Shown piece after piece: positions 1 to 64,000 of a stretch of DNA of 64,000 bases (position 1 is its first letter; every line of letters starts with the position of its first letter). The notes beneath the pieces are model-generated. The model ran no database searches, was not told where the DNA came from, and saw only the letters and a list, made by a program, of their open reading frames with translations. This DNA is from an uncultured Acidimicrobiaceae bacterium (lineage in GTDB: Bacteria; Actinomycetota; Acidimicrobiia; Acidimicrobiales; Bog-793): assembly GCA_963823945.1 (NCBI GenBank), contig CAWGNK010000008.1, positions 30,469 through 94,468 of the forward strand, in the 5' to 3' direction. Both the position numbers and the translations under genes were made by a program.

Positions 1-774
1 ATTCTCGCCGCCGACGATGTAGCTGCGGCCGATGGCACCGTGCTCAGCAGCGAGTAGGTGCCCGGCGGCGACGTCGTCGACGTCGACGATGTTGAGGGCG
101 GTGTCGAACCAGGCGGGCATCCGGCCGTTGAGGTAGTCGACGACGAGCTTGCCGGTCGGGGTCGGCGTGTGGTCGCCGGGCCCCAGCGGCGTCGTCGGCA
201 GCACGAGGGTGACCGGCGCGCCGAGCGCCGTCGCGCGCAGCACCTCGTGCTCGGCGACGTACTTCGACTGCTTGTAGAGACCGAAGAGGTGGTCGACGTG
301 CGGCGCGCAGGTCTCGTCGGCGGGTCCGCGCTCGGCGACGTTCTCGAGTCCCAGCGTGCCGACCGAGCTCGTGTAGACGGTGAGCTCACAGCCGGCCGAC
401 CGCGCCGCCTCGAGGACGTTGCGCGTGCCCTCGACGTTCACGCGGTAGAACGCCGCCGGGTCCGGAGTCCAGAAGCGGTAGACGGCGGCGACGTGGAAGA
501 CGGCGCGTGCCCCGTCGACCGCCTGTCTCATCACCGCGGCGTCGCGCACGTCCGCCTCGATGACCTCGACCGCGAGCCCGTCGAGGCTGGTGTGCCCGAT
601 GCCGGGCTCGACGAGGGCCGCGACGTCGACGCCGCGGGCGACAAGCGCCCGGGTGATCGCCGAGCCGATGAAGCCGCTCGCCCCGGTGACGGCGACCCGC
701 TCGCCCGGCGCCAGGACCGCGCGGGCGACCTTCTCGGTCGCCCGCTTGGTCACGTTGTCCTTCGTCTTGGCCAT
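1..774 (-). CDS. NAD-dependent epimerase/dehydratase (extended SDR); 3' end cut by window edge
   Basis: Own minus-strand translation from ATG (cat at 772-774): MAKTKDNVTKRATEKVARAVLAPGERVAVTGASGFIGSAITRAL... It has a Rossmann TGASGFIG and a YKQSK (YxxxK) motif. It is absent from the ORF track because it has no stop inside the window. Confidence 0.8.
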   Translation of the reverse strand, partial: MAKTKDNVTKRATEKVARAVLAPGERVAVTGASGFIGSAITRALVARGVDVAALVEPGIGHTSLDGLAVEVIEADVRDAAVMRQAVDGARAVFHVAAVYRFWTPDPAAFYRVNVEGTRNVLEAARSAGCELTVYTSSVGTLGLENVAERGPADETCAPHVDHLFGLYKQSKYVAEHEVLRATALGAPVTLVLPTTPLGPGDHTPTPTGKLVVDYLNGRMPAWFDTALNIVDVDDVAAGHLLAAEHGAIGRSYIVGGEN

Positions 775-922
775 CGTCGCTCCCGTCGTCCACCGGCCGG
801 GGAAACCGCCGGTCGAGGCACCGAACCTGTATGCAGTCGACTTCTTCGTCGCCGGGCTTGTCGGCCCGGTAGGGCGAGTGGGCCAGTTATACACTCGCCT
901 CCCGACCAGTAGGGGAGGTGCC

Positions 923-2377
923 GTGAGCCCGTCGACCAAATCACCGTCGTTACACCAGCTTGCGAACTTCGTCGGTGGCAGGCACGTGCCCGCCGAGGCG
1001 GGCGAGACGACCGCGGTCGTCAATCCCTCGACGGGGGAGGCCTACGCCTCGGCGCCTCTGTCGCGGGACGTCGACGTCGACGCGGCCTTCGCCGCCGCCG
1101 CGGCGGCGTTCCCTGGCTGGCGCGACGCGACGCCTGGGGAGCGGAGCCTGGCGCTGCTGCGCATCGCCGACACGATCGCCGCCCACGCCGACGAGCTGGT
1201 GCGGATCGAATGCGAGGACACCGGCAAGCCGGTGGCCGTGACGAAGTCCGAGGAGATCCCGCCGCTCGTCGACCAGATCCGTTTCTTCGCCGCCGCGGCG
1301 CGCCTCCTGAGCGGCAGGTCGGCCGGCGAGTACATGGCGAACTACACGTCGTACGTGCGCCGCGAACCGGTCGGGGTCTGCGCCGCGATCACGCCCTGGA
1401 ACTACCCGGCGATGATGGCCGTCTGGAAGTGGGCCCCCGCCCTGGCGGCCGGGAACACGATGGTGCTGAAGCCCTCGCACACCACTCCCGCCTCGACGTT
1501 GTACCTGGCCGAGCTGATGGCCGAGCACCTTCCCGCTGGCGTTTTCAACGTCGTCTGCGGCGATCGCGACACCGGTCGGGCGCTCGTCGCCCACGAGACG
1601 CCGGCGATGGTCTCGATCACCGGCAGCGTGCGTGCCGGCATCGAGGTCGCCACCGCGGCGGCCCAGAGCGTGAAGCGCGTCCACCTCGAGCTCGGGGGCA
1701 AGGCGCCGGTCGTCGTCTTCGACGACGCCGACGTCGAGGCCGCCGCGGCGGGGATCTGTCTCGCCGGCTACTTCAACGCCGGGCAGGACTGCACCTCGGC
1801 GACCAGGGTGCTCGCCGGACCGCGAATCCACGACGACTTCGTCGCCGCCCTCGTCGAGAAGGCCGCCGCGACGAAGACCGCCGGGATCGAGGTCCCGGAC
1901 GCCGACTACGGGCCCCTCGTCAGTGCCAACCAGCTGGCGGTCGTGGCCGGATTCGTCGAGCGCGTGCCCGCCCACGCCGAGGTGCTGGTCGGTGGGGGCC
2001 GGGTGGGCGAGCGGGGGTATTTCTACGCGCCGACCGTGGTCGCCGGGCTGCACCAGGACGACGAGATGATCCAGGACGAGATCTTCGGCCCGGTGATCAC
2101 CGTGCAGCGCTTCGGGTCCGAGGAGGAGGCGATCGCCTGGGCCAACGGGGTGCGCTTCGGCCTCGCCTCGAGCGTGTGGACGCGGGACCACGCCCGCGCG
2201 ATGCGGATGACGAAGGCGCTGGACTTCGGTGCGGTGTGGGTGAACACCCACATCCCGCTCGTCGCCGAGATGCCGCACGGCGGCTTCAAGGCCTCCGGCT
2301 ACGGCAAGGACCTCTCGGTCTACGGCTTCGAGGACTACACCCGCGTCAAGCACGTGATGCACTACATCGGCGAGTGA
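923..2377 (+). CDS. NAD(P)-dependent aldehyde dehydrogenase (aminobutyraldehyde/betaine-aldehyde DH-like)
   Basis: In-frame part of ORF 560..2377. GTG at 923 is preceded by AGGGGAGG. Motifs ELGGKAP and catalytic Cys in FNAGQDCTSATR, plus a PWNYP block. The N-terminal 120 aa of the track ORF are Arg/Pro-rich and implausible. Confidence 0.9.
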   Translation: MSPSTKSPSLHQLANFVGGRHVPAEAGETTAVVNPSTGEAYASAPLSRDVDVDAAFAAAAAAFPGWRDATPGERSLALLRIADTIAAHADELVRIECEDTGKPVAVTKSEEIPPLVDQIRFFAAAARLLSGRSAGEYMANYTSYVRREPVGVCAAITPWNYPAMMAVWKWAPALAAGNTMVLKPSHTTPASTLYLAELMAEHLPAGVFNVVCGDRDTGRALVAHETPAMVSITGSVRAGIEVATAAAQSVKRVHLELGGKAPVVVFDDADVEAAAAGICLAGYFNAGQDCTSATRVLAGPRIHDDFVAALVEKAAATKTAGIEVPDADYGPLVSANQLAVVAGFVERVPAHAEVLVGGGRVGERGYFYAPTVVAGLHQDDEMIQDEIFGPVITVQRFGSEEEAIAWANGVRFGLASSVWTRDHARAMRMTKALDFGAVWVNTHIPLVAEMPHGGFKASGYGKDLSVYGFEDYTRVKHVMHYIGE

Positions 2378-2400
2378 GGCGACGAAACAGGAGGTCGACG

Positions 2401-3762
2401 GTGGGCGACGACGAGGTTCCGGCGGTGGACGGTGTGCCCCAGTCGCGTGCGCTCGTGACGGAGATCCCCGGTCCCCGCTCGCGCGGACTCGCCGCCCGGC
2501 GCCTCGCCGCCGTCGCGCCGGGGGTCTCGTCGACGTTCCCCGCCTACGTCGCGCGGGCCTCCGGTGCCGTCATCGAGGACGTCGACGGGAACCGCTTCAT
2601 CGACCTGGGCTCCGGCATCGCGGTCACCGGCGTCGGCCACGCCGCGCCCGAAGTCGTCGAGGCGGTGCGCGGCCAGGCCGCCCGCTTCACGCACACCTGC
2701 TTCACGGTCGCCCCCTACGAGCCCTACGTGGCGGTCTGCGAGGAGCTGAACGCGCTCACGCCCGGCGGTCACGCCAAGACCTCGGTGCTCGTCAACTCCG
2801 GCGCCGAGGCGGTCGAGAACGCCGTGAAGATCGCCCGCCACGCCACGGGCCGGGGGGCGGTCGTCGTCTTCGACCACGCCTTCCACGGGCGCACGAACCT
2901 CACGATGGCGATGACCGCCCGGGCGATGCCGTACAAGGCTGGCTTCGGGCCGTTCGCGCCCGAGGTCTACCGCGCGCCGATGTCGTACCCGTTCCGGGAC
3001 CCGGAGTCCATGACCGGCGCCGAGGCGGCGCAGCGCGCCATCGACCAGATCGAGGCGCAGGTGGGGGCGGGAAGCGTCGCCTGCGTCGTCGTCGAGCCGA
3101 TCCAGGGTGAGGGGGGCTTCCTCGTCCCCGCCCGGGGCTTCCTGCCAACCCTCGCCGCCTGGTGCCACGACAACGGCGTCGTGTTCGTCGCCGACGAGGT
3201 CCAGTCCGGCTTCGGCCGCACCGGGGACTGGTTCGCCTGTGACGACGAGGGGGTGGTGCCGGACCTCGTCGCCACGGCCAAGGGGATCGCCGCCGGGATG
3301 CCGCTCGGGGCCGTGACGGGACGGGCCGAGCTGATGGGGGCGGTGCACGCCGGCGGGCTCGGCGGCACCTACGGGGGCAATCCGGTCGCCTGTGCGGCGG
3401 CGCTGGCCGCCATTCGCACGATGCGGGAGCTCGACCTGCCAGCCGCCGCCCGCCGTATTGGCGGCGTGCTGGCCGAGCGGCTCGGGGCGCTGCGGGGGCG
3501 GCACCCGGGGATCGGGGACGTGCGCGGGCGGGGGGCCATGTTCGCCGTCGAGTTCGTCCGCCCGGGCAGCCGTGAGCCGGACGCCGGGACCGCCCGCGAG
3601 GTGATCGCCGCCTGCCACTCGGCCGGGGTGGTCGTGCTGTCCTGTGGCACCTGGGGCAACGTCATCCGGCTGCTGCCGCCGTTCGTCATCCCCGAAGGGC
3701 TGCTCCTGGAGGGTCTCGGCGTTCTCGAGGGCGCCGTCGGCGAGGTGCTCAGCCGAAGCTGA
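2401..3762 (+). CDS. gabT: 4-aminobutyrate aminotransferase (class III PLP aminotransferase)
   Basis: C-terminal part of ORF 1210..3762. GTG at 2401 follows AGGAGG at 2389-2394. Motifs DEVQSGFGRTG and PLP-lysine context ATAKGIAAGMPLGA. Sits downstream of an aldehyde dehydrogenase. Confidence 0.9.
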   Translation: MGDDEVPAVDGVPQSRALVTEIPGPRSRGLAARRLAAVAPGVSSTFPAYVARASGAVIEDVDGNRFIDLGSGIAVTGVGHAAPEVVEAVRGQAARFTHTCFTVAPYEPYVAVCEELNALTPGGHAKTSVLVNSGAEAVENAVKIARHATGRGAVVVFDHAFHGRTNLTMAMTARAMPYKAGFGPFAPEVYRAPMSYPFRDPESMTGAEAAQRAIDQIEAQVGAGSVACVVVEPIQGEGGFLVPARGFLPTLAAWCHDNGVVFVADEVQSGFGRTGDWFACDDEGVVPDLVATAKGIAAGMPLGAVTGRAELMGAVHAGGLGGTYGGNPVACAAALAAIRTMRELDLPAAARRIGGVLAERLGALRGRHPGIGDVRGRGAMFAVEFVRPGSREPDAGTAREVIAACHSAGVVVLSCGTWGNVIRLLPPFVIPEGLLLEGLGVLEGAVGEVLSRS

Positions 3763-3786
3763 GCTGAACTGCGGCCTGCGGCCGGG

Positions 3787-5133
3787 TCAGACGGCCGCCG
3801 GCCGTGCCTCCCGGCGGAGCACCTCTTTCAGCTTCACGGTGCGGCCGGTTCTCAGGATCGCGCGCCGGTAGATGACGGCGGCGAGCCGCGCCATGCCGAT
3901 CGTCGCCACCGCCGTGATGAGCCCCGAGACGACCACCTGCCACCAGGCCAACTGGCCGAGGGCGAAGAGCACCGGCATGACGAACGGCGCCGTCGGCGGC
4001 AGGTAGGCGAGGACGGTGCTGAGCGACGACGGGCTCGAGGCCCCGAGGGCGGTGAACGAGATGAGGTAGCCGAAGAGCAACGGCAGCTGGACGGGGAAGG
4101 CGACGCTTTGTACCTGCTCCTGGCGCTCGACGAGCGAACCGATGGCGGCGAAGAGCCAGCAGTAGAAGGCGTAGCCGAGGACGAGCCACACGAGCCCGAC
4201 GACGACCGGCTCGGGCGCGGTGCCCTTCACGAGGTTCGAGCCGACCGCGGCGCCGAGTGCCAGGGCGACCGCGACGATCGCCGCCGCCTGGGCGAGCGCG
4301 ACGAGGCCGATACCCAGCACCTTGCCGACGAGCAGGCGCAATGGTGAGACGGCCGAGAGCAGCACCTCGACGACCCGGTTCGCCTTCTCCTCGACGACCC
4401 CCATCAGGACCCACGTCCCGTACTGGGTGAGCAGCACGTAGGTGAGGATGAGGACGTAGAGCGCCGTGATGAGGTTGGCGCTGGTGTGGTGGGCGGGCTT
4501 CAAGCCCCCGATCCGCAGTCCCTTGGCCCCCGAGATCGTGAGGGTGATCGCGCCGAGGTGCGATTCGGGGACGCCCTCGCTTCGCAGCGCCGCCTCGACA
4601 CCGAGGAAGTGGGCGGCGGACTCGGTGTAGGTGGCGAGCGTCGAGGAGTCCGAGGCCGAGAAGCGCTGGTCGACTTCGAAGTAGCGGTCGTCGACGAGCG
4701 CGAGGTCGATCCTCCCGGCACGCAGCGCCGCCTTGGCGGCGCCGAACGAGTCCTCGTCGCGGAGCAGGATGGGCACGTCCCGGGCCTTGCCCACGGCGAC
4801 GAGCGTCTGGCGCGAGAGCAGCGTCGACCGGCCGACGATGCCGACGCGCAGGACGGGCGCGACCTCGGTGCTGCTTTTCCTGAGGACGGGGATGACGACG
4901 GCCGCGGCGACTCCGAGCAGCACGATGATCGTGCCGACTTTGAACACGCGGGTCGTGACGCGGGCGTGCACCTCGCGCCGGGCGATGAGCTCCACGTCGC
5001 CGCGACGGCGCGCCACGCGCCGGGCGACGTCGGGCCGTTGGTCGGGCGCCCCGATCGTGCGGCGCGCGTAGCGGTGCCGCCAGATACGGATGGCGACGAT
5101 GACGACGCCGAGCGTGATGAGAAGCGGCGTCAT
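3787..5133 (-). CDS. ABC-2 type transporter permease (NatB-like)
   Basis: ORF 3787..5133. It has an N-terminal TM helix, a large extracytoplasmic loop, then about 5 C-terminal TM helices. Its start overlaps the stop of the upstream ATPase gene by 4 nt (5130-5133). Confidence 0.8.
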   Translation of the reverse strand: MTPLLITLGVVIVAIRIWRHRYARRTIGAPDQRPDVARRVARRRGDVELIARREVHARVTTRVFKVGTIIVLLGVAAAVVIPVLRKSSTEVAPVLRVGIVGRSTLLSRQTLVAVGKARDVPILLRDEDSFGAAKAALRAGRIDLALVDDRYFEVDQRFSASDSSTLATYTESAAHFLGVEAALRSEGVPESHLGAITLTISGAKGLRIGGLKPAHHTSANLITALYVLILTYVLLTQYGTWVLMGVVEEKANRVVEVLLSAVSPLRLLVGKVLGIGLVALAQAAAIVAVALALGAAVGSNLVKGTAPEPVVVGLVWLVLGYAFYCWLFAAIGSLVERQEQVQSVAFPVQLPLLFGYLISFTALGASSPSSLSTVLAYLPPTAPFVMPVLFALGQLAWWQVVVSGLITAVATIGMARLAAVIYRRAILRTGRTVKLKEVLRREARPAAV

Positions 5134-6101
5134 CTGACGGCCTCCCGGAAGACCTCGGAGAGGCGCCGCCGCTCGAAGTCGAACCGCACGACCGGTCCCG
5201 CCGCCATCGCCGTCGCCAGCAACGCCTGGCTGTCGACCCCGTCGTCGAGGACGAGACGCGACTCGCCCCCCTCGGTGCGGGAGATGGTGACTCCTTCGAG
5301 CCCGGCGGCCCAGGCGCCGTCACGGTCGCCCTCGACCTTCACGACGAGCCGGCGTGAGCCTTGGCGTTCCAGCTCCTCGAGGTTCCCCTCGGCGACGAGG
5401 CGGCCCTTGTCGATGATGGCGACCGATTCGCAGATGTCCTCGACGAGGTCGAGCTGGTGGCTCGAGAACAGCACCCCCCGGCCCTGTCGGGCCTGCTCGG
5501 TGAGGATCGCCGCGAGGTCGTCGATGCCGACCGGGTCGAGGCCGGCGAAGGGCTCGTCGAGGATGAGGAGCTCCGGGTCGTGGATCAGCGCCGCGGCGAG
5601 CTGGACCCGTTGCTGGTTGCCGAGCGACAGCGACTCGAGCTTGTCGAGGGCGCGCTCGGGGATCCCGAGGCGCTCGAGCCAGTGCGTCGTCGCGCGGCGG
5701 GCGTCGGCCGAGCTGTGGCCGTGGAGCTCGCAGAGGTACTCGAGCTGGCGCTGGATCTGCATGCCGGGGTAGAGGCCCCGCTCCTCGGGCATGTAGCCGA
5801 AGCGGCGGCGCTCCTCGAGCCCGATGGCGCCTCCCTGCCAGCGCACGCTCCCTCCGTCGAGGTTGACGAGGCCGAACACGGCCCGCATCGCCGTCGTCTT
5901 GCCAGCGCCGTTCGGGCCGAGGAAGCCGAAGACCTGGCCGGGGGGCACGGCGAACGAGAGGTCGTCGAGGGCGACCACCTCGCCGTAGCGGCGGCGGAGC
6001 CCGACGAATTCGAGGCTCAACGAACCGGGTCCGGCGCTGAGACGGGGGCGGTCACCGGGGGCACACGATGAACGTAGTGGCGCCCCCGGTGGGCGCGCCA
6101 A
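5130..6101 (-). CDS. ABC transporter ATP-binding protein
   Basis: Walker A GPNGAGKTT, signature LSLGNQQRV, Walker B LLILDEP. The start is uncertain: TTG at 6101, or TTG at 6020 giving LSLEFVGLRRRYG. Confidence 0.85.
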   Translation of the reverse strand: MARPPGAPLRSSCAPGDRPRLSAGPGSLSLEFVGLRRRYGEVVALDDLSFAVPPGQVFGFLGPNGAGKTTAMRAVFGLVNLDGGSVRWQGGAIGLEERRRFGYMPEERGLYPGMQIQRQLEYLCELHGHSSADARRATTHWLERLGIPERALDKLESLSLGNQQRVQLAAALIHDPELLILDEPFAGLDPVGIDDLAAILTEQARQGRGVLFSSHQLDLVEDICESVAIIDKGRLVAEGNLEELERQGSRRLVVKVEGDRDGAWAAGLEGVTISRTEGGESRLVLDDGVDSQALLATAMAAGPVVRFDFERRRLSEVFREAVR

Positions 6102-6412
6102 GATCCCGGCTCGTGGTCACCTCCCGGCATCCGGATGACGGCGACGGCGAGTTCTGGTCACTTCGTCTCTCGTGAGGGCGAGGCCAGGGCCGCGGTCAAC
6201 CTGTCGTCCTGGGCCTTGCGTGCTCGTTGACCTGTTCGTCGTGTCGGCGGGACCTTCCGGTTACGCGCGCTCGCCCCACGGGGCGCGGCGAATCGCGCCG
6301 ACCATCAGCCTAAGGTGGCTTCGGTTCCATTCAACCAGCTCACAGCCGGTATCGAACCGAACGCCCGGCGGGGGAGTCTTTACAGCGTGAGACCACGACC
6401 GACGGAAACGCC

Positions 6413-6961
6413 GTGAAGCGCGCCGGGCAGGACATCTCGGGGCTCGAGGAGTGGATGAAGTCGTGGTACGCGCCGGCGTACCGCACCGCCTGCCTCGTGC
6501 TCAACGACGCGACCGGGGCCGAGGAGGCAGTGCAGGAGGCGTTCCTGCGCATGTGGCGTTTCCGGGACGCGATGCCCGACGGTGAGGCGGCGCGCCCGTG
6601 GCTCTACCGGGTCGTCGTCAATTCCTGCTACTCCTGGGCCCGCAAGGAGTGGGGCGTCGACGGCCGGCGGGCGCCGCAGGGGGCGCTGGAGTCGCTGGCG
6701 GAGGCTTCGCCGGGGCCGGACGAGATCGCCCTCGTCGGCGACCGCGCCGCCGTGGTGCGCGTCGCCCTCGCGCGGCTTCCCGAAGCGCTCCGGGTGCCGA
6801 TCGTCCTGCGGTACTACGCGGGGCTGTCCGAGAAGGAGATCGCCGTCGCGATCCACCGGCGCCCCGGAACGGTGAAGTCCCGGCTGCACGAGGCGCGGCG
6901 TCTTCTTAGCGCCGACGCGACGCTCAGCCGATTCGCAGAGGAAGAAGAGGGAACCCAATGA
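6413..6961 (+). CDS. ECF-type RNA polymerase sigma factor
   Basis: 182 aa. Region 2-like block (AEEAVQEAFLRMWRF...PWLYRVVVNSCYSW) and region 4 HTH (LRYYAGLSEKEIAVAIHRRPGTVKSRLHEARR). Confidence 0.9.
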   Translation: MKRAGQDISGLEEWMKSWYAPAYRTACLVLNDATGAEEAVQEAFLRMWRFRDAMPDGEAARPWLYRVVVNSCYSWARKEWGVDGRRAPQGALESLAEASPGPDEIALVGDRAAVVRVALARLPEALRVPIVLRYYAGLSEKEIAVAIHRRPGTVKSRLHEARRLLSADATLSRFAEEEEGTQ

Positions 6962-7992
6962 TCGGCGACGACGAGTTTGAAGCGCTCTTCCACGAGGCGG
7001 GGGGCGGATACGCCGTCCCCACCCACGGGCCGGACGAGATCCTCGCCGCGGCGGCGCCGCCCAGCAGCGGGGCGACGGTCGTCCGCGGCCGGTTCCGCCT
7101 GCGCGAGCTCGCCATGGCGGGCGTGAGTGTCGCCGCCGTCGTGGCGCTCACGGCCGTCCTGTTGACCTCGTCCGGGGGATCCCCGACGGTGGAGGCCGCG
7201 GCACCGGGGTACTACTCGGCCTACACCCAGGCGGGGAACGGAACTGCCAAGAGTGCGCCCGGCACGTTGATTGCGCGCCACAGCGCGAAGACGACCGTGA
7301 CGACCGCGACCGGTCGCGACATCATCGCCAAGGGCACGCTCCGGCTCCGGACCACCCGCGCCGCCCTCCGGCGCGACGTCGCCCGCCTCACGGCGCTCGC
7401 CGGCGAGTTCGGGGGCTACGTGTCGGCCGCCGACCTCGCCGAGACCGGGTCCCATCCGGGCGGGACGATCGTCGTGAAGGTGCCGGCGGGGTCGTTCTCG
7501 GCGTTCATCGCCAAGGCCGAGGGCATCGCCAAGGTGAGGAGCCTTTCCACCTCGGACACTGACGTGACCGCCCAGGTCGTCGACCTGGGCGCGCGCCTCA
7601 CGGCGCTCGTCGACGAACGCGGCCAGCTCGAGGTGCTGCTCGGCCGGGCCGGCAAGATCTCGGACCTGCTCTCGGTCGAGAACGAGATCGAGTACGTGCA
7701 GTCCCAGATCGAGCAGATCCAGGGTGAGCAGCGCACGCTCGCCGCGCAGGTCGACTACTCGGCGCTCACGGTGAGTCTCGCCGTGCCGCGACCCCCGCAT
7801 GTTTCGGGCCCGTCGAGCGGCTTCGGCCACGCCTGGCATGAGGCGGTCGCCGGCTTTGTAAACGGCGTGAAAGCGCTCGTCTCGGTCCTCGGCGACCTGC
7901 TGTTCGCCGTGCTTTCGTTCATCGTCGTGGCGCTCATCCTTTTCGGACTGTGGCGCAGCGTCTGGCCCCGGGTGCGCCGGCGGATCGCCTGA
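6958..7992 (+). CDS. Membrane protein with DUF4349-like extracytoplasmic coiled-coil domain; candidate anti-sigma partner
   Basis: ATGA overlap with the sigma gene stop (6958-6961). Short cytoplasmic N-terminus, a TM helix (VSVAAVVALTAVLLT), a coiled-coil region (TAQVVDLGARLTALVDERGQLEVLL...IEYVQSQIEQIQGEQ) and C-terminal TM helices. The DUF4349 assignment is from memory of that family. Confidence 0.7.
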   Translation: MIGDDEFEALFHEAGGGYAVPTHGPDEILAAAAPPSSGATVVRGRFRLRELAMAGVSVAAVVALTAVLLTSSGGSPTVEAAAPGYYSAYTQAGNGTAKSAPGTLIARHSAKTTVTTATGRDIIAKGTLRLRTTRAALRRDVARLTALAGEFGGYVSAADLAETGSHPGGTIVVKVPAGSFSAFIAKAEGIAKVRSLSTSDTDVTAQVVDLGARLTALVDERGQLEVLLGRAGKISDLLSVENEIEYVQSQIEQIQGEQRTLAAQVDYSALTVSLAVPRPPHVSGPSSGFGHAWHEAVAGFVNGVKALVSVLGDLLFAVLSFIVVALILFGLWRSVWPRVRRRIA

Positions 7993-8051
7993 TGGCGGGC
8001 CGCGGACCCGAGAGCCGGTGCTACACCGGTGAGGCGCGAAAAGGGGGCGGC

Positions 8052-9848
8052 ATGGGGATCGAGGGTCCTGTTGTGCAGGTGACGCCGTCGGTCAGGTTCG
8101 GGAGGGTCAAGCACGCCGGCGTCGCGGTGATGGCGGTGCTGCTTTGTGCCGCGACGTTGTCCGTCGGCGATAGTGGCGGCGCCGTTGCCGCCTCCGGCCC
8201 CGCCCGGCCCTCGCCGGGCGCGGCCTTCGCCCAGCGCGTACTCGACGATGCGGTCGTCCCGCCCGGCGCCCGTGTGACCACGGTCGTGCGGTCGAGGACG
8301 CTCAAGGGGAACTTCGTCACGACGGGCCTCCCCGGGACCCGCGACGTCCACCGCCTCTATCTCCTCGACGAGTCGATGGATGCAGTTGAGAGCTACCTCA
8401 AGGCGCACGTGCCAAAGGACGCGACCCAGCTCGGGTACGGGAGCGACGACTATCCCTCCGGCGTCTCGTTGCTGAGCCTGTGGTACGACCTGCCTGTCTC
8501 GGGCCCGCACGACTATCTGGCCGAGCTTTCCTACCTCTCCGTGGACACCGGTTCCGGCGCCGAACTCCGGGTCGACGCGGAGGTCGTCTGGGAGCCGAAC
8601 CGGCCCGCCGACGAGCGTGCACCCGGAAACGGTGTCGTCGAGGTGACCGCCTACTCCAAGGCCTCCCTCAGGAGCGGATCGTCCGGCCCGGTGACCGTCA
8701 CGGTGACTGGCGCCCGGGCGCGGGCGCTCCTCGGGGCTCTGAACGCCCTGCCACTCGGACCTCGACAGAGCTGCATGGAGGATTCCCTTCTTTTCAAGCT
8801 GGTCGTCCGCCGCGCGGCGGGCTCGCCGCCGGAGTGGGAGGCCGATGGCTGGGCTTGCATGGCGGCCGTGGACGTGAGCGAACACGGCCGCGCCATGCCG
8901 GACCTTGCCGACCGGAGCTGTGCAGTGCTGCGCGCCGTCGTCAGCGTCCTCCCCGCCCACGAGGCGAACGCCACTCGCGCCGCGGCAAAAGGGTGCGTTC
9001 CGCCCGCTCCCCCGAGGGCCGGTTCGGCAATCCCGCTCGCGGCGCTCGCCAGGTTGACCAAGGTCGCGCGCCAGATGGCGAGGGCCAACGGTGACGTCCA
9101 TGCCAGTGACGTGCTGGCCGTGGCGACGACGCACGCGGCGGCGCTGCGGGTCGCCGCCCCCGGCGACTCGACGCCTTCGGTTCCCGCCGGCATGCCGGTG
9201 TACCTCATCACGATGCGGGGCCAGTTCACCGCCTATGACTCGTCGCCGCCGCTAGGCGCCAGCGTGCCCAGGGGGACGTTCCTCGCCGTCGTCGTCGACG
9301 CCGCGACGTTCCGGGTCTCCGACTGGGGCCTCACCAACCGCCCGTCCCGGGTGAAGCTGTCGACGCTCGGACGGGTGCACACGCTCCATCTGGCGGGGGC
9401 CTCGCCGGCGCGGAAGGCGGCCGACGCCGCCAAGCTCACCTCGCGCCTCGTGCTCTCCCGCACGACGGTCCGCGCGGGCGCGTCCATCGGCGCCGAACTC
9501 GTCGTCACGAATCCTGGAGCCCGGATCAACGAGACCCACGGCTGCGCGCCGTACCTGATGGTGGTGCTGGCGAACAAGGAGATCCCGGCGTACGGCGTCG
9601 TCCCGACGCCTTGCCGGCCGGGGCCGCTATGGATCCGGCACGGCGTCAACCGCATCCGGATCGTCGTCTCCACGCGCTACGTGGTCTGCACGCAGAACCC
9701 GGCCCAGGCGACGGTGCAACTACCTGTGTGCCTGTCGAACGCCGATAAGGCGCCACCGTTCCCCGCCGGCCGCTACCGGACCGTCGCCATCGGCGCCTGG
9801 GGGGGCATCCCGATGCCGGCACCGGTGGCGGTGACGCTCACCAAGTAG
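8052..9848 (+). CDS. Secreted hypothetical protein (C-terminal 4-Cys domain shared with 45531..46403)
   Basis: In frame within ORF 7950..9848. ATG at 8052 follows AAGGGGG. Signal-like HAGVAVMAVLLCAATLSVG. No enzymatic motif recognised. Confidence 0.65.
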   Translation: MGIEGPVVQVTPSVRFGRVKHAGVAVMAVLLCAATLSVGDSGGAVAASGPARPSPGAAFAQRVLDDAVVPPGARVTTVVRSRTLKGNFVTTGLPGTRDVHRLYLLDESMDAVESYLKAHVPKDATQLGYGSDDYPSGVSLLSLWYDLPVSGPHDYLAELSYLSVDTGSGAELRVDAEVVWEPNRPADERAPGNGVVEVTAYSKASLRSGSSGPVTVTVTGARARALLGALNALPLGPRQSCMEDSLLFKLVVRRAAGSPPEWEADGWACMAAVDVSEHGRAMPDLADRSCAVLRAVVSVLPAHEANATRAAAKGCVPPAPPRAGSAIPLAALARLTKVARQMARANGDVHASDVLAVATTHAAALRVAAPGDSTPSVPAGMPVYLITMRGQFTAYDSSPPLGASVPRGTFLAVVVDAATFRVSDWGLTNRPSRVKLSTLGRVHTLHLAGASPARKAADAAKLTSRLVLSRTTVRAGASIGAELVVTNPGARINETHGCAPYLMVVLANKEIPAYGVVPTPCRPGPLWIRHGVNRIRIVVSTRYVVCTQNPAQATVQLPVCLSNADKAPPFPAGRYRTVAIGAWGGIPMPAPVAVTLTK

Positions 9849-9937
9849 CCCGCGGGGACCAGGCAGCGACACCGGGAGGCGACGGGCGGCCCGGGCCGTC
9901 CGTCGTCACCGGGCAGGGCCTGACGGGTGGTTACCGG

Positions 9938-10663
9938 CTAGCGGCCGGGGCCGGCCTGGGTGCGGCGCAGGCGGAGCTCGTCGAGGATCGCAACCGTGGC
10001 GGTGGCACCGAAGCGGGTCGCGCCGGCCGCCTCCATCGCCAGCAGGGCGTCGAGGGTTCGCACGCCCCCGGCGGCCTTCACGCCGACACGGGGCGAGACG
10101 GCGGCCCGCATGAGGACGATGTCCTCGAGGGTCGCGCCCCCGGGCGCGTAGCCGGTGCTCGTCTTCACGAACGCCGCCCCCGCCTCCTCGGCGAGGTGGC
10201 AGCCGAGGATCTTCTGCTCGTCGGTGAGGTAGGCGTTCTCGAGGATCACCTTCACGGCCCGACCTTGTGCCGCCTCGACCACGGCCCGGATGTCCCGCCC
10301 GACGTAGTCGACCTCGCCGCCGCGCAGGGCCCCGATGTGGAGCACCATGTCGAACTCGTCGCAGCCCCGCGACAGGGCCTCGGCGACCTCGGCGACCTTC
10401 GCGGCGGTCGTCGTCGAGCCGTGCGGGAAGCCGATCACCGTCGCGACCATGACGCCTGATCCGGCGAGCGCGTCGACCGCCCGGGCGACGTCGCTCGGGC
10501 GCACGCAGGCCGAGGCGGTGTGGCACGAGCGGGCGATCCCGAGGCCCTCGACGACGTCTGCCGTGGTGAGCTCGGGTCGCAAAAGCGAGTGGTCGATCAT
10601 GGCTGCGACGTGCTCGACCGTGGGGAGTTCGCCTGGGGGGCGCGGGGCAGAACTGTCATCCAT
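9938..10663 (-). CDS. deoC: Deoxyribose-phosphate aldolase
   Basis: 241 aa. Schiff-base lysine context FVKTSTGY, LKVILE block, C-terminal VKAAGGVRT. Confidence 0.9.
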   Translation of the reverse strand: MDDSSAPRPPGELPTVEHVAAMIDHSLLRPELTTADVVEGLGIARSCHTASACVRPSDVARAVDALAGSGVMVATVIGFPHGSTTTAAKVAEVAEALSRGCDEFDMVLHIGALRGGEVDYVGRDIRAVVEAAQGRAVKVILENAYLTDEQKILGCHLAEEAGAAFVKTSTGYAPGGATLEDIVLMRAAVSPRVGVKAAGGVRTLDALLAMEAAGATRFGATATVAILDELRLRRTQAGPGR

Positions 10664-12359
10664 CGCCTGACTCCGGTTCGTCGTGTTGGGATGGCCCCGG
10701 CGCCGGTTCGGCGCCGCGCCGCTCCTCGGGCACGGTAGCCGTCCGCGCCCGGCGTTGGCGCCCGATCTTGCGGCGGACGGTCTCGCGCCGCGCCTGGAGC
10801 TCGCGGTAGCTGATGCGCTCGGTCCCGGCCGCGACGCCGATCGCCGCCCGCACCCCGTCGAGGTCGACCCCCGCGAGGCTCGGGTCGATGCCGAGCTCGG
10901 CCGCGATCCGGTCGCCGTAGCGGGTGGCGAAGTACCCGGCGACCTCGACGACCTCGCCCAACAGGTCGACGTCGGGCGCGAAGGCGGCGACGACGCCGTC
11001 CAGGAAAAGGATGTTCTTCACGAAGAGCATCAGCTCTTTGGGCAGCTTCGCCCCGTAGGCGAGCAGGTGCCTCGTGAGCTCGCGCATCTGGCGGGTGAGC
11101 TCCCCGGCGCTCATCGCGGCGAGGTCCTGGGGCGGGCCGTCGAGGCCGAGGTCGATGATCACCTGGTCGAGGTCGGCGTCCGCCGCCAGCGCGCCCAGGT
11201 CGCGCAGCGCCGTGACCTGGCTGCGCACGTCGTTCATCGTCGCGGCCATCACGAGGCGGAGGAACGCCAGCCGGTGGGCCTCGGTTAGGCGTCCCGTGAT
11301 CCCGAAGTCGAGGAGCGCCACCCGGCCGTCAGAAAGGACGAAGAGGTTCCCCCCGTGGAGGTCGCCGTGGAAGACGCCGAACAGCATCACCCCCTCGAGG
11401 AACGAGACGATCGCGGCGCGCATCACTGCCTCGGTGGCGATCCCGGCGTCTCGCATGCCACCCACGTCGTCCCAGGCGAAACCGTCGAGGCGCTCCATCA
11501 CGAGGACCCGCGGCGTGACGAGCCTCGGGTGCGGGCGGGGGACGACGATCGTGCGCTGGTCGGCGGCGGCGATCGCCGCCGCGACGTCGAGCATGCTCTC
11601 TGCCTCGAGGCGGAAGTCGAGCTCCTCGACGATCGTCTCGGCGAAGAGCTCGATGAGCGCCGGCGGGTTGGCGAGGACGGCGATCGGGATCCGCCCGACG
11701 AGGTGCGGCGCGAGGAAGCTCATCACGGCGAGGTCGTTCCGCACCCGGGCGGCGACCCGGGGACGCTGCACCTTGACGACGACCGCCTCGCCGGTGCAGA
11801 GCCGTGCCCGGTGCACCTGGGCGATCGAGGCGGCGGCGACGGGCTCGGGCGAGAACTCGGCGAAGACCTCCCCGAGGGGCCGCCCGAGGTCGGCCTCGAC
11901 GCAGGCGCGCACCGTCTCGAAGGACTCGGCCGGCACCCGGTCGCGCAGCCCCTTGAACTCGCCGACGAGCTCGGGCGGGAAGATCCCCTCGCCCGAGGAG
12001 AGGATCTGGCCGAGCTTGATGTAGGTGGGACCGAGCCGCTGGAAGGCGAGGCGGAGCCGGTGCGCGAGCCCCGCCCGGGACCGGCTCTGGCGCTTGCGCC
12101 GGTCGATGAGGAACCAGCCGGCGATCGCCCAGCCGAGGATCGCCGAGACCCGCACGATCCGCCGCCACGGTGGGAACCGCCGGCGCCGGACGAGCTGGGG
12201 GACCGTCGCCCGGGTGGCCTCGCGCACGAGGTCGAGGCCAATCCGCCAGGGCAGGTCGGCGGGCTCGACGAGCCACGGTGGATGGTCCGAGAAGGCCCCG
12301 ACCGAAAGGTCGGGGGGTGGGGCCGTGCTCAGCTGGTCACGGGGCCGAACACGAGACAT
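10656..12359 (-). CDS. ABC1/UbiB-family atypical protein kinase
   Basis: 567 aa. Contains LGPTYIKLGQILSSGEGIFP, AAASIAQVHRA and FHGDLHGGNLFV, characteristic ABC1 blocks. It overlaps the fabF 3' end by 31 nt and the deoC start by 8 nt. Confidence 0.85.
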   Translation of the reverse strand: MSRVRPRDQLSTAPPPDLSVGAFSDHPPWLVEPADLPWRIGLDLVREATRATVPQLVRRRRFPPWRRIVRVSAILGWAIAGWFLIDRRKRQSRSRAGLAHRLRLAFQRLGPTYIKLGQILSSGEGIFPPELVGEFKGLRDRVPAESFETVRACVEADLGRPLGEVFAEFSPEPVAAASIAQVHRARLCTGEAVVVKVQRPRVAARVRNDLAVMSFLAPHLVGRIPIAVLANPPALIELFAETIVEELDFRLEAESMLDVAAAIAAADQRTIVVPRPHPRLVTPRVLVMERLDGFAWDDVGGMRDAGIATEAVMRAAIVSFLEGVMLFGVFHGDLHGGNLFVLSDGRVALLDFGITGRLTEAHRLAFLRLVMAATMNDVRSQVTALRDLGALAADADLDQVIIDLGLDGPPQDLAAMSAGELTRQMRELTRHLLAYGAKLPKELMLFVKNILFLDGVVAAFAPDVDLLGEVVEVAGYFATRYGDRIAAELGIDPSLAGVDLDGVRAAIGVAAGTERISYRELQARRETVRRKIGRQRRARTATVPEERRGAEPAPGPSQHDEPESGDG

Positions 12360-13528
12360 CCGTTGTGCCCCCCGAAGCCGAAGCTGTTCGAGAGCACGGG
12401 GCCCGGGTCGAAGGCGCGTGGCGCACCGGTCACGATGTCGAGGTGGATCTCGGGATCCTGCTCCTCGAGGCCCGCCGTCGGGGGGATGAGGCCCCGTTCG
12501 ATCGAGAGGACCGAGGCCACGGCCTCGAGGGCCCCGGCGGCGCCCAGCGAGTGTCCCGTCACGCCCTTGATCGAGGTGACCGGGGGGCCGGGGCGGCCGA
12601 AGACCTTCTCGATCGCCTCAGCCTCGGCGAGGTCGTTGAGCGGCGTCGAGGTGCCGTGCCCGTTGATGTGGGCGACGTCCCCCGGTGCGATGCGAGCGTC
12701 GGCGAGGGCGAGCTCCATGCAGGCGACGGCGCCCGCGCCGCCGGGGGCCGGGGCGGTGATGTGGTAGGCGTCGGCGGTCGAGCCCGCCCCCAGCACCTCG
12801 GCGTAGATGTGGGCCCCGCGCGCGATGGCGTGCCCGAGCTCCTCGAGGATGAGGGCGCCGCCGCCCTCGGCGATGACGAAACCGTCCCGCCGCCGGTCGA
12901 ACGGGCGCGAGTGCCCCGAGGTCGACAGGGCCGTCATGTTGGCGAAGGCCGTGATGCCGATCGGGTCGAGCCCACCCGCCCGCGAGATCGCCGCCTCGGC
13001 CCCGCCCGTGATGACGGCGTCGCAGCGGCCGTCGCCGACGAGACGGAAGGCGTTGCCGATGGCGTGGGTCGCCGAGGCGCACGCCGTGACGACCGTTTCG
13101 CACGGCCCGCGCAGGCCGAAGCGGATCGAGATCGCCGCCGCGCCGGCGTTGCCCATCATCATCGGCACGAGCCGGGGCGAGACCCGGCGCGGGCCCTTGG
13201 CGACGAGCGTGACCATCTGGTCCTGGATCGTCGCCAGTCCACCGGTCCCGGTGCCGAAGATCACGCCGGCACGGGCCGGATCGGTGCCCAGCTCGCCGGC
13301 GTCGGTGAGGGCGAGCTGGGCGGCGGCGACGGATAGCTGGGCGAAGCGGTCCGTCTGGCGCGCCTCTTTCGGGTCGAAGTACTCCGCCGGGTCGAAGCCG
13401 TCGATCCACTGCGGACCCTCGGCCGGGGCGCCGGCGAGGCCCGCGAAGAAGGCCTCCTTGCCGATCCCGCAGGAGGCGAGGACGCCGAGGCCCGTGACGA
13501 CGACCCGGCGCCGGCCCCCCCGGTCCAT
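12329..13528 (-). CDS. fabF: 3-oxoacyl-ACP synthase II
   Basis: In frame within ORF 12329..13732. The start MDRGGRRRVVVTGLG is an ATG at 13528 that overlaps the acpP stop (ATGA). Active-site Cys (TACASATHAIG), His (HGTSTPLND) and GHSLGAAG. Confidence 0.92.
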   Translation of the reverse strand: MDRGGRRRVVVTGLGVLASCGIGKEAFFAGLAGAPAEGPQWIDGFDPAEYFDPKEARQTDRFAQLSVAAAQLALTDAGELGTDPARAGVIFGTGTGGLATIQDQMVTLVAKGPRRVSPRLVPMMMGNAGAAAISIRFGLRGPCETVVTACASATHAIGNAFRLVGDGRCDAVITGGAEAAISRAGGLDPIGITAFANMTALSTSGHSRPFDRRRDGFVIAEGGGALILEELGHAIARGAHIYAEVLGAGSTADAYHITAPAPGGAGAVACMELALADARIAPGDVAHINGHGTSTPLNDLAEAEAIEKVFGRPGPPVTSIKGVTGHSLGAAGALEAVASVLSIERGLIPPTAGLEEQDPEIHLDIVTGAPRAFDPGPVLSNSFGFGGHNGCLVFGPVTS

Positions 13529-13767
13529 CAGAGCTTCGAGACCACGAGGTCGTAGGCCTGGCCGACCGTGTCGACCCCGTCGAGCTCGGTCTCGTCGACG
13601 GTGATGCCGAACGCCTCCTCGAGCGCCATCACGAACTCGACCAGATCGAGGCTGTCGGCGTTCAGGTCGTCGGCGAAGCTCGCCTCGGGCACGACCTTGT
13701 CCTCGGGCACCTGGAGGACATCCACGGCGCACTTCCTGAACTTTTCGAACGTCGCGTCATCGCTCAC
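13528..13767 (-). CDS. acpP: Acyl carrier protein
   Basis: 79 aa with the phosphopantetheine attachment motif LNADSLDLVE. Confidence 0.95.
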   Translation of the reverse strand: MSDDATFEKFRKCAVDVLQVPEDKVVPEASFADDLNADSLDLVEFVMALEEAFGITVDETELDGVDTVGQAYDLVVSKL

Positions 13768-13848
13768 GGCTCGCTCCTCGCAACATCGTCGGGGATCTGT
13801 CGGACTGCGAATCCAATACCAGTGTCCTGGCGGGCCTCCAGACCATAC

Positions 13849-14574
13849 CTAGTGTCCCATTCCGAGCCCGCCGTCGACCGCCAGGACGGTCCCGGTGATG
13901 TAGGCGGCCCCGGCCGAGGCCAGGAAGTGCACCGCCGCGGCCACCTCGTCGGGCTCGGCGATCCGCCCGAGCGGCACGCGCGCGGCGAGCGCCGCCGTCT
14001 GGGCGTCGCTGAGGGCGCCGAGCATGTCGGTCGCCACCAGACCCGGGGTGACGACGTTCACGGTGACGGAGCGGCTCGCGACCTCGCGGGCGAGCGAACG
14101 GGCCAGGCCGATCTGGCCGGCCTTGGCGGCCGCGTAGTTCGCCTGCCCGGCGTTGCCGAGGTAGGCGACGACCGACGAGATGAGGATGATGCGGCCCGCC
14201 CGCGCCTTGAGCATCGGGCCGAGCGCCCGCTTCACCGTCCGGAAGCTCGCCGTGAGGTCGGTCTCGATCACCCGGTTCCAGCGCTCCTCGCTCATCCGCA
14301 GCACCAACCCGTCGTCGGTGACGCCGGCCGCGCACACGAGGACCTCGACCGGGCCGAGCTCGGCCTCGACGGCGGTGAACGCCGCCTCGACCGCCACCGG
14401 GTCGTCGACGTCGCAGGCGACGGGGAAAAGCGCCGCCGTGCCGGCGACTCCCGCGGGCTCGGGCGGTGCTGTTCTGTAGGTGACGGCGACGCGGTCGCCG
14501 TCGGCCTGGAAGCGGCGCGCGCAGGCCAGCCCGATGCCCCGCGAGCCCCCGGTGACGAGCACGACCCGGCTCAC
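13849..14574 (-). CDS. fabG: 3-oxoacyl-ACP reductase
   Basis: C-terminal 241 aa of ORF 13849..15486. GTG at 14574 overlaps the fabH stop (GTGA). Motifs VTGGSRGIG, NYAAAKAG (YxxxK), TVNVVTPG. Confidence 0.9.
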   Translation of the reverse strand: MSRVVLVTGGSRGIGLACARRFQADGDRVAVTYRTAPPEPAGVAGTAALFPVACDVDDPVAVEAAFTAVEAELGPVEVLVCAAGVTDDGLVLRMSEERWNRVIETDLTASFRTVKRALGPMLKARAGRIILISSVVAYLGNAGQANYAAAKAGQIGLARSLAREVASRSVTVNVVTPGLVATDMLGALSDAQTAALAARVPLGRIAEPDEVAAAVHFLASAGAAYITGTVLAVDGGLGMGH

Positions 14575-15506
14575 GTGACCCCCCGCCGGCCCCAGCGAAT
14601 GATGACCGAGGCCCAGGTCATGCCGGCGCCGAACCCCGACAACAGGACGAGGTCCCCGTCTTTCACCCGGCCGGCCTCGGCGGCGTCGGCGAGGCCGTAG
14701 GGGATCGAACCCGCGGAGGTGTTGCCGATCCGGTCGAGGACGACGACGGTGCGCTCCATGGGCAGGCCGACGCGCGCGTTCACCGCCTCGATGATCCGCA
14801 GGTTCGCCTGGTGGGGGACGAAGAGCGCGATGTCCTCGGCCCGGCACCCGGCCGCGGCGAAGACCTTGCTGATCGAGTCGACCTCGGCGCGCACGGCCCG
14901 GCGGAAGATCTCGTGCCCGTCCATCTCGATGTAGCCGCCGATCTCGGCGTAAAGCAGCGGCGCGGCGGTCCCGTCGGCCCCGAGGTCGTAGGCGAGGATG
15001 AGGTCGTCGGCCGCTCCCGCCTCGACGACGACCGCTCCGGCACCGTCGCCGAAGAGGATCGCCGTCGCGCGGTCTTCGAAGTTCGTGAAGCGCGAGAGCG
15101 TGTCCGAGCCGATGACGAGGGCGCGCTTCACCCCCGCGGCGATCATCGAGTCGGCGAGCACGAGCGAGTACGTGAAGCCGGCGCAGGCGGCGTTGACGTC
15201 GAGGGCGCCTCCCCGGCACCCCAGCGCCTGGTGCACGCTCGCCGAGGCCGCCGGGATCGTCTGGTCGGGCGTCGTCGTCGCCACGATGACGAGGTCGATG
15301 TCCTCTCCCACGAGCCCGGCGCGGGAAAGTGCTGCCCGCCCCGCCTCGATGGCGAGGGTGCGGGTCGTGCCGCCGATGTGGCGCTCCCGGATCCCGGTCC
15401 GCTCCGTGATCCACTGGTCCGTCGTGTCGAGGCGGGCCTCGAAATCGCCGTTGGTGAGGACCTTGTCGGGAAGCGCCGACCCCCACCCCGTGATCGCCGC
15501 GCCCAT
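14571..15506 (-). CDS. fabH: 3-oxoacyl-ACP synthase III
   Basis: The start MGAAITGWGS at 15506 overlaps the fabD stop (ATGA). Cys (NAACAGFTYSL), His (VPHQANLRI) and Asn (GNTSAGSIP) triad present. Confidence 0.92.
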   Translation of the reverse strand: MGAAITGWGSALPDKVLTNGDFEARLDTTDQWITERTGIRERHIGGTTRTLAIEAGRAALSRAGLVGEDIDLVIVATTTPDQTIPAASASVHQALGCRGGALDVNAACAGFTYSLVLADSMIAAGVKRALVIGSDTLSRFTNFEDRATAILFGDGAGAVVVEAGAADDLILAYDLGADGTAAPLLYAEIGGYIEMDGHEIFRRAVRAEVDSISKVFAAAGCRAEDIALFVPHQANLRIIEAVNARVGLPMERTVVVLDRIGNTSAGSIPYGLADAAEAGRVKDGDLVLLSGFGAGMTWASVIIRWGRRGVT

Positions 15507-16828
15507 CAGCGGGTCGCCTCGACGTCCCCGGGCAGGGCGCGCAGCCATGCCACCGGCTGTCCGTGCAGGACGCGTTCGCCGGCCAGGACGAGCACGCCCG
15601 CCAGCGTGCCGGCGAACGCCGAGCGGATCTCGGTCTCGCCCGCCCAGCCGACGAGGTCGCCGACGGCGACTGCGATGACCTGCTCGTCAGTTTCGTCGGA
15701 CGACCCGGGGAGTTTGGGTGCCGCGGCGGCGAAGGCGTCCGACGGTCGGAAGGGTCCCGTTCCCGGCGAGATGATCAGCCGCTCGACCATCGAGTAGTGC
15801 TCACCGACGGGCCGCTCGACGGGGGACCGTTGCGCGGCGGCGCCGGCGAGCGCCTCGACGAGCGCCTCCAGCTCGGCGGGCGTCGCGACCGAGCAGTTGA
15901 CGATCGAGCCGGTGGGGGTCGCCCGCTTGGCGAGCCCCGTGAGCACGCCGCCGGGTCCGAGCTCGACGAAGGTGCGGGACCCCGCGGCAAACAGCGCGTC
16001 GAGGCTCTGGCGCCAGCGCACCGGGGCGCAGAGCTGGGCAGAGAGCAGTCCCGGCCAGTCCCCGGCGCCGGGGTGCGCCTTGGCGTCGACGTTGGCGACG
16101 ACGGCCGGCTCGGACTCGAAGAACGTCGCCGCCGCCAGCGCCTTGCGCAGTCGGTCGCGGGCCGGTGCCATGAGCGGTGTGTGGAACGCCCCCGCGACGG
16201 GGATGGCGAGGACCCGTTTGGCGCCCGCAGTCCTCGCCAGTTCGACGGCGCGCGCGATCGAGTCGCGCTCGCCGGCGATCACGACCTGGCCCGGCGCGTT
16301 GTAGTTGGCGACCCAGACCTCGCCCTCGGCGCGCAGACACGCCATTTCGACGTCTGCGTCGTCGAGGCCCAGCACCGCGACCATCGTCCCGGGGTTGTGC
16401 TCGGCGGCCTCGGCCATCGCAGCCCCGCGTTCGGCGACGAGCTCGAGGCCGTCCTCGTAGGAGAGGGCGCCGGTCGCGACGAGGGCGGTGTACTCCCCGA
16501 GGCTGTGGCCGGCACAGGCCGCGGGCTCGAGGCCGATCCGTTCCGCCGCGTCGAGGATGACGAGGCTCGTGACGAAGGTGGCAAGCTGCGCGTTGGCGGT
16601 GTTCGTCAGCGTCTTCTGGTCGGCCTCGAGCAGCAGCTGCGCGACGTCGCGCCCGACGACCTCGCTCGCGTGCTCGACGAGCTCGAACGACGGGTGGTCG
16701 ACCCAGCTCGAACCCATGCCCGCGCGTTGTGAACCCTGGCCGGGAAACGTGAACGCCAGCAAGCAAACGCCCCTTTCGGACTCCGGACCGTGGTGCTGGG
16801 CGAGGCACGGGGGAGTTCCGCTCCCCAC
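15506..16828 (-). CDS. fabD: Malonyl-CoA:ACP transacylase with ~110-aa C-terminal biotinyl/lipoyl-like extension
   Basis: FPGQGSQ, GHSLGEY (nucleophile Ser) and AFHTPLM define the FabD core (about aa 24-325). The tail ERLIISPGTGPF...GDLVGWAGETEIRSAFAGTLAGVLVLAGERVLHGQPVAWL follows. The start is ambiguous: GTG at 16828 or TTG at 16762. Confidence 0.88.
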   Translation of the reverse strand: MGSGTPPCLAQHHGPESERGVCLLAFTFPGQGSQRAGMGSSWVDHPSFELVEHASEVVGRDVAQLLLEADQKTLTNTANAQLATFVTSLVILDAAERIGLEPAACAGHSLGEYTALVATGALSYEDGLELVAERGAAMAEAAEHNPGTMVAVLGLDDADVEMACLRAEGEVWVANYNAPGQVVIAGERDSIARAVELARTAGAKRVLAIPVAGAFHTPLMAPARDRLRKALAAATFFESEPAVVANVDAKAHPGAGDWPGLLSAQLCAPVRWRQSLDALFAAGSRTFVELGPGGVLTGLAKRATPTGSIVNCSVATPAELEALVEALAGAAAQRSPVERPVGEHYSMVERLIISPGTGPFRPSDAFAAAAPKLPGSSDETDEQVIAVAVGDLVGWAGETEIRSAFAGTLAGVLVLAGERVLHGQPVAWLRALPGDVEATR

Positions 16829-17095
16829 GCCCTGTGCTGGTTACTCGGGACAACTCTAAGGAACGATGGCCGCCGACGCTAAACGGAAGACTGTAACCGG
16901 CGCCCGAATGGACCGACCGTGCTGGTCACGCCACTGCGGCCACCGCTCGGGCCCGGACGAAGAGCGGATGTCCCGGTCCCCGCAGGAGTCTTGTGACCAC
17001 CGTGTTACTGCCTTCGACCGAGTCGTTGGCCCGATCGAGGTGCGGGTGTTCGGCTTCGGCGCGCCAGCATTGGCAGTTCCGCCGAACCGACAGGT

Positions 17096-18382
17096 TCAAG
17101 AGACGATGACGCTGGTCTTGACTTCCTCGCCGCCATTCACCGTTGCGGTGAGCATTCCCGTGAGGGGCCGGCTGGCGACATCGGCGAGAGCCATCCTTCC
17201 CGCGGAGGTGAGTTGGAGGCGGACGGTTGTCGTCGCGCCTCGTGCTATCTCGTAGGCGGCGCTTGCGAGGCGTTCGGAACTGCCCGAGGTCGCATCCAAC
17301 CACACCGATCCAGAACACGACGCCGCCGTGCAGGTGAGACGCACCGGCACCGTGACCGGCTTCGCCGTGGGGAGGACGATCCTGGTCGAGTCGATTGCGA
17401 CATGCGGCGACTTCCCCGTCTCGTACACGGCCACGTACGCCACATGCATGCCGGCACCAGACGTGGTCGAGGGGCTGGGCGAGGTGCACCCGCAGATGCC
17501 ATCGGGGTAGCCACCTCCCATGGCGACGTCGAAGATGACGAAGAAACCGTGGTCGACGGCGGCCTTCCAGGTGGACGTGCCCACCTGTGACTCGCTGACG
17601 TGGTACTGGAGCTCGCCGTCGGTATAGAAGCGCAGCTGCTCGTTCTTCGCGTTGGTCCTGTCGACGATCACCGAGTACGTGTGATACGAGTTCTGGCAGC
17701 CGGCGCATGCGAGCAGCCCGCTCCCGAGGCCGTCCCCCTCGTGGCACGGGCCTCCCGGGTTGGTGCCGCAGTGGAACGTGTGGGACACCTCGGAGAGGCC
17801 GTTGATGTCCTCCAGGATGTCGAGCTCGCCGATGCGCGGCCAGTTGGTCGCCCCGACGGGACGGGCCGCAGCGCCCAGGGCCCAGAACGCCGGCCAGTAG
17901 CCGAGGCCCTCAGCCGGGTTTGGCTGTTCGATCGAGGCAGTGATCTCCATCTCCCCGCCGGCCGGCGCTTCGAAATCGTCACGCCGGGTCTCGATCCGGC
18001 CCGACGTCCACGAGCCGTGGGCATAGACGGGCCTGATCACCAGGTGGCCATGGCCGTCGAGATAGACGTTGTTGGTCGATCTCGTCATGGTCTCGACCTC
18101 GCCCGTGCCCCAGTGGCTCGCCCCTCCCGGGTAGCTGGTGCCGGTGTCGTACAGCCAGTTGGCCGAGGAAGGTGCCGAGCCGACCGACCCCGAGAAGGTG
18201 TCACTCCAGACCGTGCGCCAGCCAGACGGCGGAGGCGGGATCGTGCCGGCGTCAACGGCGCCCGGGATGCCGGAGAGCCCGACAAATGCCAAGGCGGCGC
18301 CGACCGAGACCACGAGAGTCATGAGGACCCACCGGCTGGGCCTCGACCATCCTGCCGAGGTTCGTGACGACACGAGTCGCAT
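17096..18382 (-). CDS. Secreted glycoside hydrolase family 16 (beta-glucanase/laminarinase-like) with C-terminal Ig-like domain
   Basis: Signal/TM VLMTLVVSVGAALAFVGL. GH16 catalytic ExDxxE motif in IGELDILE, with flanking WPAFWALG. Confidence 0.85.
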   Translation of the reverse strand: MRLVSSRTSAGWSRPSRWVLMTLVVSVGAALAFVGLSGIPGAVDAGTIPPPPSGWRTVWSDTFSGSVGSAPSSANWLYDTGTSYPGGASHWGTGEVETMTRSTNNVYLDGHGHLVIRPVYAHGSWTSGRIETRRDDFEAPAGGEMEITASIEQPNPAEGLGYWPAFWALGAAARPVGATNWPRIGELDILEDINGLSEVSHTFHCGTNPGGPCHEGDGLGSGLLACAGCQNSYHTYSVIVDRTNAKNEQLRFYTDGELQYHVSESQVGTSTWKAAVDHGFFVIFDVAMGGGYPDGICGCTSPSPSTTSGAGMHVAYVAVYETGKSPHVAIDSTRIVLPTAKPVTVPVRLTCTAASCSGSVWLDATSGSSERLASAAYEIARGATTTVRLQLTSAGRMALADVASRPLTGMLTATVNGGEEVKTSVIVS

Positions 18383-18701
18383 TTGGCGCCCCTTGGACAG
18401 TTTCTTGGATATCTATCTCATGGCTTGCCGGCCGAATCGGGTTGGGCCGTCGAAACGCTACCCGTCGCCCTGAAGAAGCGCTGCCGCCGAAGGAACACGG
18501 TTCCATTCCATCGGCGACGTGGGGGCTGCTGGCCGCGCGGTGCCTCCACGTCTCAATGGGCCTACGAATTGCCACGGTGCGGATGGCCGGCGCGCACGAT
18601 CTCGCCGCGACATCCTGACCGGCGTGAACAGGTCCACACGGCAGGCGGACGTTGGTGGCGTTTCCCACCCGGCATCTCTGTGCTCGTTGTCGAAGCCGTG
18701 A

Positions 18702-18805
18702 GCGACAAATTCCTGATTTCGCCACCACCTTGGCGCGGGGTTCGCGTCTGAGAACCGATGTCCACGATCTCCGACTGGCGGCTTGACCCGTGGGCCGGGA
18801 TCTAA
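18702..18805 (+). repeat. Repeat family A, copy 1, with 15-codon sORF (18758..18805, MSTISDWRLDPWAGI*)
   Basis: Direct reading: GCGACAAATTCCTGATTTCGCCACCACCTTGGCGCGGGGTTCGCGTCTGAGAACCGATGTCCACGATCTCCGACTGGCGGCTTGACCCGTGGG. Near-identical cores occur at 19554-19619 (+) and 45208-45307 (-). Confidence 0.75.
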
Positions 18806-18906
18806 CCGGCGATCGACGACACTTCCTCGCTAGCGCTCCGAGTGGATGTTCAGGAACATTGATCTACGACGCCGCTCGAGACATGCGGTTGAGTTACGCG
18901 GTCGGG

Positions 18907-18912
18907 TAGAAT
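18907..18912 (+). promoter_or_regulatory. TAGAAT -10-like hexamer 6 nt upstream of GTG 18919 (possible leaderless mRNA)
   Basis: GGTCGGGTAGAATGACGACGTG read directly. The same hexamer lies downstream of family A copy 3 (45100-45105, minus strand). There is no experimental support. Confidence 0.3.
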
Positions 18913-18918
18913 GACGAC

Positions 18919-19500
18919 GTGCCCAGCCGACTTCGACATGTCTTCGCCCAGCTAGGACCGAAGCCCGGATCACGACGTTCTCTCGCACTTCTACCCGTCG
19001 CCTCGGAACTAACAGGCGATGGGTGGGTGATGATCGACAAGCGCACCTGGCGGACTGGCTGGGTGGGTAATCCATCGGATTGGAGCCGCCGAGCGAAGGA
19101 AGCGGGCACGATCACGGCATGGCGCTCCTTCAAGCAAACCGACACCGCCAGATGGCTTTGGGTAGAGGTGATTCCGGTGGCTTCGGCCGAGGACTCCGCG
19201 TCCGCCTTGCAGCATCTCCTGGCCATGGGCCTTCGGAACCTCGGATTCCAGGGCACGGTCACAGATGAGCACGATCAGGCCGGCGTGGCGGTGCCCGGAT
19301 GCGCGGCCTCGTGGGCCCACGAGCAAAGGACAACTGGGCCACAAGGCGAAGGGGTGGCCCGCTATGTCGCCGGCACCGTTGGAGCCTTCGTCCTCGTATC
19401 GGCGGGTTCCGGGCTTGCAGACACCTGGCCGTGGGAGGAGCTCGTCCGTGTGGTGGAAATTAGCGCTCGGCGCATCTTGGAAACCGAAGCTCAGGGATAG
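18919..19500 (+). CDS. Hypothetical protein (193 aa, no signal peptide)
   Basis: ORF 18919..19500 has balanced amino-acid composition, unlike the neighbouring shadow ORFs. No motif recognised. Confidence 0.5.
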   Translation: MPSRLRHVFAQLGPKPGSRRSLALLPVASELTGDGWVMIDKRTWRTGWVGNPSDWSRRAKEAGTITAWRSFKQTDTARWLWVEVIPVASAEDSASALQHLLAMGLRNLGFQGTVTDEHDQAGVAVPGCAASWAHEQRTTGPQGEGVARYVAGTVGAFVLVSAGSGLADTWPWEELVRVVEISARRILETEAQG

Positions 19501-19553
19501 CCGGGCTACGGGCCTTGCATCTCAACGACAAGTTCTCAATGTCCCCAGTACCT

Positions 19554-19619
19554 GGACGTGGGGCGTTCGCGTCAAAGAACCGATGTCCGCGATCTCGGAC
19601 TGGCGGCTTGAGCCGTGGG
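19554..19619 (+). repeat. Repeat family A, copy 2 (decayed; sORF stop lost)
   Basis: GGACGTGGGGCGTTCGCGTCAAAGAACCGATGTCCGCGATCTCGGACTGGCGGCTTGAGCCGTGGGA. The ATG at 19583 reads MSAISDWRLEPWD and then runs into the antisense of gene 19677..20636. Confidence 0.7.
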
Positions 19620-19676
19620 ACATCTGGCTGGCGTCTCTGGGCAGTCACGCCATGCTGACCCGGAGATCCGAGTTGG

Positions 19677-20636
19677 TCACCTTCGGATATACCCATGCGA
19701 GGCGAGAAACGCTCGCAAATCTCTTATGTATGCGCTCACACTGTCCCGACCTGCCGGGAACGCCAAGTAGCGCGTGTTCAGGTGATTCAGGAAGTGGAAT
19801 GCTACGGAACACCTACCCAGTTCGCATTCGTCTGCGGCCCAGGCTGCGAGTACCCCCCGGTCGTCATACGGCGGAGAATGGCCAACATCGTTGAATAGGG
19901 ACTTCCAAAAGGCGGCATCGAGGGCAATCCAATGCGGCCATTCTCTCGTGACGTTCACCAGACCGCTTTCATCTGAAGCCATCTTCAGCACTCGCAGTGG
20001 AAAGGCGGAGCGGGCGAAATCTGTGAACGTGTACGCGAAGGCGTTGTCTCCGGTGATCAACACCGCGCCCTTCCCAGCTGGGACCAAGACGGCAGCCGGA
20101 TTACCTATGTTCACGGCGCTGTTCGAGATCCCGCCGTCGGCTCCGATGAGATTCAGCAGAGTGCAGCAATGCATCCCGAGTGTGGCCACGGGAACGATCA
20201 CCGTTGGTTCGAAACTCGATCCGAGCCTAGCGATGCACATCGCCGACTCCGGATAGTCATGAAGGATTCCTCTCCATGAATCTCGCGTATAGGCAAGGCC
20301 GAACAGAGTGGCCGGATCCGACGCGAGAAAGTCAAACGTGCGAGTGATCCCGTCGGTGGTCACCGAAACTCTTGGGTTGGCTATCCTGAGATTCGTCATC
20401 GCAGTCCCTGAAAGCACGGCTGAGTATGATTCAAGACGCGCTACCAGACGCACCACATCACCGCGACGCGTTCTGTTGGGTATCGGGCCCGTACACGAGT
20501 AAGACCTTGTTGTGAATGCCGGACCGCTCGTGATCACGACCTTCGAGGCAGGGGTTGCTGGGGAAGCATCGCTCGGGATTGCACCCATTACGGCAACTCC
20601 CAGTAGCAGCGCGGCCAGAGTCAGTGAACGCTTCAT
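19677..20636 (-). CDS. Secreted hypothetical protein (319 aa)
   Basis: ATG at 20636 follows GGGAGG. Signal peptide MKRSLTLAALLLGVAVMGAIPSDA. No motif recognised. Confidence 0.65.
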   Translation of the reverse strand: MKRSLTLAALLLGVAVMGAIPSDASPATPASKVVITSGPAFTTRSYSCTGPIPNRTRRGDVVRLVARLESYSAVLSGTAMTNLRIANPRVSVTTDGITRTFDFLASDPATLFGLAYTRDSWRGILHDYPESAMCIARLGSSFEPTVIVPVATLGMHCCTLLNLIGADGGISNSAVNIGNPAAVLVPAGKGAVLITGDNAFAYTFTDFARSAFPLRVLKMASDESGLVNVTREWPHWIALDAAFWKSLFNDVGHSPPYDDRGVLAAWAADECELGRCSVAFHFLNHLNTRYLAFPAGRDSVSAYIRDLRAFLASHGYIRR

Positions 20637-20738
20637 CTAGCCTCCCGACTGCAACGCCTCATGGCATTGCGCCGAACCAGCCACGATGCGGGGGTGCACC
20701 TGCCGACGGCGCCCAGCCAGCGATTCGGAGCATGCCAG

Positions 20739-21134
20739 TCATTTCTTCAACGCCATCCGGATCCAGGGCCATTCGTAGTGCTTGCTCTCTAGCTTCTTGC
20801 CCCTTGCGAGGGCCACTGCTCCTAGAAGCGAGACGAGCGGTAGTGGCAGGTAGTTCTTCACCCCTCTGAAGTGAGTTTGGAACACAAGTCGGCTTCCTGG
20901 AGTCGCATCGACTCGGAAGACATCGCTACATGATCGGCCGGTGTGGACGATCTTCAGCTGGAGTTCGTGACGACCGGGGACAACTCCGAAGGATTTGGTC
21001 TGAAACGCCCACATCTTGCCCACAGCCACGCCGTCGATGAAGACGGTGTAGGACCTGACGACATCTTGGAGGACGTTGCGTCGCTTGACGACGATGTAAC
21101 CAAGTTCGCCGGACTCGTTGAAAGTCGCTGTCAC
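20739..21134 (-). CDS. Small hypothetical protein with C-terminal TM helix (131 aa)
   Basis: Only the C-terminal 131 codons (GTG at 21134) of track ORF 20739..21962 look protein-like: GYIVVKRRN...VFIDGVAVGKMWAFQTKSFGVVPGRHELQLKI...YLPLPLVSLLGAVALA. The upstream part is Arg/Pro-rich and runs across the tRNA gene. Confidence 0.5.
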   Translation of the reverse strand: MTATFNESGELGYIVVKRRNVLQDVVRSYTVFIDGVAVGKMWAFQTKSFGVVPGRHELQLKIVHTGRSCSDVFRVDATPGSRLVFQTHFRGVKNYLPLPLVSLLGAVALARGKKLESKHYEWPWIRMALKK

Positions 21135-21202
21135 CTTCGAGATTGTGCCAGATGGTCGGTCCGGTGACCGGCTGGGGCTTCCACGGGCCCGCACGTGCTG
21201 AG

Positions 21203-21256
21203 CAAGGGCACACGCGAAGTGTCGGGTGCGCGCCCTGCAACAGAGCACCCGCAAAC
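21203..21256 (-). repeat. Repeat family B, copy 1 (hairpin/pseudoknot-capable element)
   Basis: The reverse complement reads GTTTGCGGGTGCTCTGTTGCAGGGCGCGCACCCGACACTTCGCGTGTGCCCTTG. This matches 40936-40989 (+) at most positions. Confidence 0.6.
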
Positions 21257-21593
21257 CGCACGGGGTTTGCTTCGGCGCATGGCATGTGGCGACCAATAGC
21301 CAGGTCCTGCGGGGCGGGCGGCCGTGTGCTCGCTTTGTCGGGCCGTCGGCGTCTCGCCGAGGGAGCCTGGCGAACGCCGGCGGGCCGGGCGGAGGTGGGG
21401 CTGCGCCCCAGTATTGCGGGCCGTCGCCGCTGACGTGCCGGGCCGACTTCGCCGAGGGTCTTCTCGACGGGGAAGCGGAGGTGACCGTAGATCGACTGGC
21501 CGTTCGAGCCTGATCGTCGGCTACCCCGAGACCGGATTGTGACCACGGGCGCCCTGCAAGAGAGACGCACGCGTCCGACCTGCCAGAACACGG

Positions 21594-21676
21594 TGCCCGG
21601 AGCGGGATTCGAACCCGCACGCCCTTGCGGACAGAGGCTTTTGAGGCCTCCGCGTCTACCATTCCGCCATCCGGGC
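21594..21676 (-). tRNA. tRNA-Leu (anticodon CAA)
   Basis: Folded by hand: acceptor GCCCGGA/TCCGGGC, anticodon stem GAGGC/GCCTC with loop CTCAAAA, long variable arm TGTCCGCAAGGGCGT, T-arm GCGGG-TTCGAAT-CCCGC, discriminator A. CCA is not fully encoded. Confidence 0.9.
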
Positions 21677-21749
21677 CCGACGGTGGAGACCGCCGCCCGA
21701 CCCAGGTTATCGAGCGGAGGATCGTCGTTCCCCGACGCGCGATCCTTAC

Positions 21750-22880
21750 GTGATGCGGATCCTCGCGGTCGAGCTGCGCCGGCTCGAGCTCGAGCTCATG
21801 GCGCCGCTCGTGACGGCGACCGGCACACACCGGCGACGTCCGGTCATTCTCGTGCACCTCGAAACCGAGAGCGGTGGGGGGGATGGCGAGTGCGACGCGC
21901 TCGCCGAACCGAACTACACGACCGAGTACGCCGACGCGGCGGAGGCCGTGCTTGCCGGGCAACTCATCCCGCTGCTCCTCGCTGGCGCCGGCCGGGCCGG
22001 CGAGGTCGGCACGGCGGAGGAGGCGTTCGGCCGGCTTGCCGCCGTGTCCGGCAATCCGATGGCGAAGGCCGCCGTCGAGATGGCGCTCCTCGACGCCGAG
22101 CTGCGTGCCAGCGGCCGTTCGCTTGCCGCGTCGCTCGGCGTTGCGCGGTCCTCGATCCCTGCTGGTGCGACAGTCGGCATCGGCTCAGTCGCGGGCGTCA
22201 TCGACGCCGCCCGCGCCGCCGTCGCGTGCGGCTACCGGCGCCTGAAGCTGAAGATCGCCCCCGGGCACGACGTCGGCCCGCTCGCCGCGCTGCGCCGGGA
22301 GCTGCCGGACATGATCCTGGTCGCCGACGCCAACGGCTCCTATGACCTCGCCGACCCGGACGACCGGGCCGCGCTGCGTGCGATCGACGAGCTCGGCCTG
22401 GCGGCCATCGAGCAGCCGCTCGCGGCGGGCGATTTCGCCGGTTCGGCGCGGCTGGCGGGCGAGCTCGCGACCCCGGTCGTCCTCGACGAGTCGATCGACT
22501 CGCCGGCCGCGGCGGAGGCGGCGCTCGCGGCCCGGGCGTGCGCCGGCGTGTCGGTAAAACCTGCCCGTCTCGGCGGGATCGGCGCCGCGGTGCGCGTCCA
22601 CGACGCCTGCGTCGCAGCCGGCGTGCACCTCTCGATCGGGGGGATGCTCGAGGCGGGTCTCGCCCGCGCCGCGACGATCGCCGTCGGCGCGCTCCGCGGC
22701 TTCGACCTGCCCGGTGATCTCGGGGCGTCGGATCGCTACTTCCGCCCCGACGTGACGGCCCCGCACGTGCTCGTCGACGGGGAGCTCGCCGTGCCGGCGG
22801 GCCTGGGCCTCGGTGTCGAGCTCGACCCTGGTGTCGTGGGGGCCGCGAGCGCGAGGTGCCGCGCCTTCCGGCCGTCGTAG
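21750..22880 (+). CDS. Enolase-superfamily o-succinylbenzoate synthase / N-acylamino-acid racemase-like protein
   Basis: 376 aa. Metal and catalytic blocks KLKIAPG, VADANGSY, AIEQPL, VVLDESI, SVKPARLGG. Confidence 0.8.
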   Translation: MMRILAVELRRLELELMAPLVTATGTHRRRPVILVHLETESGGGDGECDALAEPNYTTEYADAAEAVLAGQLIPLLLAGAGRAGEVGTAEEAFGRLAAVSGNPMAKAAVEMALLDAELRASGRSLAASLGVARSSIPAGATVGIGSVAGVIDAARAAVACGYRRLKLKIAPGHDVGPLAALRRELPDMILVADANGSYDLADPDDRAALRAIDELGLAAIEQPLAAGDFAGSARLAGELATPVVLDESIDSPAAAEAALAARACAGVSVKPARLGGIGAAVRVHDACVAAGVHLSIGGMLEAGLARAATIAVGALRGFDLPGDLGASDRYFRPDVTAPHVLVDGELAVPAGLGLGVELDPGVVGAASARCRAFRPS

Positions 22881-22890
22881 ACTCGCGGCC

Positions 22891-23193
22891 ATGCGGCCGG
22901 GTCTCACCGATCGCCGCCAGCGCACCGAGCGGCGGTTGTTCGACGTCTCGGCGCGCCTCGACCGGGCCCACGCCGAACTCGAGGTGATCGAGGCGCAGCT
23001 GGACGCGCTCGCCGAGCAGGCCGACGAGGCCAAGGTGCGCGCCGTCGTGGCCGAGACGCCGCTCGCCCAGCAGGTGTGGACGGAGGCGCAACGCCACGCC
23101 GACCAGATGGCGCACACGCGGGACGCCGCGCTGCGGGCGATCGCCGAGCTCGAGCGCGCCCAGGATGAGCTGATCGGCGCCCTCCTCGTCTAG
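22891..23193 (+). CDS. Small coiled-coil hypothetical protein (100 aa)
   Basis: ATG at 22891 within ORF 22813..23193. Heptad-like sequence (LDRAHAELEVIEAQLDALAEQADEAKV...). Confidence 0.45.
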   Translation: MRPGLTDRRQRTERRLFDVSARLDRAHAELEVIEAQLDALAEQADEAKVRAVVAETPLAQQVWTEAQRHADQMAHTRDAALRAIAELERAQDELIGALLV

Positions 23194-23290
23194 CGTCCCG
23201 TCCTGAGCGGCGCGATCGATGCGCGGCACCAGGAGGGCGGGCGGGGCCGATGCCGGAATCACCCGACACAACCAGGAACGGGGGCGACAA

Positions 23291-23887
23291 GTGGCCAGGA
23301 CCGTAGTGATCGCCGAGGACGAGGCTGTCGTGCGGCTCGACCTGTGCGAGATCCTCGCGGAGGAGGGCTTCGAGGTCGTCGGTTCGACCGGGCGCGGCGA
23401 CGAGGCGGTCGAGCTCGTCCGCAAGCTCCACCCCGACCTCGTCATCCTGGACATCAAGATGCCGGGGATGGACGGGCTGCAGGCCGCCGCCGAGATCCAT
23501 TCCTCGGTGCGCACCGCCGTCGTCATCCTCACGGCCTTCAGTGAGCGCAACTTCATCGAGCGTGCCCGCGACGCCGGCGCCCAGGCCTACCTCGTGAAGC
23601 CGTTCCAGCGCGAGGAGCTCCTGCCGGCGATCGAGGTCGCCCTCGGCCGCTTCGCCGAGGCCCAGGCGCTCGAGGCGGAGTTCGCCACCCTCGGCGACGA
23701 CGAGATCGGCCAGGCCCAGCGCCGCGAGACCCGTCTCGCCGTCGACCGCGCCAAGGGCCTCCTGATGGACGATCACGCCATGACCGAGCCCGAGGCGTTC
23801 GCTTTCATCGAGAAGGCCGCCCAGGAGCGCGGCCAGACGATCCGCGGCACCGCCCAGGCGGTCGCCGAAGGCTCGCTCGCGCCTTGA
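23291..23887 (+). CDS. Response regulator with ANTAR RNA-binding output domain (PdtaR-like)
   Basis: GTG at 23291 (VARTVVIAEDE). Receiver domain (DLVILDIKMPGMDG, phospho-acceptor Asp). ANTAR block (RLAVDRAKGLLMDDHAMTEPEAFAFIEKAAQERGQTI). Confidence 0.88.
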   Translation: MARTVVIAEDEAVVRLDLCEILAEEGFEVVGSTGRGDEAVELVRKLHPDLVILDIKMPGMDGLQAAAEIHSSVRTAVVILTAFSERNFIERARDAGAQAYLVKPFQREELLPAIEVALGRFAEAQALEAEFATLGDDEIGQAQRRETRLAVDRAKGLLMDDHAMTEPEAFAFIEKAAQERGQTIRGTAQAVAEGSLAP

Positions 23888-25233
23888 GCCAGCCGGGATC
23901 TGTCGATCTCGCGTTCCGAGGGTCGGCGCCGGCGCTGATCCTGGCGGCGCACGGCCCGGGGCGCCACGGCGGGTTCTTCCTGCTCGGCCTCCTCGTCCTC
24001 GCCGCCCTCGTCTTCCTCGTCGTCCGGCTGAGCGCGCGCACCGGTTCCCGGAAGCGGTCGGGCGATGCCGGCGGCTCCTGGGGACACCCTGACACGCGGC
24101 CGGCGTCACCGGGTGGCCCCCCCGGCGGCGAAGAAGCTGGAGTCGGGCTCGCCGGGATTCCCGTGCCTCCCGCCTCGAGCGGGACTGAACCGGCCGGGGC
24201 GACGGAACCCGCCGGCGTGACCCAGACCCCCGCGCCCGGGATGGGTGCGGACGCGGTCGTTCCCACCGCCCAGCCCGAGGTGTGGACGAGGGTTCCCGAT
24301 GACGGCTGGGCGGTCGAGACCCACGGGCTCACGAAGCGCTTCGGCGCAAACGTCGCGGTGAACGAGGTGGAGCTGCGGGTGCCGCGAGGATGCGCCTTCG
24401 GCTACCTGGGGCCGAACGGGGCCGGCAAGACGACACTGATCCGGACCCTTCTCGGACTGACCCGGGCGGACGGCGGCACGATGTCGCTGCTCGGGATCCC
24501 GGTGCCCCAGGAGCGCGCTCGGGCGCTCGCACGCGTCGGTGCGATCGTCGACGAGCCGCGGTTCCACGACCACCTGACGGGACGGGAGAACCTGCGGCTG
24601 CTGGCGGCGGCCCGCGGCGCCGGTGCCGAGGGGCGGATCGACCCGGGCTTCGAGCGGGTGGGGCTCACCGAGCGGGCCGACGACAAGGTGGCCTCGTACT
24701 CCATGGGCATGCGTCAGCGCCTGGGGGTGGCGGCGTGCCTGCTCGGTGACCCGGAGCTGCTCATCCTGGACGAGCCGATGAACGGGCTCGACCCCGCCGG
24801 GATGCAGGGCATGCGGACGATGATCAAGAGCCTCGTCAGCGAGGGACGGACGGTGGTGCTGTCGTCGCACCTCCTCGACGAGGTCGAGCGCACCTGTGAC
24901 GCCGTGGCGATCGTCGACCGCGGCCGCGTGATCCGCCAGGGCCCGATCGCCGAGCTGCTGCACAGCACGACCAACCCAGTCCTGCAGATCGACTGCAGCG
25001 ACGCCGAGTCGGCGGCCCGCGTGATCGCCGCCGCGAATCTCGCCACCGGCACCACGATTGGCCAAACTGGGCTCACCGTCACGCTGCGGGAGGGCGGGAA
25101 CCGCGAGACCGTCGCGGAGATCAACCGGCTGCTCGTCGAGGCGGGGGTCCTCGTCTATCGCCTGCAGGAGGTGCGCACGTCGCTTGAGGACTGGTTCTTG
25201 TCGGTGACGAGCCGGTTCGGGGAGCAGGCATGA
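23884..25233 (+). CDS. ABC transporter ATP-binding protein with N-terminal TM helix plus Pro/Gly-rich linker
   Basis: Walker A GPNGAGKTT, signature YSMGMRQRL, Walker B LLILDEP. No stop occurs between 23884 and the ATPase core, and codon third positions in 23884-24240 are G/C-rich in this frame. The alternative internal start is ATG 24241. Confidence 0.8.
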   Translation: MSQPGSVDLAFRGSAPALILAAHGPGRHGGFFLLGLLVLAALVFLVVRLSARTGSRKRSGDAGGSWGHPDTRPASPGGPPGGEEAGVGLAGIPVPPASSGTEPAGATEPAGVTQTPAPGMGADAVVPTAQPEVWTRVPDDGWAVETHGLTKRFGANVAVNEVELRVPRGCAFGYLGPNGAGKTTLIRTLLGLTRADGGTMSLLGIPVPQERARALARVGAIVDEPRFHDHLTGRENLRLLAAARGAGAEGRIDPGFERVGLTERADDKVASYSMGMRQRLGVAACLLGDPELLILDEPMNGLDPAGMQGMRTMIKSLVSEGRTVVLSSHLLDEVERTCDAVAIVDRGRVIRQGPIAELLHSTTNPVLQIDCSDAESAARVIAAANLATGTTIGQTGLTVTLREGGNRETVAEINRLLVEAGVLVYRLQEVRTSLEDWFLSVTSRFGEQA

Positions 25234-26369
25234 CCGGCCCCGGCGCCGTCCCGACCGTCCCGAACCCGGCCCCGGCACCGGCGGGTCGGCTCGCCCGTAC
25301 TCGTCGCGGATCCGGCGGTGGTTCGGTTGTGGGGCCGGGTTCGTGGATCCCGTCCTGGGACCTCATCACGACCAAGCAGCTCGAGCTGCGCAAACGCCGC
25401 GGCCTCATGGTCGCCGTATTCCTGCTCACGCTGGGCCTTCCCGTCCTCGTCCTCGGCCTGCGGCTGGCCTTCCACGTCTTCGACCCGAGGAGCTACGGTC
25501 CGGCGGGGAGCCCGAGCGTCTTCTCCGCCCTGTGCAATCCGATGGCGGATTTCGGTTTCATCATCGCCGCGACGCTCGGCGCTTCGGCGGGCACGACCGA
25601 CCTGGCGGCCGGCGTCTTCCGCCACCTCGTGATCACCGGCCGGTCGCGGATCTCGCTCTACCTCGCGCGGATCCCTGCCGGCCTTTCGATCGTGCTGCCG
25701 CTCGTCGCCGTGGCGTTCGCGATGGTGTGCCTGGTGACCGCCTACGAGGGCACCCCCCAGGCCACCTCGGTCAGCTACAACGGCCTCACCGTCCCGCTTG
25801 GGCTCAAGCAGCACGGGCTGGAGCTTCAGCTCCTGAAGCACCCCAAGGAGGTCGACATGGCCCTCGGCTCAGGGCCAGCCTCCGCCCAGGCCGGCATGAA
25901 GTTCATCGACCGGAATATGCCCACGATCTACCGCGACTACGTGGCCGACGTGCCCACGGTGCTCAACCCGGCGATGAACGAGATGGTCAAGATCGGACTG
26001 TGGATCGAGCTCGAGGTGACAATCGGGTTCATGGTCGGCCTCGGTCTCGGGTCGCTGACCGGCCAGCGGACGGTCGCCACGATCCTGATGATCGTGCTCG
26101 AGATCATCGTCACGCCGATCCTCGCGAGGGTCGCGATCCCTTATTTCCTCAACGGCCAACGGCTCATCGTCGGCGTGGCGATGGACCAACTCCGACCTGC
26201 CGGACTGGCAGGCAGCCTGGGAAGCGGTGGCGGCAGGGTGCTCTTCGGGGGACGGGGAGTCCTTATGATCCCGCCGATGCCGACGTGGGCGATGGTCTCC
26301 GTGATCGTCGGCTGGATCGTCGGTTGGTCGATCCTCGGCGCCTGGCGGATGGCCACGCGCGACGCCTGA
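25230..26369 (+). CDS. ABC-2 type transporter permease
   Basis: ATGA overlap with the ATPase gene. Multiple TM helices (LMVAVFLLTLGLPVLVLGL, IVLPLVAVAFAMVCLV, MVSVIVGWIVGWSILGAW). Confidence 0.75.
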   Translation: MTGPGAVPTVPNPAPAPAGRLARTRRGSGGGSVVGPGSWIPSWDLITTKQLELRKRRGLMVAVFLLTLGLPVLVLGLRLAFHVFDPRSYGPAGSPSVFSALCNPMADFGFIIAATLGASAGTTDLAAGVFRHLVITGRSRISLYLARIPAGLSIVLPLVAVAFAMVCLVTAYEGTPQATSVSYNGLTVPLGLKQHGLELQLLKHPKEVDMALGSGPASAQAGMKFIDRNMPTIYRDYVADVPTVLNPAMNEMVKIGLWIELEVTIGFMVGLGLGSLTGQRTVATILMIVLEIIVTPILARVAIPYFLNGQRLIVGVAMDQLRPAGLAGSLGSGGGRVLFGGRGVLMIPPMPTWAMVSVIVGWIVGWSILGAWRMATRDA

Positions 26370-26491
26370 GCCGGTGCCCGTCGCAGCGGGCGGGCGCCCG
26401 AGCAAGGTCCGCCGTCCGTGCCCCGCAGCCTGGCAGCTCGTCGTCTAGCGGGGCGCTCGCCGACCGCACGTCCCGTGCGGATGGGGTCTCC

Positions 26492-27073
26492 TCAGGAGGG
26501 GACGCCGAGAACCTGCCGGAGGTCGTTGCGGGCCCGTTCGATCTGCTTGCGCACGGTCGACTCGGCGATCCCGAGCGACCTGGCGGCCTCCTTCGTGGGC
26601 ATGCCGACGGCAAGACAGAGCACCGCGCAGCGCCGCTGCGCGGCGGGCATCGCCTGGAGGGCGCGCTCGATCCCGACAGCCAGGGTTGCCTCGTCCGCCA
26701 CGTCCGGCGAGGCCGGGTCGTCATCGAGGGCGAGGTCCGGCCGGCGCTGCCGCCGGACGAGCCGGAAGGCGACCCGGTAGGCGTAGCCCGCGGGGTTCGC
26801 GCCGCGTCGTACCCGTCGCCAGTGCCCGAAGGTCCTCGCGAACGCCTCCTGGGCGACATCCTCGGCGTTCTCCCGGCTCGTTCCGCCCAGCTCGAGCGCG
26901 CGAACGAGGCGCGGATAGTGCGCCTCGTAGACGGCGATGAAGCTGTCGTCGACGCCCCCGGCAACGGGCTTGTCGGCCCGCTGCTCGGGGGCGTTGTCCG
27001 GCACGCCGGAGAGCTGGCTCTCGGCGGGAGGGGCGGTGTCCACGGCTAACAGATGAGCACGATTCGCGCTCAT
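26492..27073 (-). CDS. ECF-type RNA polymerase sigma factor
   Basis: 193 aa. Region 2-like AEDVAQEAFARTFGHWRRV...YAYRVAFRLV and region 4 HTH LCLAVGMPTKEAARSLGIAESTVRKQIERAR. Confidence 0.88.
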   Translation of the reverse strand: MSANRAHLLAVDTAPPAESQLSGVPDNAPEQRADKPVAGGVDDSFIAVYEAHYPRLVRALELGGTSRENAEDVAQEAFARTFGHWRRVRRGANPAGYAYRVAFRLVRRQRRPDLALDDDPASPDVADEATLAVGIERALQAMPAAQRRCAVLCLAVGMPTKEAARSLGIAESTVRKQIERARNDLRQVLGVPS

Positions 27074-27092
27074 CTGCTAGCCGCGGAGGGGT

Positions 27093-28394
27093 TCACTTCG
27101 ATGTCGGCGTCCTGGCGACGCCCACCGCGCTGGAGTTGGTGACGGCAAGCGGGAGAAAGCACCGGGCGGGCTCGGCGATCGCGTCCTCGCTGGACACGGT
27201 CGCGGTGCCGACGGCGTTGCCCGAGCTGTCGAGAGCGGTGAGGCTCGCCGGGAGGGGTGCATTGCCGTCGTTGGCGAGGACCGCCCAGCCGTCCTGCACG
27301 TTCATCTGGTCCGTCGCTCCGTCGGCGAAGCTCGCGTGGACGCTGCCCACGTCGGCGGAGACCCGGACCATCACCACCTCGACGGGCGAGGACCCGCCGG
27401 CCCCGGCGACGGAGCTGTCGATGAGCTCAAAGCGCTCTGCTGCGGTCGCCGAGGCGACCTCCGGGAGCGACACGGAGAAGGTGCCGCTCGTCACGGGGTT
27501 CGACACGTCGACAACGAGCATCTCGGTCGTCTCGCAGGGCGAGATGGGGGGGAGGCTTGTCACGCCGTTGGGCCCAGTCGTTCCACTGGATCCCGTCACG
27601 CCGGTCGCGCCCGTGGTGCCGCTCGGTCCGGTCACGCCACTAGGTCCGGTCGTTCCACTGGGTCCGGTCGACCCACTAGGTCCGGTCGTCCCACTGGGTC
27701 CGGTCGACCCACTGGCGCCCGTCGACCCACTGGGTCCGGTCACGCCACTGGGGCCGGTCACGCCACTGGCGCCCGTCGACCCACTGGAACCCGTCACACC
27801 GCTCGCGCCGGATGCACCGCTCACACCCGTTGCCGAGCTCGTGATCGGTGTACCCACGGTCGGATTCGGGACGGCAGACGTCTTGGACACGACAGGCGGC
27901 GACACGAACATCACCGGCGCCACCTGTTCCGTGAACGCCCGGATCGTGATGTCGCCCACGGTCCGCACGAACAGCGGCTTCAGCGTGTCGCTGCGGATGT
28001 CCGGCATGCTGGAGCAGTGGTGCACGGGGCACAGGTCAGCCATGGGCCCCGGCACGGAGGCCTTGGAGCCGTTCGATCCGGTCGACCAGTGCAGACCCTT
28101 CGGCGCGGTGCCGAGGGCCTGGGGCGCGTTGGTCCAGGCGCCGCCTCCGACGAGGCTGGAGATCTGGTTCATCGCCGCCAGGCTGGAGGTCGACGACCCC
28201 CCGGTCGTGGTGCGCGAGATGCCGGCGACCCCCGCCGTAGCGAGGGCGACGACCATCGCGGTCGCAGTGAAGATCTTCAGCTGCCGCTCCCGGCGGCGGT
28301 GTGACCGGGCGACGATCGAGCGGAGCGTCGCGTCCGACGCGGGGGCGCCGGAGTGGTCGAGAAGATGGGAGAGGTCTCCGTCTTCGGGTGTCAT
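27093..28394 (-). CDS. Single-pass membrane protein with collagen-like Gly-X-Y repeat ectodomain
   Basis: 433 aa. TM helix [19 protein letters not shown] (about aa 41-59). 30 uninterrupted G-X-(S/T) triplets at aa 190-279. The stop lies 19 nt upstream of the ECF sigma start. Confidence 0.75.
27558..27827 (-). repeat. 9-bp-periodic coding repeat (30 Gly-X-Y triplets)
   Basis: Counted from the translation [90 protein letters not shown]. The DNA shows reiterated GGTCCGGTC/GGTCCACTG-type units. Confidence 0.9.
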
Positions 28395-28621
28395 GTTGTC
28401 AACTCCTGGGTTTGTGGGCGACGTGCGCCCGGTTCGAGGGTTTCTCGTTCGTCCGGAAACGTTCCATTCACTTCCTACAAAGCCGCAGGCAAGCCCATTC
28501 GCGTACAGGGACCTGCGGATTTGTCGGTGTCCGCGATCCCGCGCGTGTCCCGGGTCGGTCGTTTCCCGGTGTGACCTGCGCCTACGTGGCCGGGGTCAAC
28601 GTATGCGCGGCGCGACCGGTC

Positions 28622-29296
28622 TCAGGCGGTGGTGACGAAGAGCCGGCAGCCGAGCGCCGGACCGATCGCCACGGTTCGCCCCACCGCCCCCTCCTCGTCG
28701 AGTTCCAGGGTGAGGGTGCCGTCGGGAGCCCGGTTGCGGATCCGCACGCGACGTCCGGGAACGAGGCCGTGGTCGCTCAGGTAGACGAGGGCGTCGCGGT
28801 CGACTTCGACGAGCTCGGTGATCCGGGACAGCGTGACCGGCGTCCCCTCGGCGATCTCGGTGAGCGGTCGCTGCGGCCGGGGATCGCCGACCGTCCCGGG
28901 GATCGGGTTGCCGTGTGGGCAGGTCGTCGGATTGTGCAGGATCGCGACGAAGCGGGCCTCGACCTCGTCGGAGATGACGTGCTCCCAGCGGCCGGCCTCG
29001 TGGTGCGCCTCGTGCCAGGGGAGCCCCACGACGTCGACGAGGAACCGCTCGGCGAGGCGGTGCTTGCGCACGACGCTCTCGGCCCGGGCCCGGCCTTTCT
29101 CCGTCAGCTCGAGGCCCCGCCCCGAACGCGCCACGTAGTGCTCGTCGGAGAGGCGCCGGATCATTTCGGAGACTGCCTGGGGCGTGTGGCCGAGCCACTC
29201 GACGAGCCGCGCCTGGATGACCGGGACGTGCTCCTCCTCCAGCGCATACATCGTCTCGAGGTACTCCTCGAGCGGAGGGTGGAAGCCTGCAGGCAC
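28622..29296 (-). CDS. DtxR/MntR-family metal-dependent transcriptional regulator with C-terminal FeoA/SH3-like domain
   Basis: 224 aa. Contains EEYLETMYALEEE, QARLVEWLGHTPQAVSEMIRRL (HTH), RKHRLAERFLVDVVGL and CPHGNPIP. Confidence 0.88.
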   Translation of the reverse strand: MPAGFHPPLEEYLETMYALEEEHVPVIQARLVEWLGHTPQAVSEMIRRLSDEHYVARSGRGLELTEKGRARAESVVRKHRLAERFLVDVVGLPWHEAHHEAGRWEHVISDEVEARFVAILHNPTTCPHGNPIPGTVGDPRPQRPLTEIAEGTPVTLSRITELVEVDRDALVYLSDHGLVPGRRVRIRNRAPDGTLTLELDEEGAVGRTVAIGPALGCRLFVTTA

Positions 29297-29381
29297 TCTG
29301 GCCGATCGTACCGGCCGCTGGCCTGGGCCGTTGCCTGCGATCCCCGCGGCGATCCCCCGATGCGACGCCTACCATCGAACC

Positions 29382-32108
29382 GTGGCGACCTACCTACTGC
29401 TCGACGGGCACAGCCTCGCCTATCGCGCCTGGTTCGCCCTCCAGGACGCCGGCATGCGGACCTCGTCCGGACAGGAGACCCAGGCCGTCTACGGCTTTGT
29501 CGCGATGGCGACGAAGATGCTCGCCGACTTCCGTCCCGATGGCCTGGCGGTCGCCTTCGACCGGCACGAGCCGACCTTTCGCGACGCCCTCGTCGCCGAC
29601 TACAAGGCGGGCCGCCCGCCGACCCCGGAACCCCTCATCCAGCAGGTGGAGCTGATCCGGCAGTTCGTCACCGCGCTGGGTGTCCCGGCGGTCGACGCCG
29701 TCGGCTACGAGGCGGACGACATCCTCGCCACGCTGGCGACCCAGCTGCGAGACGCCGGGTGCGACGTCGTCATCGTGACGGGGGACCGCGACTCCTTCCA
29801 GCTCGTCGAGGACCCGCACGTGCGGGTCCTCTACAACCGCCGCGGCATGTCCGACTACGTCCTTTACGACGAGGCGGGCATCCTGGCGCGCACGGGGGTC
29901 CTGCCCGCCGACTACCCGTTGCTGGCCTCGTTGCGCGGCGACCCGTCGGACAACCTGCCGGGCGTCCCCGGGGTCGGCGAGAAGACGGCGGCGAAGCTCG
30001 TCACGACCTATCACGACCTCGACGGCCTCTACGCCCACCTCGACGAGTGCACGCCGAAGCTGCGCGAGTCGCTCGCCGCCAACGAGGCCCAGGTGCGGTC
30101 GAACCTGCAGATGACACCGCTCGTGCGCGATGTGCCCCTCGGAATCACGCCCGCCGACCTGGCGTTCTCGGCACCGGACCGGGAGCGCCTCGAGCGGCTC
30201 TTCAACTTCCTCGAGATGCGCACCCCGCGCGACCGGCTCTTCTCGGTGCTCGACGCGGCGGGGTTCGACGCCGCGCCGGCGGCCCCCGAACCCGAGTCCG
30301 AACCGGTCCAGGACCGCGGCGTGGTCGCGCCGGACACCGTTGCCGCCGCCGCCGCGGCACTCGGTGCCGTCGACGAGGCGGCCCGGCGCGGGGGTTGGAT
30401 CGGGCTGGAAGCGACCTGGGCGGCGGCGCCTGGTCGTTCGGCGATCGACGCGCTGGCGTTCGCACCGCCCGGACCGGACGACGTCGTCGTCGTGCCGGGT
30501 GGCCTCCTCGCCGCGCCCGAGCTCGCCGCGTCGCTCGGGTGCGTCCTCGGTTCGCCGCCGGGGGAACCCTCGCGGCGCCGGCTCGTCGGGCACCGGGTCA
30601 AGGAGCTGATGCGGGTGCTGCTGCCCCAGGGCATCGACACGACGGCGCTCGAACTCGACACCGCGGTCGCCGCCTACGTCATCGACCCGGCCGACGGCCA
30701 GGCGACCCTCGACGAGCTGGCCCAGCGCCGGGGGATGACCGGGGCTCCGGCACCGGAGGCGGGGCAGCTCGGCTTCGAACTCGGCGCGGCTGAGGCGACG
30801 GCGACCGGGCTCGCCGAGGCGACGGCCCGGCGGGCGGAGCTCGTCGCGCGGCTGGGGTCGCGCGTGCTCACCGAGCTCGACGGGATCGGCGGCAGGGAGC
30901 TCTACGAGGAGATCGAGCTGCCGCTCATCCGGGTGCTCGCCCGGATGGAGGTCGCCGGCATCGCCGTCGACGTCGCGAGGTTGCGGGGGATCAACGTCGA
31001 GCTCACGACGGAGGCGGCGGGCCTGGAGGCCGAACTTCATTCGCTCGCCGGCGAGGAATTCAACGTCAACTCGTCGACGCAGCTGCGCACGATCCTTTAC
31101 GAGAAGCTGCGGCTCACCCCGCAGCGCAAGACGAAGACCGGCTACTCGACCGACGCCGCGACGCTGGAGAAGTTGCGAGACGCGCACCCGATCGTCGCGA
31201 CGCTGCTGCGCTACCGCGAGGTCGAGAAGCTCCGCTCCACCTACGGCGAGGGCCTGCTCGCCGAGGTCGCCCCGGACGGGCGGATCCACGCCTCGTTCAA
31301 CCAGACCGTGGCGCGGACGGGGCGGCTGTCTTCGGACCGGCCGAACCTCCACAACATCCCGGTCCGGACGGAGGACGGCCGCAGGATCCGCGAGGCCTTC
31401 GTGCCGGCCCGGGGCACCGAGTTCCTGATCGCGGACTACAACCAGATCGAGCTGCGGGTGATCGCCCACCTGTCGGGCGACCCGGGGCTCGTCGAGGAGT
31501 TCGCCGCCGGTCACGACATCCACGCCGCGACGGCGTCGCGCCTGTACGGCGTCGATCCCGGGGCGGTGACGACCGCCCAGCGATCGAAGGCGAAGATGGT
31601 CTCCTACGGCCTCGCCTACGGCATGGAGGCCTACGGCCTCGCGCAGCGGCTCGGCGTCGGGCTCGACGAGGCCTCCGAGATCCTCGGCCAGTACTTCGCC
31701 GCCTTCCCGGCGGTGAAGGCCTACATGGAAGGCTCCGTCGCCGAGGCCCGTCGCCGCGGCTACACCGCGACCGAGCTCGGGCGACGCCGCTACATTCCCG
31801 AGCTCTTGTCGGACAACCACCGGATCCGCCAGGCGGCGGAGCGTCAGGCGATGAACGCCGGCATCCAGGGGCTCGCCGCCGACATCTTCAAGCTCGCCCT
31901 CGTCCGCCTCGACGCCGCGCTGGAAACCGGCGCCCACGCCTCGCGGATCGTCTTGCAGGTCCACGACGAGGTGCTCGTCGAGGTGCCCGAGCCCGAGCAC
32001 GACACCGTCGAGGCGATCGTGAAGGAGTCGATGGAGAAGGCCTATCCGCTGCGGGTTCCACTCGAAGTACACCTGTCGTGGGGGAGTACCTGGGCCGCAG
32101 CGAAATGA
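29382..32108 (+). CDS. polA: DNA polymerase I
   Basis: GTG at 29382 (VATYLLLDGHSLAYRAWF, 5' nuclease domain) within ORF 29184..32108. Polymerase motifs DYNQIELRVIAHLSGD, KAKMVSYGLAYG and LQVHDEVLVE. Confidence 0.95.
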   Translation: MATYLLLDGHSLAYRAWFALQDAGMRTSSGQETQAVYGFVAMATKMLADFRPDGLAVAFDRHEPTFRDALVADYKAGRPPTPEPLIQQVELIRQFVTALGVPAVDAVGYEADDILATLATQLRDAGCDVVIVTGDRDSFQLVEDPHVRVLYNRRGMSDYVLYDEAGILARTGVLPADYPLLASLRGDPSDNLPGVPGVGEKTAAKLVTTYHDLDGLYAHLDECTPKLRESLAANEAQVRSNLQMTPLVRDVPLGITPADLAFSAPDRERLERLFNFLEMRTPRDRLFSVLDAAGFDAAPAAPEPESEPVQDRGVVAPDTVAAAAAALGAVDEAARRGGWIGLEATWAAAPGRSAIDALAFAPPGPDDVVVVPGGLLAAPELAASLGCVLGSPPGEPSRRRLVGHRVKELMRVLLPQGIDTTALELDTAVAAYVIDPADGQATLDELAQRRGMTGAPAPEAGQLGFELGAAEATATGLAEATARRAELVARLGSRVLTELDGIGGRELYEEIELPLIRVLARMEVAGIAVDVARLRGINVELTTEAAGLEAELHSLAGEEFNVNSSTQLRTILYEKLRLTPQRKTKTGYSTDAATLEKLRDAHPIVATLLRYREVEKLRSTYGEGLLAEVAPDGRIHASFNQTVARTGRLSSDRPNLHNIPVRTEDGRRIREAFVPARGTEFLIADYNQIELRVIAHLSGDPGLVEEFAAGHDIHAATASRLYGVDPGAVTTAQRSKAKMVSYGLAYGMEAYGLAQRLGVGLDEASEILGQYFAAFPAVKAYMEGSVAEARRRGYTATELGRRRYIPELLSDNHRIRQAAERQAMNAGIQGLAADIFKLALVRLDAALETGAHASRIVLQVHDEVLVEVPEPEHDTVEAIVKESMEKAYPLRVPLEVHLSWGSTWAAAK

Positions 32109-32285
32109 TCCCGACACCGCTGTGTAACATTGCAGGGCAACGTCGCGCGACCGTCTGAAGTCGGCGACGCCATCGTCCCCGCACCCCTGTGGTGCGGCGG
32201 CCGACCATCCCATTCACCAATCCCGCCGTCGCCGCACGCGAGCCGCGCGGCCCCGGCGGGCCGACTACCTAAAGGCCACCTACCG

Positions 32286-33836
32286 ATGTCCGAGACCCTC
32301 CCCGACGAGCCCGCAGAAACCACTCCGGTCGACGAGCCCGTCATGACGAGCGAGGCCGAAACCACCGCCGAGCCCACCGAAGCGACTCCGGTCGACGAGC
32401 CCGTCGTGACGAGCGAGGCGGAAACCACCGCCGAGCCTGCGCCGGCCGCCGAATCCGACGGCTACACCTTCAACAAGATCACCGAGGACGACCTCGGGAC
32501 CCTCTCGTTCGACGACGCCGTCGACCAGACGATGGTCGCTTTCGACGAGGGTGACATCGTGAAGGGCACGATCGTGAAGGTCGACAACGACGAGGTGCTC
32601 CTCGACATCGGGTACAAGTCCGAGGGCGTCATCCCGGTACGCGAGCTCTCGATCCGCCACGACGTCGACGCCCACGAGATCGTCACCGTCGGCGACGAGG
32701 TCGAGGCGCTGGTCCTCCAGAAAGAGGACAAGGAAGGCCGGCTGGTGCTGTCGAAAAAGCGCGCCCAGTACGAGCGCGCCTGGGGCGACATCGAGCGGAT
32801 CAAGGAGTCCGGCGGCGTCGTCGAGGGACCGGTGATCGAGGTCGTGAAGGGCGGTCTCATCCTCGACATCGGGCTGCGGGGGTTCCTTCCCGCCTCGCTC
32901 GTGGAGTTGCGCCGCGTCCGCGACCTGCAGCCGTACATCGGCAAGGTCATCGAGGCCAAGATCATCGAGCTCGACAAGAACCGGAACAACGTCGTGCTGT
33001 CGCGGCGCGCCTGGCTCGAGGAGACCCAGAAAGAACAGCGCGGCGAGTTCCTCGTCAACCTGAAGCCCGGCGAGATCCGCAAGGGCGTCGTCTCGTCGGT
33101 CGTGAACTTCGGTGCCTTCGTCGACCTCGGGGGGATGGACGGGCTGATCCACGTCTCCGAGCTGTCGTGGAAGCACGTCGACCACCCCTCCTCAGTCGTC
33201 CAGGTCGGTGACGAGGTGACGGTCCAGGTGCTCGACGTCGACCTCGACAAGGAGCGGATCTCGCTCTCGCTGAAAGCGACCCAGTCCGACCCGTGGCAGG
33301 AGTTCGCGAGCGCCCACCACGTCGGCGAGCTCGTCTACGGCCGGATCACGAAGCTCGTGCCCTTCGGCGCCTTCGTCCAGGTGGGCGACGGCATCGAGGG
33401 GCTCGTCCACATCTCGGAGATGGCGGCGCACCACGTCGACCTGCCCGAGCAGGTCGTCACCTCCGGCGAGGAGCTGTGGGTGAAGATCATCGACATCGAC
33501 CTGCAGCGACGCCGGATCAGCCTGTCGATCAAGCAGGCGGCCGAGGGCGGCGAGGTCGCCGAGGAGTACCGCGAGGCCTTCGGCGAGCACGCCTACGACG
33601 CGGAGGGCAACTACATCGGCACCTTCGACTACACGCCGGCGCCCTTCACCCCGGAGACCGAAGCGCAGGCCGCCTGGGCTGAGGAGTTCGCAGCCGACAT
33701 CGCAGCCCAGTCCGAGGCCGACACGGCATCCGAGGCCGCCGGATCCGAGGCTGACGAGGTCGCGGAGCCTGAGGTCGCCGTGGCGGACGACGTGGTCGCC
33801 GACGAGCCCGCGGAGGACGCGGCCGACGAATCCTGA
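32286..33836 (+). CDS. rpsA: 30S ribosomal protein S1 with acidic N- and C-terminal extensions
   Basis: ATG at 32286 within ORF 32130..33836. Repeated S1 domains (GDIVKGTIVKVD, VVEGPVIEVVKGGLILDIG, IRKGVVSSVVNFGAFVDLG, LVYGRITKLVPFGAFVQVG). Confidence 0.93.
   Translation: MSETLPDEPAETTPVDEPVMTSEAETTAEPTEATPVDEPVVTSEAETTAEPAPAAESDGYTFNKITEDDLGTLSFDDAVDQTMVAFDEGDIVKGTIVKVDNDEVLLDIGYKSEGVIPVRELSIRHDVDAHEIVTVGDEVEALVLQKEDKEGRLVLSKKRAQYERAWGDIERIKESGGVVEGPVIEVVKGGLILDIGLRGFLPASLVELRRVRDLQPYIGKVIEAKIIELDKNRNNVVLSRRAWLEETQKEQRGEFLVNLKPGEIRKGVVSSVVNFGAFVDLGGMDGLIHVSELSWKHVDHPSSVVQVGDEVTVQVLDVDLDKERISLSLKATQSDPWQEFASAHHVGELVYGRITKLVPFGAFVQVGDGIEGLVHISEMAAHHVDLPEQVVTSGEELWVKIIDIDLQRRRISLSIKQAAEGGEVAEEYREAFGEHAYDAEGNYIGTFDYTPAPFTPETEAQAAWAEEFAADIAAQSEADTASEAAGSEADEVAEPEVAVADDVVADEPAEDAADES
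32316..32438 (+). repeat. 63-bp tandem duplication inside the rpsA N-terminal extension
   Basis: ETTPVDEPVMTSEAETTAEP-T-EATPVDEPVVTSEAETTAEP. The DNA units beginning ACTCCGGTCGACGAGCCCGTC are nearly identical. Confidence 0.85.
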
Positions 33837-33913
33837 TCCCGTCGCCGGTGCCGGGCGCGCGTCGTTCGGCGTGCAGAACGGCCACTGACGGGCCGGCAGG
33901 CTGAGAGGCGCCC

Positions 33914-34552
33914 GTGGTCGCGATCGGCTGCACCGGGGGGATCGGGTCGGGCAAGTCGACCGTCGCGGCGCTGCTCGAACGCCGCGGGGCGCGCCTCGTC
34001 GACGTCGACGCCATCGCACACGCTGTCACCGCCCCGGGGGCGCCGGGACACCGCGCCGTCGTCGCCCGCTTCGGGGAGGAGATCCTGGAACCGGACGGCT
34101 CGATCGACCGCGGATCACTCGCCGCGATCGTGTTCGCCGACCGGGAGGCGCGGCGCGACCTCGAGGGGATCGTCCACCCGCTCGTTCTCGAGGTGATGCA
34201 GTCACAGCTCGCTCTGGCGACCAGGAGCGAGGTGGTCCTCTGTGTGCTCCCGCTGCTCGCCGAGACCGGGGCCCGGGACCACTGGCGCCTCGACGGGGTG
34301 CTTGTTGTCGACGCGCCCGAGGATCTGGCCGTCGAGCGTCTCGTGCGCGACCGGGGAATGACGGCGGACGCTGCCCGCGCCCGAATCGCCGCCCAGGCCG
34401 ACCGGTTCACGCGCATCGCGCTCGCCGACTACGTGATCTTCAACGTCGGCACGCTCGAGGAGCTCGAGGCGATGACCGAGGGAGCGTGGCGCTGGATCGA
34501 GCGGCTGGGCCGCCGCGCCGGTCCTGCCGGGGCGAACGGGGGGCATCACTAG
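33914..34552 (+). CDS. coaE: Dephospho-CoA kinase
   Basis: 212 aa with P-loop GGIGSGKST near the N-terminus. Canonical position between rpsA and uvrB. Confidence 0.88.
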
Positions 34553-34635
34553 GCCGGCCGGGACATTGGCGCGCCGTCGGACGGCGACCGCTTCCCGCCG
34601 GATCTCACCGAGCAGCGCGTCGTTACGATGACGCT

Positions 34636-36702
<2,067 letters not shown>

Positions 36703-36718
36703 GTCGTATCCTCCGAAG

Positions 36719-39547
<2,829 letters not shown>

Positions 39548-39732
39548 GGGCCGGGAGGTCCTCGCGTCAGATTGGCAGTCGCATCGCACGGGCTCCCGAT
39601 CGGGGCGTCTCGGCTGACCCGGGAGTCGAGGATGACCAGCCACCACCCAGCCGGCGGTCGGGAACGCTTTCCTCCGGTGGGCAGCCCGATGCACGATCAA
39701 CCCTGGGAGTCGTCCTGGTTAAGCCGGCCGTT

Positions 39733-40245
39733 CTATGTGGAAGCGCTGCCCCCGGGCTTGATGATCACATCGGTGACGTTCCTCACCAGCTGCAAGAACG
39801 CGTAGTCCGCATAGCCGAAGACGAAGGCCACGACGTAGAAGGTGTCACGATCCACGACGACTTTCGCCTTGCTGCCGAGATTGAGCAGAACCAGGTAGAT
39901 CAGTGCACCGATCGATCCCGTCACGGCCCCGAAGAGTGGTCGGATGTAGTAGTGGTAATCGAAGCTTCGCTTCCAGTTGTGGTTGTAGCGGAAAACGCCC
40001 CAGAGACTCGACACGACCGCACCGGCGGCAGCAAACCAGACGGCACCGACAGGAAGTGGCCCGAGGGACGCAGGGACACGGAGGCGAAATGCCGACCAGG
40101 TCACGTACGTGATGAACAACGCGATCAGCACGAGCAGGTAGGTCAGAGTCAGGAAGAAGATGATCTTTGGCATGTCGCCTGCCTTCTCCAGGCGATCGCC
40201 TGTCGACGCCTTCTTCTCTTCTTGTTGTTGTTCCACGTTCGACAT
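39733..40245 (-). CDS. Hypothetical 4-TM membrane protein (170 aa)
   Basis: ATG at 40245 (MSNVEQQQEEKK) follows GGGGGG. Four hydrophobic helices. The upstream part of track ORF 39733..40323 was dropped. Confidence 0.6.
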   Translation of the reverse strand: MSNVEQQQEEKKASTGDRLEKAGDMPKIIFFLTLTYLLVLIALFITYVTWSAFRLRVPASLGPLPVGAVWFAAAGAVVSSLWGVFRYNHNWKRSFDYHYYIRPLFGAVTGSIGALIYLVLLNLGSKAKVVVDRDTFYVVAFVFGYADYAFLQLVRNVTDVIIKPGGSAST

Positions 40246-40935
40246 GAGCAACCCCCCTAGTGATGCCGCAAAGTACCTGGGAAATGCTATGCGCACGCAA
40301 GCGGTTCGTCGCAGATGGTTCATGACGACTGAGACTCAGGCGTCGGCGGGCACGCCCGCAACCCTCGCGCGACGAACGGGGACAGGGATGGAGCGGCTGC
40401 GCGACACCGACTGCTGCCGCGACTGCTGCCGGGTCATCTCCCGTCGGATCGAGACGTCGCGCAACGAGAGCTAGCGGGCGGCGCACGCCTTCGAGCCGGT
40501 TCGCACTTAGAGAGTGGCGCGTTCTCGGGAGGCCACTCGCAGTCGATCGCGGGTGGTGAAGGCACGCTTTGGGAGCATGCACGGGCGCCGATGAGGTCGA
40601 AGTGGCCGCGGGAGTGCACCTGATCCGGGCGACGTGCTTGGCGCAAGCGCGTCCTGGGTTCGTGGTGCCTCCATGTCCTCGCTGGTCTCGGGAAAGCGAA
40701 GGTCGTCCCGGCAGCAACAAGCTCTAGCGCCCCTGCGACCTCGTATGGACTGGATGTTCCTGCTGAAGACAGTGTTGACGGCACCGGCAACGTGTTGGTC
40801 GCTGACCCTGCAGTGGAGAGGGAGGAGGGTTGTCTCTCGGATAGCCGGCGACCCCGCCAGAATCTCGTCCGGCACGTCAGCGACGACTGCCCGCACTACT
40901 GGGGACACCCCAGCCCTCGCTCGGAATGCAATGCA

Positions 40936-40989
40936 GTTTGCGGGTGCTGTGTTACAGGGCACGCACCCGCCACTTTGCGAGTGCCCTTG
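40936..40989 (+). repeat. Repeat family B, copy 2 (hairpin/pseudoknot-capable element)
   Basis: GTTTGCGGGTGCTGTGTTACAGGGCACGCACCCGCCACTTTGCGAGTGCCCTTG. Complementary pairs are GCGGGTGC (40940-47) with GCACCCGC (40963-70), and GGGCAC (40957-62) with GTGCCC (40981-86). Confidence 0.6.
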
Positions 40990-41412
40990 ACCGGCACCTC
41001 AGGGATGCGCTCTGGCGCGCATTCGGGCGCGCGTCATGAGCTACCCAGACAGCCGCAGATCGCCGACTCAGTGCACAGTTCCCGGTACTTCGAACCGCGG
41101 AGGCTGACGTCGTTCTGGCGCGCCACGGTTTCGACGGTCGACGATCCGCGGTTGACACTGGCGCCGACCTTCATCTCGCAGCGCCAAGTCGAGAGGGTTG
41201 CTGGCGACTGCTGAACCGCCCCAGCGGGTTTGCGATCCCCGAGCAATTGACAGATCAGATGACTAAAGTTTCGCCGACCGAGGTCCCGACCAGCGACCGA
41301 GCACCCCGGCGTGCGAGTTCAAATAGACGTGTCTCGGAAGAGGCGCCACGATCCTCCGAAGTCTGGTCGCTCCCGACGCTCCCTCCGAGTAGCCGCGACG
41401 AGAGGGAACGCC

Positions 41413-42657
41413 ATGAGATCGCACTTCCGCCTGTTCAGCTTTACCGTTGCGGTTACTGGGCTCGCTCTGACAGGTCTGGCTCTTTTCAGCTCTGTACCGA
41501 CATCGGCGCTCATTGCCTCGGTTGCACCGGCAGCGTCCGCGGGAGCCGCGAGCGGGTCAACTGTCTCGATGCTCGGTTTCTGGAACTCGCATGCGTACAT
41601 CACCGACTGGGGCCCAACCTTCCCGGCCGATAAGCCTCCGGGAGGTCCCTATCCCAATCCGACAACAATCACCTCGTATGACCCGGCGACGGGCGCCTTC
41701 TCAGGCATCGATGATGCTTGGGGCGTAGGGAGAGAGAACATAACGGGCACGCTTCACAAAGATGGCGCCGTGACATACACGATCGTTGACCCCGGCAATG
41801 TGCTACACGGCACGGGGACGGTGACCTTTGACGCTGAAACGACTACGGCGACCTGGAAAGGTACTTGGAGCAACTCGATCGGCGAACATGGCACGTCGTA
41901 TGGCACATGGAAAGGATTCCGGATCTCGGGGACAGTAAGGCTCGGTTGCAGCTTCTGCTCGGCGACCCCGGCCCTGCCCGTGGTGGGCGTTGACGTGGGC
42001 GTACATGGGAGCTACTCGCTCTCGAACACTCTCACGACGGACAGCGATGGGCGCTTCAAAGACGTCTTGCCGAGTGGCTCTTACTCGGTGACGCCCGACG
42101 TCGCGGGGTGGACCTTCACGCCCGCGTCGCGTGAGGTCACCTCCAACGGCACCGCAGTCCAAGCCGATTTCGACGGGTGCCCCGCGGCCGGGGGCACGTC
42201 TCTGGCCGGTATGTGGTCCATGATCACTGGCCCGCCGTCCACGACGCTGCAAGCCGGTTTCAAAAAGTGTTTCAACCACTTCGATGTCACCTACGACTCT
42301 TCAGAGAAGAGCATCCACCTTCACTGGGACGTGAAAGGCGTGACCTGCGAGGGTGGCCCCGGCGGCACAGTGGGCTTCCGGACGATCCCCCTGGAAAAGC
42401 CCCTTGAATACAACTGGGTCTTCCCAGCCCGCGTGATCAAGAACGGCAAGAAGAAGGTGGGCTGGGCGTACGGCGACTTCGCACCCGGCTACGGTTCCGG
42501 TGGTGGGGTCCAGGTGGCAGTCGAAATCAACCCCAAAGGGTCCTCCGGTACCGTGCGCATCTCCGACACAAAGACTTTGAAGGACATTCACCGGATAGAC
42601 AACACCGATTGGTGGTGCTGGCCCAAGAGCGAACAGATGACCCTGATACCCAAATAG
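41413..42657 (+). CDS. Secreted hypothetical protein with carboxypeptidase-regulatory-like beta-sandwich segment
   Basis: ATG at 41413 within ORF 41311..42657. Signal peptide MRSHFRLFSFTVAVTGLALTGLALFSSVPTSA. Segment ISGTVR...TDSDGRFKDVLPSGSYSVTP. Confidence 0.7.
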   Translation: MRSHFRLFSFTVAVTGLALTGLALFSSVPTSALIASVAPAASAGAASGSTVSMLGFWNSHAYITDWGPTFPADKPPGGPYPNPTTITSYDPATGAFSGIDDAWGVGRENITGTLHKDGAVTYTIVDPGNVLHGTGTVTFDAETTTATWKGTWSNSIGEHGTSYGTWKGFRISGTVRLGCSFCSATPALPVVGVDVGVHGSYSLSNTLTTDSDGRFKDVLPSGSYSVTPDVAGWTFTPASREVTSNGTAVQADFDGCPAAGGTSLAGMWSMITGPPSTTLQAGFKKCFNHFDVTYDSSEKSIHLHWDVKGVTCEGGPGGTVGFRTIPLEKPLEYNWVFPARVIKNGKKKVGWAYGDFAPGYGSGGGVQVAVEINPKGSSGTVRISDTKTLKDIHRIDNTDWWCWPKSEQMTLIPK

Positions 42658-42844
42658 GTGTGACGCCAGTCCGCGTGAACGTGTGACAGGGCACGCACAG
42701 GCCCTCCGATTTCGCCTTCCTCAATGTCACAGGTTGCCGGGGCATCCCACCGTCGCCGGGCTGGCCAGATGACAACGGTCGTCAGCCGGTGGATGATGGT
42801 CCCGTAGTGTCCTGCGGTCCGAGGTGGGGACGGAAGGAAGGAAC

Positions 42845-44077
42845 GTGGGCGCGACTCGTACAACTGCAGCGGCTGGGCCAGCATCCCTGTCGAGGTTGTG
42901 TCGCCACCCCCCGAAAATCGCGCCCTTGCTCGCGGGCGTCGTCGCTCTGGCCCTTGGTGCCGCCAGCTTGGCAGGACAGGCGACAGTTTCAGCCGCCGGC
43001 CAGTTGACTGCGACTCCGGTCTCCAAGGCAAACTGCTCGTCCACAAGGAATGGCAACGAGGCCGTCGTCGACCTCGAGAGCCACAAGTTGTTCGCCCGGC
43101 TCCGGACCTTATGCGTCGGCACGCTCTACGGCACTGGTGTCATCGAGGCCGGAGCGCTCTATGTCCTTCGAGATGTCGGTCCCTCCCAAGACTCCAGATT
43201 CGAGGTTGTCCGCATCGACCTCTCCACCTACGCCGTGACGCGGTCGGCCCCCATTGCTGGGGCTTCGTGGATATTCCCTGGTCTTGGCGACATCTGGGTG
43301 GCGACCAACTCAAGCACCCTGCAGTTGTCTCAGGTCTCGCTGCGGCTGCTGCACAGTTTCACTGACCTGGGAGAGGCGGGGGACTTCGTCCCGTTCGCCG
43401 GGCGCTTCTGGTTCTTGGACTCTTTCAACCATTCTGTGAAGACACTGAATTCCTTGAAGACACTGGACCCGACGGTCGGGCGAGTCTCGGTAGTGAGCCT
43501 GCCATGGCTTCCTACGGGCCTCAGTCCTGCCAGCATCGTGTCCTTCGGCGACGAGCTGTACCTCCTCCTCGGCTCGGTTCAGGGGACGAAGTTCGCTCCG
43601 ACGGCGATTGCGACCTACGACCCCGTGAGTGGCGCTCATCGGGTCGTGCGCCAACCCAAGTTCTCAGGCGAGTTAGGTCTTCTTGGCGTGACCGGAAGGG
43701 TCCTCTGGGTCGAGGCATATCGAGCCATGTTCAGCGAGGCGGTCAGCGCCTACTCCCCGCAAAGCCTCAGACCCCTGTCTGGCGGTTTTGTAAGTGGCTT
43801 CTTCTCGGGCGGGTCAGGGACTGCGGTGCCTGATGCGGGTGACCTGTGGTTCCAGCTCGCCGGCGGTCCCGTCGAGTGCGTCTCTGGCAGGACGGGGCGT
43901 CTCGATGCGAAGCTGCGCCTTCCATACCAGAACCTCACCAAGGCGACTCGACAGCCACAGGGGTTCGTGGCAGCCGACGCGTCCGACTTGATTGTTGCCG
44001 CGACCGAGACGCGCGGCCTAAACCCCTCGGAATCCGGCGTCGCCGTCTACAAGTTGGACCCAAGATGTCGCGCCTGA
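42845..44077 (+). CDS. Secreted hypothetical protein (possible beta-propeller-like repeats)
   Basis: GTG at 42845 follows GGAAGGAAGG. Signal/TM IAPLLAGVVALALGAASLAGQA. No catalytic motif recognised. Confidence 0.65.
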   Translation: MGATRTTAAAGPASLSRLCRHPPKIAPLLAGVVALALGAASLAGQATVSAAGQLTATPVSKANCSSTRNGNEAVVDLESHKLFARLRTLCVGTLYGTGVIEAGALYVLRDVGPSQDSRFEVVRIDLSTYAVTRSAPIAGASWIFPGLGDIWVATNSSTLQLSQVSLRLLHSFTDLGEAGDFVPFAGRFWFLDSFNHSVKTLNSLKTLDPTVGRVSVVSLPWLPTGLSPASIVSFGDELYLLLGSVQGTKFAPTAIATYDPVSGAHRVVRQPKFSGELGLLGVTGRVLWVEAYRAMFSEAVSAYSPQSLRPLSGGFVSGFFSGGSGTAVPDAGDLWFQLAGGPVECVSGRTGRLDAKLRLPYQNLTKATRQPQGFVAADASDLIVAATETRGLNPSESGVAVYKLDPRCRA

Positions 44078-44460
44078 GGAGCCACTAGAGGCTCATAGAG
44101 GCGCCCTCAGCGGGTCAATCCTGCCCGAGTTTGGCAGTAACGGTCACCGCTCGGACGCGATTTCAGTGCCGGGCGGAGATTCGCGACCTCCGCTCGCCGA
44201 TCCGAACCCTGACAGCTCACCCCCCATACCCTAGGCAGTAGACCACCACGCGCTGAAAGGGGAGGGTGGCGCAGCGCGGAACCGGGCCCTACCACTTACG
44301 CCATTCACTCACCAGCACCGCGCGTCTGAGCATCACTGGGGACTCCGTCCCCAGGCCCCGAAACCTTCCGACCAGCCGCCACGACGCGCAGAGACAGCCT
44401 CCGAATAAAGATCGAAGCCGGTCGTGGCTGAGGAACCCAGAAAGCTGATCTCAGACCTCA

Positions 44461-44985
44461 CTACCCTCGTGAAAACGCGACCAGAGCCGGTGGGTCCGTA
44501 AATCTGGCAGTCAGCGTCAACCCATTGGCGCTGAGCGCGAAGGTAATTGGCCGCGGATTGTCGATACAGCTCGGTACGTAAAATCCGTTATTGATCCCTG
44601 AATACCTGCCCTTGGCATGCTGCGTGATATTCGTCCACACCCGCTGGCCAACTTGATGTGTACATGGTCCGGTTTGCAAGAGAGAGTCGAAGGTCTTATA
44701 GGCGTGGGTTACGATTCCAATAAATCCATGTCCGTGTGCGCGTACATCAATTACCGCGCCGCCATATAATCCAATCCAGACACCGACAATGGGGTTTGTC
44801 TTCGAACTCTCCGGCGTCGCGTCCACGCCCGACATCTGAACGGTCCCCGAATACGCGTGAGGTGTGACCGGCAGCGCGCCCGTACGCGGTGATGCGGAAA
44901 GTGCCGTCGGAGCGCACACCCCCATCCCGACCAGGATCACGGTGCACCCCACGAGCACTAGTGCCATTGTTCGGACCTGTCTCAC
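44461..44985 (-). CDS. Secreted hypothetical protein (174 aa)
   Basis: GTG at 44985 follows GGAGGGGAGGGG. Signal peptide MALVLVGCTVILVGMGVCAPTALSA. Confidence 0.6.
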   Translation of the reverse strand: MRQVRTMALVLVGCTVILVGMGVCAPTALSASPRTGALPVTPHAYSGTVQMSGVDATPESSKTNPIVGVWIGLYGGAVIDVRAHGHGFIGIVTHAYKTFDSLLQTGPCTHQVGQRVWTNITQHAKGRYSGINNGFYVPSCIDNPRPITFALSANGLTLTARFTDPPALVAFSRG

Positions 44986-45207
44986 GACCCCTCCCCTCCT
45001 GGACCTTCTCGTACGATTCGGAGATACACCACGAACACCGGAGAGACGACGAAAGGAATCGGTAGCTCCCGCTGTCGCGCGCCGTAATGCCGTGCGGTGA
45101 TTCTATTCCAAGTCGAGCCACGGGTTATTGGCTATCGGCCGCGCGAACGGCAGTCAGAGTGCCCGAGAGTGCCCGATGGGCGACGACGCTAGATCATCCA
45201 CTCCCCC

Positions 45208-45307
45208 CTACGTCCATGGCCGTAGTCGCCAGTCGGAGATCGTGGACATCGGTTCTTCGACGCGAACCCCCGCGCCCACGAGGTGGCGACACCACGGATT
45301 TGTCGCC
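45208..45307 (-). repeat. Repeat family A, copy 3, with 13-codon sORF (45249..45208, MSTISDWRLRPWT*)
   Basis: The reverse complement reads GGCGACAAATCCGTGGTGTCGCCACCTCGTGGGCGCGGGGGTTCGCGTCGAAGAACCGATGTCCACGATCTCCGACTGGCGACTACGGCCATGGACGTAG. Confidence 0.75.
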
Positions 45308-45530
45308 GATGCGCGCAAAGGGAGGCAACACCAAGGGATCCAGTTCGCGGGCTCTTCCACCAGGGTCTCCGCGGCGATGACCGGTCCCCTCTAGGTTTCC
45401 CCTACGGGCGGCCTTTGGCCAGCCGTGACTGGTCTCGTTCAGTGGAGGATCGGGCACCGGGCCGAGCATCATGCAGTGGTCATCCAGCGTCGATGTTGGC
45501 GCCTACGTACCTCTTGGATAAGCGCCTTCT

Positions 45531-46403
45531 CTACACCACATGGCACATCACCTCGACCGACTTGATCACAGAGTGAACGCGCACGCGAACGCGATGCAAG
45601 GCACGGCACTCCCCCCCTATGAACGGGAAGCCGGTGACCTCGTACGTCCCCGCTGGAACGGCCGCGCGGTAGTAGCCCTTCGGCGTCGTCCCAAAGCGAA
45701 AGGCGCGACCCGTCGAGGCCAGCGTGAAGACGACCTTGCCCGGAAGACCTCGGGGCGAAAGTGACGGCGGTCCTCCGACCCGCTCGAGACGCCCCGTCAC
45801 GGTGCCGGTGCCGACCGTGAGCGTCACCGATACGGCTTTGGGAGCGGGGAGTCGAAGCGCCTCGCCGACGAGGACCGCCCGGTACTGGCCCGCGGGCAGT
45901 GGCGGCATCCGAAGGCCTGTCAGACACTTCGGCTCAGACTTCGTGGCGGCGTACATGCCACAGCCGCGATAGGTCGTGATGACCGTGACCGGCAGGCGGG
46001 TAACGCCCGACGGGATGACGAGTGGCCGAGTCACGCAATCGGCGAAGAAGGCCGCAACCGGTGGAAACCGTTTGTTGGTGAGCGTCACCGCGTAGCCGGG
46101 CGTGCATTTGAACGGTCCGCTGTGGTCCCAGAGCTTGAGCAGCTTCCCTCGATTGGTCACGACGACGAAACCTTTGATCGGCGAGCCCGCAACCACGTGG
46201 GTTCGCGAAAGGACGATCCGTGTCGACAGTTGCGGAGACGCGGGAAGGAGGCCGAGGCTCTGGTTCGGGACCGTCGTCACCGTGCCGACGAGCGGCTGGA
46301 GGGAGGATTGACCGCCCGCCGCGGGCCGGCAAAGCACTCCGGCCGATACTCCCGCCATGACGGCGACCACCGCGACGGCAACCGGGACAACCAAGCGCCT
46401 CAT
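45531..46403 (-). CDS. Secreted hypothetical protein (4-Cys domain plus beta-sandwich C-terminus)
   Basis: ATG at 46403 (MRRLVVPVAVAVVAVMAGVSAG) within ORF 45531..46439. Residues 63-196 align with the C-terminus of the 8052..9848 product. Confidence 0.65.
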   Translation of the reverse strand: MRRLVVPVAVAVVAVMAGVSAGVLCRPAAGGQSSLQPLVGTVTTVPNQSLGLLPASPQLSTRIVLSRTHVVAGSPIKGFVVVTNRGKLLKLWDHSGPFKCTPGYAVTLTNKRFPPVAAFFADCVTRPLVIPSGVTRLPVTVITTYRGCGMYAATKSEPKCLTGLRMPPLPAGQYRAVLVGEALRLPAPKAVSVTLTVGTGTVTGRLERVGGPPSLSPRGLPGKVVFTLASTGRAFRFGTTPKGYYRAAVPAGTYEVTGFPFIGGECRALHRVRVRVHSVIKSVEVMCHVV

Positions 46404-46745
46404 GTGCACACACCTGCTGACCGCTGCCAGTGAGTCCAACCTACGCCGTCCGAGGAGCCTCCGCTGTCAGCGGCCGACCGGAAGTCTCGAACGTCATCGT
46501 GGATCACTTTCCCCGAACATCCACCCGGAGTGCCGGCGAGGAGGTGCCCCCGGCCACGAGGTCGAAGTCAAGAGGCGAGTGCCGGGATGCGGCCTCGGCT
46601 CTGCGAGGCGATCCCCCATGGCCAGGTAGCCGCGTCATTGAGAACTTGCCGCGGAAGCGGGACGATAGTCCCTGGCCTCTATGACACTGTGTGCAGACAA
46701 TCGAGGCGTGAGGGTCCGTCAAGGCATTCGAGCGTGGGTTGGACG

Positions 46746-47762
46746 ATGATGGGCTGGACCGACCACCTCGACGGTGATCCCCTCCCTTGGTTGCTCGCCG
46801 AGGACACACCGGCTGTTCGCGCCGCGACGCTGCAACGCCTGTTGGACAGACCCGCTGACGACCCTGACGTTGTCGCGGCACGAGCCGCGGCGATGCGGGC
46901 CGAGCCGATCCGATCGATTCTCGAGGCACAGGATCCAGCGGGTTGGTGGGTCAAGCCGGGTGCTGGCTATTCCCCCAAGTACACGAGCACCGTGTGGGAG
47001 TTGATCTTTCTGGACCAGCTCGGCGCTGACGCCGCCGATCGCCGCATTCAACGCGCCTGCGACTACGTGCTCACCCATACCTCGACCGTCTCGGGTGGCT
47101 TCGGCGCCTCGGGCTCGAGCGATGTCAGGCCGCCGCCACCGTCACAGGTCATCCACTGCCTTCATGGCAACCTTGTGAGGGCGCTCGTCGGCTTTGGTCG
47201 CCTCGATGACGCTCGGTTGCGGGCCGCCGTGGACTGGGCAGCCCGCGCGATCACCGGCGAGGGCGTCGACCGCGACTACGCCTCACGCACGAGCGGCCCC
47301 GGCTTCGCGTGCGGTGCGAACGACGGGAGGCCGTGCGCCTGGGGTGCGGTGAAGGAGCTTCGCGGCCTCGCCCGGATACCGCCGCGCCGGCGCAGCCGCC
47401 TCGTCCGCGAAGCCATCGACCAAGGCGTTGCCTTCTTGCTGTCTCGCGATCCGGCCGTCGCGGACTACCCGACGCCCCTAGAAGACACGAAACCCGCCAG
47501 CGCCTGGTTCAGGCTCGGCTTCCCATCCGGCTACGTGACTGACGTGCTCCAGAACCTCGAGGTTCTCGCCGAACTCGGGCAGGCGAGAGATCCCCGGCTC
47601 CGGAACGCGCTGCAATGGGCCGAGGCTCAGCAGGAACACGGTCGGTGGCGCAACCGCTACGCCTACAACGGCAAGACGGTTGTCGACATCGAACGTCAGG
47701 GCCAACCCTCCAAGTGGGTCACCCTGCGGGCCTGCGCAGTCCTCCGAGCTGCCTGGCACTAG
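46746..47762 (+). CDS. Prenyltransferase/squalene-cyclase-repeat (alpha/alpha-toroid) family protein
   Basis: MMGWTDHLDGDPLPWLL... within ORF 46530..47762 (alternative GTG at 46734). QW-like repeats (EAQDPAGWW, SGGFG, AQQEHGRWRN). The fold assignment is from motif memory only. Confidence 0.6.
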   Translation: MMGWTDHLDGDPLPWLLAEDTPAVRAATLQRLLDRPADDPDVVAARAAAMRAEPIRSILEAQDPAGWWVKPGAGYSPKYTSTVWELIFLDQLGADAADRRIQRACDYVLTHTSTVSGGFGASGSSDVRPPPPSQVIHCLHGNLVRALVGFGRLDDARLRAAVDWAARAITGEGVDRDYASRTSGPGFACGANDGRPCAWGAVKELRGLARIPPRRRSRLVREAIDQGVAFLLSRDPAVADYPTPLEDTKPASAWFRLGFPSGYVTDVLQNLEVLAELGQARDPRLRNALQWAEAQQEHGRWRNRYAYNGKTVVDIERQGQPSKWVTLRACAVLRAAWH

Positions 47763-47919
47763 CCAGACCCGGGTGCGGCGCGATGCACCGCCGCTCGGAC
47801 GTGGGGCGCAGCCCAGATCGTGTCGCCGTCCGAAGATGGCGTTCGGCCGGATCTGCCGCGCCTCGGGGGCACCGCTGCGCAGATGCGACGCGGGTCGGAT
47901 TGGCGCGCCCGCGGGCCCG

Positions 47920-49077
47920 TCAGAAGCTCGACCCGCCGATCTCCAGCATCCGGTCGAGCGCGACCCGGGCGTCGGCCGCCGTCGCCTCGTCGACTGAGAC
48001 CCGGTTGCGCACCTCGCCCTCGACGAGGCCCTCGAGGACCCAGGCGAGATGGGGCGGGTCGATGCGGAACATCGTCGAGCACGGGCAGACGAGCGGGTCG
48101 AGCGAGACGATGGTGAGCTCGGGGTGCTCCTCGGCAAGCCGGTGGACGAGGTGGATCTCGGTCCCGACGCCGATCGCCGTGCCCGGGGCGGCGCGCTCGA
48201 CGTAGTGGATGATCGTGTCGGTCGAGCCGACCTTGTCGGCGAGCACCGCGACCTCGTGGTCGCACTCGGGGTGGACGACGACCTTGCCGTCCGGGTGTGC
48301 CGCCCGGAAGGCGGCGACCTGGTCCGGGGTGAAGCGCTGGTGCACCGAGCAGTGGCCCTTCCAGAGCAGGAACGTCGCCTCTTTCAGGTCGGATTCCGCG
48401 AGCCCGCCCGTCGCGAGGAACGGGTCCCAGACCCGCTCGTTCTTGGCCGCGAAGCCGAGGGCGCGGACGGTGTTGCGGCCGAGGTGCTGGTCGGGGAAGA
48501 AGAGGACCTTGCGTCCCGTGGCGATGACGTGCTCGGCGAGCTCGGATCCCGGGGCGGCGTCGTAGGGGACGCCGAGCGCCCAGCGCAAGGCGGTGTCGGC
48601 GTTCGCCGACGTGCACACCGTGCCGCGGTGGCGGCCGACGAAGGCCTTGAGGGCGGCAGACGAGTTCATGTAGGTGACGGGCACGACCGAGTCGAGGTCG
48701 ACGACCGCCCCGAGCTCGGACCAGGCGGTCTCCACGGCGTCGAGGTCGGCCATGTCCGCCATCGAGCAGCCGGCGTTGAGGTCCGGCAGCAGGACCTGCT
48801 GGCCGGGCGCCGTGAGGATGTCGGCCGCCTCGGCCATGAAGGTGACCCCGCAGAACACGACGAACTCGGCTTCGTGCTGGTCGGCGGCGAAGCGCGAGAG
48901 CCCGAAGGAGTCGCCGCGGGCGTCGGCCCAGCGAATCACCTCGTCGCGCTGGTAGTGGTGGCCGAGGATGACGACCCTGTCACCGAGGCTCGCGCGGGCC
49001 GCGCCGATCATGGCGACGAGCTCGTCCTCGCTTGCGTGGGTGTAGCGGTCCGGCAGCGGCGCCTGGAGGCGGAACAT
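47920..49077 (-). CDS. nadA: Quinolinate synthase
   Basis: ATG at 49077 (MFRLQAPLPDRY) within ORF 47920..49278. Blocks VILGHHYQRDEV, FCGVTFMAEAADIL, GCSMADMA, VTYMNSSAALKA, CPCSTM. Confidence 0.9.
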   Translation of the reverse strand: MFRLQAPLPDRYTHASEDELVAMIGAARASLGDRVVILGHHYQRDEVIRWADARGDSFGLSRFAADQHEAEFVVFCGVTFMAEAADILTAPGQQVLLPDLNAGCSMADMADLDAVETAWSELGAVVDLDSVVPVTYMNSSAALKAFVGRHRGTVCTSANADTALRWALGVPYDAAPGSELAEHVIATGRKVLFFPDQHLGRNTVRALGFAAKNERVWDPFLATGGLAESDLKEATFLLWKGHCSVHQRFTPDQVAAFRAAHPDGKVVVHPECDHEVAVLADKVGSTDTIIHYVERAAPGTAIGVGTEIHLVHRLAEEHPELTIVSLDPLVCPCSTMFRIDPPHLAWVLEGLVEGEVRNRVSVDEATAADARVALDRMLEIGGSSF

Positions 49078-49204
49078 AGGTCCTCGTCGTCTCTGTTGTC
49101 GCTCCGCTAGCGGCCGGCGGGGACAGCCTGGTCGCCCGTCCGCGGGTTTGTCGGCCACGAAGCTCTGTCCGCCGGGATACCAGGCCGGCGTAGCCTCCAG
49201 GTTA

Positions 49205-51106
49205 GTGCTCGAACGTCCCAGATCCGTCCCGGATGCGCCCGGCTCGTACCAGTTCAAGGACGCCGACGGACGCATCATCTACGTGGGCAAGGCCCGGTCG
49301 CTCAAACAGCGGCTCTCCAGCTACTTCGGCGATCCCTCGCAGCTGCACCCCCGCACCCAGCAGATGCTCGAAAGGGCGCGCTCGGTCGAGTGGATCCAGG
49401 TGCGCTCCGAGGTCGAGGCGATCATGCTCGAGTACAGCCTGATCAAGGAGCACCGGCCGCATTTCAACGTGCGGCTCGTCGACGACAAGAGCTACCCGTT
49501 CATCGCCGTCACGACCGACGAGACCTGGTCCCGCGTCTCGATCGTGCGTGGCACGAGACGCAAGGGCACGCGGTACTTCGGCCCGTACGCACAGTCCTAC
49601 GCGCTGCGCGACATGCTCGACATGCTCGTGCGGTCGTTCCCCGTCCGGACCTGCACGGACACCAAGTTCGCGCGCCACGAACGGCTTGGGCGGCCGTGCC
49701 TGCTCTTCCACATCGAGCGCTGCTCGGGCCCCTGCGTCGGGGAGGTGACACCGGCCGAGTACCGGCGGCTCGTCGAGGACCTCTCCCGGTTCCTCGACGG
49801 CGACACCAAGGCGGTCGTCGCCAGGCTCGAGGCGGGGATGCGCCGGGCCGCCGCGGCCGAGGAGTACGAAAAGGCGGCACGATTCCGCGACCAGCTCGAG
49901 TCGGCGCGTCTCGCCGGCGAGCACCAGGACGTCGTCGGAGCGGCCGACGAGGACTTCGACGTGATGGCGATCGCCGAGTCCGAGCTCGACGCCGCCGTGC
50001 AGGTCCTCCACGTCCGCCACGGGCGGGTCGTCGGCCGGCAGGGCTTCGTTCTGGAAAAGGTCGAGGACCTCGGACCCGCCGACCTCGTCGCCCGGGCGCT
50101 CGGCCAGCACTACGCCGAGACGCCGCTCGGCGTGCCGAGAGAGGTCCTCGTGCCGGCCATGCCCGCCGAGCACGACGCCTACGCCGAGTGGCTCAGCGGA
50201 CGGCGGGGCTCGGCGGTCGTGATCCATGTGCCCCGGCGGGGGCACAAGCGGGCCCTCATCGGCGTCGCCGAGCGCAACGCCGCCGAGCAGCTCGTCCGGC
50301 ACCGCACCCGGCGGTCGACCGACCTCGCGTCCCGGGCCCGGGCGCTCGAGGAGCTGCAGGGCCACCTCGGGCTGGCCGAGGCCCCCCTGCGCATCGAGTG
50401 CTACGACATGAGCCATCTCCAGGGGAGCGACTACGTGGGCTCGATGGTCGTGATGGAGGACGGCCTCGCCAAGCGCGGCGACTACCGCCGGTTCAAGGTG
50501 ACCGGCGTCGCCGGCAACGACGACTACGGGGCGATGGAGGAGGTGCTCACGAGGCGCCTGAGGCGGCTCACCGAGCCGGAGACGCCGGCGGCCGACGGGG
50601 AGGTGACGCGCCGCCGGCGCTTCGCCTACCCGCCGCAGCTGCTGCTGCTCGACGGTGGGAAGGGCCAGCTCAGCGTGGGGGTCCGGGTGCTCGGTGACCT
50701 CGGGCTCACCAACAAGGTGGCCGTCGCGGCGCTGGCGAAGCAGTTCGAGGAGGTGTTCGTGCCAGGAAGCCCCGACCCGGTGCGGATCCCGCGGGACTCC
50801 GACGCGATCTACCTGCTGCAGGAGATCCGCGACGAGGCCCACCGCTTCGCGATCTCGTACCACCGGGAGCTGCGGGCCCGCCGGATGCGCCCGGATCCCC
50901 TCGGGGGCGTGCCGGGCCTCGGCAGAGCGCGCCGGGCGCGTCTCCTCGGCGAGTTCGGCTCGCTGCGCGCGCTCCGGGCCGCGAGCGCCGAGGACCTGCT
51001 GGGCGTCACCTGGCTCCCGGACGACGTCGCCGGCGCCGTCCACGCCAAGCTCCACCCCGCCGCCCCCGGGTCCATCGGCGCGCCCCGGGCGCCGGCCCGC
51101 GGGTGA
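49205..51106 (+). CDS. uvrC: Excinuclease ABC subunit C
   Basis: GIY-YIG block PGSYQFKDADGRIIYVGKARSLKQRLSSYF, UVR motif EEYEKAARFRDQL, C-terminal HhH. The start is uncertain: GTG at 49205 or TTG at 49148. Confidence 0.92.
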   Translation: MLERPRSVPDAPGSYQFKDADGRIIYVGKARSLKQRLSSYFGDPSQLHPRTQQMLERARSVEWIQVRSEVEAIMLEYSLIKEHRPHFNVRLVDDKSYPFIAVTTDETWSRVSIVRGTRRKGTRYFGPYAQSYALRDMLDMLVRSFPVRTCTDTKFARHERLGRPCLLFHIERCSGPCVGEVTPAEYRRLVEDLSRFLDGDTKAVVARLEAGMRRAAAAEEYEKAARFRDQLESARLAGEHQDVVGAADEDFDVMAIAESELDAAVQVLHVRHGRVVGRQGFVLEKVEDLGPADLVARALGQHYAETPLGVPREVLVPAMPAEHDAYAEWLSGRRGSAVVIHVPRRGHKRALIGVAERNAAEQLVRHRTRRSTDLASRARALEELQGHLGLAEAPLRIECYDMSHLQGSDYVGSMVVMEDGLAKRGDYRRFKVTGVAGNDDYGAMEEVLTRRLRRLTEPETPAADGEVTRRRRFAYPPQLLLLDGGKGQLSVGVRVLGDLGLTNKVAVAALAKQFEEVFVPGSPDPVRIPRDSDAIYLLQEIRDEAHRFAISYHRELRARRMRPDPLGGVPGLGRARRARLLGEFGSLRALRAASAEDLLGVTWLPDDVAGAVHAKLHPAAPGSIGAPRAPARG

Positions 51107-51110
51107 CCCC

Positions 51111-51908
51111 GTGACGGAGCCCGCCCGCCGGGAGGCGGCGAACGCGGCCGGGGCGGGCCCGCCGCCTTTCGCCGAGAGTTGGGACGAGCACGCCGAGTGG
51201 TGGAGGACGACGTTCACCGGGGGAGCCGACCGCGAGTACGAGATCGAGATCATCCCGCTCGTCGTGCGCGAGCTCGGTGGGCACCGTGTCGTCGTCGACA
51301 TCGGCTGTGGCGAGGGCCAGGTCGCCCGGGCCGTCGCCGCCGCGAACGGCTGCCGGGTCGTGGGCGTCGACCCGTCGCAGTTGCAGCTCGCCAATGCGCT
51401 CGAGAAGGCGGACCCGGATCTCGCCATCACCTACGTGCGCGCCGAGGGGGAGCGTCTCCCGTTGGCGACCGGTTCGGTCGAGGCGGCGTTCTGCTGCCTC
51501 GTCATCGAGCACGTCGCCGACGCCGACGCGCTGCTCGCCGAGGCGGCCCGCGTGCTGGCCCCCGGCGGGACGTTCCTCCTCGTCGTCAACCACCCGGTTT
51601 TCCAGGGCCCGGGGAGCGGCTTCGTCGACGACCAGATCCTCGACGAGCGCTACTGGCGGGTCGGTCCCTACCTCGTCGAGCAGTGGGACGTCGAGGAGGT
51701 CGACCCCGACGTGTCGCTCGCCTTCAGCCACCGGCCGCTGTCGCGCTACGTGAACCCGCTCGCCGAGCGCGACCTCGTGCTCGTCCATCTCGAGGAGCCC
51801 TCGCCGCGGATGGAGCTGCTCGCAGACTCGATCGACGCCGAGTTCGAATCCACCATCCCGCGCCTGTGCGCGATGCGCTTCGAGCACCGCCCGCGGGTGT
51901 TCGGGTGA
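51111..51908 (+). CDS. Class I SAM-dependent methyltransferase
   Basis: GTG at 51111 within ORF 50655..51908. Motif I VVDIGCGEGQ and post-I/II blocks (VGVDPS, LVIEHVAD, LAPGGTFLL). Confidence 0.8.
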   Translation: MTEPARREAANAAGAGPPPFAESWDEHAEWWRTTFTGGADREYEIEIIPLVVRELGGHRVVVDIGCGEGQVARAVAAANGCRVVGVDPSQLQLANALEKADPDLAITYVRAEGERLPLATGSVEAAFCCLVIEHVADADALLAEAARVLAPGGTFLLVVNHPVFQGPGSGFVDDQILDERYWRVGPYLVEQWDVEEVDPDVSLAFSHRPLSRYVNPLAERDLVLVHLEEPSPRMELLADSIDAEFESTIPRLCAMRFEHRPRVFG

Positions 51909-51960
51909 ACGGCGCGGTTCCCGGGTCGCGCCTGTCTGGGATGCGAGAATCTGGGGGGAG

Positions 51961-52827
51961 GTGGGGGAGTCCGTGGCCGAGTACCTGATCGTCGCGGGGC
52001 TGTCGGGAGCGGGGCGCTCGACCGCGGCCGCGGTCCTCGAGGACTTCGGTTGGTTCGTGATCGACAACCTGCCGCCCGCCCTCGTCGGCAAGGTCGCCGA
52101 GCTGGCCGCCCTGCCCGGAAACGAGTTCGACCGCTTCTGCTTCGTCGTCGGCCGGGGTGGGCTCGAGTCGGTGGCGGAGATCGTCCCGGCGATCGAGGAC
52201 CTGCGCGCCTCGGGCGCCCGGGTGCGCGTCCTGTTCCTTGACGCTTCCGACGAGGTTCTCGTCCGGCGGTTCTCCGGCACCCGCCGGCGCCACCCCGTCG
52301 AGGCCGAGGGCGTGCTCGAGGCGATCCAGTCCGAACGGCAGCTGCTCGCGCCGATCCTCGGCGACGCCGACGTCGTCATCGACACGAGCGAGACGAACGT
52401 CCACGAGCTGCGGGACCGACTCGTCGAGATGTTCGCCGGGCGGGAGGCGACCGGCGAGATGGAGACCTCGGTCGTCTCGTTCGGGTTCAAGCACGGCCTG
52501 CCTCTGGAGGCGGATCTCGTCTTCGACGCCAGGTTCCTGCCGAACCCGCACTGGATCGACGCGCTGCGCCCCCACAGCGGCCTCGACGAGGACGTGCGCG
52601 ACTACGTGATGTCCTCGCCGGAGGCGGTCGAGTTCCTGGCGCGCATCGGGGACCTCGTCGCGTTCCTGCTGCCTTACTACGCCCGGGAGGGCAAGTCGTA
52701 CGTGTCGGTCGCCATTGGCTGCACCGGCGGGCGGCACCGCTCGGTCGTCCTCGCCGAGGCGCTGGCCGCCAGGCTGCGCGCCCAGGGATTCGCGCTTGAC
52801 GTTCACCACCGCGACCTCAAGCGGTAG
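51961..52827 (+). CDS. rapZ: RNase adapter / nucleotide-binding protein RapZ (YvcJ family)
   Basis: 288 aa. P-loop GLSGAGRST, FVIDNLPP, and C-terminal GCTGGRHRSV. Confidence 0.9.
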   Translation: MGESVAEYLIVAGLSGAGRSTAAAVLEDFGWFVIDNLPPALVGKVAELAALPGNEFDRFCFVVGRGGLESVAEIVPAIEDLRASGARVRVLFLDASDEVLVRRFSGTRRRHPVEAEGVLEAIQSERQLLAPILGDADVVIDTSETNVHELRDRLVEMFAGREATGEMETSVVSFGFKHGLPLEADLVFDARFLPNPHWIDALRPHSGLDEDVRDYVMSSPEAVEFLARIGDLVAFLLPYYAREGKSYVSVAIGCTGGRHRSVVLAEALAARLRAQGFALDVHHRDLKR

Positions 52828-53019
52828 GGCTGCGGCGTCGGGCTGGAACCGGGTCACGGCACTGTCGGCCGGACCGAGGCTCCTGGGTCCTTAGCCTCTT
52901 GACCGTGGCCTGGGTGACGGCGATCCTAGGGGCGGCCCGGGGTCGCCCAGGCCGACACGGACACATCGGACACGTCCCGGTGGCGCGCCAGCGGGAGTCT
53001 TGGAAGCGGGAGTCGTGAC

Positions 53020-54036
53020 ATGACGGTACGGGTCGGGATCAACGGGTTCGGGCGGATCGGGCGGAACTTCCTGCGCGCGGCCCGCGAGTCGGCTGCGGAC
53101 ATCGAGATCGTCGCGGTGAACGACCTCCTCAGTCCGGAGATCAACGCCCACCTGCTCCACTACGACTCCACCTACCGGCGCTACCCGGGCTCGGTCGAGG
53201 TGAAGGGCTCCGACCTGGTCGTCGACGGGCACGTGATCAAGGTTCTCGCCGAGCGCGATCCCTCGGCGCTGCGCTGGGGTGAGATGGGCGTCTCGGTCGT
53301 CGTCGAGTCGACCGGCCGGTTCACCAAGCGCGAGGCCGCCGCGGCCCACCTCGCCGGCGGCGCCAAGCGGGTCGTCATCTCGGCACCCTCGGGCGACGCC
53401 GACGCGACCTTCGTCATCGGCGTCAACGAGGGCGACTTCGACCCCGCCAAGGACTTCGTCATCTCGAACGCCTCGTGCACGACGAACTGCTTCGTGCCGA
53501 TGATGAAGGTGCTCGACGACTCCTTCGGTGTGGAAAAGGGCCTCATGACGACCGTCCACGCCTACACGAACGACCAGGAGCTGCTGGACTTCGCCCGGGA
53601 CAACCTGCGGCGCGCCCGGGCCGCGGCCGTGAACATCGTGCCGACCTCCACCGGGGCGGCACGGGCGACGAGCCTCGTGATGGCGAACATGAAGGGCCGT
53701 CTCGATGGCTCGGCGCTGCGCGTGCCGATCCCGGTGGGGTCGATCACCGACTTCACGGGGATCCTCAACGCCGCCGTCGACGCCAAGGCGATCAACGCGG
53801 CGTTCGCGGCCGCGGCGGCCTCCGGACCGCTTTCCAAGGTTCTCGTCTACACCGAGGACCCGATCGTCTCCTCGGACATCGTCGGCTCGCCCGCCTCGTG
53901 CACCTTCGACTCGGCCCTCACGATGACGCTGCCGCTCGACGGGGACAAGACGCTCGCGAAGGTCTTCGGCTGGTACGACAACGAGTGGGGCTACTCGCAC
54001 CGGCTCGTCGAGCTCGTCGAGCTCGTCGGCAAGTGA
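53020..54036 (+). CDS. gap: Glyceraldehyde-3-phosphate dehydrogenase (type I)
   Basis: MTVRVGINGFGRIGR, catalytic SNASCTTNC, C-terminal WYDNEWGYS. Confidence 0.96.
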   Translation: MTVRVGINGFGRIGRNFLRAARESAADIEIVAVNDLLSPEINAHLLHYDSTYRRYPGSVEVKGSDLVVDGHVIKVLAERDPSALRWGEMGVSVVVESTGRFTKREAAAAHLAGGAKRVVISAPSGDADATFVIGVNEGDFDPAKDFVISNASCTTNCFVPMMKVLDDSFGVEKGLMTTVHAYTNDQELLDFARDNLRRARAAAVNIVPTSTGAARATSLVMANMKGRLDGSALRVPIPVGSITDFTGILNAAVDAKAINAAFAAAAASGPLSKVLVYTEDPIVSSDIVGSPASCTFDSALTMTLPLDGDKTLAKVFGWYDNEWGYSHRLVELVELVGK

Positions 54037-55199
54037 TCGGCCGCGTACCCGTCCTCGAGGACTTGCCCCCGGTCGGGGGCAAGTCCGTTCTCGTGCGGGT
54101 CGATTTCAACGTGCCGATCGGCGAGGTGGACGGCAGGCGCGTCGTCACCGACGACTTCCGGATGCGCCAGGCGATCCCGACGTTGCGCTGGCTCCTCGAC
54201 CACGGCGCCTCGGTCACCTGCGCGACCCACCTCGGCCGGCCCAAGGGCAAACCGGACCCCCGCTACGACGTTGCTCCCGTCCGCGAGCACCTCGCCGAGC
54301 TCGTGCCCGGCGTGGAGCTGCTGGAGAACCTGCGCTTCAACCCGGGCGAGGAGGCGAACGACCCGGCCTTCGTCGACACACTCGTCGCCGGCCACGACTG
54401 CTACGTGAACGACGCCTTCGGGTCCTCGCACCGGGCGCACGCCTCGATCGTCGGGCCACCGCAGCACCTGCCCTCGGCGGCGGGCCGGCTGCTCGCCCGG
54501 GAGGTCGAGGTGATCGGCGGCCTGCTCGACGAGCCCCGGCACCCCTTCGTCGCCATCATCGGCGGCGCCAAGGTGGCCGACAAGCTCGGCGTGCTCGTGT
54601 CCCTCGTCGCCCGGGCGGACACCGTGCTCATCGGCGGCGGGATGTCGTACACCTTCCTCGCCGCCCGGGGACGGGGGATCGGCTCGTCGATCTTCGACGC
54701 GCCCCACGTCGACGCCTGCCGGGGGCTGCTCGACTCGACGAACAAGATCATGTTGCCCTCCGACGTCGTCGTGATCGGGCCCGGCGGCACGCTCCACCCC
54801 GGGGCGGAGTCCGTCCCCGAGGGCGACCCGATCGACATGCTGACGGGCGACTTCCCCGAGGGCTGGGAGGGCGTCGACATCGGGCCCGCGACCCGCCAGC
54901 GCTTCGCCGAGGTGATCGCCGGCGCGGGGACGGTCTTCTGGAACGGCCCGCTGGGCTTTTTCGAGGATCCGCGCTTCGCGGCCGGGACCCGCGCCGTCGC
55001 CGAAGCGGTGGCCGCCTGCCCCGGGTTCACCGTCGTCGGCGGGGGCGACTCGGCCGCGGCGATCGACGAGTTCGGGCTCGCCGGGTCGATCGGCTTCGTC
55101 TCGACCGGCGGGGGGGCCTCGCTCGAGCTCATCGAGCTCGGCGACCTGCCCGGGCTGGCGGCGCTACGCGGTGCCTCGAACGCCCCGCAGGGGGCCTGA
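54033..55199 (+). CDS. pgk: Phosphoglycerate kinase
   Basis: GTG at 54033 overlaps the gap stop (GTGA). Contains VRVDFNVP, IIGGAKVADK, FWNGPLGFFE and STGGGASLE. Confidence 0.95.
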   Translation: MIGRVPVLEDLPPVGGKSVLVRVDFNVPIGEVDGRRVVTDDFRMRQAIPTLRWLLDHGASVTCATHLGRPKGKPDPRYDVAPVREHLAELVPGVELLENLRFNPGEEANDPAFVDTLVAGHDCYVNDAFGSSHRAHASIVGPPQHLPSAAGRLLAREVEVIGGLLDEPRHPFVAIIGGAKVADKLGVLVSLVARADTVLIGGGMSYTFLAARGRGIGSSIFDAPHVDACRGLLDSTNKIMLPSDVVVIGPGGTLHPGAESVPEGDPIDMLTGDFPEGWEGVDIGPATRQRFAEVIAGAGTVFWNGPLGFFEDPRFAAGTRAVAEAVAACPGFTVVGGGDSAAAIDEFGLAGSIGFVSTGGGASLELIELGDLPGLAALRGASNAPQGA

Positions 55200-55204
55200 T
55201 CCCG

Positions 55205-55981
55205 GTGCTGGCCGAACGTGGCGTCCTCGTCAGCGGCAACTGGAAGATGAACGAGAATCACTTCGAGGCGCTGAAGCTCGTCCAGGAGCTCGGCGCGCTG
55301 CTCCTGGCGGGCACGATCCCGCCCGGGCGCGAGGTGAGCCTCCACCCGCCGTTCACCTCGCTGCGCACCGTGCAGACCGCCGTCGAGTCCGACCACATCC
55401 CCGTGGCGCTCGGCGCCCAGAACTGCCATTTCGAGGACCGCGGCGCCTACACCGGCGAGGTCTCGGCCGAGATGCTCGCCAAGCTGAACGTCCGTTACGT
55501 GATCACCGGGCACTCCGAGCGGCGCCAGTACTTCGCTGAGTCCGACGAGGTGGTCGCGCGGAAGATCGATGCCATCCTGCGCCACGGGATGGTGCCGATC
55601 GTCTGCGTCGGCGAGACGCTCGCCGAAAGGGAGGCGGGCGGCGCCGAGACCAAGGTGCGGGGCCAGGTGCGGGCCGCCCTCGAGGGTCGCCCGACCGAGG
55701 TCGTCGCCTCGCTCGTGCTCGCCTACGAGCCGATCTGGGCGATCGGCACGGGCCGGACGGCCACTCCGGCCGACGCCCAGGAGATGTGCGCCGCCATCCG
55801 CTCGGAGGTCGGGGACTTCGCCCCCTCGGCGGCGACGGCGATCCGCATCCAGTACGGGGGCTCGGTGACGCCGGAGAGCGCCGACGAGCTGCTCGCCGGC
55901 GAGGACGTCGACGGCTTCTTAGTCGGGGGAGCGAGCCTCGACGCCCAGCGGTTCGTCTCGATCGTGCGCGCCCGGGCGTAG
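55205..55981 (+). CDS. tpiA: Triose-phosphate isomerase
   Basis: GNWKMN, GHSERR, AYEPIWAIGTG, QYGGSV. Confidence 0.95.
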   Translation: MLAERGVLVSGNWKMNENHFEALKLVQELGALLLAGTIPPGREVSLHPPFTSLRTVQTAVESDHIPVALGAQNCHFEDRGAYTGEVSAEMLAKLNVRYVITGHSERRQYFAESDEVVARKIDAILRHGMVPIVCVGETLAEREAGGAETKVRGQVRAALEGRPTEVVASLVLAYEPIWAIGTGRTATPADAQEMCAAIRSEVGDFAPSAATAIRIQYGGSVTPESADELLAGEDVDGFLVGGASLDAQRFVSIVRARA

Positions 55982-56065
55982 CTGCGGGCCAGGCCAACGG
56001 CGGTGAACTGCTAGTCTTCGCCTTCGTTCGGGGCGCGCCCGACGTGCCCAAGGAGGTCCTCGCAC

Positions 56066-56296
56066 GTGCTCACCGACATCCTGGTCGGGGTCGAGACCGC
56101 CGCCTCGTTCGCGCTCGTGCTGCTGATCCTGTTGCACTCGGGCCGCGGCGGGGGACTGTCGGACATGTTCGGCTCCACGGTCGGCACGGCGGCGGCGGGC
56201 TCCACGGTCGCCGAGAAGAACCTCGACCGCCTGACCATCACCGTCGCCGTCATCTTCGCCCTCGTGACGGTCATCGTCGGCATTCGGTGGGGCTGA
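56066..56296 (+). CDS. secG: Preprotein translocase subunit SecG
   Basis: 76 aa with two TM helices flanking a Gly-rich loop (LLHSGRGGGLSDMFG). Canonical position after tpiA. Confidence 0.9.
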   Translation: MLTDILVGVETAASFALVLLILLHSGRGGGLSDMFGSTVGTAAAGSTVAEKNLDRLTITVAVIFALVTVIVGIRWG

Positions 56297-58104
56297 GAAG
56301 GAACGCAGCCGCCGCGCTCGGCGCCCTGGTCCTCTCGGGGATCCTCGGCGCGACCATCTCTGGGGCCTCGCCGACCTCGACGACGCTCGCCGGCCAGGGG
56401 GGCATCAGGATCCTCAACGGGGGCACGGTCACCGTCGCCGTGCCGCACCTCCCGCGCCAGTTCAACCCGCTGACGCCGGGCGGCTCGAACGCCGTCACCC
56501 AGATGGTGATGGAACAGGTCCTGCCCCAGGTCTTCGTCACCGGCCCCGACATGGAGGTCCGCGCCTCGCTCGGGCTCGTCGTCTCGGCCGAGGTCACCGG
56601 GCTGAAGCCCCAGACCGTCGTCTACACCCTCGCCAAGGGGGCGCGCTGGTCCGACGGGGTGCCGATCACGGCGGCCGACTTCGCCTACGACTGGAAAAGG
56701 CTGCTGACGATCGGCGCGAGCCTCCCGGCGACGTTCCCGCTCGCGGGGTACCGGGACATCGTCTCGGTCACAGGTTCGAGGAGCGCCAAGCTCGGCACGA
56801 CGGTCACGGTCGTCTTCGCCAGGCCCTACGCCGACTGGATGGCGCTCTTCGCCGACCTCGTGCCCGCCCACATTGCCAGCCGCTGGGGCTGGGCGGAGGC
56901 GTTTTCCGGGACGGAGCCGTCGCACCTCGTCTCGGGGGGCCCGTTCGAGATCACGAGAATCGTCCCCGGCCGAGAGCTCGTGCTCTCGCGCAACCCCTCC
57001 TACTGGGGGCGGCCCGCCCGCCTGGCCCACATCGTGCTCAAGGTGACGAGGTCCGCCGCCGCGACGCTGCGGGGCCTGCGTGAGGGGTCGCTCGACCTCG
57101 CCGAGCTCGCCCCCGGGGCGGGCGCCGATGGCGTCGTGGCCGGGAGCCGCGAGCTCGAACAGACGGTCTCGGACTCGGCCACGCTCTGGCAGCTCGCTTT
57201 CAACCTGGCCGATCCGGTCACCGGCCAGCTCATTGTGCGCCAGGCGATCGCCGCGGCGATCAACCGTCCCGAGGTCGTCGCCGATTCGATCGGCCTGTTG
57301 GTCCCCGACGCGACGACCGCCGCCAACCGCCTCTACGCCGCGCACCAGCCGGGAGGGCGGTCCGACGACGGCGCCTACCTCACGCCGGACGACACCGAGG
57401 CGGTCCAGCTCCTCGCCACGGCCGGCTACCCGCTCAACGCGAAGGGCATCGCCACCTCAGCGTCAGGAACGCCGCTCGTGCTCACGCTGACCGGGCCGAA
57501 GGGGAATGCGATGATCGTCGCCGCCGAAGCCGAGATCCAGGCGCAACTGCTGCAGGTCGGCATCGAGCTGCAGATCCGCAACGTCGCCCGATCGGTCCTG
57601 CTCTCGACGGATCTGCCACAGGGCCGCTACCAGCTGGCTCTCGCGCCCTATCTGGAATCCCCGTTCCCCTCGACGACGGCCCGCCTCTACACCGAACCGG
57701 TCGGGCCGACGCCGAATCCGGGCGGGGGGACAAGCCCGACGATCCCGCCAAGAAGTGGCGTCCTCGCCGCCTCGGAGAGGGAACCGAGCGCGGCGAACGC
57801 GGGTGCGGTGACCCGTGACGTCCTCGGCTACGACGACGCCGTCGTGGACCGCTTCTTCGCCGAGGCGCGCTCGGAACTGAACGCCGAGACCGACACGAAC
57901 CTTTACAACCAGATCGACACGCTGCTCTGGCAGGACCTGCCGACGTTGCCTCTCTTCCAGGCGCCGACGGCGCTGGTGCGACAGGCCAGGATCGTGAACG
58001 TCGCCGACACGCCGACGCCGGCCGGGCCGATGTGGAACGCGCAGGACTGGGCGATCCAGGTGAGCCCGCCGCCGACGACGTCGACGACGGCCCCGAGGGG
58101 CTGA
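56287..58104 (+). CDS. ABC transporter substrate-binding protein, family 5 (peptide/nickel type), orphan
   Basis: GTG at 56287 within ORF 55786..58104. Signal AAAALGALVLSGILGATISGA. Blocks YTLAKGARWSDGVPITAADFAYDW and GGPFEITRIVPGRELVLSRNPSYWG. No permease or ATPase genes are adjacent. Confidence 0.8.
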   Translation: MGLRRNAAAALGALVLSGILGATISGASPTSTTLAGQGGIRILNGGTVTVAVPHLPRQFNPLTPGGSNAVTQMVMEQVLPQVFVTGPDMEVRASLGLVVSAEVTGLKPQTVVYTLAKGARWSDGVPITAADFAYDWKRLLTIGASLPATFPLAGYRDIVSVTGSRSAKLGTTVTVVFARPYADWMALFADLVPAHIASRWGWAEAFSGTEPSHLVSGGPFEITRIVPGRELVLSRNPSYWGRPARLAHIVLKVTRSAAATLRGLREGSLDLAELAPGAGADGVVAGSRELEQTVSDSATLWQLAFNLADPVTGQLIVRQAIAAAINRPEVVADSIGLLVPDATTAANRLYAAHQPGGRSDDGAYLTPDDTEAVQLLATAGYPLNAKGIATSASGTPLVLTLTGPKGNAMIVAAEAEIQAQLLQVGIELQIRNVARSVLLSTDLPQGRYQLALAPYLESPFPSTTARLYTEPVGPTPNPGGGTSPTIPPRSGVLAASEREPSAANAGAVTRDVLGYDDAVVDRFFAEARSELNAETDTNLYNQIDTLLWQDLPTLPLFQAPTALVRQARIVNVADTPTPAGPMWNAQDWAIQVSPPPTTSTTAPRG

Positions 58105-58146
58105 CAGGCGTCTCCGCTGCCCGCGCGGTTGCGAACTGTGGCGGAG

Positions 58147-58176
58147 GCGCGATCGGGGTCGCGCTAGTCTTTCGTG
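58147..58176 (+). terminator. Candidate stem-loop terminator after the SBP gene
   Basis: GCGCGA-TCGGGG-TCGCGC hairpin (58147-58164) followed by TAGTCTTTCGTG. Sequence reading only. Confidence 0.3.
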
Positions 58177-58201
58177 CCTGGTGGGGACGCATCCCCGCCG
58201 A

Positions 58202-58288
58202 GTCGGAGTGGCGGAATAGGCAGACGCGCCAGCTTGAGGGGCTGGTGCCCGCAAGGGCGTAGGGGTTCAAGTCCCCTCTCCGACACCA
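58202..58288 (+). tRNA. tRNA-Leu (anticodon GAG), CCA encoded
   Basis: Hand fold: acceptor GTCGGAG/CTCCGAC, anticodon stem CCAGC/GCTGG with loop TTGAGGG, variable arm TGCCCGCAAGGGCGT, T-arm AGGGG-TTCAAGT-CCCCT, then ACCA. Confidence 0.9.
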
Positions 58289-58423
58289 ATAGAATCCCTA
58301 GTCAGTGGCCAATTCCTGGCAGTTGCCCCCGCCCGACAGTGCTTCCCACTAGTGTCCTGGACACGAATTGGACACGAAGCGTCGGTAGGTTGATCGAAAC
58401 CGACGTGATGGAGCATCCAGCCG

Positions 58424-59563
58424 ATGGCTCAGAACGTGGGGAGACGCGGGGGCACGTGGTTCTACCGGTTGGACTTGCCGCCGGGACCGGACGGGCGCCG
58501 TCACCAGAAGCGAGTCAGCGGGTTCCGCACTGAGCGAGAGGCGAGAAACGCTTTAGCGAACGCATCGGTAGCGAAAGCCGAAGGTCGCTTGCGCCACACG
58601 CAGGCGAAGACATTTGGCGACCTCGCCTCCGAGTGGCTGGTTGCCGTCGGGCCGAACCGCAAGCTGACGACGATGTCCAATTATCGGTTCATCGTCGATA
58701 CGTACCTGACACCGCGCATCGGAACGGTTCGTCTCGATCGCTTGAGCGCGCTGCTCATCCAGCAACTGTATGTGGACCTTCGCTCCGGTGGTCGCCGGGA
58801 TGGGCGGTCGTTGTCTGGAACTCAAGTAGGCAACATCCATCGTGTGTTGCACAACGTGCTCAGCTATGCGCAGCACATGGGGTATCTCATCATGAACCCG
58901 GCGGATCGCGTCGAGCGGCCCCGGGATGACACAGAAAAGCGCCCTGTGTACACGCCTGAGCAGGTCAGGGTGTTGCTGGAGACAGCCAAGGCGGATCGTC
59001 TACATGCCCTTTGGTACTTGGCTATCTCGACGGGGTTGCGCCGATCAGAACTCGCCGGCTTGAAGTGGGAGGACATCGATTCAAAAAGCTCCCAACCAGT
59101 GTTGATGGTCAGGCGCACTCGAACGATGGCTGACAACCGAGTCGTCGATTCGACCCCGAAGACCCGAGCTGGTCGGCGCACGATCGTGCTCGATCAGGGG
59201 ACGGTCACCCTCTTGGTTGAACATCGTGAGTTGATGGTTTCTGAGGCAGAAGCGCGTGGCGACGCGCGCGCCCCCGATCACGTGTTCGTCGACGAGCTGG
59301 GCGAGCCCTACATACCCATACGGCTGACACGTTTGCTTCATGGTCTGCAGCGCCGAGCCGACCTGCCTCAGTTGACGCTTCATGACATGAGACACACGTC
59401 AGCGACCGTCGCGCTTCTCGCGGGCGTGCATCCGAAGGTGGTGTCTGAAAGACATGGCCACGCTTCGACTCAGATCACGCTGGACCGCTACAGCCACGTC
59501 ATCGAATCGATGCAAGTTGCGGCAGCGCAATCGATTGACCGGTTCCTTAGTTCGGATCGTTAG
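58424..59563 (+). CDS. Tyrosine-type site-specific integrase
   Basis: 379 aa. N-terminal arm-binding-like GTWFYRLDLP...RKRVSGFRTEREA. Catalytic residues in TGLRRSELAGLKWEDI (Arg), LHDMRHTSAT (HxxR) and HASTQITLDRYSHV (His, Tyr). Confidence 0.92.
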   Translation: MAQNVGRRGGTWFYRLDLPPGPDGRRHQKRVSGFRTEREARNALANASVAKAEGRLRHTQAKTFGDLASEWLVAVGPNRKLTTMSNYRFIVDTYLTPRIGTVRLDRLSALLIQQLYVDLRSGGRRDGRSLSGTQVGNIHRVLHNVLSYAQHMGYLIMNPADRVERPRDDTEKRPVYTPEQVRVLLETAKADRLHALWYLAISTGLRRSELAGLKWEDIDSKSSQPVLMVRRTRTMADNRVVDSTPKTRAGRRTIVLDQGTVTLLVEHRELMVSEAEARGDARAPDHVFVDELGEPYIPIRLTRLLHGLQRRADLPQLTLHDMRHTSATVALLAGVHPKVVSERHGHASTQITLDRYSHVIESMQVAAAQSIDRFLSSDR

Positions 59564-60849
59564 TCTCGCGGCTGAGGTTCCCTGCCTGTAGCCGTTCTAA
59601 ACCCGTCTGACGTTGACAGCTCGGTCACGAGGCGATCGATCCAGGCGCGGTTGTACAGGTGGCGCTTTACAGATGTCACGTACTCGCAGTAACGGGGATC
59701 GGTAGCGGTCTCCTCGGCTGCGCCCTTGGTTGCGCGAGCCTTCAAGTTCCGAGAGGCGACAGTATGCATGCTGATGTTGAACTTGTAGGGGATCTGGTCC
59801 CTCACGGCGTTGACAACCTGGGTAGCAATGAGATTGGGGCGCGGCGGGCTGATCACCTTTGGCAGAACGAGATACTCCTTGAGAGCGAGTCCGAGTTCCT
59901 CGGACACCTCTCCCGGCTTGACGAAGTAAGCGACAACGTCTGGGTTCCGTCCTGACGACGGCACCGTAGGGAGAAACGTGACTCTGAGCATGTAGGTCGG
60001 GTCGTCGACGAGGTGCTCATTGGCTTGCGCTTGCTCGGCGAGGAAGGTCTGTACGTCGAAAGGGAGGCCAGCTTGGAGCTTCTTGACGCTGGCCAGGACA
60101 CCAGGGTCACGGAATCCACTGAGCTGGAGAGGGACGGAAAGGAATTCGCCCAACAGGTAGTCGGCGCCAAAGGACTCTTCGAGAACGGCTTCGAGGTTGA
60201 GCAGGCCCGCTTGTGCCTGCGGGATGACCACCGCGTCGAGCGCGGGTAAGTGTCGATGAGCAACCTGGTTGCGAAGGCTGATCCAGAACTCGACATTTCG
60301 ACGCAGCCCCAGGTACCTATCCCCGGGCAACGCGGAGGCGACGAGCTCACCGGTCTCTTGGGCCTTCTCACGCCCGTCGATGAGTTTCGGTTGTCCCTCA
60401 TCGTCGAGCTCCCGCCACTCGCGGCCAGCCCGTTGCAGGAGAGCAAGAGCGATGCTGTTCCATGCAATGACCAAGAGCACGGCGAAATTCTGGGTGCGAA
60501 ATGAGCCGGTTGGGTCGTTCCAGGCACGTAGACCAGATAGGGCTGCGTGTCGGCCGTGATGCACCTGAGACTCCCACTCCTCGAGTTCCGATCCTTCCGG
60601 GGCTACACCGAGACGACGAAGCTGACTCTCTAGTACTTCGATGCGGTCGGTCTGTTTGGAAGGGTGAGTCGTTGCCACGCCGAGGATCTGGCGGACGAAC
60701 CGGTCGAAGTGGCGCCCGTGTGCTCCGCCGTCGTTCCAGACGCGGCGTTCGAGGTCGCTCTTCGATGCTCCTCTGCCTTCGTCCCATTCGGCCAGTAGCT
60801 CCTCGGCGAGGGCGATGTCCTCGGCTGAGGGTTCGGTCCCATCGGCCAT
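59560..60849 (-). CDS. Orphan protein with HEPN-type Rx4H motif (RNQVAH); candidate RNase effector
   Basis: ORF 59560..60858. The ATG at 60849 follows AGGTGG; the alternative is GTG at 60858. CGC AAC CAG GTT GCT CAT (R-N-Q-V-A-H) lies at 60273..60256 in a helical context (FWISLRNQVAHRHLPALD). The preceding NDPTGSFRTQNFAVLLVIAWNSIALALL block resembles DUF3644-type proteins (from memory, unverified). Confidence 0.65.
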   Translation of the reverse strand: MADGTEPSAEDIALAEELLAEWDEGRGASKSDLERRVWNDGGAHGRHFDRFVRQILGVATTHPSKQTDRIEVLESQLRRLGVAPEGSELEEWESQVHHGRHAALSGLRAWNDPTGSFRTQNFAVLLVIAWNSIALALLQRAGREWRELDDEGQPKLIDGREKAQETGELVASALPGDRYLGLRRNVEFWISLRNQVAHRHLPALDAVVIPQAQAGLLNLEAVLEESFGADYLLGEFLSVPLQLSGFRDPGVLASVKKLQAGLPFDVQTFLAEQAQANEHLVDDPTYMLRVTFLPTVPSSGRNPDVVAYFVKPGEVSEELGLALKEYLVLPKVISPPRPNLIATQVVNAVRDQIPYKFNISMHTVASRNLKARATKGAAEETATDPRYCEYVTSVKRHLYNRAWIDRLVTELSTSDGFRTATGREPQPRD

Positions 60850-61109
60850 TGCAACCACCTAGTTCGCTCGATGGTAAGGCTAGAAGCTATGAACTGCACT
60901 CTTGTAAACGTTCTTGCGCCGGACCGTTCAGCCTATTTGCTTGCTAGAAACTGTCGCGAGCACAAGACCGGTCACTTTGACTGAACTCCGCTTATTCCCG
61001 AAGAGCCCTCAAAGTGCTCGCCTTCTCGATCAGCATCTATAACCGTGCAATGGTTCGCGGGCCGGGTGAAAGGGTTTCCTTTATGCAGCAGACCCGATCG
61101 ACCTCGCGG

Positions 61110-61146
61110 CGGTTACGGCGCGGCTCAACAAGTGCGACCGTAACCG
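61110..61146 (-). terminator. 9-bp stem hairpin 12 nt after the stop of the 504-aa gene
   Basis: CGGTTACGG (61110-61118) and CCGTAACCG (61138-61146) with a 19-nt loop. There is no U-tract, so terminator function is uncertain. Confidence 0.25.
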
Positions 61147-61157
61147 TATCGATCGGA

Positions 61158-62672
61158 TCAGATTCGATGGCGAAGATCTTCGGGTCGCGCAAGAAGTCTC
61201 AGGAAGTAGAGGTACGCAAGATCAGGAAGATCGACTGGTAGCTTGCCGTCGTGCGAGATCAGAAGTGCCCGGTCGTGTTCCGATCTCAATTGCCGGCCGC
61301 CCGAGGAGCCGAATGAGTGCCCACTGTTTCGGAGGACTCGGAGGTACATCGCGGCTGCCGAAGCCCGCGTCACGTCGCGCTCGGTGCCATCACGATTCGG
61401 TATGCGAACGCCGGCGTCGCTCACCCTCGACGGGAGAAAGAAACCATCCTGCACGCGCTCCAGTGCATCACGTCCCGCTTGTGCACGGGGAAAGATCACG
61501 CGGGCTGCATTCGAGTCGAGAGTAGCGTTCACCTGTTCGAGTGCCGTATCAGCGGTAGAGAGTTCGCACATTTGGTCGAAGTCGGGACTCCTGATTCCTG
61601 CGATCGAATCGATCAGATCGAACATGAGCGAGCGTCTGCCCTGCGGATCCCGGTCGTTCGCCGCGAGGACTTGCGCGTTTCGGAAGACCTGTTCGAACGT
61701 GAGAAGGGTCTCGAAGTTGCGCATCGAGTTGAACGTGCCGTCATTGTTCCGGTACCGAACTGGATCGGTGATCTCGTTGAAGAGCGTGCCGAGGTACTTG
61801 ACCCACCAGCGCAACGCTGCTTCGATGTCCCTCGGGCCGATCGAAGGTGCCATCGTGGCGGAGAGCCGCCCAATCGGTAGGAATAGTTGGAGGAGTTCTG
61901 ACGCCTCGCTCCGACGACCGATGAGGGCCTGTCCGAAGCTGTAGACGATCACGCCACCGGGACGGGGAACAGGCACTGCCCAAACCCACGGTGATAGCGA
62001 GGTGAGGAGCGGCGCGAGGTACGCGCTGAATCCGAAGACCGTGTCGGGGAAAAGCCAGCGGCCCGAGCTGAACATCAGCTGGTCGCTACCCGCCTGCGGG
62101 CGTCGAACCAGCAGAGCGGGGTCGTCTTCCGTTTGGAGGAGCAGCCTCACGCCCGCGTACCGCTGGGCGATCTCGGGCGAGAATCTGAGCAGGTAGCACT
62201 CCATGCCTGGCAACGCTCCGACTGAGTTGCGGAGTACATCTCGAACCTGAGCGGGCAGAGCCTCGTCACGGATGTTCTGAGTCGCCAGTAGCACCGAATA
62301 CATCGCTGCCGCGAAATCGTCCCGTCGCTCGTTCGCAATTCGCTCCAACTCGTCTTGAATCACCTTCGGGTCAGGCAGAGTGATCCCGGCTGGCGTCTTG
62401 AGTTCCTTCAAGAGGTCGAACGAACACATGTCGTCAAGGTTCGAGGCGTCTGCGAGCTTCGCGACGCTTATCAGCTCGGGCTGACCACCTTCGTTTTCGA
62501 GGAGCAGCCGTATGTTCCATTCCGAGGCTTCAGGTGCCGCCACCTCGGCGTGCCAGCCCGCGCTGGCTGCGAATCCGGCAGGGTCGCCGTCCCACAGCCA
62601 CCCTGGCAAGGCGACGCGCACGGCTTCAGGAGCGTAGGGATCCCCGGGAGTTTGAGCCGGCGCCTCGTTCAT
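61158..62672 (-). CDS. Orphan 504-aa protein, translationally coupled to the upstream kinase
   Basis: ATG at 62672 (MNEAPAQTPG) overlaps the kinase TGA (ATGA at 62669-62672). GGAGG (62678-62682 on the minus strand) lies 5 nt upstream. No TM helix, P-loop or known motif recognised. Confidence 0.7.
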   Translation of the reverse strand: MNEAPAQTPGDPYAPEAVRVALPGWLWDGDPAGFAASAGWHAEVAAPEASEWNIRLLLENEGGQPELISVAKLADASNLDDMCSFDLLKELKTPAGITLPDPKVIQDELERIANERRDDFAAAMYSVLLATQNIRDEALPAQVRDVLRNSVGALPGMECYLLRFSPEIAQRYAGVRLLLQTEDDPALLVRRPQAGSDQLMFSSGRWLFPDTVFGFSAYLAPLLTSLSPWVWAVPVPRPGGVIVYSFGQALIGRRSEASELLQLFLPIGRLSATMAPSIGPRDIEAALRWWVKYLGTLFNEITDPVRYRNNDGTFNSMRNFETLLTFEQVFRNAQVLAANDRDPQGRRSLMFDLIDSIAGIRSPDFDQMCELSTADTALEQVNATLDSNAARVIFPRAQAGRDALERVQDGFFLPSRVSDAGVRIPNRDGTERDVTRASAAAMYLRVLRNSGHSFGSSGGRQLRSEHDRALLISHDGKLPVDLPDLAYLYFLRLLARPEDLRHRI

Positions 62673-64000
62673 GCTCGCCTCCAGCTGCCACTTGGATCGC
62701 GCTCTGGCATTTGTGGAGGATGCACGAGCGATCCCGCAGCAGCAGCAGCGAACCAGCTCGCCCACCGGTCGATGAATTCAGCGAGCCGACTGGCCTCGAT
62801 GCGCATGAAAGGCCACGCCACCTGCACCTCAGCCATGCCGGCCCACAGAGCCTTCGCGGCGTTCTCGCCGGGATCGAGGGCAAAGGGATCCTCGCGGTCG
62901 GTGCGCGCGAGAAGTGGCGACCACATGAATGCCGTCTCGAACCAAACGAACTCGCCAGCCACTTGCGCGTCGCAGTACCAAAGGGAGTGGCTGCGGCCTT
63001 CGTAGCCGGAACGGTCAGCGCGGCGATGCACGCTGATAGTCGCAACAGCAACTACGTCGAAGGCCGGCGGCTCCCAGCTTCCCCAGTTGCTCGAGCTGCA
63101 CGGCCTTCCCTGCGACACCGAAAGGATTGCCTCGCCTAAGTGAAGCGCCTCTGAGGAAGCCCCCCTTCGTTCGTGCATGGCAGAAGGCGCAGCGTCCTCG
63201 ACCGCCGTGAGGAGGTCGGTGGTGATTCGCTGGAGCCCGTAACCGGCAGTATTGACTAGCTGCCTCCATCCCTCCGTAGCGCTGGCCCGAACAGATGCTT
63301 CGCGCGACGCTTCGCGACGCTGCGCGATGAGTGTCTGATCGACCTGCTGCAAAGCAGCTAGCCCAGCAAATCGCGGAGACGTCAACGCGCCTCTGAGGCG
63401 GGTGAGAAGCTTGGCGGGCGTGGGCCGCGCTTCGGGGGACTTGAAAAGACATTCGTCAAGCAGCGACACGAGCGCCGTGGGAGCGCCTTCAAGCTGCGGC
63501 GGTTGCCCATGAAGGTGCTGCTCCCTGAACTCCTCAGTCGTGGGGCCGGCGAATGGCAGCGAACCAGAGAGCATCTCGAACCCGATGATTCCGAGCGAGT
63601 AGACATCGGTCGCGCTCGTCGCGCGTTCGAAGCGCCACCGCTCGGGAGCCGCGTACTGCACCGAGAGCGCGAACTTCTGAGTGTCCGGAGAGGTCGTAGC
63701 TTCCGCATATCGGGAGATTCCGAAGTCCGCTAGACACCAGTGTCCCTCGAGCAACAGGAGGTTCTCTGGCTTTACGTCTCGATGTACCACCCGGCCTCCG
63801 AGATGGTCGAGAGCCGTGGCCACATCCCGAAGAACTGCGATCGCCGTCTTCAAATCGGTCCGTCCACCTTCGTCGGTAAGGAGCTGGCGGAGCGATCGCT
63901 CGGCAAGTGGCATGACGATCACAAAAGAGTCATCGGTCTCGCCGCTATCAACAATAGGGATCACATTTCTCGCCGGTCCGAGATCGACGAAGAGGAGCTC
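62669..64000 (-). CDS. Hanks-type Ser/Thr protein kinase with ~260-aa uncharacterised C-terminal domain; N-terminus outside the window
   Basis: The frame stays open to position 64000 (ELLFVDLGPARNVIPIVDSGE...). Catalytic loop VVHRDVKPENLLL, then ADFGISR (DFG) and YAAPERW (APE). Confidence 0.85.
   Translation of the reverse strand, partial: ELLFVDLGPARNVIPIVDSGETDDSFVIVMPLAERSLRQLLTDEGGRTDLKTAIAVLRDVATALDHLGGRVVHRDVKPENLLLLEGHWCLADFGISRYAEATTSPDTQKFALSVQYAAPERWRFERATSATDVYSLGIIGFEMLSGSLPFAGPTTEEFREQHLHGQPPQLEGAPTALVSLLDECLFKSPEARPTPAKLLTRLRGALTSPRFAGLAALQQVDQTLIAQRREASREASVRASATEGWRQLVNTAGYGLQRITTDLLTAVEDAAPSAMHERRGASSEALHLGEAILSVSQGRPCSSSNWGSWEPPAFDVVAVATISVHRRADRSGYEGRSHSLWYCDAQVAGEFVWFETAFMWSPLLARTDREDPFALDPGENAAKALWAGMAEVQVAWPFMRIEASRLAEFIDRWASWFAAAAAGSLVHPPQMPERDPSGSWRRA

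What the first reader, a model, noticed from the sequence alone, without database searches (positions are those of the whole stretch)
18702..18918. Repeat family A: conserved sORF-bearing leader/promoter-like cassette upstream of unrelated accessory genes
There are three clear copies: 18702-18805 (+), 19554-19619 (+) and 45208-45307 (-). They share the near-identical core GTTCGCGTC-NN-AGAACCGATGTCC(A/G)CGATCTC(C/G)GACTGGCG. The embedded ATG gives MSTISDWRLDPWAGI* in copy 1 and MSTISDWRLRPWT* in copy 3. In the region where copies 1 and 3 diverge, 3 of 5 changed codons are synonymous (CGG/CGA, CTT/CTA, CCG/CCA). That hints at selection on the peptide. Upstream lies a hairpin-capable segment (GGCGACA-N9-TGTCGCC in copy 3). 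Downstream there are collinear blocks (GAGTGGATG…GATCTA) and a TAGAAT hexamer at 18907-18912 and at 45105-45100 on the minus strand. Unrelated cargo genes follow (18919..19500 and 44985..44461). Copy 2 has lost its stop and abuts a convergent gene, so it looks decayed. A possible degenerate fourth copy (CCACGATCCTCCGA…CTCCGAGTAG, 41346-41390) lies just upstream of gene 41413 but lacks the ATG, which weakens the peptide interpretation. The element could be a portable promoter plus uORF/leader, a regulator binding module, or a MITE-like element.
Basis: seen in the sequence. Interest (0 to 1): 0.6.

Follow-up and report, generated by a model that had tools for sequence, protein, structure and literature searches.

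The report
Dispersed leader repeat, not a peptide

Summary
Three copies are present where stated, none expected by chance. I also found a fourth, decayed copy at about 46655-46545 (-).

Scans found the element at about 30 other distinct loci, in Acidimicrobiales MAGs and peat metagenomes. Its shared core is 60 nt: a ribosome-binding box (GTCGGAGA), ATG, the complementary box TCTCCGAC 14 nt downstream, and a stop at codon 16.

Copies in one locus always point the same way. They bracket single genes and mark the points where gene neighbourhoods are swapped.

The decisive result came from divergent copies lying 13 nt upstream of a 55-aa two-helix membrane-protein gene (6266 database relatives, unannotated). 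Contigs fetched through that protein alone carried the element at the same position in 9 of 11 further lineages. There the ORF is usually broken by a lost ATG, a stop at codon 7 or a frameshift, yet the nucleotides stay conserved. They fold so that the 'ORF' half pairs with the gene's ribosome-binding site and start codon.

Best reading: a translational-control leader that has spread as an interspersed repeat. Selection on the peptide is not supported. Covariation support for the fold is weak. What the window's orphan copies do is inferred.

The parts
18702..18724 (+). Copy 1, upstream 'type A' module: imperfect inverted repeat GCGACA-N11-TTCGCC.
   Evidence: Present in about half of all copies. 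The arms are conserved and the spacer varies. No compensatory changes were seen.
18746..18805 (+). Copy 1, 60-nt core. It comprises the SD-like box GTCTGAGA (18746-18753), ATG 18758, the anti-SD box TCTCCGAC (18768-18775), and a 15-codon ORF ending in TAA at 18803-18805.
   Evidence: Pairwise homology between copies with unrelated flanks starts at -12/-11 and ends at +48/+49. The profile built from leaders of the 55-aa gene hits 18747-18783 at E=5.6e-6.
18806..18825 (+). Copy 1, tail CCGGCGATCGACGACACTTC. It corresponds to the consensus CCGGCGATCNGGGAY.
   Evidence: The tail is conserved in most dispersed copies. The related motif YATGGGAC looks like a vestige of the 55-aa gene start ATGGGA; this is inferred.
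19525..19620 (+). Copy 2 (decayed). It has the type A module (19525-19546), box GTCAAAGA (19571-19578) and ATG 19583. Homology ends after codon 12 and there is no stop.
   Evidence: I3; 63.6 bits.
45208..45307 (-). Copy 3. It has the inverted repeat GGCGACA-N9-TGTCGCC (45307-45285), box GTCGAAGA (45261-45254), ATG 45249 and a 13-codon ORF ending in TAG at 45208. It carries a deletion of about 40 nt relative to copy 1 after codon 12.
   Evidence: I4; 60.5 bits. The leader-profile hit is at 45261-45223, E=2.3e-7.
46545..46655 (-). Copy 4, a decayed relic. The type A module and the G-run/SD region are recognisable, ATG is replaced by AGG, and the ORF region is scrambled. It lies about 105 nt upstream of gene 46439-45531.
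   Evidence: I23: 38 nt, 79%; alignment along the whole element; weak nhmmer hit to the upstream part only.
18919..19500 (+). 193-aa gene of unknown function, bracketed by copies 1 and 2 (a 'cassette').
   Evidence: no Pfam or NCBIfam match. It has a weak collinear homologue (24% identity, E=6e-5) directly downstream of an element copy in L025.
44461..46439 (-). Two secreted hypothetical genes (46439-45531 and 44985-44461). Each is preceded by an element copy, giving a co-oriented element-gene-element-gene array.

Best explanation
**What it is**
- The window copies belong to an interspersed repeat family of Acidimicrobiales. The core is 60 nt; with flanking modules a copy reaches about 140 nt.
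- The family is homologous to the conserved 5' leader of a widespread 55-aa, two-helix membrane-protein gene.

**What is conserved**
- The conserved object is nucleic acid: an SD-like box (GUCGGAGR), the start-codon region, and an anti-SD box (UCUCCGAC).

**How it works next to the 55-aa gene (inferred from folding)**
- The half that reads as a short ORF (UCCACA...UCCGACUG) pairs with that gene's ribosome-binding site and AUG (UAGGUUGGA...AUGG) around an apical hairpin.
- The leader therefore masks translation initiation.
- Opening of the hairpin would switch the gene on. Opening could come from ribosomes reading the short ORF where one exists, from alternative pairing of the anti-SD box with the upstream SD-like box, or from an unknown factor.

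**What the window copies are**
- They are orphan or dispersed versions of this leader sitting at junctions between accessory genes in genomic islands.
- Two still carry SD + ATG + stop. Two are decayed.
- Their near-identical 60-nt cores act as homology patches, so recombination and gene conversion shuffle the flanking genes and keep the cores alike.

**Shown versus inferred**
- Shown: the family, its boundaries, the arrays, the link to the 55-aa gene, and loss of the ORF in conserved copies.
- Inferred: RNA-level masking of the ribosome-binding site, and any regulatory role of the orphan copies in this window.
For: **Family is real and restricted**
- 4 genome loci and 36 genuine metagenome loci, mostly from peat.
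- nhmmer finds further degenerate copies.
- No hits in viral contigs or plasmids.

**Discrete core**
- Homology between copies with unrelated flanks begins at -12/-11 and ends at +48/+49 in independent pairs: L004/L010, L005/L021, L019/L031, and L005 against L008, L010, L031 and L032.

**Position next to the 55-aa gene**
- The 55-aa protein has 6266 relatives.
- Contigs fetched by protein identity alone carry the element 13 nt upstream in L046, L049, L052, L055, L058, L060, L068, L070 and L077. It is absent only in the two most divergent lineages, L063 and L076. L064 carries it split by an IS.
- A profile of these leaders hits the window copies at E=2e-7 and 6e-6.

**ORF not conserved there**
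- An ATG-initiated ORF with both Trp codons survives in about 2 of 11 lineages.
- Substitutions by codon position 1:2:3 are about 11:14:16 by my count on the sequences.

**Fold**
- RNAalifold on 8 and then 12 lineages gives the same three helices, pairing the ORF half with the ribosome-binding site and AUG.
- 92.9% of cells are paired. In L046 one double compensatory change (A-U to U-A) accompanies the very substitutions (GAC to GUC, UGG to UAG) that destroy the ORF.
- Single-sequence minimum-energy folds recover the architecture in 4 of 5 lineages, with z-scores from -3.9 to -1.5.

**Apparent synonymous variation**
- The variation at codons 8-9 falls in the apical stem as G-U/A-U alternation.
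Against: **Fold not proven**
- Covariation is not statistically significant. The covariation score is 0.150 against 0.130 in shuffles (61 of 500 shuffles reach it), and percent paired is no better than the shuffles. The fold is compatible with the data, not proven by it.
- In the dispersed (window-type) copies none of four candidate helices shows compensatory change. Fold z-scores there are unremarkable, -1.7 to +0.5.

**Orphan copies lack the partner strand**
- The window copies lack the downstream ribosome-binding-site partner strand.
- In about a quarter of dispersed copies the next gene is convergent. A leader function for them is therefore unproven, and they may be inert relics.

**Some coding-like signal remains**
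- Frame 0 has the lowest pN/pS for codons 2-12: 0.63-0.71, against 0.84-1.6 in the other frames.
- Frame 0 has the highest BLOSUM score: 2.71 against at most 1.12.
- Divergent copies end 13-18 codons in, using different stop codons.

**No transcript data**
- No transcription start, promoter or terminator evidence was obtained.
Confidence: 0.45

Rival explanations
1. The short ORF is the function. It would be a translated 13-16-residue peptide (M-S-T-I-S-D-W-R-L-x-x-W...). It would act in cis as a leader or arrest peptide controlling the downstream gene, or in trans as a micropeptide.
For: - About 24 of about 41 distinct copies keep GGAG, 5 nt, ATG and a stop. The universal core runs exactly from the SD box to the stop codon.
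- Divergent copies keep W7, R8 (CGG/CGA/AGG/AGA), L/I/V9 and W12, and one copy has an in-frame 6-nt insertion.
- Frame 0 scores best by pN/pS and by BLOSUM.
Against: - In the only context with conserved synteny (upstream of the 55-aa gene) the start codon is lost in 6 of 11 lineages (replaced by ACA/ACG/AGA in five, none at all in L077), codon 7 is a stop in 3 and 2 carry frameshifts, yet the nucleotides remain conserved.
- At least eight dispersed copies carry ACG.
- The C-terminal codons evolve without constraint, with second-position changes commonest.
- The near identity of dispersed copies reflects recent spread, not purifying selection. Orthologous copies diverge as fast as the neighbouring genes.
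- The 'synonymous' changes are equally explained as G-U/A-U alternation in a stem.
Confidence: 0.15
2. The element is primarily a DNA-level junction or recombination repeat, analogous to REP, BOX or integron attC/VCR sequences. It would bracket gene cassettes and mediate their exchange. The RNA and ORF features would be secondary.
For: - All adjacent copies within a locus are co-oriented: about 14 independent pairs, so P is about 6e-5 if orientation were random. This holds even where the intervening genes are on the other strand.
- Copies bracket single genes 0.6-5 kb apart.
- The same PAS-sensor cassette follows three unrelated upstream contexts, and the same upstream gene is followed by different cassettes.
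- Copies sit in low-GC islands next to tRNA genes, integrases, a RepSA replicon and IS elements.
- An IS110-family element is inserted precisely in the conserved box with a CT core, as such IS elements do with REP and attC repeats.
Against: - No recombinase recurs near the arrays.
- There is no attC-like long hairpin and no paired R''/R' sites in the correct polarity.
- No terminal inverted repeats or target duplications were seen.
- Crossover points are not fixed. L010 keeps the L004-type SD box, so its crossover lies inside the core. This fits ordinary homologous recombination between identical 60-nt patches.
- The fixed 13-nt spacing, the constant strand, and the complementarity to the ribosome-binding site of the 55-aa gene are not explained by a DNA site.
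Confidence: 0.2
3. The unit 'leader + 55-aa hydrophobic protein' is a type I toxin-antitoxin-like module. It would resemble hok/mok/sok: a structured leader, a small coupling ORF and an antisense RNA. The window copies would then be orphan leader or antitoxin relics.
For: - The protein is small and has two transmembrane helices. No family is assigned to it.
- The leader masks the ribosome-binding site and carries a vestigial upstream ORF.
- The unit occurs in a different neighbourhood in almost every lineage, and on islands.
- One copy is interrupted by an IS, as reported for hok loci in E. coli K-12 (from my own knowledge).
Against: - No promoter was found on the opposite strand.
- Toxicity is untested.
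- Type I systems are not established in Actinomycetota, to my knowledge.
- 55 residues with two helices is at the large end for such toxins.
- The family's very high conservation would also fit a housekeeping small membrane protein.
Confidence: 0.1
4. The inverted repeats (GTCGGAGA-N14-TCTCCGAC and GGCGACA-N9-TGTCGCC) are operators for a dimeric DNA-binding protein, or part of a portable promoter.
For: - The core contains a perfect 8-bp inverted repeat, and the type A arms are conserved while their spacer varies.
- Several copies lie between divergent genes.
Against: - No promoter-like hexamers were found.
- No regulator gene recurs nearby.
- Arm mismatches are frequent.
- The fixed strand and distance relative to the 55-aa gene's start favour an RNA role.
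Confidence: 0.05

Closest known systems
Leader hairpins that mask the ribosome-binding site, opened by translation of a short upstream ORF (ermC-type translational attenuation; hok/mok coupling)
   Same: - A short ORF with its own SD lies just upstream of a gene.
- The ORF's coding segment is complementary to the downstream gene's ribosome-binding site and AUG.
- The stop of the upstream ORF lies 10-13 nt before the next start.
   Different: - The upstream ORF is lost in most lineages while the leader persists.
- No antibiotic-resistance or toxin function is known for the downstream gene.
- The leader has also multiplied as orphan copies away from its gene.
Modular interspersed intergenic repeats (REP/BIME, pneumococcal BOX, ERIC, Neisseria Correia elements)
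   Same: - Strictly intergenic, with several copies per genome.
- Built from modules (type A hairpin, core, tail) that occur in different combinations.
- Contains hairpin-capable inverted repeats.
- Targeted by an IS110-family element, as REP sequences are.
   Different: - Only a few copies per genome rather than hundreds.
- The core carries SD + ATG + stop.
- There is a clear 'parent' context as the leader of one gene family.
- Copies within a locus are always co-oriented.
Integron cassette arrays with homogeneous attC sites (e.g. Vibrio cholerae repeats)
   Same: - Co-oriented repeats of 60-140 nt bracket single, mostly hypothetical genes in a low-GC accessory region.
- Cassettes are found in different orders.
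   Different: - No intI, attI or Pc is present.
- There is no attC-type imperfect palindrome.
- ACCTAAC at the 3' end matches RYYYAAC but has no GTTRRRY partner in the correct polarity.
- Crossover points are not fixed.
Mycobacterial interspersed repetitive units (MIRUs)
   Same: An actinobacterial intergenic repeat that contains a small ORF between co-oriented genes.
   Different: - MIRUs are tandem 40-100-bp units whose ORFs overlap the flanking stop and start codons.
- Here the copies are single and dispersed, and they do not overlap the flanking genes.

Membership tests
Leader-peptide / upstream-ORF attenuator | A short ORF with SD and start codon is conserved across homologues. | tested here: not met
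   Upstream of the 55-aa gene the ATG is kept in only 5 of 11 lineages. Stops at codon 7 occur in L046, L070 and L077, and frameshifts in L049 and L070. At least eight dispersed copies have ACG.
Leader-peptide / upstream-ORF attenuator | Located in the 5' region of, and co-oriented with, the regulated gene. | tested here: inconclusive
   Always met for the 55-aa gene, with 13-nt spacing. For dispersed copies about 18 have a co-oriented gene within 400 nt and about 8 face a convergent gene.
Structured cis-regulatory leader that masks the ribosome-binding site | A segment complementary to the downstream ribosome-binding site and AUG, forming a conserved helix. | tested here: met
   RNAalifold pairs UCCGAC with GUUGGA and CCA with UGG of the AUGG. 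92.9% of cells are paired. Minimum-energy folds agree in 4 of 5 lineages.
Structured cis-regulatory leader that masks the ribosome-binding site | Statistically supported covariation. | tested here: inconclusive
   Two pairs show double changes. The covariation score is 0.150 against 0.130 in shuffles, reached by 61 of 500 shuffles. Only 12 lineages were available.
Any Rfam family | A covariance-model match. | tested here: not met
   The only window matches at the gathering threshold are two tRNAs. Nothing relevant appears at E<=10 or E<=1 on the window copy, L031 or the leader of the 55-aa gene.
Integron attC / cassette array | R'' (RYYYAAC) and R' (GTTRRRY) core sites at the two ends, with an imperfect palindrome between them. 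| tested here: not met
   Only ACCTAAC at the 3' end fits, and no partner is present. Folds are not more stable than shuffles. The candidate helices are not maintained.
Integron attC / cassette array | An adjacent integron integrase. | tested here: not met
   A Pfam scan of 137 neighbouring proteins found only two generic phage integrases, both next to tRNA genes.
Integron attC / cassette array | Co-oriented repeats bracketing single genes. | tested here: met
   Seen in the window (two arrays) and in L001/L011, L004, L008, L010, L021, L025, L032, L041 and L055.
MITE | Terminal inverted repeats, target-site duplication and a uniform length. | tested here: not met
   The two ends (GCGACAAG... 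and ...GGGACCTAAC) are not inverted repeats. Copies share different extents, with left boundaries clustering at -65 to -56, -30 to -16 and -15 to -6. No flanking duplications were seen.
Fragment of a known protein gene or IS | Similarity to a longer protein family. | tested here: not met
   Only two hits among 5.8 billion proteins, both read-through variants of the same ORF.
Type I toxin-antitoxin | A small hydrophobic protein with a structured leader, plus an antisense RNA and toxicity. | not testable with these tools
   The protein and leader features are present. The scan finds no antisense promoter. Toxicity and transcripts cannot be assessed here.

The most novel reading that the evidence does not exclude
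The 55-aa membrane protein and its masking leader form a self-contained micro-cassette, possibly a type I toxin-antitoxin-like module. The leader-derived repeats would then define an integrase-independent gene-cassette system in Actinomycetota: co-oriented junction repeats that let accessory genes be swapped between islands, and that bridge-RNA IS110 elements use as landing sites.
Probability: 0.12. Interest if true: 0.8.

Novelty: new member of a known kind. Interest (0 to 1): 0.5.

Why it matters
- It assigns a likely function and an origin to an unannotated repeat in uncultured peat-bog Acidimicrobiales.
- It points to a very widespread 55-aa membrane protein (thousands of database relatives, no family assigned). 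That protein has a conserved, apparently structured leader that is not in Rfam.
- It is a worked example of how a neat short ORF with synonymous differences between three copies can mislead. Wider sampling shows that the nucleic acid, not the peptide, is conserved.
- If the repeats really promote cassette exchange, they would help explain how accessory genes are shuffled in islands of a phylum where integrons are, to my knowledge, not reported.

Tried and rejected
- **Rfam.** Searches at gathering and at permissive thresholds on the window, on L031 and on the leader of the 55-aa gene found nothing relevant.
- **Viral contigs and plasmids.** No match.
- **Literature search for the peptide string.** No paper.
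- **Protein search with the 15-mer.** The 47-aa read-through form found only itself and one sibling.
- **Four candidate RNA helices in the dispersed copies** (type A hairpin, SD:anti-SD 8-mer, CGGC/GCCG, stop-codon loop). No covariation, and changes mostly break the pairs.
- **tRNA-like or att-site origin.** tRNA genes are not consistently nearby and the sequence does not fit a T-arm.
- **Common neighbouring recombinase or regulator.** None recurs among 137 neighbours.
- **Read-through or coding continuation past TAA** ('PA[ILMVF]xD').
  - The best-scoring frame beats the next by only a small margin (1.75 against 1.40).
  - In L002 the tail is out of frame.
  - The motif is better explained as a vestige of the 55-aa gene start.
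- **Promoter and terminator scans.** Nothing above chance.
No profile hit.

Full report
**1. The observation**

The three copies are real. The 30-nt core matches at 18751-18780 (+), 19576-19605 (+) and 45227-45256 (-). No shuffle of the window gave any match. The generic repeat finder recovers the same pairs (I3 and I4).

These are the two peptides, the three synonymous codon pairs, the GGCGACA-N9-TGTCGCC repeat in copy 3, the GAGTGGATG/GATCTA blocks and the two TAGAAT hexamers.

The window is about 71% GC. All copies lie in lower-GC islands at 17-21.6 kb and 39.6-47 kb. The first island ends at tRNA-Leu(CAA). A third island starts at tRNA-Leu(GAG) with a tyrosine integrase. The genes next to the copies have no Pfam or NCBIfam family.

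**2. The family outside the window**

A codon-degenerate pattern found four loci in two Acidimicrobiales MAGs. A 23-nt pattern found 41 metagenome loci, mostly from peat. Five of those are chance matches inside genes.

Across about 28 distinct sequences, the part common to all copies runs from GTCGGAGAACCG through a 15-codon ORF (consensus MSTISDWRLEPWAGT) to TAA. The sequence upstream comes in several unrelated types.

A profile search of all fetched DNA found further, more degenerate copies. Many carry ACG instead of ATG, or a stop at codon 7. The window has a fourth, decayed copy at about 46655-46545 (-).

**3. Anatomy and arrangement**

Pairwise BLAST between copies with long flanks shows sharp limits of shared sequence. 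The limits fall at -12/-11 and +48/+49 relative to the ATG, with secondary limits at the start of the type A module and at the end of a 20-nt tail.

Three comparisons show that neighbourhoods are recombined at or within the 60-nt core:
- L004 and L010 share their upstream gene up to the last base of the stop codon, then diverge.
- L005 and L021 behave in the same way.
- A three-PAS-domain sensor gene follows the element behind three unrelated upstream contexts (L005, L010, L031/L032/L008).

Copies within one locus are always co-oriented. This holds for about 14 independent adjacent pairs, even where the genes between them are on the other strand. Copies bracket single genes 0.6-5 kb apart.

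Neighbouring genes share no recurrent family. Mobile-element genes appear only sporadically: two integrases, two rve, two DDE, RepSA and ArdC.

**4. Peptide or nucleic acid?**

Several points favour a peptide:
- GGAG lies 5 nt before the ATG.
- The core ends at the stop codon.
- Divergent copies (L025, L039, L041) keep W7, R8, an aliphatic residue at position 9 and W12, using different codons. They stop 13-18 codons in, with different stop codons.
- Frame 0 has the lowest pN/pS for codons 2-12 and the highest BLOSUM score.

Other points argue against it:
- Codons 10, 11 and 13-15 change freely, most often at second positions.
- Orthologous copies diverge about as fast as the adjacent genes. 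The near identity of dispersed copies therefore reflects recent spread or gene conversion, not constraint.
- The peptide matches nothing in 5.8 billion proteins except two read-through variants.

**5. The decisive context**

The divergent copies in L039 and L041 lie 10-13 nt upstream of a 55-aa protein with two predicted membrane helices. That protein has 6266 relatives at E<=1e-3, named only as hypothetical proteins of Acidimicrobiales. It has no Pfam or NCBIfam family.

I fetched contigs by exact identity to ten of these relatives. This sampling ignores the element's own sequence. The results were:
- The element is present at the same position and on the same strand in L046, L049, L052, L055, L058, L060, L068, L070 and L077.
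- It is split by an IS in L064.
- It is absent only before the two most divergent relatives, L063 and L076.

The surrounding genes differ in almost every lineage.

A profile built from these leaders hits the window copies at E=2e-7 and 6e-6, over the SD box through codon 8. The motif YATGGGAC recurs downstream of dispersed copies. It resembles the ATGGGA start of the 55-aa gene and is probably a vestige of it (inference).

In this context the ORF is not conserved:
- The ATG is kept in 5 of 11 lineages. It is replaced by ACA or ACG in four and by AGA in one, and L077 has none.
- Codon 7 is TAG or TGA in three lineages.
- Two lineages have 2-nt deletions.
- W12 is lost in several.

The block CCACAATCTCCGACTGGAGACTGGCGGTATGGTCAGTTTGAGTAGGTTGGATTGATGGGA nevertheless remains highly similar.

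**6. The fold**

RNAalifold on 8 and then 12 lineages gives one architecture:
- An apical hairpin (AGACUGGC / GGUCAGUU).
- A helix pairing UCCGAC (codons 5-6 of the 'ORF') with GUUGGA in the ribosome-binding region of the 55-aa gene.
- A helix pairing CCA with the UGG of AUGG.

Of the cells, 92.9% form standard pairs. In L046 the substitutions that destroy the ORF (GAC to GUC, UGG to UAG) are matched by a U-to-A change opposite, and turn a G-U pair into A-U. Independent single-sequence folds recover the same architecture in four of five lineages, with z-scores of -3.9 to -1.5.

The caveat is that covariation measures do not exceed the shuffles significantly. The fold is supported by consistency and by its logic of masking the ribosome-binding site and AUG, not by statistics.

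In the dispersed copies the anti-SD box UCUCCGAC is instead complementary to the copy's own SD-like box GUCGGAGA (8 bp, ATG in the loop). No covariation could be detected there because the sequences are nearly invariant.

**7. Interpretation**

The best-supported account has three parts.
- The element is the translational-control leader of the 55-aa gene.
- It has also spread as an interspersed repeat.
- The window's copies are dispersed versions at junctions between accessory genes: two intact in form and two decayed.

The identical 60-nt cores are sufficient substrates for homologous recombination and gene conversion. That would explain both the mosaic neighbourhoods and the homogeneity of the cores.

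The strict co-orientation of copies is not explained by this account. It keeps alive a cassette-junction (attC- or REP-like) reading. I could not support that reading with a recombinase, an attC-type structure or fixed crossover points.

A type I toxin-antitoxin-like nature of the leader + 55-aa unit is an attractive but untested possibility.

**8. Known families**

No Rfam family matches. The closest mechanistic analogues are leaders that mask the ribosome-binding site and are opened by upstream-ORF translation (ermC, hok/mok). The closest structural analogues are modular intergenic repeats (BOX, REP/BIME) and homogeneous attC arrays. Defining features of integrons, MITEs and leader-peptide attenuators were tested and are not met (see the membership table).

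I class the element as a new member of known kinds: an undescribed cis-regulatory leader that doubles as an interspersed repeat.

**9. Verdict**

The peptide interpretation is not supported, while the 'portable leader' idea is partly right. Interest is moderate. The element itself is of an ordinary kind. It does lead to an unannotated, very widespread small membrane protein with a conserved leader, and to co-oriented repeat-bracketed gene cassettes in Acidimicrobiales that deserve a genome-wide look.

Noticed in passing
L081 2396-3619 (transposase) with junctions near 2173 and 3638; empty site L082 about 2330-2340: A 1465-nt IS110-family element (DEDD_Tnp_IS110 + Transposase_20) is inserted exactly in the element's most conserved box. 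The empty site reads ...CACGATCT|CCGACTGG..., and the filled site has CT on both sides. The left end of the IS contains CTAGTCGGAGAAC, an 11/13 complement of the target, as expected for a bridge-RNA target loop.
   Followed up: partly
L041 8196-8032 (-), L039 3161-3328, L046-L084 (gene positions): There is a 55-aa protein family with two predicted membrane helices: 6266 relatives, no Pfam or NCBIfam family, and source names only 'hypothetical protein [Acidimicrobiales]'. It sits in a different gene neighbourhood in almost every lineage. A second, degenerate element copy often follows about 130 nt downstream (e.g. L055 1302-1363).
   Followed up: partly
window 21188-21441 (+) and 40800-41004 (-): A second repeat family ('B', 73 nt at 82% plus 36 nt at 92%) lies next to tRNA-Leu(CAA) and at the start of the second island. 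In L031, L032, L019 and L008 the same sequence lies directly upstream of the type A module. One frame reads ...RHVSDxxPxYWG... in all copies.
   Followed up: partly
window 45310-45440 (-): The roughly 130 nt upstream of copy 3 (GGCCAAAGGCCGCCCGTAGGGGAAACCTAGAGGGGACCGGTCATCGCCGCGGAGACCC...) is shared with the regions upstream of element copies in L004 and L011 at 78-85% identity. This is a third repeated module of unknown nature. It has no Rfam hit at the gathering threshold.
   Followed up: no
window 58202-59563: tRNA-Leu(GAG) is followed by a tyrosine integrase (Phage_integrase, Arm-DNA-bind_4) and 59-64% GC sequence running to the end of the window. This is an integrated element without a copy of the repeat.
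   Followed up: no
window 18907-18921: TAGAAT ends 6 nt before the GTG start at 18919, the geometry of a leaderless actinobacterial promoter. The near-identical metagenome contig L023 has CAGAAT there.
   Followed up: no
window 27553-27840: Eleven head-to-tail copies of an 18-nt unit lie inside a long ORF, which points to a hexapeptide-repeat protein.
   Followed up: no
L005, L008, L010, L031, L032 (13 nt after the element's stop): In the PAS-sensor cassette the element is followed by a strong hairpin (AGGGGCGGGGCCTCCGCCCCT). An AT-rich spacer of variable length then precedes the gene. This may be a terminator or attenuator specific to that cassette.
   Followed up: no
L025 6019-7589 and 8935-11987: Four co-oriented element copies within 3 kb lie beside a pSAM2-type replication initiator (RepSA) and an excisionase-like gene, downstream of tRNA-Asn and tRNA-Met. 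This looks like the cargo region of an actinomycete integrative conjugative element.
   Followed up: no
L081 3229-3310 (-): Rfam family Ms_AS-4 (Actinobacteria sRNA) matches antisense to the IS110 transposase gene (70.5 bits).
   Followed up: no

Follow-up and report, generated by a model that had tools for sequence, protein, structure and literature searches.

A putative membrane-bound anti-sigma factor or sensor with a collagen-like spacer, encoded beside an ECF sigma factor gene in Acidimicrobiia

Among the closest described systems is CnrY-CnrH of the betaproteobacterium Cupriavidus metallidurans. The anti-sigma factor CnrY crosses the membrane once and has 45 aa in its cytoplasmic domain, and its gene lies upstream of that for the ECF sigma factor in the autoregulated cnrYXH (PMC6851896). 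The protein has ~95 aa, and the sensor, CnrX, is separate. Actinobacterial class I anti-sigma factors (RseA, RsdA, RskA and RslA; zf-HC2 and RskA families) are also membrane-anchored, co-transcribed with an ECF sigma factor and open to extracytoplasmic signal input; their genes stand at position +1, as anti-sigma genes usually do (PMC7826278). For class I domains, which are four-helix and profile-recognisable, a minimum of 50 aa has been used (PMC7406223). Class II domains, of the CnrY/NepR type, are N-terminal cytoplasmic stretches of no more than ~45 aa that tend to be helical and wrap around sigma domains 2 and 4. By the standard criteria, putative anti-sigma factors are recognised from a conserved neighbourhood together with transmembrane (TM) helices, and most of them match no Pfam anti-sigma model (PMC7826278). 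A different relationship is suggested by BclA of Bacillus and Scl1/Scl2 of Streptococcus, in which uninterrupted Gly-X-Y triplets, often with Pro at X and Thr/Ser at Y, vary in number from strain to strain and are flanked by non-collagen domains. In proteins of this type an adjacent trimerisation domain nucleates the triple helix. In Gram-positive collagen-like regions, 31% of X positions are Pro and 48% of Y positions are Thr (PMC8968730).

We analysed a 64-kb window (the whole stretch of DNA under study) from a member of the Acidimicrobiia, in which a gene for a membrane protein with a collagen-like array lies directly upstream of an ECF sigma factor gene (Table 1). The results, all computational, make it probable that this protein is a dedicated, co-transcribed partner of the sigma factor, acting as a class-II-like anti-sigma factor or sensor with a collagen-like spacer. 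As in CnrY, a short N-terminus (~40 aa), here predicted to be cytoplasmic, precedes a single TM helix, and the gene stands upstream of the ECF sigma gene, apparently in one operon with a candidate sigma-dependent promoter. CnrY, however, has no detectable sequence similarity to the present protein, which carries its own ~370 aa extracytoplasmic region, comes from Acidimicrobiia and is a putative sigma binder. Compared with the class I factors, it has neither the class I domain nor the zinc motif, its cytoplasmic part is shorter than 50 aa, and its gene is at -1 instead of +1. Compared with BclA and Scl, which are anchored by LPXTG or the exosporium, it is held in the membrane by a TM helix near its N-terminus, and no trimerisation domain of the C1q-like or V-type was recognised in it; members of its family can do without the repeat, and its gene is linked to that of a sigma factor.

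Table 1. Features of the locus, in window coordinates
Feature	Position	Strand	Basis
Putative anti-sigma factor/sensor gene, single-pass membrane protein, 433 aa	27093..28394 (incl. stop)	-	ORF listing and homologues
Shine-Dalgarno-like AGGAG	28403..28407	-	8 nt before ATG at 28394; read from sequence
Transmembrane helix, aa 41-60	28215..28274	-	Kyte-Doolittle maximum; AlphaFold2 helix
Predicted cytoplasmic N-terminal segment, aa 1-40, motif [DE]LSHLLD, proposed sigma-binding region	28275..28394	-	Best-conserved part
CxxxxC (C122, C127), then conserved beta-hairpin; extracytoplasmic	27924..28043	-	Columns invariant or nearly so
Collagen-like array, 30 Gly-X-Ser/Thr triplets, aa 190-279	27558..27827	-	Regular-expression count; Pfam; tandem repeat
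C-terminal all-beta domain, aa 283-415, proposed sensor, Ig-like sandwich look	27150..27548	-	AlphaFold2
ECF (group 4) sigma factor gene, 193 aa	26492..27073	-	Pfam Sigma70_r2 and Sigma70_r4_2
Promoter-like motif GTACGCGAA-N13-GGCTTTGTA, candidate autoregulated ECF promoter	28476..28506	-	~80 nt upstream of ATG; conserved
Antisense shadow ORF, 499 aa, not a gene	27136..28635	+	Open only in window, L026, L027

The initial annotation had described a 433-aa ORF with one TM helix, and both points hold. The top Kyte-Doolittle 19-residue windows begin at aa 38-42, the only hydrophobic segment of the protein is preceded by RRRERQLK, and residues 21-55 are helical in the AlphaFold2 prediction. With its basic cluster before the TM helix, the protein is probably of type II (N-in) and spans the membrane once. 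The reading frame is unbroken in 21 of 21 relatives. Averaged over 18 diverged relatives, identity is highest in the first 39 residues (74%), lower in the TM helix (59%), the C-terminal domain (55%) and the hairpin (44%), and drops to 15-21% in the linker and GXY region. Apart from the Collagen repeat, neither the 433-aa protein nor 10 diverse relatives matched any Pfam model, and the family was seen solely in metagenome-assembled genomes (MAGs) of Acidimicrobiia. It is a previously undescribed family of peat-soil Acidimicrobiia, on contigs from peat sites (SPRUCE and bog metagenomes). When broad profiles were used in word-indexed searches for homologues, few usable sequences came back (13 and 6 matches); low-complexity words saturated the candidate list. 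One orthologue (L004) is 82% identical overall and 100% identical over aa 1-75.

The sigma protein scored above the cutoff of TIGR02937 (sigma70-ECF), in addition to its two Pfam matches; the best subfamily model, SigE-fam_strep, gave 96.6 bits, which is below its cutoff, and the closest solved structures were SigE, SigH and SigL of M. tuberculosis. As first reported, 19 nt separate the stop codon of the membrane-protein gene (27093-27095) from the sigma ATG at 27073. This arrangement proved to be a property of the family: a co-oriented sigma homologue lies directly downstream in all 21 loci first examined, irrespective of the surrounding genes, of which at least three unrelated sets occur (polA/DtxR, SIMPL/MarR/ABC and a TIG protein), and the pairing recurs in 15 further loci found through the promoter motif. 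In two loci (L001 and L003) the two gene calls share a 4-nt overlap, and in distant family members P0088 and P0130 the call continues into sigma regions 2 and 4. The linkage is strictly 1:1 and often translationally coupled, over a range of ~30-97% protein identity. No other regulator is conserved beside the sigma gene, which in the window is the last on its strand and convergent with an ABC permease gene, a side that offers no rival partner candidate. The conserved, adjacent and co-oriented neighbourhood, combined with a TM helix, is what has been used to define putative anti-sigma factors, and the invariant position just upstream of the sigma gene suggests that the protein is most likely the membrane-bound inhibitor or sensor of that sigma factor. 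The order of the two genes, remarked on earlier as reversed, is indeed unusual, but cnrYXH provides a precedent.

Even with up to 3 mismatches allowed, the motif GTACGCGAA-N13-GGCTTTGTA upstream of the pair has no second match in the window (chance expectation 0.01). A relaxed form that retains the consensus 13-nt spacing, GTACGCGA-N16-CTTTRTA, occurred once per locus, upstream and co-oriented, in 16 of the 21 related loci. We also scanned metagenomes for the exact motif and obtained 21 loci, 15 of which had a membrane-protein and/or sigma homologue directly downstream; among the others, one preceded a stand-alone SIMPL gene, one (L032) preceded an L003-like leader, and four were low-GC chance matches. 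A sigma-70 promoter scan gave 0 sites, and Rfam had no match in 26000-29500. A single terminator-like match was rejected, as it falls within the sigma ORF and can be explained by chance. On this evidence the motif is a candidate autoregulated promoter of the operon. Promoter, membrane protein and ECF sigma factor would together form a newly defined, unannotated module restricted to Acidimicrobiia, with the SIMPL-domain protein as its candidate target; the 64-kb window itself contains no SIMPL gene.

Two hydrophobic motifs, LSHLLD and LRSIVAR, are conserved in the cytoplasmic segment, and the first, as [DE]LSHLLD, is kept in the alignment of the wider family; the AlphaFold2 helix that starts at aa 21 within this segment of ~40 aa is of low confidence. 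A profile of the N-terminus found no known anti-sigma domain in Pfam or in the PDB (including 4cxf), and no Pfam class I anti-sigma domain matched in the window protein, 10 diverse relatives or 23 N-terminal segments. With a cytoplasmic part of ~40 aa and no profile match, the protein falls outside class I; the segment is too short for such a domain and about as long as the CnrY class II domain. The initial annotation had left the choice between an anti-sigma factor or sensor and a sigma-controlled surface fibre. The invariant gene pair, the N-terminus as the most conserved part and the conserved ECF-type promoter favour the former, and the fibre is the least supported. An uncultured lineage from peat soil thereby gains a probable new family of class-II-like anti-sigma factors. 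Against an anti-sigma role stand the atypical gene order and an N-terminus that resembles none of the anti-sigma domains known from Pfam or the PDB; moreover, an envelope protein that is co-transcribed with a sigma factor could instead be its target or its positive partner.

In the mechanism that we propose, the ~40-residue N-terminus would hold the sigma factor at the membrane, presumably by binding and inhibiting it, until a signal from the envelope reaches the extracytoplasmic part and the sigma factor is released. The freed sigma factor would transcribe its own operon from GTACGCGAA-N13-GGCTTTGTA, a promoter that in other genomes may also drive the gene of the SIMPL-domain envelope protein. 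The extracytoplasmic part is predicted to consist of the CxxxxC loop, a beta-hairpin, the low-complexity spacer and an Ig-like beta-sandwich bracketed by a disulfide. AlphaFold2 modelled the hairpin (aa 138-157) with a pLDDT of ~96 and the C-terminal domain as 9 strands with a pLDDT of 87-96; this domain is bracketed by the invariant C287 and C412, and the hairpin may pack against it. These confident folds came from the fragment aa 118-433 with 23 sequences, the full-length model being poor (pLDDT 41.7). Foldseek against the PDB matched the C-terminal domain to generic Ig/FN3-like sandwiches only (E >= 0.02) and to no C1q/TNF-like structure; nor was a trimerisation domain recognised, although a trimeriser of a novel kind is conceivable. 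The sole match of a PDB profile search, DUF3992 (9i0y, E 0.02), was treated as noise.

The array itself is exactly as first annotated, 30 uninterrupted G-X-Y triplets at aa 190-279. Its X positions are occupied by P (8), V (7), S (6), A (5) and T (4), and its Y positions by T (15), S (14) and N (1). By gathering score it is collagen-like (Pfam Collagen, PF01391, 49.7 bits against a cutoff of 27.2). The likeness to BclA and Scl that had been proposed extends to the repeat pattern but not to the rest of the protein: the NCBIfam Scl1/Scl2/Lcl models (NF038330, NF038329 and NF046116) matched the repeat only, at 45.6-47 bits, far below cutoffs of 325-500. At the DNA level the array is a tandem repeat with periods of 18, 36 and 54 nt, and a 54-nt indel separates the window gene from its L004 orthologue, which together argue for an origin by tandem duplication. 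The atypical codons noted earlier are borne out, with AGT used ten times and GGA nine times in the repeat; GC3 is 0.69 there, compared with 0.91 for the gene outside it, which suggests a recent expansion.

Among the relatives, the GXY run at the same alignment position comprises 0, 6, 9, 11, 13, 14, 17, 22, 24 or 30 triplets. It is absent from many of them and sits in a hypervariable Ser/Thr/Gly/Pro linker, and AlphaFold2 monomer predictions gave pLDDT < 50 throughout. Judged across the family alignment, then, the collagen-like stretch is not a defining or core part of the protein, and the 30 triplets are best explained as a lineage-specific elaboration, by tandem duplication, of a hypervariable spacer. 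In position, composition class and hypervariable length, the linker of the GXY-free relatives corresponds to the Ser/Thr/Pro-rich linkers of actinobacterial envelope proteins; here a strict three-residue Gly periodicity has been gained through an 18/54-nt tandem repeat expansion. The triplets would most likely act as a spacer, extended and possibly O-glycosylated, which determines how far from the membrane the sensor domain stands. The family shows a collagen-like repeat that arose, and changed its length, within the spacer of a putative signalling protein, and the natural series from 0 to 30 triplets lends itself to asking when a Gly-X-Y run turns structural. For annotation the case is a warning, as a Pfam Collagen match alone is insufficient for the label 'collagen-like adhesin'.

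The first alternative, which we regard as unlikely, is that the GXY region is a true triple helix, so that a homotrimer would carry its Ig-like heads across the cell wall on a rigid rod ~25 nm long, with a stalk length (6-30 triplets) that is functionally tuned. Such a sensor would be compatible with an anti-sigma role and would give the collagen part a structural function. Beyond the Pfam match, the composition of the repeat, in which Pro fills 27% of X positions and Thr 50% of Y positions, fits that of Gram-positive collagen-like regions, and all 9 differences between the unbroken arrays of the window and of contig L026 fall at X positions, with Gly and Ser/Thr unchanged, so that the array may yet form a structured triple helix. 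Changes confined to X are, however, also expected from recombination between repeat units. GXY runs are kept across a large clade, and close relatives have 22, 24 and 30 triplets, much like the polymorphism of the BclA collagen-like region; yet many members are GXY-free at the same position, some runs (6 and 9 triplets) are too short for stability, and relatives have GAS/GAT triplets without Pro. In distant members, GAS-type runs occur elsewhere, as in the tail at the C-terminus of P0039, suggesting a mutational propensity of low-complexity regions, and the Foldseek results above, with their generic Ig-like matches and no trimerisation domain, also weigh against a homotrimer. If the stalk were real, collagen would serve here as a molecular ruler or mechanosensor with output to an ECF sigma factor; to our knowledge no such device has been described, and a full-text literature search returned no paper combining anti-sigma factor, collagen-like and ECF. 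The most elaborate form of the idea, a homotrimeric anti-sigma factor with sensor heads on a rigid, possibly O-glycosylated collagen stalk of evolvable length (6-30 triplets, ~5-25 nm) that spans the actinobacterial wall, is distinctly improbable.

We consider it quite unlikely that the protein performs no sequestration and is, as first gene of the operon, either a sigma-dependent structural or adhesive envelope protein or a positive partner required for sigma activity. A promoter common to the SIMPL envelope protein gene, the large ectodomain with an Ig-like fold and the lack of a recognisable anti-sigma domain would suit such a role. However, a purely extracellular function would not lead one to expect the 40 cytoplasmic residues to be the best conserved, and the strict 1:1 linkage, its frequent translational coupling and the lack of any other conserved regulator candidate beside the sigma gene argue for the dedicated anti-sigma factor or sensor.

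That the true gene is the antisense ORF, or that the repeat is mis-assembled, is extremely improbable. In the window no stop interrupts the antisense frame, whose GC3 (0.82) is near that of the sense gene (0.86), but every relative other than L026 and L027 has 1-7 stops in it. The protein read from the sense strand, in turn, combines a TM helix and four Cys, all conserved, with a domain that is predicted to fold with high confidence, and P0001, with 24 triplets, was found on 19 contigs. GC by codon position in the antisense ORF is 0.65/0.61/0.82; its third position is also that of the sense gene, so GC3 cannot separate the two strands, and we used the persistence of stop codons across homologues instead. 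The earlier remark that the antisense frame is open, with PLGPV-type repeats, is correct for the window, but by this comparison the frame is a high-GC shadow rather than a gene. The concern raised at the outset that the repeat might be an assembly artefact is answered by L026, an independent metagenome contig that is 97% identical and also has exactly 30 triplets. L026 belongs to the same species as the window, and L027 is very GC-rich.

The membrane-protein gene and the ECF sigma factor gene that follows it form a unit kept among related bacteria. Every element that the initial annotation had observed here was confirmed: the 433-aa ORF, its 30 collagen-like triplets (the GXY array), the TM segment and the ECF sigma gene 19 nt on. 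AGGAG lies 8 nt 5' of the membrane-protein ATG, and aa 41-60, with RRRERQLK just before them, are the sole strongly hydrophobic stretch of the product. The sigma product is closest to a SigE-family subfamily model and, among solved structures, to M. tuberculosis SigE, SigH and SigL. A sigma orthologue (48-94% identity) lies directly downstream on the same strand in 21 of the 21 related loci first collected. The genes around the pair differ, with at least three unrelated neighbourhoods among the loci: one with polA/DtxR, which the window shares, one with MarR/ABC/SIMPL and one with a TIG-domain protein of 1181 aa. The two gene calls overlap by 4 nt in loci L001 and L003; the distant cluster representatives P0088 and P0130 are calls that extend into sigma-factor sequence (regions 4 and 2), probably frameshifted or fused across the boundary. 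The window sigma gene is the last on its strand and convergent with an ABC permease gene, with no other partner there. The terminator-like hairpin inside it agrees with chance (1 found, 0.7 expected).

Features of the window and corresponding elements of related loci (each in its own coordinates)
Feature	Position	Strand	Remarks
Membrane-protein gene	27093..28394	-	433-aa ORF
GXY array	27558..27827	-	aa 190-279; exactly 30 uninterrupted G-X-Y triplets
Extreme C-terminus, T-P/T-T-S-K	27096-27110	-	aa 429-433
ECF sigma gene	26492..27073	-	Sigma70_r2 + Sigma70_r4_2; passes TIGR02937 (sigma70-ECF)
Terminator-like hairpin	26621-26645	-	GC-rich, 11 pairs; in region 4 coding part of sigma ORF
Motif GTACGCGAA-N13-GGCTTTGTA	28476..28506	-	~80 nt 5' of membrane-protein ATG
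Antisense ORF	27136..28635	+	open in window
DtxR/IdeR-family gene	28622-29296	-	5' end overlaps polA ORF
Longest polA ORF	29184-32108	+	overlaps DtxR/IdeR-family gene at 5' ends, ~110 nt
ABC-transporter ATPase ORF	23884-25233	+	~150-aa N-terminal extension ahead of ATPase domain
Motif in relatives	L004 4889-4919; L009 3923-3953; L013 3924-3954; L017 3885-3915; others
SIMPL-domain (PF04402) genes	L001 4229-4846; L008 3198-3995; L010 3198-3995; L027 2158-2988		between motif and membrane-protein gene

Ahead of the operon lies a motif that looks like an ECF-type -35/-10 pair. With up to 3 mismatches allowed, the 64-kb window has no other such site (0.01 expected by chance). Of 21 related loci, 16 have a single copy of a relaxed form with the consensus spacing kept, GTACGCGA-N16-CTTTRTA, upstream and in the same orientation. 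The motif is strongly conserved, with a constant 13-nt spacing, even where protein identity is down to 30-50%. When the metagenome collection was scanned for exact matches, 21 loci came up. In 15 of them the next gene downstream is a membrane-protein and/or sigma homologue, with some of the membrane proteins sharing only ~30% identity with that of the window; of the others, one has an L003-like leader (L032), one a stand-alone SIMPL gene (L025), and four are low-GC chance matches that stem from two distinct sequences. In L001, L008, L010 and L027 the motif is followed by a SIMPL-domain gene and then by the membrane-protein and sigma genes; the window itself lacks a SIMPL gene. Since the motif drives the SIMPL gene alone in L025, SIMPL is suggested to be a regulon member. 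The layout, CGAA[C/T/A]-N18-GTA, appears similar to the GGAAC/T-N17-18-GTT promoters that serve SigE/SigH-type ECF sigmas. Taken together, this is the pattern expected if the ECF operon is autoregulated and the SIMPL protein is a further target.

The repeat-excised window protein found only 11 relatives in a word-indexed database; a full HMM profile scan found 280 cluster representatives at E <= 1e-3 and 99 at <= 1e-10. Searching a single genome for each species yielded 14 loci, every one of them in an Acidimicrobiaceae or Acidimicrobiales MAG of peat, bog or soil origin. Outside the repeat, neither the window protein nor any of 10 diverse relatives has a Pfam match. Alignments A1, A3 and A6 give a common architecture: a cytoplasmic motif, [DE]LxxLL[DE]...LxxIVxRxRRRxxRR, at the N-terminus ahead of the TM helix; a variable juxtamembrane segment; CxxxxC and the hairpin LFxRTxGxVTVRAF; a hypervariable Ser/Thr/Gly/Pro linker of ~20 to >150 aa; and a C-terminal domain, C...LVVEVSxxGAVG...DGWAVL...C. 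Each Cys pair is retained or lost independently of the other (P0026 and P0047 are without CxxxxC and keep the pair bracketing the C-terminal domain), which suggests two separate disulfides. AlphaFold2 (aa 118-433, 23 sequences) predicts the hairpin at pLDDT ~96 and a nine-strand C-terminal beta domain at 87-96, with the GXY region below 50. Foldseek matches the C-terminal domain to generic Ig/FN3-like sandwiches only (E >= 0.02); profile A2 against the PDB gives it a match to the DUF3992 protein 9i0y (48 chains in the entry; E 0.02) that is too weak for interpretation. The extreme C-terminus is nearly invariant in the closer subfamily, whose members end in ...TTSSK or ...TSK despite 15 variable residues before it, and may be a recognition or processing signal.

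The GXY array falls exactly in the hypervariable linker, and its length varies widely: 0 triplets in L001, L002, L008, L010, L012, L015, L020, L021 and L027; 6 in L013; 9 in L009; 9+5, with one interruption, in L017; 11 in L019 and L028; 13 in L014; 14 in L022 and L042; 17 in L018; 22 in P0002; 24 in P0001/L004; and 30 in the window and L026. Relatives without it carry irregular G/S/T/P sequence or other repeat periods (GSTGANPT in L020); more distant ones have mostly GAS and GAT triplets without Pro, and GAS-type runs occur elsewhere too, as in the C-terminal tail of P0039. In a neighbour-joining tree of the conserved regions, which is not robust, array-bearing members form one large clade with an array-free subclade nested within. 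The family clearly works without the array. The array is collagen-like in a real sense, because its composition (X = P8 V7 S6 A5 T4; Y = T15 S14 N1), with 27% Pro at X and 50% Thr at Y, agrees with the 31% and 48% of Gram-positive collagen-like regions (PMC8968730). It also passes Pfam Collagen (PF01391), with 49.7 bits where the gathering score is 27.2. The remark that its codons are atypical was correct (GC3 0.69, against 0.91 in the rest of the gene; AGT x10, GGA x9). Its DNA repeats in tandem every 18/36/54 nt (77-83% matches), the window and L004 differ by a 54-nt (6-triplet) indel, and 9 of the 11 residue differences from L026 lie within the repeat, all at X positions. We read the array as a spacer made by tandem duplication, which could be a flexible, possibly glycosylated linker. 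A true, trimeric triple-helical stalk, compatible with an anti-sigma or sensor role, is unlikely. No trimerisation domain was recognised. Scl and Lcl models reach ~46 bits against cutoffs of 325-500.

We propose that the membrane protein is a membrane-anchored putative anti-sigma factor or sensor, whose ~40-aa N-terminus would sequester the sigma factor while the ectodomain would sense a cue from the envelope; once freed, the sigma factor would activate the promoter of its own operon. Conservation is highest in cytoplasmic aa 1-39 (74% mean identity to 18 diverged relatives), followed by the TM helix (59%), the C-terminal domain (55%), CxxxxC plus hairpin (44%), the juxtamembrane segment (34%), the GXY array (21%) and the pre-linker (15%); the first 75 residues are identical in L004, the proteins being 82% identical overall. 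The cytoplasmic segment is too short for a class I anti-sigma domain, for which 50 aa is the minimum, and Pfam matches none there. The segment is comparable to the 45-aa cytoplasmic domain of the class II, single-pass CnrY, whose gene precedes cnrH in the autoregulated cnrYXH operon (PMC6851896). The N-terminus has no sequence similarity to CnrY or any solved anti-sigma factor, so class II membership is a likeness in length and layout only. The anti-sigma gene's typical position is +1 (PMC7826278); the order in the window is thus unusual, with precedent in cnrYXH. That the protein is instead a sigma-dependent envelope protein or positive partner, not an inhibitor, we consider quite improbable. 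The initial annotation's interpretation (an unusual anti-sigma factor or sensor, or a sigma-controlled surface fibre) is supported in part, the first role being favoured. Conserved single-TM proteins of no known family are common beside ECF sigma genes and routinely called putative anti-sigma factors (PMC7826278), so the general kind is already known. New are an unannotated family of Acidimicrobiia proteins whose cytoplasmic segment is very short and whose gene lies upstream of that for the sigma factor, the conserved promoter, the SIMPL link, and a collagen-like, length-variable repeat within the ectodomain spacer; a full-text literature search returned no paper uniting 'anti-sigma factor', 'collagen-like' and 'ECF'.

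Composition is unable to choose between the sense and antisense frames (GC by codon position 0.60/0.65/0.86 and 0.65/0.61/0.82), because the third codon position is common to both. The sense ORF is unbroken in 21 of 21 distinct relatives, whereas the antisense frame, open in the window, is interrupted by 1-7 stops in every relative (2 in the 82%-identical L004) except the 97%-identical twin L026 and the very GC-rich L027. The suspected assembly error was also checked, and the repeat is genuine: L026, from an independent metagenome assembly, has exactly 30 triplets and P0001 was seen on 19 contigs, so repeat collapse is no concern. An artefact or a real antisense gene is therefore scarcely credible.

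Next to the operon, the polA orthologue is called at 925 aa in L004 against 974 aa in the window, so polA probably begins at a more downstream codon. On the other side, the extension of the ABC-transporter ATPase ORF consists of a hydrophobic segment and Pro/Gly/Ala-rich low-complexity sequence.
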